From an uncultured delta proteobacterium (GTDB taxonomy: Bacteria > Myxococcota_A > Polyangia > Fen-1088): a DNA stretch of 64,000 nucleotides. The notes beneath the pieces were generated by a model. It worked only from the letters and a program-made list of their open reading frames with translations. It made no database searches and had not been told where the DNA came from. A program made the position numbers and the translations under genes. How positions within the stretch are numbered: the first letter of the stretch is position 1; each line of letters opens with the position of its first letter. Positions 1 through 64,000 of this stretch are shown here, piece by piece. Where the stretch lies: assembly GCA_963767925.1 (NCBI GenBank), contig CAVYGB010000008.1, forward strand, positions 1,824,001-1,888,000. The letters run 5' to 3'.

Positions 1-1331
1 TCATCGACGGCCGGCGAACCGTTGCCGTGGGGCGCCGAACCATTTGCCACGGCTGCGACGGGGGCCGCCGCGGCGACCCGCGGCGCGGCGGCCGGCTCGT
101 CGGCCGGCGCCGGCGCGGCGGCGACCGGACCGGGCGCCTTTGCGGAGGCGACGGCCGGCGTCGAGACCGGAGAGGGCGCCCGGACGGCCACCGCGGCCTG
201 GGCGGCCTGCGCCGTCTGCACCGCCGTGGGCCGGGCCGGAGCGGCAGCGGGCGGGCTGACGGCCGCGGCAGGCGCGGCGGGCGTCACCGGGACACCTCGC
301 GGCGGCGAGCCGGTGCGGGCCGCGATGGCCTTGGCCACCAGGTTCGCCACCTCGGCCTGACCGCCCGCGAACAGCATGGTTCGAGCAAATCCGACGCCGG
401 CGTCCTTGGACGCGGCTGGCTGCGCCCCCGGCGCGGCGACCAGCGCTTCGACCTCCGAGAGGAAGAGACGCAAGGTGAGGTGCCGCCGGCTCGAGCTCTT
501 GTCCAGGGCCTTGAGGACGACCCGGTCGACATCGGGGGTCAGCGCGGCCTCGGGACGGCGCTGGCTGGGCGCGAGCGGCGGGCTGCCAAGATGCAGCTCG
601 AGGACGGTCTCGGGCGTTCCCTGGAAAGGCGGCTCACCGGTGACCAGGTGATAAAAGACCGCAGCCAGGCTGTAAGTGTTGGACCGCTGATCGACCGGCT
701 TGCCCTGGATCTGCTCGGGCGACAGGTAGGCCGCAACCCCGGCTGCGCGCTCGTTGATCGGCTTGGCCAGGGGGAAGTTGATGACCTTGACGTCTCCGCT
801 CGGCCCCACGAGGACATTTTTGGGGGCCACGTCCCGGTGAACGATGCCGGCCTTCTGGGCCTCGAGCAGCGCCTGTCCAATCTGGAGGATGACGCCCTTG
901 GCCCGCTCGAATGGCATCGCGCCGGCGCGGAGCTGGTGCTCGAGGGACTCCCCCTCGCACAGCTCCATCGCGACGAACAGGCGATCGTCGGCCGCCTTGC
1001 CACACTCGACGATGGTTGCGATCTTGGGGCTGGACACCCGCATGAGCTGGCGGTACTCGCGCTCGGCGCGGCCCAGCGCGGCCGGGTTCGGCAGCACGTC
1101 CGAGCTCACGACCTTGTAGGCGACGTCGGCGCCACCCTGGGAGTCGGTGGCGCGGAAGACCTGCCCGGTGCTTTTGCCCCCGAGGCGGGCTCCCGCCTGG
1201 AAACGGGAACGCGTCTCGGCGGCGACCACGGCCTGCAGGCGCTGAGGGCCCGACGGAGTCGCGCAGGTCTCCTGGGGACAGAAATTGGCGTCGTCGGGAT
1301 ACGTGCTCTTGCAGGTTGGGCAGAGTTTCAT
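1..1331 (-). CDS. Zinc-ribbon + Hanks-type Ser/Thr kinase-like protein, probable pseudokinase (3' end runs off window)
   Basis: Not in the ORF track; translated by hand from ATG at 1331: MKLCPTCKSTYPDDANFCPQETC...VAYKVV...VAMELCEGESL...IVHRDVAPKNVLV...VKVINFPLAK...YLSPEQIQG...QRSNTYSLAAVFYHLVTGEPPF, then an Ala/Pro-rich tail. Confidence 0.85.
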   Translation of the reverse strand, partial: MKLCPTCKSTYPDDANFCPQETCATPSGPQRLQAVVAAETRSRFQAGARLGGKSTGQVFRATDSQGGADVAYKVVSSDVLPNPAALGRAEREYRQLMRVSSPKIATIVECGKAADDRLFVAMELCEGESLEHQLRAGAMPFERAKGVILQIGQALLEAQKAGIVHRDVAPKNVLVGPSGDVKVINFPLAKPINERAAGVAAYLSPEQIQGKPVDQRSNTYSLAAVFYHLVTGEPPFQGTPETVLELHLGSPPLAPSQRRPEAALTPDVDRVVLKALDKSSSRRHLTLRLFLSEVEALVAAPGAQPAASKDAGVGFARTMLFAGGQAEVANLVAKAIAARTGSPPRGVPVTPAAPAAAVSPPAAAPARPTAVQTAQAAQAAVAVRAPSPVSTPAVASAKAPGPVAAAPAPADEPAAAPRVAAAAPVAAVANGSAPHGNGSPAVD

Positions 1332-1529
1332 CGGGCTCCCGGTCTATCGAGAACGCTCCCGACCACCCGACCGTCCGGGTCCACGGGGCACTTCGATCTT
1401 AGGCGCGCCATAGACCGAAAGCAACGGCCCGTCCGCGACCGGACAGGGGCGTACCTCCGGCGTCTATCCGGGACCGGCGCGCGGTCGGGGCCGCACGTTC
1501 ACCCTCAAGCACCTACGTGAGCAGGGCAG

Positions 1530-1694
1530 CTACTTGCGGGCGGGCTGCGCAGGCTGCCCTGGCTCGCCCATTCCGGCAAACAGCTCGGCCGCCGAAGGCG
1601 TCGAGTGTCGGCTCTCCTGGTTCTTCCGTTTGCGCCCAGCTTTTGCCTTCCGGGCCAGGCGGCGTTTCCAGGTCTCTCGCGTGTTCGAAGCCAT
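1530..1694 (-). CDS. Small basic protein, 54 aa (uncalled)
   Basis: MASNTRETWKRRLARKAKAGRKRKNQESRHSTPSAAELFAGMGEPGQPAQPARK*; fills the gap between rel and the kinase on the same strand; candidate TTGACC-N18-TAAATG promoter just upstream. Confidence 0.7.
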   Translation of the reverse strand: MASNTRETWKRRLARKAKAGRKRKNQESRHSTPSAAELFAGMGEPGQPAQPARK

Positions 1695-1742
1695 GAGGAA
1701 GCGGTCATTTACCAGGCCCCACCCCGCCGGTCAACCCGGCGC

Positions 1743-3905
1743 TCACATGCGGACGACCGAGAGGACCCCGTCGAGCGCCTGCAGGGAGCGGATCACGGAC
1801 TTGAGCTGGTCGACGTGCCCGACCATCACGTGGAAGGTGTTTATCCCACGTCGGTCCTCGGTCGTCCGACACTTGGCCTGCGAGATGTTCACCCCGTGGT
1901 CAGTGAAGCACTTGGAGATGGAGGCGAGGATGCCTGGCCGGTCGGTGCTGATGATCTCGAGCGCCACCGGCCGGGGGACCTGCGCCCCCTCGTCCCAGGA
2001 GACCTCCACCCGGCGGGCGGGGTCCAGATCCAGCGCCTTCCGGCACTCGCGGGTGTGAACGATGACCCCCCGCCGCACGCTGATGAAGGCCACGATGTCG
2101 TCGCCCGGCACCGGGTTGCAGCACTTGGCGAACTTGACGACGATGTCCGCCTCGCCCTGCACCCGCACGCCCCCCACCAATTTTCTGACCGGGCGCCGGT
2201 GCAGCCCCGTGTTCTCGCTGGGGGTGGCCAGGGGCACCCCGTCGCTGGGGGCCTCCCCGCCACGCTGCGGGTAGATCGCCTCGGCCGCGCTCGCTGGCGT
2301 GATCTTGCCGTAGCCGACCAGCACCAGGAGGTCGTCCGCCGAGCCGGCCCGCAGGCGCTGGGCAGCCGGCTCGAGCAGGCCGTCTTTCTCGGCCTGGGTC
2401 AGGGAACGGCTGCGCTCGCGCATCTCCTTGGCCAGCAGGTCGCGACCGTAGCGCCTGCTGCGGTCACGCTGCTCCATCCGCAGGAAATGGCGGATGCGCG
2501 TCCGGGCCCGGCTGGTGACGACGAACTTGAGCCAGTCCTTGGAAGGCTTCTGGCTCGTCGAGGTCAGGATCTCGATGGTGTCGCCATTGCGCAGGACGTA
2601 ACGGAGGGGGACGATGATGCCGTTGACCCGCGATCCCGAGCAGTGGGCGCCGATCTTGGAGTGAACCGCATAGGCGAAGTCGATCGGCGTGGCCCCCTTG
2701 GGCAGGGACTTGACGTCCCCCTTGGGGGTGAAGACGAAGACCTCCTCCTCGAACAGGTCGATCTTGACGGTCTCGAGGAACTCGGTCGGATCCTTGAGGT
2801 CCCGCTGCCACTCCATGAGCTGGTGGAGCCAGGCGAAGGCCTTGCTGTCGGAGCCGGTGAGGGGGCGGTTCTCCTTGTAGCGCCAGTGGGCCGCGATCCC
2901 GTGTTCGGCGGTGTGGTGCATCTCGGCGGTGCGGATCTGCACCTCCATGCGGTCGGCGTTGGGGCCGATCACGGTGGTGTGCAGGGATTGGTACAGGTTG
3001 GGTTTGGGCAGCGCGATGAAGTCCTTGAAGCGGCCCGGCACCGGCGTCCAGTGAGAGTGAACCACCCCCAGGGCGGCGTAGCAGTCGCGGACCGATCCGA
3101 CGAGCACGCGAAAGGCGATGACGTCGTGGATCTGCTCGAACTCCCGCCCGGTCTTTTTCATCTTCTGCTGGATCGACCAGAGGTGTTTGGCCCGGCCGGT
3201 GACCGTGGCCTCGACCTCCGCGGTCCGCATGGCCTCCCGGAGCTTGTCGCAGGTCTCCCCGATGTACCGCTCGCGCACCGCCTCGGTGTCGCGCATGCGG
3301 ACCACCAGCGCCCGGTAGTCCTCCGGTTCGAGGTACTGGAAGCTGAGATCCTCCAGCTCGGCCTTCATCCACTGGATGCCCAGCCGGTTGGCCATGGGCG
3401 CGTAGATCTCGCGGGTCTCCCGGGCGATCCGCTCCTGCTTGTCCCGGGGCATGTGCTCGAGGGTCCGCATGTTGTCCACGCGGTCGGCCAGCTTGATGAG
3501 GATGACCCGGATGTCCCGGGCCATCGCCAGCAGCATCTTGCGGAAGTTCTCGGCCTGCTTCTCCTCCCGGGTGTGCCAGGCGATCTGGCCGAGCTTGGTG
3601 ACACCGTCGACGAGCATCTGGATCTCGGGACCGAAGAGTCGCCCGATGTCCTCGGCGGTGGCGCTGGTGTCCTCGACGCAGTCGTGCAACAGCCCGGCGC
3701 AGACCGAGGGCACGTCGAGCTTCAGGTCGGCGATCAGCTTGGCCACCCCCAGGGGATGGACCACGTAGGGCTCGCCGGATCGCCGGAGCTGACCAGCGTG
3801 CCGTTCGGCCGCGAACTCGTAGCTACGTCGCACCAGGCCCAGGTCGGCGGTCGGATCATGACCGCGAACCGCATCGAGTACCGGAGCGACGTCAGTAAAT
3901 GCCAC
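1743..3905 (-). CDS. rel: Bifunctional (p)ppGpp synthetase/hydrolase (long RSH)
   Basis: Intact HD motif (LLHDCVEDT), RFKD, YQSLHTT, EVQIRT, TGS (VFTPKG..LPKGATPIDFAY), CCNPVPGD, C-terminal ACT. Confidence 0.97.
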   Translation of the reverse strand: MAFTDVAPVLDAVRGHDPTADLGLVRRSYEFAAERHAGQLRRSGEPYVVHPLGVAKLIADLKLDVPSVCAGLLHDCVEDTSATAEDIGRLFGPEIQMLVDGVTKLGQIAWHTREEKQAENFRKMLLAMARDIRVILIKLADRVDNMRTLEHMPRDKQERIARETREIYAPMANRLGIQWMKAELEDLSFQYLEPEDYRALVVRMRDTEAVRERYIGETCDKLREAMRTAEVEATVTGRAKHLWSIQQKMKKTGREFEQIHDVIAFRVLVGSVRDCYAALGVVHSHWTPVPGRFKDFIALPKPNLYQSLHTTVIGPNADRMEVQIRTAEMHHTAEHGIAAHWRYKENRPLTGSDSKAFAWLHQLMEWQRDLKDPTEFLETVKIDLFEEEVFVFTPKGDVKSLPKGATPIDFAYAVHSKIGAHCSGSRVNGIIVPLRYVLRNGDTIEILTSTSQKPSKDWLKFVVTSRARTRIRHFLRMEQRDRSRRYGRDLLAKEMRERSRSLTQAEKDGLLEPAAQRLRAGSADDLLVLVGYGKITPASAAEAIYPQRGGEAPSDGVPLATPSENTGLHRRPVRKLVGGVRVQGEADIVVKFAKCCNPVPGDDIVAFISVRRGVIVHTRECRKALDLDPARRVEVSWDEGAQVPRPVALEIISTDRPGILASISKCFTDHGVNISQAKCRTTEDRRGINTFHVMVGHVDQLKSVIRSLQALDGVLSVVRM

Positions 3906-3922
3906 TCCCGCTACACTCTACC

Positions 3923-4558
3923 TCAGCCGACGCGGGCCGCCACCTCGGCCAGCAGAACGCGGGCGTGGGCGGCGGCGCGGGGGCGGGTGCAGCGGGCGGC
4001 GATGTAGATCGAGCTCAGCTCGGAGAAGGCGGTCTCCAGGTCATCGTTGACCACCAGGTAGTCGTATTCGTCGTAGTGCCGCAGCTCCTCCTGGGCGGTA
4101 CGCAGGCGGCGTTCGATGACCTCGACGGAGTCGGTGGCTCGCTGGCGCAGGCGGCGCTCCAGCTCAAACAGCGAGGGGGGCAAGATGAAGACCAGCACGC
4201 TGTCCTGGGGCCACTGCCGGCGGATCTGGCGCCCCCCCTGGAAGTCGATGTCGAACAGGCAATCGACCCCCTGCTCGATGGCCCGGTTGACCGTGGCGAT
4301 GGAGGTGCCGTAGCGGTTCCCGTGCACCAGGGCGTGCTCGGCGAAGTCCCCGGCGGCGACCATGCGGTCGAACACCTCGTTGTCCACGAAGTGGTAGTCC
4401 GCGCCCTCCACCTCCCCGGGGCGGGGCCGGCGGGTCGTGTAGGAGACCGAAAAGCAGAGGTCGTGGGTGGCGGCCAGCCGGCGCGTGAGGGTGGTCTTCC
4501 CCGCGCCCGAAGGGGACGAGATGACCGTCAGGATTCCGCGCCTCGCGATGCTCATCAC
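3923..4558 (-). CDS. gmk: Guanylate kinase
   Basis: SPSGAGKTT P-loop, SYTTRRPRPGEVEGADYHF, YGTS, YDYLVVNDDLE. Confidence 0.97.
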   Translation of the reverse strand: MMSIARRGILTVISSPSGAGKTTLTRRLAATHDLCFSVSYTTRRPRPGEVEGADYHFVDNEVFDRMVAAGDFAEHALVHGNRYGTSIATVNRAIEQGVDCLFDIDFQGGRQIRRQWPQDSVLVFILPPSLFELERRLRQRATDSVEVIERRLRTAQEELRHYDEYDYLVVNDDLETAFSELSSIYIAARCTRPRAAAHARVLLAEVAARVG

Positions 4559-5421
4559 TCGATATTCTGCGCTTGCTCCCGGATCTTCTCCAACTCGGCC
4601 TTACCCTCGATCACCAGCGCCGACACCTCCACATCCTGCGCCTTGACCCCCAGGGTATTGAGCTCGCGCGCCAGCTCCTGTATCAGAAACTCGAGGGTTC
4701 GCCCAATGCTTTCCGTGGCCACAGCTCCGCTCAGCAGCGGGCCCAGGCGCGCGCGGTGACCGTCGAGCCGAGCCAGCTCCTCGCTGACGTCGAGGCGATC
4801 GGCCAGGAGCGCCACCTCCTGAGCCAGCCGCGCGGGGTCCACCACGCCGGCGCCGAGCGTCCGCATACGCTCTCGCAGGCGGGCCTCCGCCCGCTGGGCG
4901 AGGGGGGCCGCGTGGCGGTGCAGGTCGGCGACCACCCGGGCCAGCCGCTCGGCCCGGGTGCTCATGTCCTGGCCAACCGCCTCGCCCTCCCGCTCCCGCA
5001 TGGCCTGTAGCGCGACCAGCGCCTCCTGCACGGCGGGCCCTATCTCCTCCCAGGTCAGGGCGGTCGCCACCGGCTCCCGCTCCAGCCGCAGGAAGGCCGC
5101 CACCGTGCCCAGGTCGACCGGATCGGCCAGCCCCAGGCCGGTCCGGATCCCCTCGAGGCTGCGGTGCACCTCCCGGATGCGCTCCGGCGAGACCTGCGGG
5201 ATTCGCTCGGCGTTCTCCTCCTCGACCGACACCTGCACCGCCCCCCGGCGCAGCGCCGTGCGCACCGCCCGGATGATCTCTATCTCGCAGGCGGCGGCCA
5301 GGGCCCGACTGCGCAGCTTGACGTCGAGGGCCCGGTGGTTGACCGAGCGGATCTCCACCACCAGCCGCCGGCCGCCGCCCGAGAGGCAGGCCGCCCGTCC
5401 GAATCCGGTCATGCTCAACAT
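4555..5421 (-). CDS. yicC: YicC/YloC family endoribonuclease
   Basis: MLSMTGFG, EIRSVNHR, DVSEELARL, RELNTLGVK, EKIREQAQNIE; start moved to ATG 5421. Confidence 0.93.
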   Translation of the reverse strand: MLSMTGFGRAACLSGGGRRLVVEIRSVNHRALDVKLRSRALAAACEIEIIRAVRTALRRGAVQVSVEEENAERIPQVSPERIREVHRSLEGIRTGLGLADPVDLGTVAAFLRLEREPVATALTWEEIGPAVQEALVALQAMREREGEAVGQDMSTRAERLARVVADLHRHAAPLAQRAEARLRERMRTLGAGVVDPARLAQEVALLADRLDVSEELARLDGHRARLGPLLSGAVATESIGRTLEFLIQELARELNTLGVKAQDVEVSALVIEGKAELEKIREQAQNIE

Positions 5422-6359
5422 GCGGGCGCGGCCCGGAACCACTCGACGGTGCGTCGCAGGCCCTCGGCGAACATCACCTGCGGCCGATAGCCCAGGTGGG
5501 TGCCGGCCAGCCCGATGTCGGCCAGCGAGTGCTTGACGTCGCCCGACCGTCCCGCCTCGTAACGCGCCGTCACCTTCCGGCCGAACATCTCCGCGAGCAG
5601 GTCGAGGACGGCGTTGAGCTCGGTGGCCTCGCCACAGGCGATGTTGAAGACCCGCCCCACGGCGCCCGGTGCGCTCGCCGCGAGCAGGTTGGCCTCGACG
5701 ACGTTGTCGATGAAGCAGAAGTCACGGGACTGCTTGCCGTCGCCGAAGACGATCGGCTCGCGCTGGGCCATCGCCGCCGTGACGAAGCGGGGGATCACCG
5801 CCGCGTACTGAGACGCGGGATCCTGGCGCGGTCCGAACACGTTGAAGTAGCGGAGCACGACCGTCTCGAGCCCCATCGTTCGCGCGTACATCTGGCAATA
5901 GAGCTCGCCGGTCAGCTTGGACACAGCGTAGGGGGAGAGGGGGGAGGTCGGCATCGTCTCGACCTTGGGCAGGACGGCCGTGTCGCCGTAGGCCGAGGAC
6001 GAGCCGGCGTAGACCACCCGCCGCACCCGGTTGGCCCGGGCGGCCTCGAGCACCCGCAAGGTGCCGGTGGCGTTGGCGTCGTGGCTCGGCAAAGGGGCGG
6101 CCACGGAGCGGGGCACCGACGGGATCGCCGCCTGGTGAAAGATCACCTCGACGCCTTCGGCGGCGCGGGCCAGGGTCGGGCCGTCCAGGATGTCGCCCTC
6201 GATCCACTCGATCGACCCCGTGAGATCGGCCAGATTCTCCCGTCTCCCGGAGGAGAGGTTGTCGAGCACGCGCACCGATTGACCGCGCGCGAGCAGCGCC
6301 CGCGCCAGCGACGATCCGATGAATCCGGCTCCTCCGGTGACCAGCGTTTTGGGGCGCAT
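5415..6359 (-). CDS. NAD-dependent epimerase/dehydratase (extended SDR, UDP-sugar 4-epimerase-like)
   Basis: GGAGFIG, YAVSK (YxxxK), LRYFNVFGPRQDP, GDGKQSRDF. Confidence 0.92.
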   Translation of the reverse strand: MRPKTLVTGGAGFIGSSLARALLARGQSVRVLDNLSSGRRENLADLTGSIEWIEGDILDGPTLARAAEGVEVIFHQAAIPSVPRSVAAPLPSHDANATGTLRVLEAARANRVRRVVYAGSSSAYGDTAVLPKVETMPTSPLSPYAVSKLTGELYCQMYARTMGLETVVLRYFNVFGPRQDPASQYAAVIPRFVTAAMAQREPIVFGDGKQSRDFCFIDNVVEANLLAASAPGAVGRVFNIACGEATELNAVLDLLAEMFGRKVTARYEAGRSGDVKHSLADIGLAGTHLGYRPQVMFAEGLRRTVEWFRAAPAC

Positions 6360-6573
6360 ATCTGTATTTACACTTCCGTTTACGAGCCCGCAGCCTGTCG
6401 CAAGCTGGCAGCGTCACCAGCGACGCGGAGCCATCTTACCAGCCCCCTGCGTCAATGGCCAGACGCACGGCTCGAACCCATTTGGCATGGCTGTATGCCT
6501 ACTTACGCATTCAAGGCCGGCGTCTATCCCACATGTGGTTTCATCGGTGGCGGTCAGCGGCATCATCGGCGTG

Positions 6574-6603
6574 TTGACCATGTTGGTTTCGATTTGTTAA
6601 AAG
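6574..6603 (+). promoter_or_regulatory. Putative sigma70 promoter of the 6674-11503 operon
   Basis: TTGACC, 17-18 nt spacer, then TG-T-TAAAAG in an AT-rich patch; GGAG RBS before ATG 6674. Confidence 0.45.
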
Positions 6604-6673
6604 CCACGACGACCTCCTCTCCGTGGTCTTGTGCACACCCGGGTGGAGATTCGCCTTTAACAGGGAGACCTTC

Positions 6674-9043
6674 ATGAATCGATGCGGTCGTATGGCTTTG
6701 GTTTACCGTGGTGTATTCGCCGCTTCGCTAATGGCGCTGGTGGGCTGTGGCGACGACGAGTTGTCTGACGACTTCTACGGACCAATCGACCTCGCGCCTT
6801 ATTTCTTCGATGGCTCGACGGCAGCAGCACCCGACCGCGGCCTCCCGCGCGAGATCAAGCCCGCGCGGGGCTGGTTCAACGGTCTCCGTGTCGAGTTTTA
6901 CGACTTCGGTCTCGTCGCCCACCGCCGCAAGCGAAACGCGGGCGGCACCACCCTGGCCGAGCCGGACATCGCGTTCGTCAACCCGATGTACTTCTTCTTC
7001 GATTCGCGGGGCAATCCGATGTTCTCGAAGCCGATCTTCGAGGCCCGCACCGGCGTGTTCCACATGCGCGGCGGCGAGAACGCTCTCGATCCGAACCCGG
7101 CGCCACCGCCCGCCGATGCCACCCGGCGCAAGGGGTATTACAACCTCGCCTACTCGGCCCGGGCCCGGGCCACGATCTGGGACGCCGCTCGCAACTCGGA
7201 TGACTACCAGCGCCCGATCGTCGACATCCTGAACGGCAACGCCAACTACACCGGTCTGTGGGAGATCATCGAGGTCACCGCGGCCGACGACTACAAGCCC
7301 GACGCCGTCAAGAGCAAGGCCACCCTGGACGCGGGCATCGCCTCCGGGAAGTTCACCACCGCCCGGACCCAGAAGGTCATCAACTGTCCGGTGGTCGACG
7401 ACCGCACCTTCGTGACCCCCACGCCGATGGCGGTCCGCATGAGGCCCGACCCCGCCCGTCCGGACGTGCGGCCCTTCTACGTTCCTCAGCCCCGCGTGGA
7501 GATCTGGTACCGCACCAAGCTCGGAAGCTGCTACCTGGCCAACGGCTGGGAGACGCTCGGCGAGACCCTCTCCGAGGCCAACAAGGAGCTGGACCCCCGC
7601 GACCCGAAGAACCTCTCGCTCTTCAAGGCCAAGACGGACGCCAGCCGCCGCATCGACACCTTCGACGTCATCCGCTACGCCGTGGGCGAGGGTGCGAACC
7701 AGGTGCTGAGCGTCGTGGTCCCCGCGGGCAAGATCTACATCCCCAAGGTCACCATCAGCACGCTCAACCCCTCCCAGAGCGCCTACGACCTGCGCTACTT
7801 CGGGGACGACATCACCCCCGCCATCCCCCGGCACTACGACAGCGATCCGCCCGGGTACAGCCCCATCACCTGGCTCTGGGACATCACGGTTCCGCAGGAT
7901 CCGCCCTTCGCTTCGGGCTCCTTCAAGGGCCTCGGTGACATCGACCCGGTCGCCTTGCGCGCTCGGGACAACACCGGCAACAACAGCCCGGTCTGGACCC
8001 GGAACTATCCGGTCGTCGGCGTCGCTTCGCCCTGCAAGGGCAACATGGATTGCCCCGGCTTCGACCGCCAGTGCAACATGCTGCCGGATCTCGACCTGGC
8101 CACGGCCGATCTGCCTCCGGGCAAGAACATCGCCGACCTGACCATCGAGCGCGAGGGCGGTCCCCGCTGCGACGTCCCCGCCGTCGGCTACGGCCAGTAC
8201 TGCGCCCCCGGCATCTCTCGCTGCGCGAGCCACGTGCCCGCGCAGGCCGGCGCTGGTGGCCAGAAGTCGGACTGGGATCTGCTGCAGGCCATGAAGATCG
8301 GCACGCCGGGACCGAACCTGGCGGTGCACGCTCCCGCGGCCGCCGCCAAGAAGGCCCTCGACGATGGTCGGGGCGCCCAGGAAGCGATCATCGCCGACCC
8401 GGCCGCCACCCCCGAGGCGAAGACCGCCGCCACCGACGCCCTCGCCCGCCTGCAGAGTGCCTTCGACACGGCCAAGGCCCGCGCCGACTCCTACGCGGCC
8501 AAGGGTTACACCACCGACCTGTCGGCCCAGGGTTACGCCTGCCAGCCGCCGGCCGGGACGGCCAACGTCTACGGTGGCTACTGCTACATCCGCTGCGACG
8601 GCGCGGCCGCGGCAGGCAGCATCCCGGCCAGCGACACGACGAAGAACGTCCGCATGCTGGAAGTGGCGGACTCCCGCGTGGTCAACAAGGTCAACATGGA
8701 GGCCTACACCTTCCCCTACGACACCAAGTGCGGCGGGGCTAACTTGCTGGGCTACCGCTGCCTGCCCTCGAGCGGTCGCGCCGAGAAGCAGCGGGTCTGC
8801 GTCCGGGAGTGCAACACCCGGAACACCGAGAACAAGAACGCCGCCATCTGCAACTACAAGCTCAACGACGGTCTGGAGACGGGCACGGCCGGCAAGCCGA
8901 CCGAATACCCCTTCAGCGCTGGCCAGCCAGCGACGCTGAGCTTCCCCGGTCAGAGCTGCAACAACCTTGGCGGCGTCACCGCCTGCACCTGGAACCCCGA
9001 CTTCGAGCCTCGCAGCGAGGCCTCGAACTGGCCGCCTCAGTAG
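6674..9043 (+). CDS. Large Cys-rich lipoprotein of unknown function with two internal repeat units
   Basis: ATG 6674 with GGAG RBS; lipobox LVGC; two similar units (NYTGLWEIIEVT...VINCPVV and GYSPITWLWDITV...TRNYPVV); 16 Cys in the C-terminal part. Confidence 0.85.
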   Translation: MNRCGRMALVYRGVFAASLMALVGCGDDELSDDFYGPIDLAPYFFDGSTAAAPDRGLPREIKPARGWFNGLRVEFYDFGLVAHRRKRNAGGTTLAEPDIAFVNPMYFFFDSRGNPMFSKPIFEARTGVFHMRGGENALDPNPAPPPADATRRKGYYNLAYSARARATIWDAARNSDDYQRPIVDILNGNANYTGLWEIIEVTAADDYKPDAVKSKATLDAGIASGKFTTARTQKVINCPVVDDRTFVTPTPMAVRMRPDPARPDVRPFYVPQPRVEIWYRTKLGSCYLANGWETLGETLSEANKELDPRDPKNLSLFKAKTDASRRIDTFDVIRYAVGEGANQVLSVVVPAGKIYIPKVTISTLNPSQSAYDLRYFGDDITPAIPRHYDSDPPGYSPITWLWDITVPQDPPFASGSFKGLGDIDPVALRARDNTGNNSPVWTRNYPVVGVASPCKGNMDCPGFDRQCNMLPDLDLATADLPPGKNIADLTIEREGGPRCDVPAVGYGQYCAPGISRCASHVPAQAGAGGQKSDWDLLQAMKIGTPGPNLAVHAPAAAAKKALDDGRGAQEAIIADPAATPEAKTAATDALARLQSAFDTAKARADSYAAKGYTTDLSAQGYACQPPAGTANVYGGYCYIRCDGAAAAGSIPASDTTKNVRMLEVADSRVVNKVNMEAYTFPYDTKCGGANLLGYRCLPSSGRAEKQRVCVRECNTRNTENKNAAICNYKLNDGLETGTAGKPTEYPFSAGQPATLSFPGQSCNNLGGVTACTWNPDFEPRSEASNWPPQ

Positions 9044-9109
9044 CCGCGAGACGGTAAGGCAACAAGGAACCGGACTCCTCGTTAACTCAAAAGAAGAGGC
9101 CAACGACCC

Positions 9110-11503
9110 ATGCGTAAGTTAGCTGCCGCCCTCGTTGTAGCGTTCTCAGGCATCGGCGCCGCCCAGGCGGCGCCCGAGGCCGCCAAGTGCACGGCCAAGT
9201 TCGACCCGATGAACCCCGCGTCGATGAACTGCTTCGCCGACGAGATCTTCATCCTCGACGGGTCGACGCCCTACTCGGCGACCGTCACCACCCCGATCGC
9301 CGACTGCGCCGACAAGGCCGGCATGGCCGGCGTGAAGGACTCGAAGAACTGCCTCTTCGGGGCGGATCAGTCGAAATACCTCACCATCGAGCCGGTGGAA
9401 GCGGCCGCCCTCAAGGCGATCGAGCTCATCCGGGCCAAGCAGCCCCAGTTGCCAGAGTGGGACGAGGTGGTGGTCTTCACCGCCGACTTCGGACCCACCA
9501 GCGCGACCGGCCCGCTGTTTTACCGGGCGGCGAACGCCACCATCCAGCCGATCAACCCGGTCAACGGCATCGGCCTTCCGGTCGTCGACCGTGACCCGAC
9601 CAAGCCCTACATCGGCATCGTGAGCGCGGGGAACACCAAGACCCTGCCGGCCAACCTGGCCAGCGGGGCCTTCGGCCCCTGCGGCGCCGCCCCTCGCCGA
9701 CCGATCGATGACCCCGCCCCGCAGACGGCGGCCGCGCTCTGTGCACCGACGCTCTACAGCTACTTCGATGCGCTGGCACAGGCGACCGCCAACCTGTACG
9801 GGCCCTACCTCAAGGTCGACGCCGCAAACTTCGGCTCCGACCTCTGGAGCATGCCGGCCATCAAGACCACCCTCGTCGGCCTGGCCAACGGGGTGGTCTC
9901 GGCGAAGATCATGGGTGGCCCGGCCACCAACGTGTGGAACGGCCTGGTCAACACCCGCGGCTCGATCCTCGGCGGCAACACCTTCACCGACAACGGCAAC
10001 GGCACCTTCTCGATCACCCGCCCCCCGGCGTTCCAGGGGGTCAGCGCCCCCTACGAGAGCAGCCAGGCTCTCCGCTTCCAGGCGCTCGACCTCTACGCCA
10101 TGGGCATGTTGCCCTCCACGGCGGTGCCGCCCATCCAGTCGTTCATGCACGCCGCCCCCGGCGACGTCTACCAGCCCGCCGGGATCAACGGCTTCAGCGG
10201 GGTCGTGGGTCCGGCGATGGGCACCCGCGTGAGCGGCGTCTCCATCCGCGGCAAGGCCGGCAGCGCCGGGAAGTCCGTGCCCCGGCTCATCAACTTCGGC
10301 GACGTCGTCGGCGCCAGCGGCGGTGAGCGGACCCCGGCCTACGGGACCGCCCCCCAGCAGATCCGCCAGCTCTGGGTCATGGTGGCCAAGCCGCTCGCCA
10401 TGATGGACATCGCGGCGGCCGACGGCGGCGCCAAGAAGGAAGACCAGCTCAAGGACCAGAGCACGCAGCTCAGCACCCTGCAGCGCGCTCGGCGGGCCTT
10501 CGGTCAGTACTTCTACACGCTGACCAGCTACAAGGGCCGGGTCTACACGACGGGCGATGGTGCCACCGCCGATGACAACGCCTACTGGGAGTTCGGTGGC
10601 GCGCGCGACGACGCGGCCGCCTTCAAGCCCCAGGGCGCGCTCAAGCTGGCGATCAACGGCCAGGAAGAGATCCCGAACTCGGGCGGCAAGCAGCTCAGCG
10701 TTCTGCGGGTAACCGAGACGTCGGGCACCGACGGGCGTATCAAGTTCGACCGGGCGCTGCACCCCATCCGGATCGACGGCAAGCAGGACGTCGGCTCGGC
10801 GCCGGCCAACGTGCTCTCCATCCGCATGCGGGTCCCCTCCGACGCGAACCTGCTGGCGGAGCTCAAGAAGGACTCGTCCGGGGAGAAGGGCTTCTACTCG
10901 ACCTTCATCTTCGAAGGTGGTGGCAAGTCGGTCTCCTTCGACCTGCCCAACGAGAAGGGCTTCCTGGTTCCCGATGGCAAGTTCCGGACCTACGCCGTCA
11001 ACGTCGGGGCCAACGCCGACTTCAAGGCTGGGGTGTGGGACAGCTTCACCTTCATCCCCTCGAACCGCGCCGCCAACGACATCGAGATCGAGTTCATCAA
11101 GGTGGGCTGGGTCGACGGTCCCAAGGACGCCGACAAGAACTGCGCCGACGCCGACGAGGGCGACGGCTGGATCGACAACGTCGAGGACAACTGCCCCCGC
11201 CTCTTCAACCCGGACCAGGCGGACGGCAACAACGACGGCGTGGGCGATGCCTGCGAGGACTACGACGGCGACAACAAGCTCAACGCTTGTGACAACTGCC
11301 CCACCACCACCAACACCTCGCAGCGTGACGCCAACGGCAACAAGATTGGTGACGCCTGCGACGGCTCGAGCTCCGGCGGCTGCTTCTTCCAGGAGAGCGC
11401 CGTGGCTGGAGACGTCACGCCCGGGTCGGCCCTGTTCGGGGCCAGCCTCGTCGTGTTCGGCGTGATGGTGGGCGGCGCGCTCCGCCGCCGCCGACGCCGC
11501 TAA
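9110..11503 (+). CDS. Secreted protein: degenerate zinc-metalloprotease-like domain, beta-sandwich, thrombospondin type-3 repeats, MYXO-CTERM-like sorting tail
   Basis: Signal peptide ending AQA; GNTFTDNGNGTF...LDLYAMG; DNCPRLFNPDQADGNNDGVGDAC and DNCPTTTNTSQRDANGNKIGDAC; C-terminus SSGGC + hydrophobic helix + RRRRRR. Confidence 0.85.
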   Translation: MRKLAAALVVAFSGIGAAQAAPEAAKCTAKFDPMNPASMNCFADEIFILDGSTPYSATVTTPIADCADKAGMAGVKDSKNCLFGADQSKYLTIEPVEAAALKAIELIRAKQPQLPEWDEVVVFTADFGPTSATGPLFYRAANATIQPINPVNGIGLPVVDRDPTKPYIGIVSAGNTKTLPANLASGAFGPCGAAPRRPIDDPAPQTAAALCAPTLYSYFDALAQATANLYGPYLKVDAANFGSDLWSMPAIKTTLVGLANGVVSAKIMGGPATNVWNGLVNTRGSILGGNTFTDNGNGTFSITRPPAFQGVSAPYESSQALRFQALDLYAMGMLPSTAVPPIQSFMHAAPGDVYQPAGINGFSGVVGPAMGTRVSGVSIRGKAGSAGKSVPRLINFGDVVGASGGERTPAYGTAPQQIRQLWVMVAKPLAMMDIAAADGGAKKEDQLKDQSTQLSTLQRARRAFGQYFYTLTSYKGRVYTTGDGATADDNAYWEFGGARDDAAAFKPQGALKLAINGQEEIPNSGGKQLSVLRVTETSGTDGRIKFDRALHPIRIDGKQDVGSAPANVLSIRMRVPSDANLLAELKKDSSGEKGFYSTFIFEGGGKSVSFDLPNEKGFLVPDGKFRTYAVNVGANADFKAGVWDSFTFIPSNRAANDIEIEFIKVGWVDGPKDADKNCADADEGDGWIDNVEDNCPRLFNPDQADGNNDGVGDACEDYDGDNKLNACDNCPTTTNTSQRDANGNKIGDACDGSSSGGCFFQESAVAGDVTPGSALFGASLVVFGVMVGGALRRRRRR

Positions 11504-11524
11504 CCCGACGGTCCGTCGACTCCC

Positions 11525-11561
11525 AGAGGGGAGGTCCTTCGGGACCTCCCCTCTTGTTTTT
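11525..11561 (+). terminator. Rho-independent terminator
   Basis: 13-bp stem AGAGGGGAGGTCC / GGACCTCCCCTCT with a TTCG loop, followed by TGTTTTT. Confidence 0.92.
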
Positions 11562-12649
11562 CAGGGGAAAGGGAGCCCGCGCAGGCCCGCGCCGTGCGGG
11601 GCCTCCAGGGAGAACCTTCTGCCGGTGGGCGCCTGGATCTGGACGGCGGGGAGAGCACCGGGTGGGCGGAGGTCACGGGCCTCGAACCGGCAGGGGCCCG
11701 GGGAGACCAGGCGCGCGGGGGACGACACGCCCTCCCCGGTCAGGCGCAAGCTGGGGGCGCCCGCCCGGGCCGCGGGTTGTCGCAGGGGGCCGACGGGGGT
11801 GAGCGAACGCCCGTCGAAGAGGAGCGAGGAGGTCTCGCCGCTGCGGTCGACGGACAGGTGCACGGCCCGCCCTCCTGGAGCCGGCGTCAGGCGCAGCTCC
11901 TCGACGTCGCCGGGGATGGCCACCTCCGGGCCGAGGGTCATGCTCGGCAAGTCGAGCGATCGGACAGACAGCGCCCGCAACCGCGGCGACCGCCCGGGCT
12001 CGCGGACGAGCCGTCCGGCCCGCAGGTAGACCACGGTTCGCCGATCGGGGGACTGGACGAACCCGAGCACCCTGCCCTCCTCGGCGGTCACCTGGCGGTA
12101 GGTCCCGCTGGCCGGGAGCCAGGCCAGGATCTCCTGCTCGAGGCCCAGGTAGAGCACCCCGCTGGCCGGCAGGAGCACCGGCGGAGCCCGGCGAGCCAGG
12201 AAGAGGACCGCCTCGGCGAGACCGGCTCCCCAGGTGCGCCCGGCCGCTCCGAGGGCCTGCTCGAGCGGCCTCCGCTCGGGCCGCGCCTGCAGCGGCGCCA
12301 GATCGGCCGCCTCCCGGATGGCGAGGGCCCAGGGCACGAAGGCGGCCCGGGCCAGCTCCGCCGCTTCTGCTGCCGCCTCGGCAAAACGCTCTTCCTGGGC
12401 GAAGGCGCAGGCGATGTTCAACCGCGGCGCCAGGAAGCTCGGATCGGCCTCCAGCGCCGCCCGGTAGCGATCGCGGGCCTCCTGCCAGCGGCGCTCCCGA
12501 TACGCCTCGCGCCCCTTCCGGTTGAGCTCGAAGGCCGCCGCCACCGGCCGGCGAAAGGGGTGGTCCCGGGCGGCCGGGTCGGTGCAGGGACAGAGACAGG
12601 ACGCCGCCGCCCGCTGGGCGAACATCAGGAGCAGGACCTTCCCGATCAA
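11561..12649 (-). CDS. TPR-containing exported protein with beta-rich C-terminal region
   Basis: Only the 3' part of ORF 11561..14302 looks protein-like (LNRKGREAYRERRWQEARDRYRAALEADPSFLAPRLNIACAFA); probable TTG start overlapping the upstream TGA. Confidence 0.7.
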   Translation of the reverse strand: MIGKVLLLMFAQRAAASCLCPCTDPAARDHPFRRPVAAAFELNRKGREAYRERRWQEARDRYRAALEADPSFLAPRLNIACAFAQEERFAEAAAEAAELARAAFVPWALAIREAADLAPLQARPERRPLEQALGAAGRTWGAGLAEAVLFLARRAPPVLLPASGVLYLGLEQEILAWLPASGTYRQVTAEEGRVLGFVQSPDRRTVVYLRAGRLVREPGRSPRLRALSVRSLDLPSMTLGPEVAIPGDVEELRLTPAPGGRAVHLSVDRSGETSSLLFDGRSLTPVGPLRQPAARAGAPSLRLTGEGVSSPARLVSPGPCRFEARDLRPPGALPAVQIQAPTGRRFSLEAPHGAGLRGLPFP

Positions 12650-14328
12650 GGCCGGGGCTCCAGCGAGAGCCCCAGCAGGTCGAGGCGCCCGCTCTCGCTG
12701 CACAGGCCCCGCACCCGCCGGCTGACGAGGAGGGCGTCGTCGTGGCGGTAAAGGAAGACAGCCGGCAGCTCGTCGGCGATCACCCGCGCCAGACGGGAGG
12801 CCAGCGCCTCCCGGGCCTCCCGCAGCTCGACGATCCGCAGCTCGTCCAGCAGGCCCTGGACCTGGGGCGAGCGAGACCCCCCCGGGTTGAAGCGCCCGGA
12901 CTCGCCGAGGAGCGGGCCGAGATCCTCCCCGGCCCGCCCGCGCCAGGTGAGCGGCACCAGATCGAAGGCCCGCTCGCGCAGGCGCTGCAACAGCACGCCC
13001 GGCTCGACCGCGGCGGATTCCAGACGGATGCCGGCCCGCTGCAGGTGGGTGGTGAACCGCCGCAGCTCCACCTCGAGGGCCAGGCCCGCGGCGGGAGCGT
13101 GGATCAAGGTCAGGCGCAGCGGGACCCCGGCGCGCTCGCGCACCCCATCGCCGTTCCGGTCCAGCCAGCCGGCCTCGGCCAGGGTCCGCTCGGCGCGCCT
13201 GGGATCGAAGGTGTCCGGGGGCACGGCGCCGAGAGGCGCGGCGATCGGCTCGGCCAGCCCCTCGTGGATCTCCTCGGCGAGCGCGGCGCGGTTCCAGAGC
13301 AGCGACAGGGCCGTGCGGACGGCGCCGTCGGCCAGCGCCGGGTGGCGGTGGTTGAGGGCCAGGAACGAATACCGCTCGCCCCGCAGGCGGCGCAGGTCCA
13401 CGCCAGGGGCCAGCGCGGCCCGGCGAACCTGCTCGGGATAGTGGGCCAGCGGGACCTGGGGCCAGAGATCCACCTCTCCGCCGCGGGCCCGGATCAGCGC
13501 CCGCCAGGCGTCCGGCTCGACCTCGAACCGCACCTCCTCCGGCCCGCCGGCCCCCCGCCAGGAGGACGCGCTGCGCGTGAGCCGGATCTGGCGCTTGCGG
13601 TCCCAGCCGGCAAACTGCATCGGCCCGGTGCCGACCGGCCGGTCCCGCGAGGCGCCCCCCGGGTTCCGGGGGTGGCGGGCGAAGGCCGCCGGCACGATCG
13701 GCACGTCGCAGAGGGCCGCCAGGACCTGGCGGTTGGGTCGCGTGAGCTGCAGCCGCACGGCGCCCGCGCTGGGCTGGACCGCCCGCACGTCGGCCAGCGC
13801 GGCGGCCGCCGCCAGGAGGCGACTCCGGCCGCCCAGGAAGGCCTCCACGCTCGTCTGGACGTCCGCCACGGTGAGCGGCTTGCCGTCGTGCCAGCGCACG
13901 CCAGGACGAAGCTGGAGCGCCAGGGAGGCGCCGTCGGCGGCCCACTCCCACCGCTCGGCCAGCGCGGCCCGCACCTCGCCCCCCCGGCACTCGACCAGCG
14001 GCTCGTAGACGAGGCCGCTCACCACGTCGAGGGTCGATCGGGGCGGATCGTCGAGGGGATCGAGGTGTGGCGGCTCGTGATCGAGCAGCACCGACAGCGT
14101 GCCACCGCGGGCCGGCGGCGCCTGCTCCCCAGCTCGACACGACGGCACCAGCGCGCCGTCCCCTGCCCCCTTGGCGACAGCGCGCTGCCCGGACGAGGCG
14201 TCCCCGGGCCCCCCTCCCGCCGCAGCTCGCGGAAGCCCGCGCGAGCCCCGGCAGGCCCAACCGAAGAGGACGGCGGCGGCGACGGGGGCGCAGGCCGCGC
14301 ACACGACCTTACGTAGCGACGCCCTCAT
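12646..14328 (-). CDS. ABC transporter substrate-binding protein, family 5 (OppA/DppA-like), probable lipoprotein
   Basis: LVYEPLV, LAERWE, LRPGVRWHDGKPLTVADV, PVGTGP, LAEAGW.DRNGDGVRE. Confidence 0.9.
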   Translation of the reverse strand: MRASLRKVVCAACAPVAAAVLFGWACRGSRGLPRAAAGGGPGDASSGQRAVAKGAGDGALVPSCRAGEQAPPARGGTLSVLLDHEPPHLDPLDDPPRSTLDVVSGLVYEPLVECRGGEVRAALAERWEWAADGASLALQLRPGVRWHDGKPLTVADVQTSVEAFLGGRSRLLAAAAALADVRAVQPSAGAVRLQLTRPNRQVLAALCDVPIVPAAFARHPRNPGGASRDRPVGTGPMQFAGWDRKRQIRLTRSASSWRGAGGPEEVRFEVEPDAWRALIRARGGEVDLWPQVPLAHYPEQVRRAALAPGVDLRRLRGERYSFLALNHRHPALADGAVRTALSLLWNRAALAEEIHEGLAEPIAAPLGAVPPDTFDPRRAERTLAEAGWLDRNGDGVRERAGVPLRLTLIHAPAAGLALEVELRRFTTHLQRAGIRLESAAVEPGVLLQRLRERAFDLVPLTWRGRAGEDLGPLLGESGRFNPGGSRSPQVQGLLDELRIVELREAREALASRLARVIADELPAVFLYRHDDALLVSRRVRGLCSESGRLDLLGLSLEPRP

Positions 14329-14449
14329 GGATGCCGCCGCCGACCTTGCGGGGCCAAAACCCCTGTGTTAATCAGGACTAGCACAGCGGCCGCGCGCACC
14401 CCGCGAGGGTTTTGCCAGCAGTTGGGCCCTTGGCAAGGAGAGAACATCC

Positions 14450-15181
14450 ATGTCCGCAGCTCGATTCGGCCTCGTGGTGGTGGTTCCGGCCGTTGCCGGC
14501 TTTCTCGGCTCATCCTGGCTGGCAGCGCCCGCGTTCGGCCAGGGCCAGGCCCTCCCCGACATCAAGGTGAACTTGCCGGCGGCGCCCAACTTCGACGCCG
14601 CCACCGCGCCCCTGCAGCACCCGGGCGGCGAGTTCTCCGTGTTCGGCTTGCGCAAGAACATGAGCAAGCAGCTCGATAAGGACGTCCGGGTCAAAGGTTA
14701 CCTCCTTTACCTTTACGAGTGCCCCCCCGAGATTCGCAAGTGCAACGAGGAGCAGGATGCCAAGGCCAAGAAGGAGCGCCGGAAGGCGCTGGCCCGGCCC
14801 GCCTCGGCTCCTCCCGTCGCGGTCGAGACGCCCAAGGGCGGGTGCCGCCCCTGCGAGCAGCCCCACTTCTTCCTGAGCGACGCCCCCGACGGGAAGATGG
14901 AGCGGGCCCTGCTGGTGGCCGACTACCCGATCAAGGACTGGAACAGCGGCCGGCCCAAGCCCCTGGTCGTGAAAACCGGCGAGCAATACGTTGTCACCGG
15001 GACCTTCGCCATCAACTCGATCACCGGCTTCGGCGCCTCCAACGGCCTGCTCGTGCACAAGCGGACCGAAGATGCCGCCGGCAAGGTCATCGCCGAGGGC
15101 AACGCCGTCCTGCCGCCCGAGGCCCAGACCATCCAGCTCGAGGGGAAGCCCGCCGAGCCGTTGAAGACCGGCAAGAAGTAG
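14450..15181 (+). CDS. Secreted hypothetical protein (4 Cys, OB-fold-like strands)
   Basis: GGAG RBS, signal peptide, VRVKGYLLYLYECP...C...CRPCEQPHFFL...YVVTGTF. Confidence 0.75.
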   Translation: MSAARFGLVVVVPAVAGFLGSSWLAAPAFGQGQALPDIKVNLPAAPNFDAATAPLQHPGGEFSVFGLRKNMSKQLDKDVRVKGYLLYLYECPPEIRKCNEEQDAKAKKERRKALARPASAPPVAVETPKGGCRPCEQPHFFLSDAPDGKMERALLVADYPIKDWNSGRPKPLVVKTGEQYVVTGTFAINSITGFGASNGLLVHKRTEDAAGKVIAEGNAVLPPEAQTIQLEGKPAEPLKTGKK

Positions 15182-15202
15182 GAAAGACGAAGCAGGAAGG
15201 AG

Positions 15203-15862
15203 CTAGGGTTCTTTCCAGCAGGTGTTGGCGGGGCAGGAGGGGCTGCGGGTCACGGCGAAGATCGTGCCTGCCACCCCGGCCGTGACCACGCCCGCCAGGA
15301 CGCCCCAGAGCCAGGGGCTGCGAAGCCAGGAAGAGGTGGTCGTCGCGGGCGGGGGCGCCGGCGCGCTGACGATGTTCGGCGCCAGCGAGATCGGCTCCCG
15401 CCCGGCCGATGGGCCCCCCACCTCCGCCCGGGAGAGCGCGGGCGCGCCCGCAGGCGGGATCGGGATGGCGAGCTCCTGGACGCCGAGGGCGTCGTCGATG
15501 GTCCGGATCAGGTCCTCGACCATGGGCCGATGGGTGGTCGTGGGATCGGTGCGCAGGAGCTTCTCGTAGGCCGCCTTGGCCTTTCGCAGCTCCTGCGAGC
15601 GCCGATAGCTGTGGCCGATGTTGAGCAGGAACAGGGGCCGGGGCGCCGCCTGGTAACCCGACTCGAACTCGCGCGCGGCATCGAGGTATTTGCCCTGATC
15701 GTAGAGTCGGGACCCGCGCTCGAAGTGCTGGCGGGCGGTGTTCTCGTCCTCGCGGCTGGGAGGGGCCTGGGCGCCCGCGGGCAACCCGGTCGCCAGCAGA
15801 CAGGTCCCCACCAGCAGGGCGACCGTCGAACGGCAGGCGCCGCGGCCGCGGGCGACGCTCAT
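15203..15862 (-). CDS. TPR protein with signal peptide and C-terminal TM anchor
   Basis: ATG 15862 overlaps the upstream stop (ATGA); ARQHFERGSRLYDQGKYLDAAREFE...LLNIGHSYR; WLRSPWLWGV helix. Confidence 0.8.
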   Translation of the reverse strand: MSVARGRGACRSTVALLVGTCLLATGLPAGAQAPPSREDENTARQHFERGSRLYDQGKYLDAAREFESGYQAAPRPLFLLNIGHSYRRSQELRKAKAAYEKLLRTDPTTTHRPMVEDLIRTIDDALGVQELAIPIPPAGAPALSRAEVGGPSAGREPISLAPNIVSAPAPPPATTTSSWLRSPWLWGVLAGVVTAGVAGTIFAVTRSPSCPANTCWKEP

Positions 15863-17268
15863 TCGAGGCCTCGGTCGCGAAGCGACCCGTCGTCCTCTCC
15901 CCGCAAGTGCCCCACCTCGTGCAGCAGCGTCCGCTCGATGGCCCGATCGAGGTCCTCGGTCCCGTGCACGCTTCGCAGGATGTTCCGGCGGTAGAGCACG
16001 ATGGCCCGGGCCGGTACCGCCGCCGCCGGGCCCCCGGCCCGGCTCTCCGATTCGGGCAGCGATCCGCCCGCGGTGACACGGGCCTGGCGCCCCCGGGTCC
16101 CCCGGGCCGACACCGCGGTGGCGTCCCCGACCGCCTGCTCGCGGCCGAGGGGCAAACCCCGGAACAGGCCCAGGATAGTGGGGGACAGCGGCGGGCGCTC
16201 GGCGGTGAGATCCTCGGAGGCCGGGATCTCGGCGGTCTCGATGGGGATGCCATCGAGGTCCCGCTGGACGTCGGTCGGCAGGCGGACGGTGGCCGCCCGG
16301 ACCCGGCGCTCGAACTCCGAGGCGGAGACCTCGGGGACAGCGGGGAACGACTTGGGGTCGCGAACCGAAGCGTCCTTGAACAGGCGATCCGCCTCGACTT
16401 CTTTGCCCTCCCGCTCGCGGATGAGGGCGAGGTGGTAGAGGGCGTGGGCGTGGGTGGTGTCCTTGGCCAGCACGTCCTCGAAGGCCCGGCGCGCGAGCAC
16501 GAACTTGCACAGCTCGAAGTAGGCGACCCCCTGCTCGTAGCGGGCGGAGACGTCGGACTGGTTGAGCTTGCGGGCCTGGCGGAGCGGGTCGAGCGCTTGC
16601 GAGGCCCGTCCCAGATCGACGAGCGCCTGGCCCTCGAGCAAAGCCAGCCGGGCGGCGCGCAGGCGGTTCCGCCCGGCCAGCGTGCGGCGGCCCCGCTGGG
16701 CGTACTCCAGACCGATGCCGGTACGTTCGGCGCTGGGAGCGAGGCGGTTGATGTAAAGCTCTGCCGCCAGCTCGAGGCACTCGCCATCATCGGGCGCGAT
16801 GGCGAGCGCGAGCGCGAGCGCATCGCGCGCCTCCTCGAAGCGACCGAGGCGCATCAGGGCCAGCGCCCGGTTGTGGTGGGCCTCGACCGAGCGGGGCGCC
16901 TGGCGGGCCGCCTCCTCGGCGCAGGCGAGGACACCCTGGAAGTCGTCCTCGTCCTGGTAGGCGCCGGCCCGGTCGAGCAGGTCGTCGACCTGCAGATCCA
17001 CCCAGGCGGGCAGCTCGGGGAAACAGCGCCGGAGCGGACGGATCTCCGGAGACACACCATCCCGCTTCTGCACGCGCGCGCTCGCGCGCTGATCTCCCGC
17101 CCGGCTGTCTGGTTCACCGGCGGCCTCTTGCCGGTGGCAGGCGAGGCCGAGCACAGCGGCAAAGAGCGGGACTGCAAAGGCGAACAGTCTGGGTCCCGCG
17201 GACATTTCCAGATGCATCTTATCGCGCTTTTTGCTGGTCTCCCAGAACGTCGCGCGCCGAAAGTCCAA
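15859..17268 (-). CDS. TPR-repeat lipoprotein fused to Zincin_1-type metallopeptidase
   Basis: Multiple TPRs; ILGLFRG, IVLYRRNI, TLLHEVGHLRG; lipobox-like LGLAC; true start possibly ATG 17205. Confidence 0.85.
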   Translation of the reverse strand: MDFRRATFWETSKKRDKMHLEMSAGPRLFAFAVPLFAAVLGLACHRQEAAGEPDSRAGDQRASARVQKRDGVSPEIRPLRRCFPELPAWVDLQVDDLLDRAGAYQDEDDFQGVLACAEEAARQAPRSVEAHHNRALALMRLGRFEEARDALALALAIAPDDGECLELAAELYINRLAPSAERTGIGLEYAQRGRRTLAGRNRLRAARLALLEGQALVDLGRASQALDPLRQARKLNQSDVSARYEQGVAYFELCKFVLARRAFEDVLAKDTTHAHALYHLALIREREGKEVEADRLFKDASVRDPKSFPAVPEVSASEFERRVRAATVRLPTDVQRDLDGIPIETAEIPASEDLTAERPPLSPTILGLFRGLPLGREQAVGDATAVSARGTRGRQARVTAGGSLPESESRAGGPAAAVPARAIVLYRRNILRSVHGTEDLDRAIERTLLHEVGHLRGEDDGSLRDRGLE

Positions 17269-17274
17269 TTCGCC

Positions 17275-20013
17275 TCAGTGCGCCTCGCCCCAAGTGCGCC
17301 CCGACCCGACATCGACCACGAGCGGTACCTCCAGAAGATACACGTTTTGCATCTCCCGGCGCACCCAGTCGGAAAAATCCGGGACTTGCGGCTCGGGGAT
17401 CTCGAAGACGAGCTCGTCGTGGACCGTCAGCAGCAGCCGGGCGTCTGGCCAGCCGGTCCGTAAGCCCGCGTCGACCCGGATCATCGCCAGCTTCAGGATA
17501 TCGGCGGCCGACCCCTGGATGGGGGTGTTGCGGGCGACCCGCTCGGCATGGGCCCGCTCCTGCGCCCGGCGCGAGGCCATCTCGGGGATGGGCCGACGCC
17601 GCCCGAGCAAGGTCACCGCCCCCCCGGTCTCCCGGGCCTCCACGATGGAGCGTTCCATGTAGGCCCGCACCCCGGCGTAGCGCTCGAAATAGCTGGCGAT
17701 ATAGGCCTTGGCGGTGGCCCGGGGAATGCGAAGGGTCTGGGCCAGCCCGAAGTCCGACTGGCCGAACACCAGCCCGAAGTTGATGGCCTTGGCCACCCGG
17801 CGCTGCTCGGCGGAGACCGAGTCGGGTGGGATGCTGAACACCTCGGCCGCCGTCCGCTGGTGGATGTCGGCCCCGCTGCGAAAGGCCGCCAGGAAGGCCG
17901 GATCTCCGGAAAAATGGGCGAGGATGCGCAGCTCGATCTGGGAGTAGTCCGCGGAGACGATCCGGTGGCCGGGGTCGGCGATGAAGGCCTGGCGGATGCG
18001 CCGGCCCACCTCGGTGCGGATGGGGATGTTCTGCAGGTTGGGCTCGCTGGACGAGAGCCGGCCGGTGGCAGCCACCGCCTGATTGAAGGTGGTGTGCAGC
18101 CGGCCCGTACGGGCGTGCACCAGCGCCGGCAGGGCTTCGATGTACGTGCTCTTGAGCTTTGTCAGCCCCCGGTATTCGACGATCCGGGCCGGGACGTCAT
18201 GCAAGGCCGCCAGCTCCTCGAGGACGTCGGCGTCGGTCGAGGGTCCGGTCTTGGTCCGACGCACGACCGGCAAGCCGAGCTTGCCGAACAGGACCTCGCC
18301 GAGCTGCTTGGGCGAGCCGATGTTGAAGGTGGTCCCGGCCAGGCGGTGGATGTCCGCCTCCAGCGCGCCGATGTTGCGGTCCAGCTCCTCCCCCAGACGG
18401 CCCAGCTCCAGGCTGTCGATGCGGATACCGTGCGCCTCCACCCGGGCGAGCACCCGGGCCAGGGGCAGCTCGAGATCGACGTAGAGCTGGTCGAGCGCGC
18501 CGCCGCCCAGCGCCTGGCGCTGGGCGATCGCCACCTCCAGCACCGCCGCCGCCTCCACCCCCAGGCGCGCCCCCGCCACGTCGGGCGGGATCTCACCCGG
18601 GGGCCGGCTGGTCCGGCCCGTGCCCAGCCAGGCGGGACGGGAAAGCTCGGCCGAGACCCCCAGCGAGGAGGCCACCAGGTCCAGGTCGTGCCGGTTGCGA
18701 GAGGCGTCGAGCAGGTACCCGGCCAGCAGCGTGTCGGCGTCGACCCCTTGCAGGCGGTAGCCCCGGAAGGCCAGCAGCACCTCCAGGAACTTGCTGTCGT
18801 GGATGGCCTTGGTGACCGCCGGATCGGCGAGCATCGGAGCCAGCCGGGCCAGCAGCTCGGCCCCCCGTATCGCGTTTGGCTCGCCCAGCAGGCGGTGGCC
18901 CAGCGGCACGTAGTAGCGCGGGCCCCCGGGCAGCGCGAACCCGAGCCCGACGAAGTCCGCCCTCGTCGCTTCGCCGCCCTCCGACAAAAGGGCCACCCCA
19001 CAGCGGCCGGCGGCGGCCACCGCGGCGAGCAGGCGATCGATCCCCTCTTCGTCCCGCAGCACCTCGACCGGCACCAGGGGGACCTCGACCGTCACCTGGG
19101 GCGGAGGCGGGCTGGGCGGCGCGGCCTCCGGGCGGGGGCCCCCCGTGGCGTCGTCGAGCGGATCGTCGAGCTTCTCCTGGGTGATGATCCGGAAGAACTC
19201 GAACTCCCGGAGCATGGCGCGGAGCTCGGGGCGCTCGGGCTCCTGCCGGCGGAGCTCGTCGACGGTGATCGGCAGAGGGACGTCGAGGCGGAGGGTGACG
19301 AGCTGGTACGAGACCCGCACCGCCTCCCGAGCGGCCTGGAGCGCCTCTCCCTTCTTTCCCTTCACCTCTCCGGCGTGGGCCAGCACGTTCTCGAGCGTGC
19401 CGTAGCGGTTGACCAGCTCGGCCGCCCCCTTGGGGCCGATGCCGGGCACGCCCGGGATGCAGTCGATGCTGTCACCCTGGAGCGCCAGCACGTCGGCCAC
19501 CTTCTCCGGTGGCACGCCGAACTTCTCCCGCACCTCGTTGGGGCCGATGAAGCGGTTGCGCATGGTATCGAGCATCGAGATGCGATCACCCACCACCTGC
19601 ATCAGGTCCTTGTCGCCCGAGCAGATGACCACCCGCAGGCCACGCTCGGCGGCCTGGCAGGCCAGGGTGGCGATCACGTCGTCGGCCTCGACGGCGGCTA
19701 CCTGCACCTTGGGGATGCGAAAGGTGTCGACCACGCGGTGCAAGAGCTCCACCTGGGCGGCGAGATCGGACGGCATGGGCGGGCGGTCCGCCTTGTAGCC
19801 GGCGTAGAGGTCGGATCGGAAGGTGCGCCCGGGAGCATCGAACACCGCGCACAGATGGGTCGGGCGATTCTCCCGCTCCACCCGCAGCAACATCTGGCAC
19901 AGCCCATAGACGGCCCCGGTCGGCAGCCCGCGGGAGGTGGTCAGCGGTGGCAGCGCGTGGTACGCCCGGAACACGAAGTTCAGGGCGTCGACGATGTAAA
20001 GAGCTTCCTCCAT
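17275..20013 (-). CDS. polA: DNA polymerase I
   Basis: 5'-3' exonuclease (EADDVIATL, SGDKDL, GVPGIGPK); polymerase motifs TGRLSSSEPNLQNIP, ADYSQIELR, AKAINFGLVFG, PIQGSAAD, TVHDEL. Confidence 0.98.
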   Translation of the reverse strand: MEEALYIVDALNFVFRAYHALPPLTTSRGLPTGAVYGLCQMLLRVERENRPTHLCAVFDAPGRTFRSDLYAGYKADRPPMPSDLAAQVELLHRVVDTFRIPKVQVAAVEADDVIATLACQAAERGLRVVICSGDKDLMQVVGDRISMLDTMRNRFIGPNEVREKFGVPPEKVADVLALQGDSIDCIPGVPGIGPKGAAELVNRYGTLENVLAHAGEVKGKKGEALQAAREAVRVSYQLVTLRLDVPLPITVDELRRQEPERPELRAMLREFEFFRIITQEKLDDPLDDATGGPRPEAAPPSPPPPQVTVEVPLVPVEVLRDEEGIDRLLAAVAAAGRCGVALLSEGGEATRADFVGLGFALPGGPRYYVPLGHRLLGEPNAIRGAELLARLAPMLADPAVTKAIHDSKFLEVLLAFRGYRLQGVDADTLLAGYLLDASRNRHDLDLVASSLGVSAELSRPAWLGTGRTSRPPGEIPPDVAGARLGVEAAAVLEVAIAQRQALGGGALDQLYVDLELPLARVLARVEAHGIRIDSLELGRLGEELDRNIGALEADIHRLAGTTFNIGSPKQLGEVLFGKLGLPVVRRTKTGPSTDADVLEELAALHDVPARIVEYRGLTKLKSTYIEALPALVHARTGRLHTTFNQAVAATGRLSSSEPNLQNIPIRTEVGRRIRQAFIADPGHRIVSADYSQIELRILAHFSGDPAFLAAFRSGADIHQRTAAEVFSIPPDSVSAEQRRVAKAINFGLVFGQSDFGLAQTLRIPRATAKAYIASYFERYAGVRAYMERSIVEARETGGAVTLLGRRRPIPEMASRRAQERAHAERVARNTPIQGSAADILKLAMIRVDAGLRTGWPDARLLLTVHDELVFEIPEPQVPDFSDWVRREMQNVYLLEVPLVVDVGSGRTWGEAH

Positions 20014-20105
20014 GGGCACACCGGATTGAGACCCTGGTTACTACCACGGCACCGACCATGGTCCTGCCTCTGTCTCGTCGAGCCGATTGGCGCTACCCTT
20101 GACCG

Positions 20106-23100
20106 GTGGAAACGCGGCCCGGCCATCGACGGTGGAGGCGCGTCGCCGTGGTCGCGGGAGTGGGCTTCGGCCTGCTGGTCGCCGCCTTCGCCGCCGCCAC
20201 CGCCTTGCTCAGGGGCGAGCGGCTCGCCCGGCTGGTGATGGGTCAGCTCCCCGCCTTCGCCGGCAAGATCGAGCTGCGGGCGGTCCACTGGCATCCCCGG
20301 CTGTGGCTCGACCTGCTCACCGATCGGCCCACGCCGATCGTGATCGAGGGGCTGCGCATCACCGATCCGGAGGGGACCGACGTGCTCCGGACGCCGCGGC
20401 TGGAGCTGAAGGTTCGGCCCCGCTCGGTGCTAAGCGCCCGGGTGTTCTTGCACGATGTCAAGCTCGGCCCGGGATCGTTCTGGCGTTTCGGGCGCATGGC
20501 CGGGCGGGAGGCGATCGGGTTTCTCGACTGGTTCCGCATCGGGCCCCCCGTTGTCGCGGTCGAGCCGCCTCCCCCGAAAGAGGGTGAGGGTGGCTTCGTG
20601 TTCCAGATCGTCAACGCCGAGCTGGCCGGGCTCGACGCCGAGTTCGACTTTCCCGGCGCCTGGGGCCTGCTCCTCCGCGACATCCATTCGCCCGCCACCT
20701 TGCTGCTCGAGGGCTCCTTCGTGGGCTGGGACCTCAAGGGGCTCGTCGCGCGCAAGGGCGGCTATCTCCGGATCCTCGACGACGTGCTCCCCTTCGACCG
20801 GGTCGAGGTGGCGCGGGTGGCCACCACGCGGGACTGGCCCGACAACATCTTCCTCGATGTGGCAGCGGCCCGGACCGGGCGCTCGACCCTGACCGCTCGG
20901 GGGATGTTCACCGGCATCTACGGCTACGGGCTCGAGCCCGGCGATCCGCCCGCGGTCAGCGGCATCGACATGCACGCCGAGTTCAGCGACGCAGCCCCTG
21001 CCCTGCAGGCGGTGGCCAGCCGCCGCAACATCGCCGGGCTGGCGGTGCGCGGAGAGGGCGCCCGGCTGACCCTCGACCTGAGCGACGCCTTCGAGCGGCT
21101 GAAGATCAAGGGCCGGCTCCAGGGTCTCGATCTGGCCTACGGGAGCTACGAGGCCCGCCGGTTCGGCGTCGAGCTCGCGCTCGACCTCGGCGCGCCGATC
21201 ACGGTCACCGCCCAGCGGCTGGGGTTCGAGTCCCCCGGCGGCGGCTCGCTGAGCCTGGACGCCGAGCTGCGGGGAGAAAAGGCCCAGGCTTCGCTGGCCT
21301 TCACCCGGTTCGTGACCGACAGCTACCTCCCGAGCGGCCTTCGCAAGCTGGGCGCCGGAACCCTCGAGGGCGGGCTGCGCATCGCCGGCGACCTCTCGGG
21401 CAAGAGCCTCGCGCTCGACGGCCTGGACCTCCGCCTGCGCCGGCGCCTGCGGGGGCGGGCTCCCCGCCTGGTGCGCGTCTTCGGCCAGGCCAGCGCCAAC
21501 CCGCGGAAGGCCGACACCCGCGGGATCACCATCCAGATCCCGGGTGGCTCGGTCACGGCCCGGGGCCACTTCGGGATGGCCCGTCAGGTGCTGGGCCTGG
21601 CCCTGCGCGCGAGCGCGGCCGACCTGCCTGCGCTGCTCGCCTTGCTGGGCCTGCCCCCGCTGGCGCGATCGGCCACTCTCGCCGTCGACGTCTCGGGCAG
21701 CCTGGCCGCGCCCACCGCCAAGGGTTCGGTCGCGATCCGCCAGCTCGCGCTGGCCCCCCTGCCGCTCATCGACTCGGTGCTGGCCCGCTTTCACCTGGCG
21801 GCCGGCACCGCCCACCTCGACGAGCTGACCGCCGAGCTCTTCGGAGGGCGGCTGCAGGCCAGCGGCAGCGCCAAGCTCTTCGAGCGAACGGTCTCGCGCT
21901 GGCTCGCACACCCGAAGGTCGACCTGCGGGTGGAGGGACGGGGCCTCGATCTGGGACAGGTCGTCCAGGGGGGCGCCGTGCGCGGCCGCCTGGACTTCTC
22001 CGCCCAGGCCAGCGGAACCCCCAGCGCCCTGGTGGCGAGGCTGAGCCTGCCGGCGGGCACCGACCTCCTGCTCCTGGACCAGCGCTGGCGGCTCTCGGCC
22101 GTGGAGGTGGAGGCCGACCTGCAGAGCGCCGTCCTGCGTACCACCCGGCTGGAGCGGGCCGGCGGGGGGCACGTCCAGCTCAGCGGCCGGATGGAGTTCG
22201 GCGGGGACACGCGCTGGCAGATCGAGGTGGTGGACCTGCCGCTGGCCGGGCTCCCGGGCGTCGCCGACGCCGGCTTCCCAATCTCGGGCACGGTGTCGGC
22301 TCGCTTCGAGGTGTCGGGGCAGCTCGAGCGCCCGCGGCTCGCCGGCGAGCTGCACCTGCGCGACGTCTCGGCGCGGGGGGTGGCGCTGGGCAATGGCGAC
22401 CTCCGCTTCACCCCCACCGAGAGCGGGGGCGTGGCGGTAGCGGGAGAGCTATTCGACCGCATCCTGGTGCAGGGCACCGCCGACCTGGCACCGGGCGGGC
22501 CCAAGGTGCTGGCGGTGGCCGAGTTTCGTGACCTCGTGCTCGAGGAGCTGGTGCCCGAGATGCGGACCCTGGGCGACGCCCGCGGGCGGGTGACCGGGCG
22601 GGTGCAGGTCAACATGGCCGGCGGCCCGCCCACCATCGACGTTCGCCTCGCCTCGCTCGAGCTCTCGGCCGCGCGGGACCTGGGGGCCGGACCGGTGTCC
22701 CGCCGGCTGTCGCTCAAGAGCGCGACGGACATCCACCTCGTGATGTCCGGCGACGACCTGGTGCTCTACCCGACGCGCCTGACCACCGACGGCGTCGAGT
22801 GCCGACTGGCCGGCGAGCTCCACGGCGACAAGCTGGCGGCCCAGGTGGCCGGCTCGATCAACCTCGAGCTCCTGCAGGCGTTCCTCAGCGATCGGATCGA
22901 GGGCCTGGGGGGCGGCCTCGACCTCTCGCTGCGGCTGGGCGGCACCCTCGGGCGGCCGACCGCCGAGGGGACCATCCACGTGGCCCGACCGATCACGGCG
23001 AAGCTCCCCGAGATCGAGCCAACCTTCACGGTACCGACCGGTCGCGTCGATCTCGACGCGAATGGTATCCGGGTCTCCCGGCTGGCCATCGACGTCGCCG

Positions 23101-24611
23101 ACGCCCGCCTGGAGCTCGAGGGGCGGGTGGGGCTCGACGGCCACCAGAACCCGACCGACCTCGACGTCTCCCTGGGCGGCCAGATCTCGGGGGCCCTGCT
23201 CGAGGCGGTCGCCGGGGGCGCGCTGGCCGACGGCTCGGGTCGGGCCCAGGTGGCCGCCCAGCTCCAGGGCTCGGTCAAGGCGCCGCTGCTGACCGGGCGC
23301 CTCGACCTCGCGAGCCTGGCCTTCCGGCTGCGCGAGCTGGGTCGCGACGTCGTCCTGGAGAGCGGGGTCGTCGAGCTCGACCGCCAGGGCGCGACCTTGA
23401 AGGGCTTGCAGGCCCGGGTGGACGGCCAGGGCAGCTTCAAGATCGGCAGCGATCCCGCGGCGCCGGGGCGGGTGCGGGTAGCGCGGCTGTTCCCCGCCCC
23501 CGAGGTTGGCGCGGTGTGGATCCCACTGCAGGGGCGGCGGCTGTCGTTGCTCGCCTCGAGCAGCCTCGAGCTCGACGACGTGGGCTTCGACCTCGAGCTG
23601 GCGGGAACGCCCGCCCAGGGGTTGGCCCTCACGGGCGAGGTGCTGGTGGCCTCGGGCCGCTACGTGCAGGACTTCACCGTCCGCAAGATGGTCATCTATC
23701 CCAACATCGACGAATCGGCGGTGCACCCTTTCTACGAAGGGGTGCCCTTGCTCGAGGAGCTCTCGCTCGACCTCCGCGTGCGGACCGTGGGCGACAGCTT
23801 CGTCGTGCAGAACAACCTGGCCCCCGAGCTCTACCTGGTGCTCGATCTGCGGGTGCATGGCACCTTGTCCGAGACGCGCATCGCGGGGGACGTTCGCCCC
23901 ACCGACGGACGTTTTCACATCTTCGGGGTGCGGGGGGACTTTACTCTGGTCCCCAACGTCAACCACATCACCTTCGTCGACACGAAGTCGATCGAACGGG
24001 GTGAGACGCCCGAGCTGAACCTGGAGGCCGAGGCCCTCGTCGTCGACTCGACGAGCCGCGAACATGTGGTCAACATGCGCATCAGCGGCCCGGTCTCCCA
24101 GGCCCAGGTCGACCTCTCCTCCAACACCGGCCTCGACCGCAACCAGGCCATGTTGTTGCTCCTGTCCGGACGGACCAGCGAGCAGGAGACGGTCTTCGGG
24201 GGCACGCCCAATGCCACCCTGGGGGCCAACGTTCGCACCGGGACCGACGTCATCGGTCAGATTTCCCGGGACAGCGTCGCCGATTTCCTCGAGCCCTACA
24301 TCGACGATACCCTGCAGCTCATCACCGGGGGGGCGATCAACCTGCGACCCACCTTCGGGCCGGACGGCTTCGAGCTGCGGCTCGACTGGATCGGCCGCCA
24401 GCTCGACTTCCAGGCCAGCCTGCGCCGGGGGCTCGACAGCCAGAAACAGTATCGGGCCGGGTTGAGCCTGTGGGTGATGGACTACCTGACCCTGCGAGGC
24501 TTCGCCGAGCAGGTGACCTTCACGCCCCAGGAGGGCATCATCGAGGAGGCCCAGTCTCTGCGGCTGGAGCTGACCCTGGATTTCCCCATTCGGCCATTCT
24601 TCCTCCGGTAG
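20106..24611 (+). CDS. TamB/AsmA-like translocation and assembly module protein
   Basis: 1501 aa; N-terminal TM anchor, long amphipathic beta-repeat body, DUF490-like C-terminus (PELNLEAE..ISGP..VDLSS); directly upstream of an Omp85 gene. Confidence 0.8.
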   Translation: METRPGHRRWRRVAVVAGVGFGLLVAAFAAATALLRGERLARLVMGQLPAFAGKIELRAVHWHPRLWLDLLTDRPTPIVIEGLRITDPEGTDVLRTPRLELKVRPRSVLSARVFLHDVKLGPGSFWRFGRMAGREAIGFLDWFRIGPPVVAVEPPPPKEGEGGFVFQIVNAELAGLDAEFDFPGAWGLLLRDIHSPATLLLEGSFVGWDLKGLVARKGGYLRILDDVLPFDRVEVARVATTRDWPDNIFLDVAAARTGRSTLTARGMFTGIYGYGLEPGDPPAVSGIDMHAEFSDAAPALQAVASRRNIAGLAVRGEGARLTLDLSDAFERLKIKGRLQGLDLAYGSYEARRFGVELALDLGAPITVTAQRLGFESPGGGSLSLDAELRGEKAQASLAFTRFVTDSYLPSGLRKLGAGTLEGGLRIAGDLSGKSLALDGLDLRLRRRLRGRAPRLVRVFGQASANPRKADTRGITIQIPGGSVTARGHFGMARQVLGLALRASAADLPALLALLGLPPLARSATLAVDVSGSLAAPTAKGSVAIRQLALAPLPLIDSVLARFHLAAGTAHLDELTAELFGGRLQASGSAKLFERTVSRWLAHPKVDLRVEGRGLDLGQVVQGGAVRGRLDFSAQASGTPSALVARLSLPAGTDLLLLDQRWRLSAVEVEADLQSAVLRTTRLERAGGGHVQLSGRMEFGGDTRWQIEVVDLPLAGLPGVADAGFPISGTVSARFEVSGQLERPRLAGELHLRDVSARGVALGNGDLRFTPTESGGVAVAGELFDRILVQGTADLAPGGPKVLAVAEFRDLVLEELVPEMRTLGDARGRVTGRVQVNMAGGPPTIDVRLASLELSAARDLGAGPVSRRLSLKSATDIHLVMSGDDLVLYPTRLTTDGVECRLAGELHGDKLAAQVAGSINLELLQAFLSDRIEGLGGGLDLSLRLGGTLGRPTAEGTIHVARPITAKLPEIEPTFTVPTGRVDLDANGIRVSRLAIDVADARLELEGRVGLDGHQNPTDLDVSLGGQISGALLEAVAGGALADGSGRAQVAAQLQGSVKAPLLTGRLDLASLAFRLRELGRDVVLESGVVELDRQGATLKGLQARVDGQGSFKIGSDPAAPGRVRVARLFPAPEVGAVWIPLQGRRLSLLASSSLELDDVGFDLELAGTPAQGLALTGEVLVASGRYVQDFTVRKMVIYPNIDESAVHPFYEGVPLLEELSLDLRVRTVGDSFVVQNNLAPELYLVLDLRVHGTLSETRIAGDVRPTDGRFHIFGVRGDFTLVPNVNHITFVDTKSIERGETPELNLEAEALVVDSTSREHVVNMRISGPVSQAQVDLSSNTGLDRNQAMLLLLSGRTSEQETVFGGTPNATLGANVRTGTDVIGQISRDSVADFLEPYIDDTLQLITGGAINLRPTFGPDGFELRLDWIGRQLDFQASLRRGLDSQKQYRAGLSLWVMDYLTLRGFAEQVTFTPQEGIIEEAQSLRLELTLDFPIRPFFLR

Positions 24612-24634
24612 TCGAACTCCCGCTGTCCGCGCCT

Positions 24635-27600
24635 GTGCGCTCTCACCCGCTGCCCACGTTCCTGCTCGCCGTGCTGGCCGCCCTCGGCGGCGGCACCGGC
24701 GTGGCCCCCGCGCGCGCCCAGCCCGCCCCGGAGACGCCCGCGGCCGATCCGCCACCTGCGGATCCGCCGGATCCGCAGGCGCCGCTCGTGCCGGCCCGGA
24801 TCGGCGCCGTCACCGTCACGGGCAGCGTGGATCCTCCCGGACGGCTGGAGAGCCTCATCACCTTGCTGGCCCCGCCCGGGTCGCCCTACATCGAGCCGGG
24901 GCCCATGGACCAGATCGGTGAGCCAGTCGGGACCGTGGCCCGCCTGGAGGCCGCCCTGAGCCGCCTGGGCTACGAGCCCTCGGTCCGGGCGGTCCTGCCC
25001 TCGGGCGCCGGGGGGGCGGTCGAGCTGTCGATCCAGTTGCGGCCAGCGGACCGGGTCCGCCACATCTTCGTCCAGGGCAACTGGCCCATGCGCCAGGACG
25101 AGATCTTGCGGCGGCTGACCCTCCGGCCGGGACAGGCGCTGCCCCCTCCGGGAACGCCGCGGAACAGCCGGCTCGAGCAGGAGCGGCAGAGCGTCCTCAC
25201 CTTCCTGCGCGACCAGGGCTACCTGGAGGCGCGGGTGGCCATCCGGCTCGAAGCCCGCTCCCCCTCCCCTGCCCCGGTCAACCTGGTCATCGACATCGAC
25301 GAGGGCCAGGGCTTTCCCATCGGCACGATAACCGTCGAGGGCAACCAGGTCCTGACCGACGACGACATCGCCGGAGGCTTTCGCCACCTCGATCGCCGGC
25401 TGCTCTGGACCCGACCGCAGCCCTTCCGGCTGAGCATCCTGCGCGAGGACCGCAACAAGCTGACCGAGCGCTATCGGGATCTGGGCTACGCCGGGGTCCG
25501 GGTCACGGTCGACTTCGATCCGTCGGCCATCGACTTCCGCCAGCGAAACGTCCAGCTCCACGTCGACGTGCTCGAGCGCAAGCGGGTCGAGGTCCAGTTC
25601 GAGGGCAACGAGGAGATCGACGACGACGACCTGCGCGACGTGATCACCATCTTCTCGCGCGGGTCCTACGTCAACGTGGAGACCCGCTCCAGCGAGGAGG
25701 CCATCGCCCAGCTCTACCGCAGCAAGGGGCACCTGTTCGTCAAGGTCGCGTCCCGCAGCGACGGGTCGGCGGCCGAGGTGCATCGCATCTGGTTCGTCAT
25801 CAACGAAGGACCCAGCCTCAAGGTGCGAGAGGTCGCCTTCGAGGGCCAGCGCGCCTTCTCCGCCTCCCAGCTCGCCGACGTGGTGACGGCACGGGAGTTT
25901 CCCCTCCTGGGCCGCGTCGGCGTCGGAGAAGGCGGCTACGCCAGCTTCCGCCAGCTCGAGCTCGACGTCGAGCGGCTGACCAACTTCTACCAGGGGGCCG
26001 GCTACCCGGACGCCCGTGTCCGCTGCCAGGTCGCGCCCCGGCCCGAGCGCTGGCAACCGCTCGGACCCGACGTGGGCAACGACCCGGCCTGGGCCGGCAC
26101 CGACGCCTTGCACGTGCGCTTCTCCATCGAGGAAGGTCCCCGGGTCGACCTCTCGCAGGTCGTCTTCGAGGTGGGCCCCGGCGAGCGCCTCCCCTACCAA
26201 CCGGATTTCCTGCTCGAGTCGATCGACGGCACGGCGGGCGAGCCCGTCCGGGCCGAGGTGATCCGCAGCGACGGCGAGCGGCTACGCCGGCTGATGGGCG
26301 ACGCCGGCTTCCCCCGGGCCACCGCCGAGCCAATCGTCGAGCGCAAGGGCAACCAGATGCGCCTGCTGTGGCGCTTCCGGCTGGGCCCGCCCCTGCAAGT
26401 GGGGCCCATCTTCGTGCGGGGAAACTTCCTCACCTCCGAGCGCACCATCCGCCGCTGGACGCTGCTGCGCACGGGCGACCCCCTCACGACGACCGCCCTC
26501 GAGCGCAGCCAGCGGAACCTGGCCCTCATCCAGATCTTCAACAACGCGAGTCCCATCAGCTTCCCGCCCGAGGCCCAGGCCCAGAACACCCTGCCGATGC
26601 TGGTCGAGGTGGAGGAGCGCCACGACCACTGGGGCGTCGTCCGGATCGGGGGCGGCGCCTCCACCGAGCAGGCCACGCCCGGCGGCCTGGTCGGTTACTA
26701 CGGGGCGCTGGGCTACGAGCACCGTAACCTGTTCGGCCAGAGCTGGCTGTTCTTCACCCGGGGGGAGCTGGGAAACTCGATCACCCGGCTCGACGCCCAG
26801 TTCACCGACCCCCGCTTCCTGGGGACCCTCTTCCGGCTCAACGTCACGGGCACCTACCTGCGGCAGGCGACCGTCCGACTCGGCGACATCCGCTCCGGGG
26901 GTGGGACCATCGGGTTCGCCCGGGAGATGTACCCCGGCTTCGACGCCTCCCTGACCTACGGTCTGCGCAACACGGTGCGCACGGAGTTCCTCGTGCGCCT
27001 CTCCGGTCCGCTCGACCAGCAGGCGACGGTGAACATCGGGACGGTCGTCGGCAGCCTGGCCCTGGGGATCGACTGGCAACGGCTCGACAACCCCCTGGTC
27101 CCCACCCGGGGTTTCCGCGTGCAGGCCGGGGTGGAGCTGGCAGCCCCGGCGCTCTCCTTTCACTCCGGCGAGGACACCTTCATCAAGACCACCGCCCGCG
27201 CCCTCCACGTGATCCCGCTGTCGCGGCGCCTGGGGTTGCGCCACAGCCTGCGCTACGACCACGGCTTTCCCCTGGCGGGCGCCTCCTTGCTTCCCAAGGT
27301 CGAGCGCATCTTCGCCGGCGGCGACACGACGCTGCGGGGGTTCGACCTCGACCGGGCCCGCACCCAGGAGGTGCGCGCCGACCTCGTGAGCAACATTGCC
27401 TTCACCCAGTACGCGCCGGTGGGCGGCAACCTGCGCCTGCTCCAGAACGTCGACCTGCAGTACCACCTGCTCGGTCCCTGGTACGGGGGCGTGTTCTTCG
27501 ACAGCGGGGTGGTCGCCGACTCCCTCGACGCGCTCGACCCCCGCGATTTCCGCCACGGAGCGGGGGTGGCCCCTTTCATGTTCCGGCTCCCCATCGGAGA

Positions 27601-27691
27601 CATCAGCATCTCCTGGGCCTGGCCCCTAGACCCGCAACCGGGCGACTCCCGGATCGGCCGCCTTCACTTCAACGTCGGCCTGATGTTCTGA
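24635..27691 (+). CDS. Omp85 family (BamA/TamA-like) outer membrane protein with POTRA domains
   Basis: Several POTRA-like repeats; ERIFAGGDTTLRGF lid-loop motif; C-terminal beta-signal LHFNVGLMF; GTG start about 24635 estimated. Confidence 0.9.
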   Translation: MRSHPLPTFLLAVLAALGGGTGVAPARAQPAPETPAADPPPADPPDPQAPLVPARIGAVTVTGSVDPPGRLESLITLLAPPGSPYIEPGPMDQIGEPVGTVARLEAALSRLGYEPSVRAVLPSGAGGAVELSIQLRPADRVRHIFVQGNWPMRQDEILRRLTLRPGQALPPPGTPRNSRLEQERQSVLTFLRDQGYLEARVAIRLEARSPSPAPVNLVIDIDEGQGFPIGTITVEGNQVLTDDDIAGGFRHLDRRLLWTRPQPFRLSILREDRNKLTERYRDLGYAGVRVTVDFDPSAIDFRQRNVQLHVDVLERKRVEVQFEGNEEIDDDDLRDVITIFSRGSYVNVETRSSEEAIAQLYRSKGHLFVKVASRSDGSAAEVHRIWFVINEGPSLKVREVAFEGQRAFSASQLADVVTAREFPLLGRVGVGEGGYASFRQLELDVERLTNFYQGAGYPDARVRCQVAPRPERWQPLGPDVGNDPAWAGTDALHVRFSIEEGPRVDLSQVVFEVGPGERLPYQPDFLLESIDGTAGEPVRAEVIRSDGERLRRLMGDAGFPRATAEPIVERKGNQMRLLWRFRLGPPLQVGPIFVRGNFLTSERTIRRWTLLRTGDPLTTTALERSQRNLALIQIFNNASPISFPPEAQAQNTLPMLVEVEERHDHWGVVRIGGGASTEQATPGGLVGYYGALGYEHRNLFGQSWLFFTRGELGNSITRLDAQFTDPRFLGTLFRLNVTGTYLRQATVRLGDIRSGGGTIGFAREMYPGFDASLTYGLRNTVRTEFLVRLSGPLDQQATVNIGTVVGSLALGIDWQRLDNPLVPTRGFRVQAGVELAAPALSFHSGEDTFIKTTARALHVIPLSRRLGLRHSLRYDHGFPLAGASLLPKVERIFAGGDTTLRGFDLDRARTQEVRADLVSNIAFTQYAPVGGNLRLLQNVDLQYHLLGPWYGGVFFDSGVVADSLDALDPRDFRHGAGVAPFMFRLPIGDISISWAWPLDPQPGDSRIGRLHFNVGLMF

Positions 27692-27703
27692 CCGCTGGCT
27701 CGA

Positions 27704-28342
27704 TCACAGCGGGCCGACAACGAGGGCGATCTTGTTGTGGCGCTTCTCGAACACCATCTTCGCGTCGACCGCCTCCCGGAAGGCCTGGAACGACCCGAGC
27801 CGGACCCGGTACCAGATCCCTTTGCCCGGGATCTCCGACACGACGACGATTGGCTTCTCCCCGTCGAAGCTTCCGGCGAAGGCCTCCGCCTCGGCCCGGT
27901 CGGGGAAGGAACCGACCTGCAGCATGAAGCGCGGTTTGTTCCCGGCCTGCTTGGCGGGCGCGGCGACCGACTCGGACCGGGGCAGCTCCGGGGCGGTGGC
28001 GGCGGGCGCGAGCGCCGCCATGGGCGCAGCCGGTGGCTTTCTCGGAATGGGGATCTCGGCCGCCGGGCGCTCCGCGCGCGCCGTCGGCGGCGGAGGGCTG
28101 GCGGCCGGCGCGGGGGTGGTGGTGGAGGCCACCCGGTCGAGGAGGGCCAGCGGATCTTCGATCTCGGGAGCCAGCGCCCTGCCCCGCGATTCGATCCGCT
28201 TGCCGACGATCACGCCGAGGACGAAGAGCAGGCAGGCCACCAGGGCGCTGCCGAAGAACAGAAACGCGACCTGCCGGTTGTCGAGGCGCACCTCGATCTT
28301 GTCTTTCCAGCGATCCACATCGCGCAGTCCCTGCTGTTCCAT
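27704..28342 (-). CDS. SPOR-domain membrane protein (FtsN/DedD-like)
   Basis: TM helix, Pro/Ala linker, FMLQVGSF...WYRVRLGSF. Confidence 0.88.
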   Translation of the reverse strand: MEQQGLRDVDRWKDKIEVRLDNRQVAFLFFGSALVACLLFVLGVIVGKRIESRGRALAPEIEDPLALLDRVASTTTPAPAASPPPPTARAERPAAEIPIPRKPPAAPMAALAPAATAPELPRSESVAAPAKQAGNKPRFMLQVGSFPDRAEAEAFAGSFDGEKPIVVVSEIPGKGIWYRVRLGSFQAFREAVDAKMVFEKRHNKIALVVGPL

Positions 28343-28395
28343 GCTCGGCACCGGGAATTGTACCCAGTGTCCGACCCTCCCCGCGGCCTGTCAAA

Positions 28396-31300
28396 TTACT
28401 GGATGGGGAACAGCGAATCGAAGTCGGGGGAATCGATGAATCCGCCCGGGTAGAGCTGGGCTGGCCGGGGATTGACCCGCAGGATCTGACCCCGGCTCAG
28501 GGAGGTGGATGTGCGCCCCTGGTCCACGACGAACAGGTACGGGGGAGGCGCCCCCTCGGTCGCGTCACCCAGGGTCTGAGCCGAATCCATGGGGCCGGTG
28601 ACGATGCGAGCACCCAGTCGAAAATCCACGGTCAGCCGGGACGCGCGAACCTCGAGGGGAGCGAACCCGCCCTCGATGGCCACGAACACCGAGGCCGCGT
28701 CGCCCACGTATTGCTCGAGGTTGGTGAAGACGAACCGTACCGTGGGGTTTTCGAAGAGCGCCTTGACGTGCTCCTGACTGCCGCCAGCGTCCTCGTTCGG
28801 GCCCCGGAACAGGCAGGCGTTGCCCCACCCGCCCAGGTCCGACTCGGGGGTCAGCGGAATGACCTTCCCTGCGATCGCGTCTGGCCCATCGACGATGTTC
28901 TTGCAGTGGGGGGCGGAGAGCGAGATCCGCTGGCCGTAGCTCGGATTGCGCGCGGGATCGGGGACACAACGGCCACCCCAGGGATCTGTAGAAGGTTCCT
29001 CCTTGCGCGACCCGAGGTTCGGCAGGACGTTGCTGGAGAGGATGTAGGAGTGCCCGGCCTGCACCCGGTACGAGAGCAGGTGGGGCAAACACTCCGAGCG
29101 CACCGCCGGGGCCTCCACGCAGAGCGGGCCCAGCGTAGCGTCGCCCACATCGGCGCAGACATGGCCCGGCCGGCACAGCCGGTCGCTGAGCTGCCAGGAG
29201 CCGTCCTGCGCCCGCTCCCCGCAGGGCTTGAGGCAACGCGGGCCCCCGCCGGCGGTGGTGGTGACACAGCGGAACCCGGGGTCCCCGGTGCTGGCGTTGG
29301 GCTGATGGGCGGTGTCGGGCTGGCAGATCGAGTCGTCCTGGCAGGGATACAGGCGGGGCTGCGGCACCTCGTCCGGCCGCAGGCCGAGGGCCAGGCGTCC
29401 GCGGAAGACCTCCCGCACCGCGAAGCGGCGCCGGCTCGAGAGCTCGGACCGGCAGAGGCGCATCCGCTCCTCGTCGGCCACGAAGTCGCGGGGCAGGCAG
29501 ATCCCCTGGGCACCGGGGGCGGCGCGGTGACAGACCTGGAGCCCCCGCCGGTCCCGGTTGCACTGCTCGTCCTGATCACACCCCAGCAGGGCCAGAACGT
29601 CCCCCTCCTCGACGCCGGCGCGGCAGAAGTCGGCCCCCGGATCGGTAAGGGTCATGAGGTTGGTCCCGGCCGGCTCGATACGAGCTCCCTGGCGCTCGGT
29701 CCCCGGGACCGTCCCTTCCCAGTTGATGCCGAACTGCTCGGGGGCAGCGGCGTAAGGGCGGGGAAACTGCACGTAGCGGGCGCTGCTGGCGGTGGCGGTG
29801 ACAAAGGTCTCCAGGCGCGGCCCGTCCAGGCGCGAAGTGAACGCGATCCGGCTGGGAAACGGGATCTGCTCCGGCGTGAACTGCCGGTCCGGCTCTCCGG
29901 CGACGTAGGCGCTGCCACCGGCCAGGTTCCCCTGGCTGGCGCCCAGGCGCCTGAAGTTGTGGGGAAGCGTGGTGAGCTCGGGGATCGCCGACTGCTGGGT
30001 GCCCCCCTCGCCATCGACCGCCACGTGATAGATCTGCCCGGTGGAGCTGATCAGGAAGCCGATGGCCTGATTGCCCACCTGGGCGAAGGCGATGTCGACC
30101 GGCACGGGCGGCGCCACCATCGGCTGCGGGGCCGGGATGCGCAGACCCGGTCCGTCGCTGAGCAGGCGCCGCGGTTTGCCCTCGCTCACGGGGAAGCAGG
30201 GGGAGTCCAATCCGAGCAGGGAGTTGGGCTCCACGTTCACGTCGCACTCCCGCTCCCGCCCACCCGACGGCAGGCCCACGTCGACCACCCGCACCGATCC
30301 GTCCCGGGCGAAGGCGTACAGGAACATCCCCCGCCCCCCCACGAAGCGGCCGTTGGGAAGCCGGGGCGGACCGTAAGGGTTGAGCGAGAGGCGTAGGCGC
30401 GTGACCCCGCCGGCATTTTCGGCCAGGGGCACCCGGCGGTCGTCGGGCAGCTTCTCGATTCCGGCCAGCCCGATCCCGAGGGCGGTGATGACGGGAGAGC
30501 CGGCCGCCCCGACGTAGGCCCGGGTCCCGTCCGGCATGATCGCCAGCGCCCCTACCCCCAGGCTGGTGCCAGTGGGGCCCGCGCCGGCATCGCCCGCCCC
30601 TGCGCCCGCGTCCGGGCCCGCCGGCTGCGCGCTCCCGCAATCGGCGGGGCAAACCGGGTTGTTCCCCTGGTCGATCACGGTGCCGTCGGCCAGGATGCGC
30701 ACCGAGCTCACGATCTGTCCGAACCAGCGCCCCTCGCCGCCGGCGACCGGCATCTCCACCAGGGCGACGAGGTCGCAGCTCGGGAACGTGACCAGGGCCC
30801 GCCAGGGGACGACCCCGGCCGCGGTGGGGACGCCGTCGGCCCGGCAGGCCGGGGCGGGATTGGCCTGCGCCTCCAGCTGGGAGCCGACCGCGGCCCCGGT
30901 GGGCAAGAAGGCGATCTCGAAGGGAGAGGCCCGCAGCTCGGCGCTCGCCGTGCGAAAGCGGAGGTGGGTCACGATGGGACCGGCCCCCGAGCTGGGGGCA
31001 CGCACCGGAAACTGGGGAGCCAGCAAGCGCGGCAGGTCGACCAGCGACAGGTCGCAGGAACCGCGATTGGCCGTGACCGCCCGGCAGCTATCGTCGCTCA
31101 CCGAGATGACCTCGGGCAGCGCGCCCACCGGGAGCTGGTTGTAGCCCGGGTTGCGCGCGTCGAGGTCGAGCAGGGGGGAGATGCGGTAGTCCGCGAGATC
31201 GAAGTCGATCGCCGCCAGCTCGCCGCGGGCCGTGTTGGTGGCCAGCCCGAAGGTGCCCTCCACCCGGTTGCTCAGGTCGGCCCGGGGGTCGGGCTGGTCG

Positions 31301-31548
31301 GGAGAGTGGCACCAGGCCATCGGCCGGCCGGTCACCGTCATGGCGTCGCCGCTGCCGAAGACCCCCAGACAGGCGAAGGCGAGGTCCGAGGGGCGCTCCA
31401 GGTTGCGAACCGGGACGACGGTGAAGTCCTCGCCGCATCCGGCCGCCCCCACGAGCAGGAGGAGCGCCACCGAGGTCGCGCCGGCCCGGGTCCACCGGTG
31501 AGGATGATTCTGCTTGGCGCGCTCTGAGCCGATCATGACACCCCTCAT
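28396..31548 (-). CDS. Large Cys-rich lipoprotein with beta-propeller-like N-terminal half
   Basis: Lipobox AAGC; repeated blade-like motifs; Cys-rich C-terminal region. Confidence 0.75.
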   Translation of the reverse strand: MRGVMIGSERAKQNHPHRWTRAGATSVALLLLVGAAGCGEDFTVVPVRNLERPSDLAFACLGVFGSGDAMTVTGRPMAWCHSPDQPDPRADLSNRVEGTFGLATNTARGELAAIDFDLADYRISPLLDLDARNPGYNQLPVGALPEVISVSDDSCRAVTANRGSCDLSLVDLPRLLAPQFPVRAPSSGAGPIVTHLRFRTASAELRASPFEIAFLPTGAAVGSQLEAQANPAPACRADGVPTAAGVVPWRALVTFPSCDLVALVEMPVAGGEGRWFGQIVSSVRILADGTVIDQGNNPVCPADCGSAQPAGPDAGAGAGDAGAGPTGTSLGVGALAIMPDGTRAYVGAAGSPVITALGIGLAGIEKLPDDRRVPLAENAGGVTRLRLSLNPYGPPRLPNGRFVGGRGMFLYAFARDGSVRVVDVGLPSGGRERECDVNVEPNSLLGLDSPCFPVSEGKPRRLLSDGPGLRIPAPQPMVAPPVPVDIAFAQVGNQAIGFLISSTGQIYHVAVDGEGGTQQSAIPELTTLPHNFRRLGASQGNLAGGSAYVAGEPDRQFTPEQIPFPSRIAFTSRLDGPRLETFVTATASSARYVQFPRPYAAAPEQFGINWEGTVPGTERQGARIEPAGTNLMTLTDPGADFCRAGVEEGDVLALLGCDQDEQCNRDRRGLQVCHRAAPGAQGICLPRDFVADEERMRLCRSELSSRRRFAVREVFRGRLALGLRPDEVPQPRLYPCQDDSICQPDTAHQPNASTGDPGFRCVTTTAGGGPRCLKPCGERAQDGSWQLSDRLCRPGHVCADVGDATLGPLCVEAPAVRSECLPHLLSYRVQAGHSYILSSNVLPNLGSRKEEPSTDPWGGRCVPDPARNPSYGQRISLSAPHCKNIVDGPDAIAGKVIPLTPESDLGGWGNACLFRGPNEDAGGSQEHVKALFENPTVRFVFTNLEQYVGDAASVFVAIEGGFAPLEVRASRLTVDFRLGARIVTGPMDSAQTLGDATEGAPPPYLFVVDQGRTSTSLSRGQILRVNPRPAQLYPGGFIDSPDFDSLFPIQ

Positions 31549-32987
31549 CGTCGCAGGGTCGGAAAGCCGATCCTCTGCACTACCTTGTTCTCCGTCGGGC
31601 TTCCCGGCTTCAGATCGATCACCGAGACGTTGTTGTCGCTGAAGCCGGCCAGGTAGGCCGTCGTCGGATCGCCCGGGGCAAAGACCAGCGTGGTTGGTCC
31701 CCGGCCCGCGTTGATCACGGCCGCGACCTCCATGAGATCCGGCTCGATCACGTAGACTTGACCGGACTCGAAGCAGACCGCGTAGAGCCGGGCCCCGCGC
31801 CCGGCGTCGTGGCGGTGCAGCTCGCTGGCGCCCGAGCAGATCTCGACCACGTCGATGGGGCGGTTGACCGGCCGGCCCTGGGCGTCGGGCGAGCGATCCA
31901 CCGCCACCAGCGCGGGAGGGTTGTCGCGCGCGTAGAGGGAGAGCGGGTTCGGGTTCCGGTGGAGAACGTAGGCTCGGCGCTTGTCGGGCGACAGGACGAA
32001 GCCGCGGATGTCCATCCCGCTCGGATAGAAGGCCGAGGAGAAGAAGCTCGAGCCCACGACCAGCTCGAGGGGGCGAGGGGAGGCTCCCCCGCAGGGCAGA
32101 TCGCCCCCCCGCAAGAACATGGTCTGGATCTCGGCCGGCCGATCGATGAAGTACCGCCCGAGGGCGAAGACGGTGGCCGCCGGGTTCCCCGGCTCTTCCA
32201 GCGCGAGGCCGCTCACCGCCTGGTTGGGCATCGAGAAGATGGGGCTGGTGACCGAGACCAGGGCCGGTCGCTCGGGCGCGCAGATGTCGATGGTGGAGAC
32301 GCCGTGGATGCCGTGGGCGACATAGAGCGCACCCAGCCGCTCGTCGAGGGCCATGGAGAACGGCTCCTCCGGCATCTTGAGCTCGCCCTCGGCGTCGACG
32401 CCCCCCCGGATCTTGTGCGAATCGTCGCAGAGGGGGTTGGCCTCGCCCGCGCCGGCCCGGCAGCGAAGCGCCACCCGATCGGCGTCGACGGTGGCGTCGA
32501 TGAAGGTCACCGACGGCTCGGCCCGGATCGCGACGAACAGGCGTCGTTCCCGGCCGGTCGGGGCCCCGCTGACGAGGACCGTGCTCCCGAAGCTGCCGAG
32601 GCGCACGGTGGCGGAGGCGTCCACGTAGCCCCGCTCATCGCAGTTGAGGGCCGCCGGGTCGTGAAAATCGAAGCAGCAGAAGCGCGTTCCGGCGGGCCCC
32701 CCCGGTCGGAACCCGGCCGATGGGCAGGTCTGCCAGTCGGTGCGGGCGCGGTCCTGGGTGGCCTTGCCGACGTCGATCGCCGCCACCGTACCGGCGTTGT
32801 AACGCAGGTCCGAGTTGGAGTTGACGACGTACAGCCAGCCGCCCGCGGGATCCGCCGCCAGACCGGTGGGGAGAAAGAGCCCGTCGAGCGGGGGGGAGAC
32901 CCCGCTCTCTCCGAAGGAGCATCCAGCGGCGAGTGTCCCCGCAAGCACGGCAATGGCCGAGGTCCTCGCGGCAGGGAAAGGCTTCAT
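31545..32987 (-). CDS. YVTN/YncE-like beta-propeller lipoprotein
   Basis: Lipobox AAGC; PTGLAADP..WLYVVNSNSDLRYN; GRGPTTLVF..AYLAGFSDNNVSVIDL; ATGA coupling to the next gene. Confidence 0.8.
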   Translation of the reverse strand: MKPFPAARTSAIAVLAGTLAAGCSFGESGVSPPLDGLFLPTGLAADPAGGWLYVVNSNSDLRYNAGTVAAIDVGKATQDRARTDWQTCPSAGFRPGGPAGTRFCCFDFHDPAALNCDERGYVDASATVRLGSFGSTVLVSGAPTGRERRLFVAIRAEPSVTFIDATVDADRVALRCRAGAGEANPLCDDSHKIRGGVDAEGELKMPEEPFSMALDERLGALYVAHGIHGVSTIDICAPERPALVSVTSPIFSMPNQAVSGLALEEPGNPAATVFALGRYFIDRPAEIQTMFLRGGDLPCGGASPRPLELVVGSSFFSSAFYPSGMDIRGFVLSPDKRRAYVLHRNPNPLSLYARDNPPALVAVDRSPDAQGRPVNRPIDVVEICSGASELHRHDAGRGARLYAVCFESGQVYVIEPDLMEVAAVINAGRGPTTLVFAPGDPTTAYLAGFSDNNVSVIDLKPGSPTENKVVQRIGFPTLRR

Positions 32988-33086
32988 GGCCCGCCTGTTT
33001 TACCACTCCCGCGGGTCCCTGACCCTGCCAGATCGCGCTGGCGGGGCTGACCCCGCCAGCAGCCTGTCGCTCGGATCACGTGCCGA

Positions 33087-35945
<2,859 letters not shown>

Positions 35946-36144
35946 GGCGAGCGGATGTTTACTATGGACGGCGCGCCCTGGAAAGCCCCGTGGACGTCAT
36001 TTGCGGACCGGGCGCTCGGGCGCAGGTGCGGAGGTCGCCGCCCGAACCGCTCCTTCGGCCTGCCCCCGCCCGTCGATCGCGATCCGGGACGGCCACCCTC
36101 TCGCTCCCCGGGGGCTCGAACGGCCCCGTGACGCACCTGGGAGG

Positions 36145-36900
36145 CTACCCGCCGCCTTTCAGCTTCGCGATGAACTCGAGCGACTTGAGCGGCCCCGGCA
36201 CGTGGAAGGCGACCAGCTCCCCCACGGCATGCCGGCAGGCGGCGCCCAGGTCCTTGTCGAGCCGGGAGCCGTCGACGTCCTCGAGCGGCGACGTGGCCAG
36301 CCTCTGCAGCGCCTGGCGGGCGGCGGGGAAGAGCAGCGATCCCCGCGGGGCGCAGGCCCCACAGATGACCCCACCCCGCTCGGGATCGAACCGGACCACC
36401 TGCTCGCCCAGGTCCCCCCGCCCGCAAGCTGCGCAGGCTCCCAGGCTGGGCGCCAGGCCCAGGCGGGCGAACAGCCCCAGCTCGAATGCCCGCGCCCGTT
36501 CGGCGCTGGCTCCCCGGGCCTCGAGCAGCCCGAGAAAGCGGTCGAGCCAGTCGAACACCTCGGGCTCCGGGTGGCGGACCGGGCACATTCGATCACACAG
36601 CTCGGCCGCGTATCCGGCGTGGGCCGTCCGGCCCAGGTCGGCGCCCAGGGTGGTCCGGCCGTCGGACACCTCGAAGCTCTCCAGGGCGAGCAACTCCGAG
36701 TGGGGGGGCTCGCGCAGCGTGGCCTCTCCGCGAGCGCCCAGGCCAAGCCCCCCGCCGAAGCGCCGGACGCTCCGGCGGGCTCCCCGGGCCATGGCCGACA
36801 AGCGGCCGGTGTCCCGGCCCAGCAGGGTGACCACCCGGTCGGCCTCTCCGTAAGGGACCGAACGCAGGAGGATGGCCGGGGTCACGATGGGAATGCCCAC
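36145..36900 (-). CDS. recO: DNA repair protein RecO
   Basis: LRSVPYGEADRVVTL, ARGARRS..RFG, zinc finger CAAC...CGAC. Confidence 0.93.
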   Translation of the reverse strand: MGIPIVTPAILLRSVPYGEADRVVTLLGRDTGRLSAMARGARRSVRRFGGGLGLGARGEATLREPPHSELLALESFEVSDGRTTLGADLGRTAHAGYAAELCDRMCPVRHPEPEVFDWLDRFLGLLEARGASAERARAFELGLFARLGLAPSLGACAACGRGDLGEQVVRFDPERGGVICGACAPRGSLLFPAARQALQRLATSPLEDVDGSRLDKDLGAACRHAVGELVAFHVPGPLKSLEFIAKLKGGG

Positions 36901-36923
36901 CGGGCCGACGTTAGCACCGGGCC

Positions 36924-37319
36924 TCAGGCCCGCCAGAGGACGACCACGGCCACGGTCAGGGCGAAGGCGATCACCAGCGCGACGATGACCCGGCGCCGCC
37001 GTCCGGCGCCCAGCCGGCTCCCGGTCGGAGACTCGGAGCCAGCCTCGGCCTTGCTCTTGGCGGCCGCCGCGGCCTTCTCGTACCTGGCCAGCGACTCGGT
37101 GGCGGTGTCATCCACGGCCTGGGTAAAGGCCCGGATGAATCCCCGGACGTAGGTGTGGGGCGGCAGGCGCTCGAGCCGCTCGGACTCGAGGTTCTCGAGG
37201 GTCTCGGCGGGGATCCGGGTGCGCCGGCTGACCTCGGCGACGGTGAGGCCGGACTTCTCCCGGAGCTGCCGCAGGAGAGGCCCGAAGTCGGCACCGGTAC
37301 CATCGGATTGAGTCTCCAT
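36924..37319 (-). CDS. RodZ-like HTH membrane protein (short)
   Basis: GPLLRQLREKSGLTVAEVSRRTRI...LP..YVRGFIRA, C-terminal TM. Confidence 0.85.
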   Translation of the reverse strand: METQSDGTGADFGPLLRQLREKSGLTVAEVSRRTRIPAETLENLESERLERLPPHTYVRGFIRAFTQAVDDTATESLARYEKAAAAAKSKAEAGSESPTGSRLGAGRRRRVIVALVIAFALTVAVVVLWRA

Positions 37320-37327
37320 ATCGGGCC

Positions 37328-38185
37328 TCAGCGCAGCAGATTGGTGTAACGCCGGCACTCGGTGGCAACACAGGAGCGGGGCGCCAGATCCGCGCAGCGC
37401 CGGAACAGGGCGCGGGCCCTATCCCGGTTGCGGTGTCGTTGATGGACCAGCCCTCCGAGCAGGAGGGCCTCCTGGATGGGGCAACGCGTGTCTTCCACGA
37501 CCGCATCGACATTTTCGGCCGCCTGCGCCATATCCCCTCTTTCGAAGTACACCTTGGCCAGCCGGTAGCGCCCCACGCAGAACTGGGGCGACCGCGACAC
37601 AGCTTCGTGCAGCTCCTTCCAGGCCCGCTGGGTCTGTTTCATTTGCAGGTAGGCCCACCCGAGGTTGGCGCGTGCGAACTCGGGCTGGGAGTAGGTCGAA
37701 TCCTTCAGAGCCTCGCTGGCGGCGTCGACGGCGGCTGTCCAGTCCTGAAGGTGCAAGGCGGCGACCGAGAGGTTGTTCCAGGCGTTGGGGAACTCGGGCC
37801 GCAGCGCGACCGCCCGGCGGAACTGCTGCTCGGCCTCCCGGAACCTCCGGGCGGCGTCCTGGCGCACCAGCTCGCCGTCCTTACCAAGCAGACAGTCAGC
37901 CGACTCGGCCTGGGCCACGTAGTCGGCGCCCTGGTTGAGCGCGATGATCCCAAGCATGTTGTATGCCTCGGCGTTCTCGGGATCGGCTTGCAGCGCCTTG
38001 CGCAGCTCCTCCACGGCGGCCTCCACCCGACGAGAGCGGAAGTACTCGACTCCCAGCTCGTAGCGAACGAACGACTGGTCGGGATCCCGTTTCGGACGCG
38101 ACGCGCATGCGCCCCCCCAGAAGGAACCGGCCAGCACCGGAATGCCGACCGCCGCCCACAGACGCCCCAACCGCCGACCCCACAA
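37328..38185 (-). CDS. tgl: Tgl/PilF/PilW-like TPR lipoprotein (secretin pilotin)
   Basis: Lipobox-like GGAC; TPRs with NAWNNL, STYSQPEFARANLGWAY, PQFCVG; tgl-HTH-recO order as I recall from myxobacteria; TTG start at 38185 with GGAGG. Confidence 0.75.
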   Translation of the reverse strand: MWGRRLGRLWAAVGIPVLAGSFWGGACASRPKRDPDQSFVRYELGVEYFRSRRVEAAVEELRKALQADPENAEAYNMLGIIALNQGADYVAQAESADCLLGKDGELVRQDAARRFREAEQQFRRAVALRPEFPNAWNNLSVAALHLQDWTAAVDAASEALKDSTYSQPEFARANLGWAYLQMKQTQRAWKELHEAVSRSPQFCVGRYRLAKVYFERGDMAQAAENVDAVVEDTRCPIQEALLLGGLVHQRHRNRDRARALFRRCADLAPRSCVATECRRYTNLLR

Positions 38186-38688
38186 GATGACTGACCCTCC
38201 AGGTTTCCCGAATGATTTCGAAAAGTTCGATCGCGAGACGAGGTTAACAGCTTCGAGCACCGACTGTCAAATGGCCAGGCCCGTCGTGACGGGTCTCCCC
38301 CGGCTGGCTTCACCCGGCTCTGGCAAGGGATCGGCCTGGGCCTGTCCTTGCGGGCGCTTGGCCTGGAGCTTGGGTTTGGTTTGGGTTCCCGGTTCGGTTC
38401 CTGGTCTGGTTCCTGCCGTGGCATGGGTTCCTGCCGCGCCGGAGCGGGGTCAATCGGGCGACGGACGTGCCAGGCGGCCCGCCGCGGGCCCGCCTTCCGG
38501 GACGGCGCGGGCGCCGGGCGAAATGCACGGCGACCGCGCCGCTTCTCATCGGAAGGTCCCGACGTCTTCTGGGGTCCTTCCGGGCGCTTCCCGGGCGGCC
38601 GGTCCAGCGGGCCGTGGCCGGGTCGCGCGGATTACTCGCGCCAGGGGATTCTCTTGCCGTTTTCTCCCCTATACTTCTCTCAACGGTC

Positions 38689-39531
38689 TTGAGTCACCTC
38701 ATCGCCTATCTCGGAAACGAACCTGATCGCCTCGAGTGCGCACTGCTCCCGGCGCGGGCGGCCTTGTACTCACAGACGCCCCTGCAGCCCAACGGCTGGG
38801 GCCTGGGCTTCATCCAGGGTGGAGAGGTCCTGCTTCAGAAGCGACCTCGCTCCGAAGGCAGCGAGGTCGACTTCTTCAACCTCGCGCGCGAGCTCCACGC
38901 CAATGCGCTGATCGCGCGGGGCGGGCTCGAAGAAGATGCGCGCGCCTCGGCCGACAACGCCGACCCCTTTCGCTTCCGCTGGTGGTTGTTCGGTTCGGTC
39001 GGCGTGGCCGAGGGTTTCGGACAGGTGCGCGAGCGCTTGCTGGCCAGCGTTCCGGATTTCCTGCGCCGGAACATCCGCGGCCGCTCCGCCAGCGAGCACA
39101 TCTTCCACCTGTTTCTCGCCTTCCTCCACGATGCCGGCCTGCTCGAGACGCTGGCCACCGACCCGGCCCCGGTGGGGCGGGCCCTCCGGGAGAGCATCGC
39201 CTTCGTCGACCGGCTGCTGGCTGCCGCCGGAGCGCCCGCGCTCCGGATGGCGCTGGTGGCCACCAACGGCCGCTGCCTGGTGGCCCGATCGAACGGCTGC
39301 CCGGTTCAGTTCCTGCCCATCTCGGGGATCATGGACTGCACCGTGTGCCGGAACCGGAACGCCGCCCACAGCGACGACGATCGCCGAATCTCCCACGAAG
39401 CCTTGCGGGCCGTCGTGGTGGAGGCCGACAGCAGCGCGACCCTGCGGCCGGGCTGGAGCCTGGTTCCCCCTCGCGGTGGCCTCCTCGTAGGGGCCGACCA
39501 GATCCCTCGCCTCGAAGAACAGACGTCCTGA
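38689..39531 (+). CDS. Class II glutamine amidotransferase-like protein (GATase_4/YafJ/EgtC-like) lacking the N-terminal Cys
   Basis: TTG start gives MSHLIAYLG; NGWGLGF, NADPFRF..WLF, IRGRSASEHIF. Confidence 0.8.
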   Translation: MSHLIAYLGNEPDRLECALLPARAALYSQTPLQPNGWGLGFIQGGEVLLQKRPRSEGSEVDFFNLARELHANALIARGGLEEDARASADNADPFRFRWWLFGSVGVAEGFGQVRERLLASVPDFLRRNIRGRSASEHIFHLFLAFLHDAGLLETLATDPAPVGRALRESIAFVDRLLAAAGAPALRMALVATNGRCLVARSNGCPVQFLPISGIMDCTVCRNRNAAHSDDDRRISHEALRAVVVEADSSATLRPGWSLVPPRGGLLVGADQIPRLEEQTS

Positions 39532-39576
39532 TCGCGCGCCCCGCGCGCCGACCACCAGCCGCCCCGGGCGGCCGCT

Positions 39577-40959
39577 CTACTCGGCCCCGGCCTGGACGTG
39601 CCAGCGTTCCTTGCGGCGGAAGTAGAGGAACAGGGTCTGGATGATCGAGGCCACGGGGACGGCGAACAGGGCGCCCACCAGGCCGTAGCTGTGCTCGCCG
39701 GCGATGAGGGCGAACACCACCACCACCGGGTGGATCTTGGCGGCGTCGCCCATGATCTTGGGATTCAGGAAGTTCGCCTCCACGAGGTGGATGAAGACGA
39801 TCCAGCCGGTGACCTTGAGGCCCTGCAGGACGTCGAAGCGCCCCGACGAGACGAGGGCGATGGAGACGATGGGGATCGACGAGAGGATGGAGCCGAAGAT
39901 GGGGATGAGGCTCATCACGGCGGCGATCCCGGCCAGCAGCAGCGGGATATTTGACGTCGAAGATGAGCAGACCGATGTAGGTCAGCACGCCGTTGATCAG
40001 GCAGATGAGGAGCTGACCGCGCACCACCCCGGACAGACCGCGGTCGATGCCCCGGGCCAGGTGGTCGTAGTCGCTCCGGTAGGCCACCGGGACGAGCGAG
40101 CGGATGAAGCCCCGGATGCGCTGCAGGTCGATGAGGATGAACGCCGCCACCATCAGCACCAGGATCAGCCGGGCGATCCCGGTGAGGACGCCGGTGACGA
40201 ACTTCTGTCCGAACTCCAGCGCCCGCCGGCTTTGCGATTCGGTGGTCTTGACCCGATCGGCGATCCACTGCTTGAGGGATCGCTCCCAGCGCCCTTCACC
40301 CTGGACGACCAGCTCCTCGTGGCGAGGCGGCGAGATCAGGTAGCCATTGCCCTCGCGGCCCGGTCGCACCTCCAGCTGCATGTCGTCGAGGTCGATCCGA
40401 TATCGACCCTCGCCCAGCGGCTCGAGCACCAGACCGTTGCTCTGCGGCGGCCTGGTGATCGGCTGGGAGGGGCCCTGCTGAGACTGGACGCCCCGGCCCC
40501 GAAGCGCTCGTCGATCCAGGAGCCGACCTTGGGCAAGCACCTCGCTGTTCAGCTTCGCGAACAGCTGCGGGCGCCTCCCGGAACACCCGGGCGATGTCGC
40601 CCGACAGCTTCGGGAGGAAATACCCGACGAAGAGGCCCAGTACCGACCAGGATGTTGATGTAGAGGAAGATGACCGCCAGCCCCCGCGGGAGGGGGCGGC
40701 TGGCCACCCGCAGCCGGGCCATGCGGTCCACCAGCGGCGCCAGGATGTAGGCCACCAGGATGGCGAAGACGAAGGGGAGCGCGACGTCCCGGAAGACGTA
40801 AACGACGAAGATACAGAAGAGCGCGAAGCCCCACAGCTTCGCGAAGCGCCGGAACCAGCTGAAGACACGCACGCTGCGGGTGGGGGGGCCCATATCGTCG
40901 CCCCCGTCCTGTGACGCTTCGATGGAGGGGGGCTCGTCCCCCCTCTTGCTGTCCGCCAC
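39577..40959 (-). CDS. AI-2E family transporter (broken by about 5 indels)
   Basis: Pieces in different frames: PFVFAILVAYILAPLV, RGQLLICLING, IPIFG, EANFLNPKIMG..IHPVVV..ALIAG..G..GALFAVP. Confidence 0.85.
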
Positions 40960-40986
40960 GCGCGGATCCTCGAAGGAGCGAGGAGA

Positions 40987-42724
<1,738 letters not shown>

Positions 42725-42860
42725 TCATGAAGATCCTTTGGCGCGTGCAAACCGGCGGCAATGGATGCCCCGGGGATCGCGACCGGTCTCGCCACGGGCC
42801 GGTCACGACGTTGGGGTTTCGAATTCGGCCTCCGACCACCGGAAGCACGAAAGGCGGGAA

Positions 42861-42895
42861 AAGCTAACGCTCCGGACGGCCCGTGTCAATGTCAA
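42861..42895 (-). promoter_or_regulatory. sigma70 promoter of rpsA
   Basis: Minus strand TTGACA-N17-TAGCTT, with a second TTGACA immediately upstream. Confidence 0.7.
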
Positions 42896-42945
42896 CCCGG
42901 CCTCCGGCTATGACTCTGGGGCAGGTTGGAGCGGGGGCGCTGTCG

Positions 42946-42985
42946 TGGAATGTCTCCTGGAATGTCTCCTGGAATGTCTCCTGGA
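42946..42985. repeat. 12-bp tandem repeat (TGGAATGTCTCC) x about 3.3
   Basis: Three perfect head-to-tail copies read directly in the cmk-rpsA intergenic region. Confidence 0.95.
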
Positions 42986-43077
42986 CTGTAAGAAAATCCC
43001 TGTCGGAGCCGCGGCGCGCTTCTCCGTCGTTGTCCGGCATTGTCCGCGTGTCCGGCAGGGGGGCTGCCGGATCCGGG

Positions 43078-43788
43078 TCACCCACCCCGGCCGCGCACGA
43101 TCGACTCCATGCGGTCGACGACCTCGTCGGCCGAGAGGGTGGCGGTGTCGATCTCCAGCGCGTCGTCGGCCCTGCGCAGCGGGGACACGGCCCGGTTGCG
43201 ATCCCGCTCATCGCGCAGCTCCATCTCCCGCAGGACCTCGGCCGGGTCGACCGTCCGCCCGGCGGCCCGCAGCTCGCGGGTGCGGCGTTCGGCCCGCACC
43301 GCCGCGGGCGCGGTGAGGAAAAACTTCGCCGGGGCGGTGGGAAAGACCACCGTCCCGGTGTCGCGGCCCTCGGCCACGATGCGCCCCCGGGCCCCGATGG
43401 ATCGCTGCAGGTCGAGCAGGGAGCTGCGCACCTCGGGAAAGGCAGAGACCCGGGAGGCGCCCTCGGAGATCTCGGGAGCCCGGATGTCGGGGGTCACGTC
43501 GCGCTCGTCGACGATCAGCCGGGAGGCTTCGCCGCTGCCTTCGAACCGCATCTCGAGGGCCGCCGCCAGCGCCGCCAGGCCCAGAGGGTCGGACCAATCG
43601 ACACCCCGCTGCCGCGCACAAAGGGCTACCGCCCGGTACAGGGCGCCGGTATCCAGGAAGCTGTAGGTCAGGCGGGCGGCGAGCTGCCGGGCGGTGGTGG
43701 ATTTGCCGGCCCCCGCGGGACCGTCTATCGCGACCACGAAGCCGCGCGCCCCGGCGCTCGCGGCCTGATCGAGAGATCTCGGGCTCAT
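43078..43788 (-). CDS. cmk: Cytidylate kinase
   Basis: IDGPAGAGKST, LDTGALYRA, EGRDTGTVVFP, RDERDRNRAVSPL. Confidence 0.97.
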   Translation of the reverse strand: MSPRSLDQAASAGARGFVVAIDGPAGAGKSTTARQLAARLTYSFLDTGALYRAVALCARQRGVDWSDPLGLAALAAALEMRFEGSGEASRLIVDERDVTPDIRAPEISEGASRVSAFPEVRSSLLDLQRSIGARGRIVAEGRDTGTVVFPTAPAKFFLTAPAAVRAERRTRELRAAGRTVDPAEVLREMELRDERDRNRAVSPLRRADDALEIDTATLSADEVVDRMESIVRGRGG

Positions 43789-43830
43789 GCGGCGCCCACG
43801 GTAGCACGGGGCCTCTGATAAAATGGAGCC

Positions 43831-44763
43831 GTGGACGGAAGGTGGGTGCTGTTGGCCGTCGGGTGCGTGGCGTCGCTGTCCTGTCGCCCTCGGGCGGGCG
43901 GCTCAGCGGCCGCGCCGGCGGCCGCCTGGGTGGCCGAGGTGGTGCCCGACCTGGGCGAGGTGGTGGCGCGGGTCGGGAGCAACCCGATCTTCGCGGAAGA
44001 AGTCCGGGCCCAGGCTCAGCGCACGGGCAAGCCGGCCCGGGACGCCCTGCAGGACCTCGTCTCGTTTCATCTGCTGGCCGAGCGAGCCCGCGAGCGCGGC
44101 GTGGCCAGCGCCGAGGTGCCGCGGGGTCTCCTCGTCGAAAGGTTCGTCGTGCGGGAGTTCGAGCCCACGGTCGAGCTGGGCGATCTCCAGGACGTGGAGC
44201 TGCGGGCGATTTACCAGAAGTTCAAGACCCGCTACGTGCATCCGCGGGTGGTGCGGGTAGCCCTGCTGAGCGTTTACGTCCGCCGGGGCAAGCCCAGGGA
44301 GGTGGCCCTCGCGAGAGCCCGGGACACCGCCCGGGACCTGTTCAAATACGTCGGCACGCGGAGCGATCGGACCCCCGACGACTTCGGCAAGATCGCGCAG
44401 GAGCCGGAGTGGTCCGCTCGCCACGTCGCCTTCGTCCGGATCTGGCAGGGACCGGACAGCTCCTCCGGTCCGCTGGACGCCCCGCAGGGCGCGGCGATCG
44501 CCCGCCTGCGCAAGCCGGGCGATACCACCGGCCTGATGGAGGCCGAGGGCGCCTACCACATCGCCCGCTACATCGAGGAGATGGCCGCCGAGAACGTGCC
44601 CTTCGAACAGGCTCGGGCGGAGCTGTTTCAGGAGTATTACCCACGCTGGCGGCGCGACAGGTTCGAGCGCTTCGCCGGCCGGCTGGCGGAAGAACATCGG
44701 ATCGAGGTCTTCGGCGATCGCGTCTCGCGGATGGCGCGCGCTCCCCGGGCGTCAGCGCCCTGA
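43831..44763 (+). CDS. Parvulin/PrsA-SurA-like chaperone lipoprotein
   Basis: Lipobox-like SLSC; VVARVGSNPI, DFGKIAQE, LRKPGDTTGL.E.EGAYHIARY, PFEQAR. Confidence 0.75.
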   Translation: MDGRWVLLAVGCVASLSCRPRAGGSAAAPAAAWVAEVVPDLGEVVARVGSNPIFAEEVRAQAQRTGKPARDALQDLVSFHLLAERARERGVASAEVPRGLLVERFVVREFEPTVELGDLQDVELRAIYQKFKTRYVHPRVVRVALLSVYVRRGKPREVALARARDTARDLFKYVGTRSDRTPDDFGKIAQEPEWSARHVAFVRIWQGPDSSSGPLDAPQGAAIARLRKPGDTTGLMEAEGAYHIARYIEEMAAENVPFEQARAELFQEYYPRWRRDRFERFAGRLAEEHRIEVFGDRVSRMARAPRASAP

Positions 44764-44792
44764 GCTGACGGTCGGCCGGCGACAGCCGGCGA

Positions 44793-45101
44793 TTAGCCCG
44801 CTTTGCGGAAGCGGGACAGGTTGGCCGGGAGAGCGACGAGATCTGGGAAGGTCTTGTCCGGGTGGAGCTGCTTGGCCCGGGCGAGCAGGATCTCCTCGGA
44901 CTCTACGTTCTTGGGATCGGGCAGGCAGCACTCGACCGGGCACACGGCCTGGCAAGCCTCGTGGTCGTGGAAGCCGACGCACTCGGTGCACAGGTTGGGG
45001 TCGATGACGTAGATGTCATCACCCTCGCTGATGGCCTCGTTGGGGCACTCGGGCTCGCAAGCCCCGCAGTTGATGCATTCTTCGGTGATGTATGTCGCCA
45101 T
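44793..45101 (-). CDS. YfhL-family 2[4Fe-4S] ferredoxin
   Basis: CINCGACEPECP and CTECVG....CQAVCP. Confidence 0.95.
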   Translation of the reverse strand: MATYITEECINCGACEPECPNEAISEGDDIYVIDPNLCTECVGFHDHEACQAVCPVECCLPDPKNVESEEILLARAKQLHPDKTFPDLVALPANLSRFRKAG

Positions 45102-45216
45102 TCGTGGCTCCGCGGCGGAGCGATCGAGTCTGACATATCGCCCCCACCAGAACGAGGCCGGAGTCTAAAGGTTGCGTGACTCACGGTCAACTGACACGAC
45201 GTGCAATCGTCAAAGC

Positions 45217-49068
<3,852 letters not shown>

Positions 49069-49269
49069 GGGGCAGGGAACCGGGCCGCTGTCTTCATTGT
49101 GACCATACGTGCATGGCGACGTCACGCCATGACCATTTAGGTAACACCTGCTCGGACCCATTGTAAAGGCCGTGCCGCCCCGGCGCGAATTCCTCGACGT
49201 TTCCCTTTTGTGACGGGGGCGACGGAACGGCGGGCCACACCGGGACCGGTTTGTTATGGTGCCGGTCTG

Positions 49270-50592
49270 ATGGAGACCGGATTCCTGCAAGATCTCGTCC
49301 CTGTGCTCATCACGCTCGGCGTGCTCGGAGGCGGGGGGACGCTGGCGGTGCTGGCCGCGAAGAGGGCCCGTGCTGCGCGGCGCCGTCAGATCGATGCGGC
49401 CGACGATCCCCGGATCCAGGCTCCCGCGCGACGGCGCCTCCAGGTCGAAGAGGGCGAGGCGCTGCCCCCCGAAGGGGGCGCCCAGCCGGGCCTCGGGTCG
49501 CAGGAGCCCGGAACGGCCGCGCCCGAGCCGGCCGAGCGACCGAGCGCGCAGGTGCTGCCGTTTCCCCGGGCGACCGTTCCGGCCCCCGTCCAGCCTGTCG
49601 ATAAGCCCCCTCCCCCCTCCACGGCGATCAACCGGACCAAGCAGCGGGACGTCCAGGCCCTCTCGCCCGGACTGGCCAAGACCCGCGCCGGCTGGGTCTC
49701 CCGGCTCGGGCAGCTCTTCACCTCGCCGCCGCGCAGATCGACCCGGCGCTGGTCGAGGAGCTGGAGAAGGTGCTGCTCACCGCCGACATCGGCGTGCGCA
49801 CCAGCCAGAAGCTGCTGGCCGACCTGCGCAGCTCGCTCGACCGCAAGGAGCTGGCCGAGCCGAGCGCGGTCTGGGACTTTCTGCGCCGCCGTTGCCGCGA
49901 GGTGCTGAGCATCGGCGCCCAGCCGCTCGACTTCGCCGCGCTACCGGCCCTTCGTCCTGCTCGTCATCGGGGTCAACGGCAGCGGCAAGACGACGACAAT
50001 CGGCAAGCTGGCCGCCCAGCTTCGGAGCGACGGCAAGACCGTGCTCCTGGCGGCGGGCGACACCTTCCGGGCGGCGGCCACCGAGCAGCTCGAGGTCTGG
50101 GGAGGACGGGTCGGCGTGTCGGTCGTCCGCGGCAAGGAGGGGTCGGATCCCTCGTCGGTGATCTTCGACGCCGTCAAGCGCGGCCGGGCGGAGGGCATCG
50201 ACGTGGTCATCGCCGACACCGCCGGCCGCCTGCACACGAAGACCGATCTGATGGAGGAGCTGCAAAAGGTCCGGCGCGTGCTGGGGCGGGCCCAGGAGGG
50301 CGCTCCCCACGAGACCTGGCTGGTCATCGACGCCACCTCGGGACAGAACGCCATCGCGCAGGCCCAGATCTTCACGGAGGCCATGGCCGTCACCGGGATC
50401 GTGCTCACCAAGCTGGACGGGACGGCCAAAGGTGGTGTCATCCTCGGCATCACCGACCAGCTCCGCATCCCGGTTCGCTATATCGGCGTGGGCGAGCGGG
50501 TGGAGGATCTGCGCGAGTTCGACGCCGAGGAGTTCGTCGAGGCGCTGTTCGAGGGACAGAATCCGTCGCCCAATAGCCAGGCGAGCGCGTGA
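49270..50592 (+). CDS. ftsY: Signal recognition particle receptor FtsY (2 apparent frameshifts)
   Basis: N-terminal [54 protein letters not shown]; shifts near 49725 and 49941. Confidence 0.94.
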
Positions 50593-50620
50593 CCAGAGGT
50601 GGGTCTAGCTGGGTTTTTTG

Positions 50621-50650
50621 TTGATCTCAAAAGAAACCGCATGCTACATT
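50621..50650 (+). promoter_or_regulatory. Putative sigma70 promoter of the beta-barrel pair
   Basis: TTGATC-N18-TACATT with an extended TG. Confidence 0.45.
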
Positions 50651-50722
50651 CGCCCGACCTTCCCGCCGCGTTCCAAGCCCCGGAAATTACAAAGGAATTC
50701 TGGCGGGCGTCACGGAGGCGAA

Positions 50723-51712
50723 ATGCACCGCTCGCGCGCAGGGATACGCATCAAGCGACTCGTTTTTCGGCGGCTCGAACCACGGCGACTCGGGTCTCGG
50801 GGGCCCGGAGCCACGTCCACGATCGGACTGCTCGCGGCCGTCGCGTGCACCTTTCTGATCGCCCAACCGCGCCTGGCCTTCGCCCAGGCACAAGAAGCGG
50901 CTCAGGAGCCTGCGCCGGCTGCGCCTGCCGAGGCGGAGCCCGCTCCCGCTCCCGAAGCGTCTGAGCCGATCGCGCCCGCCGAGGGGTCGACCGACCTCGA
51001 GGCCGGCGTCACCCGCCAGACAGCGCCCGCCACGCCGGGGGCCGCTGCTCAAAGGAGCTGGCAAGACGTGGTCGTCGTGCCCCGCAAGGCCTTTCTCAAG
51101 GATGGTCGCCTCGAGCTCTTCCCCTCCACCGGGGTCTCGCTCAACGACGTCCTCATCCGCCACTACTCGTTCGGGGGAAACCTCAACTACTACCTCACCG
51201 ACGTCTTCTCCATCGGGCTCGAGGGGCAGTATTACGTCAAGGAACGGACCGACCGAGAGTCGATCGTCGGCCTCCAGTACAACCGGATCGCCACCCTCAA
51301 CCGCTACCTCTACTCGGCGTCGTTGAACTTCGGGTACGTGCCGGGCTACGGGAAGTTCACCCTCTTCAACCGCTACATCATCCACTGGGACCTGTGGGTC
51401 CAGGGTGGCGTCGGCCTCATCCAGACCGAGATCATTCCGCGGGTAGTTGGCGACACCACCTTCAAGAACAACCGGATCGCCCCCAGCCTGGGAATCGGCA
51501 CCCACCTGTTCCTCAGCAACTGGTTGACCTTCAACGTCGCGGTGAAGGACTACGTCTTCAACGACCTGTTCGAGCCGACCGACCGCCAGCCGAACGAGGA
51601 CATCGCCGCCGTCAAGTCGCGGGCCCAGGGGCAGTTCGTCCACAACGTCATGATCTTCGCCGGGCTGGGGTTGTACCTGCCCACGTCGTTCACCTACCGC
51701 ACGCCCCGCTGA
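50723..51712 (+). CDS. Myxobacterial outer-membrane beta-barrel protein (TIGR04565-like, GltB/GltA-like)
   Basis: VVPRKAFLKDGRLELFP..SLND, YVPGYGKFTLFN..IIHWD, HNVMIFAGLGLYLP. Confidence 0.8.
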   Translation: MHRSRAGIRIKRLVFRRLEPRRLGSRGPGATSTIGLLAAVACTFLIAQPRLAFAQAQEAAQEPAPAAPAEAEPAPAPEASEPIAPAEGSTDLEAGVTRQTAPATPGAAAQRSWQDVVVVPRKAFLKDGRLELFPSTGVSLNDVLIRHYSFGGNLNYYLTDVFSIGLEGQYYVKERTDRESIVGLQYNRIATLNRYLYSASLNFGYVPGYGKFTLFNRYIIHWDLWVQGGVGLIQTEIIPRVVGDTTFKNNRIAPSLGIGTHLFLSNWLTFNVAVKDYVFNDLFEPTDRQPNEDIAAVKSRAQGQFVHNVMIFAGLGLYLPTSFTYRTPR

Positions 51713-51725
51713 GGGAGGAACCAAC

Positions 51726-52516
51726 ATGATCCGACGACCGCTCCTCCTTCTGACCGTGCTGGCGGCTGCTCCTCTGCTGGCGACGCCGGCCCGGGCCCAG
51801 CTCCCCGAACGCAAGAGCCCACTCGCCGACGCCCCCGCCGTCCGCCACCGTCAGGAGCTGCGCCGGCTGCGCTTCGAGATCGGGCCCGGCGCGGCGACGA
51901 CGATCGGGCAGGACTACTATCACGCGATCATGGTGGGCGGAAAAATCAACTTCTTCCTCGCCGACTGGCTGTCGATCGGCGGGTACGCCGCCCACAACCT
52001 CACCCGCGGCTTCAAGACCTCCTTTCACGAGCGGCTCGAGCAGGTCCTGCCTCCGCCGGCGCGGGCCATGGATCGCGCGCCCACCCAGGACGAGGCGCGC
52101 GCCGGGATGAACCAGATCGGGCAGGTGTTTGCCGCCCAGGCCGAGCTGGTGCCCTTTTCAGGCAAATATTCGCTGTTCGGAAAGATCTTCGCGAGCTACG
52201 ACTTTTACGCGTTCGGTGGTCCCGGCTTCGTCAACTTCGTCGCGAACCGCGATCCGTGCACGGCGGCCGCCAACTCCTGTCCGGTGACGGGGCTCAAGAT
52301 CGGCGGAAACTTCGGGATCGGGATGCGCAGCTACTTCAACCACTTCGTCTCCATGGACGTCGAGATCCGGGATCTGCTCCTGCGGAACAACCCCGCGGGC
52401 CGCGACGAGACTGGCGATCGGGTCGCGGACGACGAGGACCTCACCTGGGACTCGACATACATGGTCGGAATCAACCTGACGTTCTTCCTGCCCCCCGGGC
52501 TCCGATCAGCGAATGA
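51726..52516 (+). CDS. Second TIGR04565-like outer-membrane beta-barrel (GltA-like); probable C-run frameshift near the end
   Basis: AVRHRQELR..RFEIGP, VPFSGKYSLFGKIF.YDFY; one extra C at 52491-52496 would give FFLPPRAPISE* and remove the overlap with the next gene. Confidence 0.8.
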
Positions 52517-52540
52517 GTCGACAGGACCGGATCATCAACG

Positions 52541-52765
52541 ATGGCGCCTCAGAAGAAAAAGGTAACGCTGTACTTTAACGCCGCGATGCTCGCGGAGACG
52601 CAGAAGGAAGCCTTGCGTCAGGACCGGTCGGTCTCCTGGATCATCCAGGCGGCCTGGCGGCTGGCGCGGGACGAGATCCGGCGGATGCCCGGCGCGCTGG
52701 CGGGCGGCGCCACCCGACCGGTCGAATCCAGCCAGACGCCGCCCCCTTCGGCTGGACGCCTCTAG
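52541..52765 (+). CDS. TIGR04563-like (MXAN_4361/4362 family) small protein
   Basis: KKVTLYFNAAMLAETQKEALRQDRSVSWIIQAAWRLAR..I..MP. Confidence 0.85.
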   Translation: MAPQKKKVTLYFNAAMLAETQKEALRQDRSVSWIIQAAWRLARDEIRRMPGALAGGATRPVESSQTPPPSAGRL

Positions 52766-52823
52766 CTCGCGGTGCGTGAGAACCGCGGCCTCAACATTCC
52801 GACACTTCAGACAGTAAGGAACG

Positions 52824-53459
52824 TTGGTGGGCGAGTTCGCTGACGCTACGCAGTTCGACAGAACGGATGCCGCCGGCGAGCCGGGCGTCGCTCCCCTGCG
52901 AGACGTCGTCGAGCGCGCCCAGCGGGGCGACACGGCCGCCTTCGTCGAGCTCCTGACCTGGTACCAGCGGCGGGTCATCTCGACCGCCTGGCGCATCCTC
53001 GGCAGCCAGGCCGACGCGCTCGACGCGGCCCAGGAGGTCTTTCTCCGGCTCCACCGCTATCTGCGGTCGTTCCGTCCGGACCAGGAGTTCTCGGCCTGGC
53101 TGTACCGCCTCATCGTCAACGCCTGCCACGACATCCGCCGGCGGCGCAGCGTGCACCTGTCCTTCGAGCGGGAGCGCGATCGGGGCGCCCTCGATCACCT
53201 GCGGAGCACCGACGACGTGGAGGCCAGCGCGGGCCTGCTCGAGGACGAACGGCTGGTGGCCCAGGCCCTCGCCACCTTGTCGGAGAAGGAGCGGGCAGCG
53301 CTCGTCCTGCGGGACCTGGAGGGCCTCTCCACCCAGCAGGTCGCCGAGATTCTCGGGTCGAGCCCGACCACGGTACGGTCGCAGATCAGCACCGCGCGGG
53401 CCAAGCTGAGGGCGTTTCGCGATCGGGCGTACCGGCGGGTAGGAGGTGAGGGGGCATGA
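52824..53459 (+). CDS. ECF sigma-70 factor
   Basis: DAAQEVF, FSAWLYRLIVNAC.D, LRDLEGLSTQQVAEILG..TVRSQISTAR. Confidence 0.93.
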   Translation: MVGEFADATQFDRTDAAGEPGVAPLRDVVERAQRGDTAAFVELLTWYQRRVISTAWRILGSQADALDAAQEVFLRLHRYLRSFRPDQEFSAWLYRLIVNACHDIRRRRSVHLSFERERDRGALDHLRSTDDVEASAGLLEDERLVAQALATLSEKERAALVLRDLEGLSTQQVAEILGSSPTTVRSQISTARAKLRAFRDRAYRRVGGEGA

Positions 53460-54169
53460 GCGAGAGGGAGAACCTGGATCCGACAGGCAAGGTGACGAGT
53501 GGCTGCCCACACAACGCCTCCTTGCTGGCGCTGCAGGCGGGCGGAGACCTGAGCCCTCGCCAGGCCACCCAGCTTCGCCGGCATCTCGACGGCTGCAGCG
53601 GCTGTCGCCGCTCGCTGGCCGAGCTCCGGGCCACGCGCGACTGGCTGCGATCGAACCTCACGCCCCCCCTGGACGCAGCGGTGCTGTCCGAGCTGCGGCG
53701 GCGGGTGGTGGGCCGGCTGGCCAAGGAGCGGTCTTTTCCCTGGCTGTTCGCGATCCTCGGTCGCGCCTTCACCTCCTGGCGCGGCGTGGGCTGGCAGCCG
53801 GTCCGGGGCGTGGCGGTGGGGGCGCTCTTGCTGGTCGGGGCCCTGGGCGCGCTTCCCAGCTTGAACGGCCGCCTCCTCGACGAGGGCGCCTTCGTGGCCC
53901 TGCCTCCGGGAAGCTCGACGGACCTGCAGCCCGCGTCCGCCGGGACCCGCGCCGGCCCGACCGCAAGCGGCGACTCCGACGACAGTGAGCAGACCGAAGG
54001 GGACGACACGGAGGGGGAAGGGCTGCTCGGCCTCGATGGGGACTTCGACGATCCCCCTTCCGGCCCGGGTGGCCTCCGCATCGAGATGCAGACCCGCGAC
54101 CCCAACGTCCGCATCATCTGGTTTGCTTCCCACACCGCGCACGGGGAAACGCCAGGCCAGGAGCGCTGA
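53456..54169 (+). CDS. Zinc-binding (zf-HC2) membrane anti-sigma factor
   Basis: HLDGCSGC, TM helix, C-terminal RIEMQTRDPNVRIIW; ATGA coupled to the sigma gene. Confidence 0.85.
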   Translation: MSERENLDPTGKVTSGCPHNASLLALQAGGDLSPRQATQLRRHLDGCSGCRRSLAELRATRDWLRSNLTPPLDAAVLSELRRRVVGRLAKERSFPWLFAILGRAFTSWRGVGWQPVRGVAVGALLLVGALGALPSLNGRLLDEGAFVALPPGSSTDLQPASAGTRAGPTASGDSDDSEQTEGDDTEGEGLLGLDGDFDDPPSGPGGLRIEMQTRDPNVRIIWFASHTAHGETPGQER

Positions 54170-54991
54170 GTGCAGCCGGGCCTCGCTACGCTGCTCGTGA
54201 CGGTCGCCCTCGGCGTCCTGGCGGCCGCGCCCGTCCGGGCCGAGCGGACCGACTGCACCGAACGGACCGATCGCGCCGAACCCGGCGATCGCGCGGACGA
54301 GCGGCCCCAGGAGCGACCGGCCCCCGGAATGCGGGCCAAGGTCTTCGGCGTCAAGCACCAGAACGCAGCCGACCTCGTCAATGCCTTGCGCCCGCTGTCG
54401 AGCGGAGCCACCGGGGCCATGTTCAACCCCAGTGAGCAGCTCAACACGGTGACGGTGCGAGACTTTCCGGAGAACCTGGCGGCCATCGAGCAGGCGCTCA
54501 AGCGGCTTGACGTACCCACGCCACCCCGGCCGGACGTCGAGGTGCGAATCCGCGTCTTGCTGGGATCGCCGCTGCCGGGACCGGGCCAGTACCCGGCCGA
54601 GCTGGAGTCGGTGGTCAAGCAGCTCAGCACGACCCTCCAGTACCGCAGCTACCACCTGGTGGCGGCGGTCGCGCAGCGGGTGCGCGCCGGCTCGGGCACG
54701 AACGGAAAGGGCCAGGTGGTGCTCGGTCCGCCGGCCACCGACGAGAACGCCAACGGCCACTTCCACTTCAACATCGAGAAGGTAACGCTGCCGCAGCCGG
54801 GCAACGTTGCCACGCCCCTGGTGGCGGTCAAGAAGCTCAAGGTCTCGCTCGAGAGCGGGTCGCTCGGCGAGGCCGAGGTCTCGACCGGCCTGACCCTGCG
54901 GGAGGACGAGAAGGTCGTGGTGGGGACGGGCAGCCTGAAGAACCGGGCGATGATCGTGGTCGTGTCTGCGCGCCTCCTGCGCCGGCCGTAG
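54170..54991 (+). CDS. Secreted protein with Secretin_N/NolW-like domain and short secretin-like beta region
   Basis: KVFGVKHQNAADLVNAL...LNTVTVRDFPENLAAIEQALKRLDVP; C-terminus STGLTLREDEKVVVGT..IVVVSA. Confidence 0.7.
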   Translation: MQPGLATLLVTVALGVLAAAPVRAERTDCTERTDRAEPGDRADERPQERPAPGMRAKVFGVKHQNAADLVNALRPLSSGATGAMFNPSEQLNTVTVRDFPENLAAIEQALKRLDVPTPPRPDVEVRIRVLLGSPLPGPGQYPAELESVVKQLSTTLQYRSYHLVAAVAQRVRAGSGTNGKGQVVLGPPATDENANGHFHFNIEKVTLPQPGNVATPLVAVKKLKVSLESGSLGEAEVSTGLTLREDEKVVVGTGSLKNRAMIVVVSARLLRRP

Positions 54992-55013
54992 CTGGCACCA
55001 TGCCCGGCGGGCG

Positions 55014-55955
55014 TCAGGGCGCGGGCTTGCGCCGCTGCATGCGCGTCCGGGCGGCCGCGGCCAGCTCGCGGATCTCGGGGTCGTCGTGGCCGTCGGCCAC
55101 GAAAGACAGGTATTCGGAGGCCTCCTTGCCCCCGAGGGTGGAGATGGCGTCCAGGATCTTGCGCATCTCCCGGCGGTCGCGCATCGAGCGCTCCGCCGCC
55201 AGCACGGTGACCGCGCGCCGGTCCTTCAGCTCGACGAGGGCGCCCAGGGCGGCGTCGCGGACGGTCTCATCGGGGTGCTCGAGCAGCTTGAGCAGGGTTG
55301 TCGCCTCGCCGGTCAGCTTGCGCTCACCCACCGCCCGGATGGCTTCGATCTGCAGCTCCCCGGCGTCGGCCTGCAGGGCCGCCCGCAGCGCCGAGGGATC
55401 GCCGGCCCACAGCTTCTGGCGGGCCAGGTAAGCCGTCAGCAGGTCATCGAGGGCCCGGCGGATCAGCTTGTTGAACAGCTCGCCCCGGTCGGGGTTGCTG
55501 GCGGTCGCGTATTCGGTCTCCGCCCCCGCCTGGACGTCCTCGTTCCAGTGGTTGGCCGCCACCTCGCTGGGGCGGGTGTCGATGCGCAGGCGGAGGGCCG
55601 CCCGCGCCGCCGCCTTGGCGTCGGCCACCACGTCTTCGAGCCCCATCTCGATCCGGACCCGGACTGCAACCTGGCCCCCGGCGTCGGTGGCCGAGCCAGC
55701 GAACAGGCCCGAATCCAGCAAGGCCTTCCGCACCCGCTGCTCGAGCGCGGCGGTGTCGATGGCCACTCCCGCCGGCCGCAGCGGATCGGGCGTGAAGTCG
55801 CGCACGGTGACCGGACCGAGGGCCGGCGTCGGGCGCTTCGGCTCTTCGGGGGCGGCCGCCTGGTTGCGTTTGCAGGCGAACGTCCCCGCGGAAGTTACCG
55901 CGATCGAAAGACAGAGGAGCTTGTGACCGGCGTGCATGCGGGCGTACCTCGGCAA
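55014..55955 (-). CDS. HEAT-repeat lipoprotein
   Basis: Lipobox-like TFAC; LLEHPDETVRDAALGALVEL, HDDPEIRELAAAA. Confidence 0.78.
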   Translation of the reverse strand: MPRYARMHAGHKLLCLSIAVTSAGTFACKRNQAAAPEEPKRPTPALGPVTVRDFTPDPLRPAGVAIDTAALEQRVRKALLDSGLFAGSATDAGGQVAVRVRIEMGLEDVVADAKAAARAALRLRIDTRPSEVAANHWNEDVQAGAETEYATASNPDRGELFNKLIRRALDDLLTAYLARQKLWAGDPSALRAALQADAGELQIEAIRAVGERKLTGEATTLLKLLEHPDETVRDAALGALVELKDRRAVTVLAAERSMRDRREMRKILDAISTLGGKEASEYLSFVADGHDDPEIRELAAAARTRMQRRKPAP

Positions 55956-55995
55956 TGGCCTTCGACCGGTGACCTTGCTGGGATCCGGCCCGTGC

Positions 55996-56490
55996 TCAAG
56001 ATAGTCGTTTTACCAGCGTGATGAGGTCGTCGCCCGGCCGATAAAAGTCGGGGATCCGCCCGGCCACCGTGTAACCAGCTCGCTCGTAAAATCGCAGCGC
56101 ACCGCCCTGCCCTTCCAGGCTGGAGGTCTCGACCCGCAGGGTGCGAACCTTCCGCTGCTGGAGCTCTGCCTCGAGCGCGCCCAGGAGCTGCCGACCATGG
56201 CCCCGTCCCCGGACCGCGGCCGAGGTCACCAGCCAGTACAGGTCGAAGGTGGCGTCGGTCATGGGGGTGTGACCGAAGCAGGCGTAACAGTGAGGCTGGT
56301 CCGCCTCGTCGACACCCACCCGCGCTTCGTAGGTGTTCCCCTCAGGCGGATCCAGCACCGCCTCGAGGAGCTCGATGGCGCAGGCGACTTCCTCCGGGCG
56401 AAAGGGGTTCTCCATCGGGCTTGCCGCTGGAGGCGCGATGATCTCGACGAGGCGCGCGCGATCGGAGAGCGAGGGGGATCGTATCCGCAT
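55996..56490 (-). CDS. GNAT family N-acetyltransferase
   Basis: DLYWLVT..VRGRGHG, VETSS, ALRFYERAGY, PDFYRPGDD. Confidence 0.9.
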   Translation of the reverse strand: MRIRSPSLSDRARLVEIIAPPAASPMENPFRPEEVACAIELLEAVLDPPEGNTYEARVGVDEADQPHCYACFGHTPMTDATFDLYWLVTSAAVRGRGHGRQLLGALEAELQQRKVRTLRVETSSLEGQGGALRFYERAGYTVAGRIPDFYRPGDDLITLVKRLS

Positions 56491-57511
56491 CTTGTCGTCT
56501 CTTGAGGGCCAGGGCCAGCAGGCGGAGGATCAGATCCTCGTAACTCATCCCCATCGCCTGGGCCGCTCGGGCGAAGCCCGCGCCCTGCCGCGACAGATCG
56601 CAGTTGGGGTTGACGTCGATTACCCAGGGCGTTCCGTCGGCGGCCAGCCGGACGTCCACCCGACCGTAGTCGCGCAGCTCGAGGGCGGTGAAGGCGGCCA
56701 GGGCCACCTGGCGAACCCGCTCGGCGATCGCCTCGGGCAGCTGGCAGGGCACCGGCTTGGTCCCCCGATAGTCCACCGATCCCTCGACCCACTTGGCCTC
56801 GAACGACACGATCCTGGGGCGGTCGGCGGGCATCTCCGAGAAGTCGATCTCGTGCAGCGGCAACACGCTGGGGGGGCCCCCATCGACCGATTCGAGCACT
56901 GACACGTTGATCTCCCGGCCCTCGACGTAACCCTCGACGAGCGCGGGCTGGCGATAGTGAGCCAGGATGAAGCGGACCCGGTCGTCGAGCTCCTCGCGCG
57001 ATCGCACCACCGATGAGGTGGCGATGCCAACCGAAGCGTCCTCCCGGGTGGGCTTGACGATGAGGGGAAAGGGCAGGTCCACCTGGCTCGTGTCGGGCCG
57101 GTCGAGGACGGCCGAGCCCGGCGTGGGCACGCCGCAGGCGACGAGCAGCTTCTTGGCCCGGTCCTTGTGGAGCGCGGCCAGCAGGCTGGGGGGCGGTGAG
57201 CCCGTGTAGACCAGACCTTCGTATTCGAGCAGCATCGGCAGCAGCGCCTCGAAGCGGTTGTCGCTGCGAAGGGACTCACACAGGTTGAACACCACCGCGG
57301 GTGCCGCCTGGGAGAGCGCCCGCACCGACCCGTACAGGTCCTCGCGCAGTCCCACGCTCATGACGTCCAGGCCAGCGGCCTGGAGAACCCGGGTGACGTC
57401 CAGGGCCACCTCTTGAATGTCTTCGCGGGCTCGATTCTCCGGGTCGGCCCCGGCGTCCTCGAAATCCCGGTTGAAGACCACCGCGACTCGCGGCTGCGTT
57501 CGTGTCTTCAC
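56342..57511 (-). CDS. D-Ala-D-Ala ligase-like ATP-grasp protein
   Basis: VFNLCE, YTGS, LHKDRAK, IVKPTREDASVGI, EGYVEGRE, YGRVDVR, IDVNPNCDL. Confidence 0.88.
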   Translation of the reverse strand: MKTRTQPRVAVVFNRDFEDAGADPENRAREDIQEVALDVTRVLQAAGLDVMSVGLREDLYGSVRALSQAAPAVVFNLCESLRSDNRFEALLPMLLEYEGLVYTGSPPPSLLAALHKDRAKKLLVACGVPTPGSAVLDRPDTSQVDLPFPLIVKPTREDASVGIATSSVVRSREELDDRVRFILAHYRQPALVEGYVEGREINVSVLESVDGGPPSVLPLHEIDFSEMPADRPRIVSFEAKWVEGSVDYRGTKPVPCQLPEAIAERVRQVALAAFTALELRDYGRVDVRLAADGTPWVIDVNPNCDLSRQGAGFARAAQAMGMSYEDLILRLLALALKRRQDADTIPLALRSRAPRRDHRASSGKPDGEPLSPGGSRLRHRAPRGGAGSA

Positions 57512-57572
57512 GCTCTAGCCATATTATCGGTCCGCTTTTGCGTTTTGCAATTGCAACCGGTCCAGCGCCCCT

Positions 57573-58397
57573 TCATCGGGAACTTTCACCGCCGAGTTGC
57601 AGCTCCGGTCCTTCCGGTCCTTCGGGCCACCAGCGCGAAGGCGCCTCCAGCTCCAGCGCCAAGGCCCGGGCCAGAAATCTGGCGAGCCCGGCCGCCAGCT
57701 CGTCGAGTGGCGGCGGTACTCCGCCACGAAGCTGCGCCAGGGACGTGACATGCGCACCGGGCAACCCGCAGGGCACGATGGCCGAAAACGCCCGCAGGTC
57801 CGGGCTGACATTCAAGGCAAGGCCGTGAATGGAGACACCGTGCCGCACCTGAACCCCGAAGGCGCAGATCTTGAACGCTCCGACCCACACCCCCGGTAAG
57901 GTGCGACGCCATTCCCCGCTGATCCCGTGCTGCGCGAGCAGATCGATCACTCCCCGCGCCATGCCCTCCACGTGGGCGAGCACCCCCCGGCGTAGCCGCA
58001 CGATGGGATAACAAACGAGCTGACCGGGGCCGTGGTAGGTGACCTCGCCGCCCCGGCTGGCCTGGCAGACCTGGATGCCCCGGGCCGCCAACTCGTCCGG
58101 CGGCAACAGGAGGTGCTCGGGGCGGGCCCGGCGACCCAGCGTGATCACCGGGTCGTGCTCGCAGAAAAGCAGGGTCTCGCGCCCCCGCCCTTCCAGGATC
58201 TCCTGACGCAGGCGTTCCTGCAGCGCGGCCGTTCGCTCGAACGGCTGCCGTCCCAGCCAGACCCAGGTTGCGGAGGCGATCAGGCTCGACCCTGGAAAGG
58301 TCGCCGAGGTGGCGACCGGTTCAGCCCTCTTGCAGCTCGGCGAAGAAGTCGGCGTCGACGAAGTCCACGCTGACCATGGTGTTGATGACGCCGACAC
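57573..58397 (-). CDS. lipB: Lipoyl(octanoyl) transferase LipB (start uncertain)
   Basis: EHDPVITLG, RGGEVTYHGPGQLVCYP, KICAFG, HGLALN, IVPCGL. Confidence 0.93.
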   Translation of the reverse strand: MSASSTPWSAWTSSTPTSSPSCKRAEPVATSATFPGSSLIASATWVWLGRQPFERTAALQERLRQEILEGRGRETLLFCEHDPVITLGRRARPEHLLLPPDELAARGIQVCQASRGGEVTYHGPGQLVCYPIVRLRRGVLAHVEGMARGVIDLLAQHGISGEWRRTLPGVWVGAFKICAFGVQVRHGVSIHGLALNVSPDLRAFSAIVPCGLPGAHVTSLAQLRGGVPPPLDELAAGLARFLARALALELEAPSRWWPEGPEGPELQLGGESSR

Positions 58398-60162
58398 CGT
58401 GGCGGATACAGGTCTCGGCCATGGCGGCGCCGTCGGCGACTTCGAGCGGGGGACCCGGCTGCTTCCACTCCGCGATGGCGTCTTCCGCCAGGCGGCCGGC
58501 CAGCAAGAGGACGCCCTCGTCCTGATTGCGCGCCCGGATGCCCGCGCGGAGCTCGCCGATCGCCCGCCGGCCCGCCGAAGCGGTGCCCGAGCGCAGGGCG
58601 ATCAGACAACGGGACGGACGGGCCCCCCGACCGCGCAAGGCCTCGAGGTAGATCGTCCCCTCGACCCGCTTGACGAAGGTGGCCGGGCCGAAGCCCTCCC
58701 GCTGCAGCAGCACCCGGGCGATGGCCTCGAAGGCCGCCGGGGTCAGCTCCGCCAGACGCAGCTCGAGCGCGGCGAGCGTCCGTTCGCGCAGGGCACGGCG
58801 CGCCTCCCCGAAGACGTGTTCGGCGCGCTCGAGGTCGAGATCGGGCGGCCGGCGCGCCAGGGCGAACAGGCCGCTGCCTGCTGCCCGCACGCGCGGGCGG
58901 AGCCCGGCCCGCAGGCGCTCACGCGGCTCGGCGGCGAGCGCCGCCCGCATCACGCGCCAGGCCTCGCTCGGCTCACCGTGGACCAGCCGCCGGCGGGTGC
59001 CGGCGTCGGCGAGCTGACGGACGTGCATGCCCCGACCGGGGGCCTGCCCCCGCAGGATCTCGATGGCGGCATCGAGGGGCGACATGATCCGGCGGCCAGC
59101 GCCCGAGTCGGCCTCCCCGCCTCCCCCGGGCGGCGATCCGCCGCCCTCGCTGGGACTTTCGGGTGGCGGGAGCGCGGTGCCCTCTTCGGCCTCCACCGCG
59201 GTCTCACCCCCGGCGGCCTCTCCCACCATCATCCCCGACTCGTCGCCGAAGCCGTCACCGGCACCCCGCCGGCGCCGGCGGCGCCGACGCCTCCGACCGG
59301 AAGGCCCTTCTTCGAAACCAGCCCCGGCTCCGCCACCGGGCGACGCAGCAGGTCGGGCGGCGAGATCGTCGGCGTCGCCCGCCTCGTCCTCGTCGTCCTC
59401 GTCGGAGTCGCCCTGGGCCGGCTTGGCCTCGCCCTCGTCGCCCTCTGGCTTCCCGAACGCCCCGGCGGCGAGCCCGTCGCCCTCCGCCCCGGCTGGATCG
59501 GACGCCCCTCCGGCGACCTCGGCGGCCTCGTCATCCGACTCCTCGGACTCTTCCGACTCGTCCTCGTCACCGTCGATCTCGTCGTCGCCTTCGAGGACGC
59601 CGGACTCGGCGAGCGCGGCGGCCCGCGCCTCGGGCGACAGGGTGTCGATGGCAAGCTCGTCCGGACCTTCGGCCGGGTTGTCGTCATCCTCTGCCATGGT
59701 CACCTCGTGAGCTGCGCCCCCAGCAGGGCTGACCGCGGCGCCGTTTTCCGTGACGAGGGCAGACCTGCCCTCTTCGCGCCGGCCGCGTCCTCGACCACCC
59801 CTTCGGCGACGACGGCCCCGACCCTCCGTGGCGGAGTCGGAGGCGGCGGCCGTCGATGCTCGGGCCCGCTCCGGCCGCTCCGGCCGCTCCGCCGGGCTGG
59901 CGACGGCCCGCGGGGGAGGCTCGGTCTCGGGCATGGCCTCGGGGTAGCGCAGGAGCCCGAACGTTCCAGGTTTCACTCGCACGAAAGGGTTGCCGGGAGC
60001 CTTCTTCACCGCCGCGGTAAGCTGGGTCTGCATGGTGACCTCGGGGGTGCGCCCCACGAAGGTCAGCAACTTCCGGTCCATCGCCTTCTGGGTGATGTCT
60101 TTGTAATGCAGAGGCTTGCGCTCGCGGCGGAGGATCTCCAGAGCGGCTTCGAGAAACGTCAT
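58321..60162 (-). CDS. Double HARE-HTH protein with acidic/Arg-rich disordered linker and degenerate Mrr-like C-terminal domain
   Basis: MTFLEAALEIL..KPLHYKDIT..GRTPEVTM; second copy SPLDAAIEIL..MHVRQLA; LTPAAFE.I..LL..EGF, VGR..IGELR, LEVADGAAMAE..IRHGVGV. Confidence 0.8.
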   Translation of the reverse strand: MTFLEAALEILRRERKPLHYKDITQKAMDRKLLTFVGRTPEVTMQTQLTAAVKKAPGNPFVRVKPGTFGLLRYPEAMPETEPPPRAVASPAERPERPERARASTAAASDSATEGRGRRRRRGGRGRGRREEGRSALVTENGAAVSPAGGAAHEVTMAEDDDNPAEGPDELAIDTLSPEARAAALAESGVLEGDDEIDGDEDESEESEESDDEAAEVAGGASDPAGAEGDGLAAGAFGKPEGDEGEAKPAQGDSDEDDEDEAGDADDLAARPAASPGGGAGAGFEEGPSGRRRRRRRRRRGAGDGFGDESGMMVGEAAGGETAVEAEEGTALPPPESPSEGGGSPPGGGGEADSGAGRRIMSPLDAAIEILRGQAPGRGMHVRQLADAGTRRRLVHGEPSEAWRVMRAALAAEPRERLRAGLRPRVRAAGSGLFALARRPPDLDLERAEHVFGEARRALRERTLAALELRLAELTPAAFEAIARVLLQREGFGPATFVKRVEGTIYLEALRGRGARPSRCLIALRSGTASAGRRAIGELRAGIRARNQDEGVLLLAGRLAEDAIAEWKQPGPPLEVADGAAMAETCIRHGVGVINTMVSVDFVDADFFAELQEG

Positions 60163-60309
60163 TGCGCCAAAGCTTTACCACAAAGACCCCACTTCGCGTG
60201 GTCCTGATCGCGCCCGGAGGACCTCCCCGCGCGCGAGGTCCCGCGGGAACGAACGGCGCCGGAGCTCGGTTTTTTTGACGATGTGCGAGCTAGGGGATAC
60301 CGGTGAGAT

Positions 60310-61314
60310 ATGAGCGGGAGCCAGCAGCGCATCGGGGTGCTCGTCGACGGCCTCAGCCGACCTCGGGAGTTCGCGTTTCGGTCGGGCGAGGCGATCATCG
60401 ACGCCCTCAAGGAGGCGGGGCACGACGCGCGACCGGTCTTCGTCGACCGGGACCTCGACCTCGCGCTCCGGCAGGGCCGGTTCGACGTCGCCTTTTTGGC
60501 TACACGGGGACGGTATTCGGCCGACGGGTGTGTGCAGGGACTGCTCGAGATGCTCGGAATCCCCTACACCGGCTCGGGCGTCTTCGCCTCCGCGCTGGCC
60601 ATGAACCGGGTCAAATCCAAGGAGGTCCTCCGCCTCGGCACCCTCCCCACCGCCCCTGGTTACGTGCTCCGATCGGGCACGCGCCGGAGCACCATCGAGC
60701 ACCACGGCGCCTTCGGCTTCCCGGTTGTCGTCTCGCCGGCCGACGCCGGCCTGGCGGTGGGCTCGTCGCTCGCCAAGGACGAGCTGGAGCTGGAGGCCGG
60801 GGTCGAGGAGGCGTTTCGCTACGGTGACGAGGTCCTCGTCGAACGGTTCGTCGACGGTAGGGTCATGGTGGTGGGGATCCTCGATGGCGCCCCCATCGGC
60901 ATCATGGACATCGGACCGGTGGAGAGCTGCCTCGGCGCCGCGGGCGAGGGACCGATTGGCCGCGAGGGCCGCCAGCGGCCCCGCTACCAGGCGGCTCGGC
61001 AGCGGTCGCTCATGCGCCTGGGGGAGATGGCGGCCGAGGCGATCGGCGTGGAGGGGCCGGCCCTCGTCGAGATGGTGGTGAGCGAGCGCTTCAACGAGGT
61101 GGTGGTCGGCATCGATGCCGCGCCCATGCTCACCCCGAACAGCCCCTACGCCCGCCTGGCCGCCGCCGCGGGCCTGGAGTTCAGCGAGCTCATCGAGGAG
61201 ATCCTCCGGGGCGCCCGCCTGCGGGCCCACGGCTGCCGCCGCGAGCGCCGTTCGGGGCGGCTGGCCTTCGAGGGGCCCGAACGCCGCAGCAGCCTGCTGG
61301 CCCTGCCCCACTGA
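60310..61314 (+). CDS. D-Ala-D-Ala ligase homolog with degenerate active site
   Basis: RIGVLVDGLSRPREFAFRSG, DGCVQGLLEMLGIPYTGSGVFASALAM, VLVERFVDG, PMLTPNS. Confidence 0.85.
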   Translation: MSGSQQRIGVLVDGLSRPREFAFRSGEAIIDALKEAGHDARPVFVDRDLDLALRQGRFDVAFLATRGRYSADGCVQGLLEMLGIPYTGSGVFASALAMNRVKSKEVLRLGTLPTAPGYVLRSGTRRSTIEHHGAFGFPVVVSPADAGLAVGSSLAKDELELEAGVEEAFRYGDEVLVERFVDGRVMVVGILDGAPIGIMDIGPVESCLGAAGEGPIGREGRQRPRYQAARQRSLMRLGEMAAEAIGVEGPALVEMVVSERFNEVVVGIDAAPMLTPNSPYARLAAAAGLEFSELIEEILRGARLRAHGCRRERRSGRLAFEGPERRSSLLALPH

Positions 61315-61360
61315 GCGACTGGGCTGAGCGTCGGACGCCGGCGTCGGCTACGATCCTCCG

Positions 61361-63379
61361 GTGTCGGGGCGGGCGAGGCGGGCGGTGGTCGTGCTGGCGG
61401 GAGCCAGCGCCGGCCTGTGCGTGACCGCCCTGGCGCTCTGGCACCTGGTGGCGGTGCCCTGGGCCGAGCGCAAGCTCGAGGCGGCCATCGGGCACCGGGC
61501 GGTGATGGGCTCGCTCTCCCTCTGGTCGGGGGGGGTTCGCGCCCAGCAAGTGACGATCTTCGGGGTCGAACCGTTCGCCTCGGTCCCGCTCGCGCGCGTG
61601 GCCGAGCTGGAGGTCCGGCTGGGAGGGCCGGGTTACCCGGTGTCCCGGCCGTCCGAGGTCTCTGCCCGCGGTGTCCAGATCACCTACCTCCGCGCCGGCG
61701 CGATCGACAACGTCCGGGGGCGCGCGGGGCGGACGGGGGGACCGTCCCGGGGTGGCGACGGCCCGCGGCCCCGGGTGGTGCTTCGCGATGGGCGCATCGA
61801 GGCCTTCGTCCGCCTGGGTCCGGGATATTCGCTGGTCGCCCGCGGCCGCCGGCTCACGATCGACCGGCCGGCGGAGGGCACGCTGTCCGCGACGCTGGAG
61901 GGGATCTCGGTGGATGTGCCGGGGCTGCTCACCCTGGCCGCCCCCCGCGTCGCCCTGACCTCCCGGGCCGGTCGGCGGAGCGTCCAGGGCGAGAGCATGA
62001 AGGTTGTATTGCCGGGGGGCGGGACCCTGCTCGACCAGCTCGCGCTGGTCGGCCAGATGTCGCCCGAGACCGCCACTCTGTCGCTGCGGAGTGCGGCGCC
62101 GAAGGGGGGCGCCGCTCCGCCCCCGCTGACGGCCAGCTTCGAGCTGCGGGACGGGGCGGCCCACGGCACGCTGGAAATTCCCCTCCTCCCCCTGGCCGCT
62201 CTGCGGCCCGCCCTCCAGAACCTGGGGGTCGAGACGGGCGCGGCCCAGGTGGGGCTCAAGGTGGTCATCGAGGCCCAGCTGGACGGCAAGAGCCAGATCT
62301 GGCTGCAGATGGACGCGGCGGGGCTGGGGCTGGCGCACGCCCGGCTCGACCGAACCTCCTGGGGCGGGCTCGACTTCTCGGTGCGGGGGCAGGCGGCGGT
62401 CGACCCGACCAGCGGGCGCATCGACCTCGAGCCGAGCGCCCTCACCATCCTGGGGCTGCCCCTTTCGGTCAGCGGCTGGAGCGAGCGCCTGCCGCGCTGG
62501 CGCGGCGAATGGAAGATCGAGACCCCGGCCGCCCGCCCTGCGGCCTGCGCCCGGCTGCTCGCCGCCCAGCCCGCGCCCATCCGCCGGGCCCTGGCGGGCA
62601 TGGAGCTGCAGGGCCAGCTCGGCCTGGCGGCCAGCCTCACCTTCGATGCCGCGAGCTGGGAGAGCCTCGGGCTGGCGGTCGAGATCGCTCCCCGCTGCCG
62701 GGTCGAGCGGGAGCCGACCGCCCTGCGGGCGCTGCTGCGGGCGGTGGGCGGTGGCCCCGGACTGCCGGCCTGGCAGGAGCTGCCTCTGAGCAGGGGTCAC
62801 CCCGACTTCGTCCCCCACGACGAGATGCCCCGCCACCTCACGGCCGCCTTCGTCACCGCCGAGGACGGCCGGTTCTTTCAGCACCGGGGCTTCGACCTGG
62901 AGATGATCCGGCGGGCCCTCGCCCACGATCTGGAGATCGGGACGCTGGCTCGAGGGGCCAGCACCATCACCCAGCAGCTGGCCAAGAACCTGTTCCTCGG
63001 GCACGAGCGCACCGTGGGGCGCAAGCTGGCGGAGCTGGTCCTCGGCTGGCGCCTTCACGAGACCCTCGGCAAGCAGGAGCAGCTCGAGCTCTACCTCAAC
63101 GTCATCGAGCTCGGTCCGGGCATCCGGGGGGTCAAGCGGGCGGCCGAGGTCTACTTCGGCAAGCCGGTGGCCAGGCTGACCCCGCTCGAAGCGGCCCACC
63201 TGGCGGCGCTGACGCCCAACCCGCTCGGCTTCGCCCGGCGCTTTCGCGAAGGACGGGTCGACGACGGCTGGCTGCACCGGCTGTACGACCTTCTCGGCAT
63301 GATGAAACGAAGTGGGCGATTGTCGGCGGCTGAGTTAAACTCTGCGCGTCAGTCGCGCCTCACGTTGCGCCGGATCTGA
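61361..63379 (+). CDS. Monofunctional peptidoglycan transglycosylase with long AsmA-like N-terminal region
   Basis: AEDGRFFQHRGFD, RGASTITQQLAKNLFL, RKLAE, LELYLNVIE.G; no transpeptidase domain. Confidence 0.9.
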   Translation: MSGRARRAVVVLAGASAGLCVTALALWHLVAVPWAERKLEAAIGHRAVMGSLSLWSGGVRAQQVTIFGVEPFASVPLARVAELEVRLGGPGYPVSRPSEVSARGVQITYLRAGAIDNVRGRAGRTGGPSRGGDGPRPRVVLRDGRIEAFVRLGPGYSLVARGRRLTIDRPAEGTLSATLEGISVDVPGLLTLAAPRVALTSRAGRRSVQGESMKVVLPGGGTLLDQLALVGQMSPETATLSLRSAAPKGGAAPPPLTASFELRDGAAHGTLEIPLLPLAALRPALQNLGVETGAAQVGLKVVIEAQLDGKSQIWLQMDAAGLGLAHARLDRTSWGGLDFSVRGQAAVDPTSGRIDLEPSALTILGLPLSVSGWSERLPRWRGEWKIETPAARPAACARLLAAQPAPIRRALAGMELQGQLGLAASLTFDAASWESLGLAVEIAPRCRVEREPTALRALLRAVGGGPGLPAWQELPLSRGHPDFVPHDEMPRHLTAAFVTAEDGRFFQHRGFDLEMIRRALAHDLEIGTLARGASTITQQLAKNLFLGHERTVGRKLAELVLGWRLHETLGKQEQLELYLNVIELGPGIRGVKRAAEVYFGKPVARLTPLEAAHLAALTPNPLGFARRFREGRVDDGWLHRLYDLLGMMKRSGRLSAAELNSARQSRLTLRRI

Positions 63380-63465
63380 ACCGAGGCTCCATCGCCCGGG
63401 CACCTGACCAGCCAGCCCAGCCCCCTCGGAAACGCGCCTCCCACTTCGTATACTTCGATCATCGC

Positions 63466-64000
63466 ATGACGTCCGCATCGTCTCTGGCCATGGCGCGCGA
63501 TCCCCGGACCCGGCGCCGGTTCCTGGCGGTCGCCGCGGGCGCGCTCTGCGTCCTGGCCACCGCCCGGACCGGGCGGGCCTCCCTGGTCCCGGCCCTCGAC
63601 CTGAGCGCGCTCACCGAGAGCGCCGGGCGGGTGGTGGTGGGCGAGGTGCTCTCGGTCCGCAGCCAGTGGGACCAGGCGCGCCGGTACATCTACACGACCG
63701 TCGAGGTCCAGGTGGCCGAGGTCTGGAAGGGCCAGACCCCCGCGAGCGGGCGGCTCCAGGTGGTGCAACCGGGCGGCTCGGTCGGCGACATCGAGATGCG
63801 GGTTCACGGGCTGCGATCGTTCCGGACGGGCGATCGCGCGGTGCTGTTCCTCAGCGCCGGAGCGCCGGCCTGGACGGTCGGTCTCGGGCAAGGTCACCGC
63901 CCCATGCGGTTCGACACCGCCCAGCGGCGCTGGCTGGTCGAGCCCGGCGACCGCTCCGCCGCCGTGAGGTCGCCGGCCGCCCAGAGCGCAGCGACCGATG
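63466..64000 (+). CDS. Secreted hypothetical protein with possible Tat signal (partial)
   Basis: Translated by hand: TRRRFLAV...ASLVPALDLSALTESAGRVVVGEV...IYTTVEV..EVWKG...PGGSVGD..RVHG..F..GDRAVLFL; open to the window end. Confidence 0.75.
   Translation, partial: MTSASSLAMARDPRTRRRFLAVAAGALCVLATARTGRASLVPALDLSALTESAGRVVVGEVLSVRSQWDQARRYIYTTVEVQVAEVWKGQTPASGRLQVVQPGGSVGDIEMRVHGLRSFRTGDRAVLFLSAGAPAWTVGLGQGHRPMRFDTAQRRWLVEPGDRSAAVRSPAAQSAATD

Follow-up and report, generated by a model that had tools for sequence, protein, structure and literature searches.

A small basic gene behind rel

We analyzed a 64,000-nucleotide stretch of DNA from a member of the Myxococcota (hereafter the window), which has a G+C content of 70.3%. 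Near its start, a series of genes and regulatory elements lies on the minus strand, listed here by window position:

1-1331, minus strand: 5′ part of a zinc-ribbon Ser/Thr protein kinase-like gene that runs past the window start; the conserved downstream neighbor
1396-1424, minus strand: candidate kinase promoter, TTGCTT-N17-TAAGAT, 64 nt before the kinase ATG; a like pattern occurs in relatives
1428-1447, minus strand: weak hairpin of terminator type that follows the small gene and borders on the kinase −35 element (3 sites versus 0.4 expected)
1530-1694, minus strand: small ORF, 54 aa plus TAG
1706-1714, minus strand: putative extended −10 element, with TG at 1713-1714 and the hexamer TAAATG at 1706-1711, 11 nt from the ATG
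1729-1734, minus strand: −35 element TTGACC of the small gene's own predicted promoter, 8 nt after the rel stop
1743-3905, minus strand: rel, a long RSH gene (HD_4, RelA_SpoT, TGS, AH/RIS and ACT by Pfam), the upstream neighbor on the same strand
3923-4558, minus strand: gmk, within the conserved order yicC-gmk-rel-small-kinase

The small ORF had been singled out in an earlier note, made from the sequence alone, as a clean ATG-to-TAG frame of 54 amino acids with a basic stretch followed by STPS..ELF. This frame of 54 codons is indeed present, read from 1694 down to 1530, and both segments fall within it. Its product is a 6.0-kDa protein with a pI of 11.8. It contains 14 Lys or Arg residues against 4 Asp or Glu, and 12 of the 14 basic residues lie within the first 30 positions. 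The protein opens with MASNT, continues through a basic helix-Gly-helix segment (residues ~4-29), STPS and ELF, and closes with a G-PG-P tail. The gene is single-copy in its genome, where the next best match has an E value of 0.28. The exact protein was absent from a collection of 15 billion proteins, as would be expected had gene calling overlooked it in this genome.

The reading frame is conserved as a protein

At such a G+C content, a 54-codon ORF is not by itself beyond chance, and it is conservation that settles whether the gene is real: in its six frames, the window has 192 ORFs that start with ATG and reach 54 aa or more. We examined 72 loci and found the gene in 71 of them, giving 58 distinct ORF sequences; one locus, labelled Alphaproteobacteria (L072), had no tblastn hit for the small gene. 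The frame was intact in all 58 distinct loci, which are related and not independent of each other, with lengths of 47-81 aa, an ATG start in 57 and a GTG start in 1, and length differences confined to the tail. Variation was concentrated at third codon positions (column entropy of 0.62, 0.58 and 1.30 bits at positions 1, 2 and 3 over the first 46 codons of the 58 distinct loci). For example, the Ala codon following the ATG appears as GCT, GCA, GCG or GCC while the N-terminal residues stay unchanged. Over the same first 46 codons, the median dN/dS was 0.27 (1548 of 1653 pairs computable), and it was 0.39 in the 659 pairs with dS between 0.1 and 1. Conservation and a dN/dS below 1, which the earlier note had put forward as the signs to look for, are thus both borne out.

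Because the frames are intact, vary at third positions and have a dN/dS of 0.27, positions 1530-1694 of the minus strand are almost certainly a genuine protein-coding gene. It is very improbable that the frame is instead a chance ORF in G+C-rich DNA, as the 192 ORFs of equal or larger size might suggest, or that its conservation stems from an RNA or promoter element; as far as computation goes, this is refuted by the comparative data above, by amino-acid motifs kept across subfamilies at 25-45% identity, and by the lack of any matching family in Rfam. The fold of the intergenic RNA after the small gene was ordinary (z −1.08).

A promoter in the gap behind rel

The rel gene ends at 1743, leaving a gap of 48 nt before the ATG of the small gene. 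This gap consists of 8 nt, the hexamer TTGACC, a 17-nt spacer ending in TGG, the hexamer TAAATG, 11 nt devoid of a Shine-Dalgarno-like motif, and then the ATG. The pattern TTGACn-N17/18-TAnnnn was present upstream of the small gene in 55 of 58 distinct loci (shuffled sequences, n = 200: mean 0.2, maximum 3), with a spacer of 17 nt in 52 of the 55 and 18 nt in 3. A general promoter scan, which requires a T at the last −10 position, missed this promoter. In one sub-lineage (L020), the gap between rel and the small gene is 19 nt and the promoter motif was not found. Judged by these patterns, the small gene is its own transcription unit, with a near-consensus sigma-70-type promoter filling the gap behind rel, and this promoter looks constitutive and strong.

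The loci with this promoter fall into two architectures:

Near-leaderless, 41 loci: −10 element to ATG 8-11 nt; TG-extended −10 in 39 of 41; Shine-Dalgarno-like motif absent in 39 of 41
Leadered, 14 loci: −10 element to ATG 21-36 nt; TG-extended −10 in 0 of 14; Shine-Dalgarno-like motif in 14 of 14; −35 element TTGACA in 12 of 14

The window belongs to the first. The spacing between a −10 element and the transcription start is well established, and with 8-11 nt from the −10 element to the ATG it would leave the near-leaderless class with a 5′ UTR of roughly 2-5 nt. In the window, the RNA would start a few nucleotides before the ATG and the small gene would be translated as a leaderless message. 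The earlier note had seen no Shine-Dalgarno site and a candidate −10 element 11 nt before the ATG, and had suggested a nearly leaderless transcript. Both observations hold in the window, and the same geometry, from which the start is deduced, is kept in 41 of the 58 distinct loci.

A narrow family in the Myxococcota

By sequence comparison, the small protein belongs to a family of strongly basic Myxococcota proteins of 47-81 aa, of which it is the first to be described. A single-sequence search returned 415 proteins (E ≤ 1). The best 120 of these 415 were 50-84 aa long, none had a Pfam domain, and they were named "hypothetical protein" or nothing at all, save for two called "transposase-like protein." When 1.84 billion cluster representatives were searched with a profile, only 75 matched at E ≤ 1 × 10−3, 30 at E ≤ 1 × 10−10 and none at E ≤ 1 × 10−30, so the family is narrow. 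Literature term searches found no paper on it.

We then considered how the family is distributed. Among the genomes of 40 relatives, 23 of the 24 from the same family matched at E ≤ 2 × 10−11, the 24th (70% complete) matched at an E value of 0.009, and 9 of the 16 other genomes of the class matched at E ≤ 2 × 10−6. All 52 loci from the species collection came from metagenome-assembled genomes; they were labelled Myxococcota, Myxococcales, Polyangia, Polyangium, Polyangiaceae or, in older terms, Delta- or Proteobacteria, with one labelled Alphaproteobacteria. Genome counts with a joint profile (A4, E ≤ 1 × 10−4), which describe samples in which related genomes are not independent, were as follows:

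Phylum sample, including the window's own genome: 155 of 401 genomes with a match
Same class (Polyangia, going by record titles of related metagenome-assembled genomes): 74 of 78 sampled genomes with a match
Rest of the phylum: 80 of 322 sampled genomes with a match

Nearly all matching genomes had one match, and three had two. Among the genomes searched, matches were absent from three families (f29, 0/34; f36, 0/11; f39, 0/8) and present in only 2 of 29 genomes of a fourth (f32). To judge by these profile matches, the small protein may either be dispensable in these four families or have diverged there beyond the reach of the profile. A one-contig genome of only 1.8 Mb from the same class (G133) keeps a family member. 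In that genome, the gene lies between a Sua5/TsaC gene and pheS, near a gene with an S1 domain (L124, G133:C1:1487155-1493310).

Within the subfamily closest to the window protein, which carries the ELF-type C-terminus, the invariant positions are M1, A2, S3, N4, T8, W9, R12, G20, R23, K24, R29, S31, T32, F39, G43, P45 and G46; N25 is also counted among the invariant polar residues (S3, N4, T8, N25, S31, T32). Whole-genome searches revealed sister subfamilies in other Myxococcota, which share the first ~33 residues of the family and end differently, in G-(S/T)-T-P-x-F-P-I-H-T-P-E-A-D-A-N-A-P, in ..G-T-P-x-F-P-I-H-P-E-G-Y-D.., or in shorter forms. These are annotated as hypothetical proteins only (144 proteins at E ≤ 0.01). 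Several members (for example L042, L056, L066, L071 and P0122) carry Lys/Ala/Pro-rich C-terminal extensions of variable length; most members, the window's included, do not. The earlier note had supposed a real, lineage-restricted and very basic small protein, and its conservation within the Myxococcota and pI of 11.8 agree with that description.

Predicted structure and similarity searches

We modeled the window protein with AlphaFold2 from a wide alignment (mean pLDDT 82.3, pTM 0.40) and obtained helices at residues 4-18, 21-29 and 35-38. The model of a sister-subfamily protein shows the same arrangement, its helices spanning residues 6-18, 21-30 and 41-45 (pLDDT 82.8). The helix break falls at the nearly invariant Gly20. 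The predicted architecture is thus a basic helix-Gly-helix hairpin, then a turn with invariant (S/T)-T-P, then a non-basic motif that is also conserved. This C-terminal motif reads ELF..G.PG.P in the window protein and FPIH.. in sister subfamilies, and it resembles a site for docking on proteins more than one for contacting RNA.

Similarity searches gave little. The window protein matched no Pfam family at E ≤ 1 and no NCBIfam family at E ≤ 10, and four sister-subfamily proteins were likewise without a Pfam or NCBIfam family, save two unrelated Pfam rows at E values of ~0.09-0.10. The PHROG and PADLOC libraries also held no match to the small protein. Profile searches of all PDB chains with profiles A1 and A4 returned no matches at E ≤ 10. 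On these searches, the small protein has no relative among the ribosomal proteins of solved ribosomes, which still leaves room for a new ribosomal protein. Structural comparisons of a 54-residue helical model cannot discriminate; with this model, Foldseek returned no matches in the PDB at E ≤ 10 and VIA-align, run wide, found only generic helices (best Z 3.1).

Several specific identities were considered and rejected. The known small ribosomal proteins bS22, bL37, bTHX, Sra, bS21 and bL34-36 gave no match by their Pfam and NCBIfam profiles. For bL32, there was no match to PF01783, and hhalign assigned a probability of 0.08% against the genome's own bL32, a canonical copy of which lies elsewhere in the genome (G000:C8:3003504-3003671, 70.3 bits). 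The ESM Atlas nevertheless auto-names the nearest clusters, which are unannotated and have no Pfam domain, "L32 family." A substitute for a missing bS21 was also rejected, as bS21 is present in the genome. Finally, RNA polymerase omega is expected after gmk in many bacteria, and the gmk-rel order raised the idea that the small protein might be a displaced omega subunit. It has no match to PF01192, and two PF01192 matches occur elsewhere in the genome. These two matches, both above the cut-off, are ~600 kb away on the same contig (G000:C8:2458400-2458555 and 2480133-2480282), and in the yicC-gmk-rel stretch of the window (1743-5442, minus strand), gmk is followed by rel with no omega-subunit gene in the interval.

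Genomic neighborhood

To describe the genomic context, we counted neighbors in flanks of 1.5-4 kb at 70 distinct ELF-type loci. The kinase gene adjoins the small gene in 68 of the 70, typically at ~100-300 bp, and 61 have rel inside the flank. At 11 loci, 1.2-2.2 kb lie between rel and the small gene while the kinase remains ~100-300 bp off. At 5, the small gene keeps its place between rel and kinase but is inverted. Given its own promoter, the inversions in place and the insertions between rel and the small gene, the small gene appears to be independent of rel; on this comparative evidence it is an independent unit in an old inherited gene order, not part of a rel operon. The earlier note had found the position next to Rel suggestive. 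That argument is weak: the gene has its own promoter, is inverted in 5 of 70 loci and is tied more tightly to the kinase, and its sister subfamilies are nowhere near rel (0/16 loci).

The kinase-like protein, read from its full gene (L108:5148-7331, minus strand), has 728 aa. A zinc ribbon at the N-terminus precedes the kinase domain, which is followed by a long low-complexity linker and one membrane helix near the C-terminus. In the window's clade, this neighbor keeps HRD while DFG reads NFP (N-F-A in some), and in the clade with Shine-Dalgarno-led small genes it mostly reads DFG (EFG or DFA in a few). The window's kinase-like neighbor may, by these motifs, be a pseudokinase. Of 58 loci, 40 have a pattern like the kinase promoter in the 120 nt that follow the small ORF, compared with 1.9 in shuffles.

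An orthologue profile of the kinase proved uninformative as a functional clue, with dozens of equally good matches per genome: three genomes (G311, G202, G276) held 69-106 matches each at E ≤ 1 × 10−40, so adjacency to such a kinase means little. Many of these matches align from the first zinc-ribbon residues, which indicates that the architecture is that of a large paralogous family.

Within 1.5 kb of sister-subfamily genes, neither rel nor the zinc-ribbon kinase was present at any of 16 loci. Their neighbors include an S49 peptidase, TatD, DNA polymerase III delta′, a thiolase and a lipoprotein-like gene placed head-to-head. This last arrangement belongs to the FPIHT-type sister subfamily, where a gene for an acidic lipoprotein-like protein of ~250-320 aa, with no Pfam family, lies ~60-250 nt from the start of the small gene on the opposite strand in 7 of 9 loci (L092, L093, L096, L099, L100, L101, L104), within two wider contexts. 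Elsewhere, subfamilies adjoin truA with a class IV aminotransferase and an MA peptidase, RF3, Sua5/pheS, or an ECF sigma factor with a kinase. Translation-linked neighbors (rel, RF3, pheS/Sua5/S1, truA) occur in 4 of 6 distinct contexts, a count that is not statistically meaningful. The neighbors of sister subfamilies are heterogeneous and gave no consistent functional signal.

We also searched for longer proteins containing the small protein. This returned three, which, like P0136, P0177 and P0182, join the C-terminus of Rel to the small protein. Among public metagenome gene calls, P0136, P0177, P0182, P0318 and P0319 show the Rel C-terminal domain joined to the small protein. As evidence of a functional link, these fusions were rejected; the frame changes at different points, and we judged them to be indel artefacts. 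A long upstream open frame in one genome (G009) is a shadow frame.

Possible functions

The small protein could well be a specific nucleic-acid-binding housekeeping protein, a reading to which we give considerable but less than even weight. We suggest that an abundant housekeeping protein would clamp a specific nucleic-acid site with its basic hairpin, and that the C-terminal motif would make a second contact. The invariant polar residues S3, N4, T8, N25, S31 and T32 would fit a specific contact rather than a merely electrostatic one, and the pI of 11.8, the 12 basic residues among the first 30 and the Lys/Ala/Pro tails of some members also suit nucleic-acid binding. The nucleic acid bound would most probably be rRNA, making the protein a lineage-specific ribosomal protein or ribosome-bound factor, with the rel neighborhood reflecting inherited gene order and not an operon.

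Association with the ribosome is plausible, at somewhat lower odds than nucleic-acid binding in general. Among the readings weighed, a ribosome-bound role is the single most likely, even if it is far from assured in itself; it draws on the invariant polar residues, the retention in a reduced genome, the promoter, and the precedent of bS22 and bL37. These small basic ribosomal proteins were reportedly found only by cryo-EM (10.1101/2023.03.31.535098; PMC10085706). The fuller version of this proposal is somewhat more doubtful: the protein would be an unrecognised Myxococcota ribosomal protein or a constitutively ribosome-bound factor, with its hairpin in rRNA and its C-terminal motif exposed for docking, and the rel neighborhood may then reflect a shared site on the ribosome. 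Several findings count against the ribosomal reading. The genome already has bL32, bS21 and omega, and nothing obvious is missing for the small protein to replace. There is no similarity to ribosomal protein families or solved chains, and the folds matched are generic helices with Z scores of ~3. In addition, much of the phylum gave no match to the family, its genomic contexts are heterogeneous, and its C-terminal motif is of a kind more suited to a protein partner than to RNA.

Comparison with known systems gives partial likenesses. The ribosomal proteins bS22, bL37 and bTHX are small, very basic and lineage-restricted. They and the small protein alike have tens of residues, an extremely basic composition, a distribution limited to one lineage and little hydrophobic core (predicted for the small protein), and are easily missed by gene callers. 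The small protein differs in having no sequence similarity to any of them and in its conserved non-basic C-terminal motif. Its N-terminus, of the type M-A-x-x-x-R-x-T-x-K-x-R, resembles that of bL32, but the zinc-ribbon part of bL32 and a match to PF01783 are both lacking. Hibernation or silencing peptides of the RMF type are also ~55 aa, basic and helical. RMF is linked to ppGpp, and in the window's lineage the small gene lies next to a stringent-response gene; the small protein nonetheless has no sequence similarity to RMF, has a strong promoter that looks constitutive, and has sister subfamilies unlinked to rel.

A nucleoid-associated DNA-binding protein is an unlikely alternative in which the hairpin, together with the H1-like Lys/Ala/Pro tails of some members, would coat or bend DNA, and the promoter would provide a high copy number. 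Histone-H1-like and AlgP-like basic proteins share with the family a high positive charge and, in some members, Lys/Ala/Pro-rich extensions. The net charge and pI of 11.8 suit such a role, one gene context adjoins holB/tatD, and retention in a reduced genome is compatible with it, though this would fit any core function. Against this, the tails are optional and missing from most members, including the window's, and the conserved core is a short hairpin of helices that carries invariant polar residues. An invariant polar N-terminus and a conserved C-terminal motif would be unusual for non-specific coating of DNA, and no known nucleoid protein family was matched.

It is improbable that the small protein is a partner or substrate of the zinc-ribbon Ser/Thr kinase or kinase-like neighbor, with S-T-P as phospho-acceptor or ELF as a docking site. 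The kinase is the steadier neighbor (68/70 loci against 61/70 for rel, at ~100-300 bp), S31 and T32 are invariant in the ELF subfamily, and the ELF-type C-terminus occurs where the kinase is adjacent. Yet the small gene and the kinase have separate promoters, the small gene is inverted in 5 loci, and the T-P is equally conserved where no kinase is nearby (0/16 loci) and in the 1.8-Mb genome. The 69-106 matches per genome to the same kinase profile also weigh against a dedicated pair, and with NFP in place of DFG the motif has lost its aspartate in the window's clade, so that this kinase-like protein may phosphorylate nothing.

Less probable still is a modulator of Rel and the stringent response, binding Rel itself or the ribosome together with Rel. 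The small gene follows rel on one strand across a 48-nt gap that holds no terminator, so that transcripts reading through from rel would include it; rel is in the flank of 61 of 70 loci, and in the L020 sub-lineage the 19-nt gap has no recognizable promoter motif. Set against these points are the gene's own promoter in 55 of 58 loci, the insertions of 1.2-2.2 kb between rel and the small gene in 11 loci, the inverted orientation in five, and sister subfamilies unlinked to rel. The public gene calls that fuse Rel to the small protein, being frame-changing artefacts, lend this reading no help. Of the functions considered here, a ribosome-bound role remains the one we favor.

Implications for the Myxococcota

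This is an undescribed family of a familiar kind, the small, basic, lineage-specific protein. Genome annotation misses exactly such proteins, and the window's copy is itself absent from the 15-billion-protein collection. The family is a cleanly defined, near-universal marker of the class Polyangia and a short, well-conserved target for biochemical work. Its leaderless and Shine-Dalgarno-led versions of one gene form a natural pair for the study of translation initiation. The Myxococcota are known for their large genomes, their complex development and their natural products, and literature term searches turned up no structure of a ribosome from this phylum. If the small protein is ribosome-bound, it would be a lineage-specific addition to the translation machinery of these bacteria.
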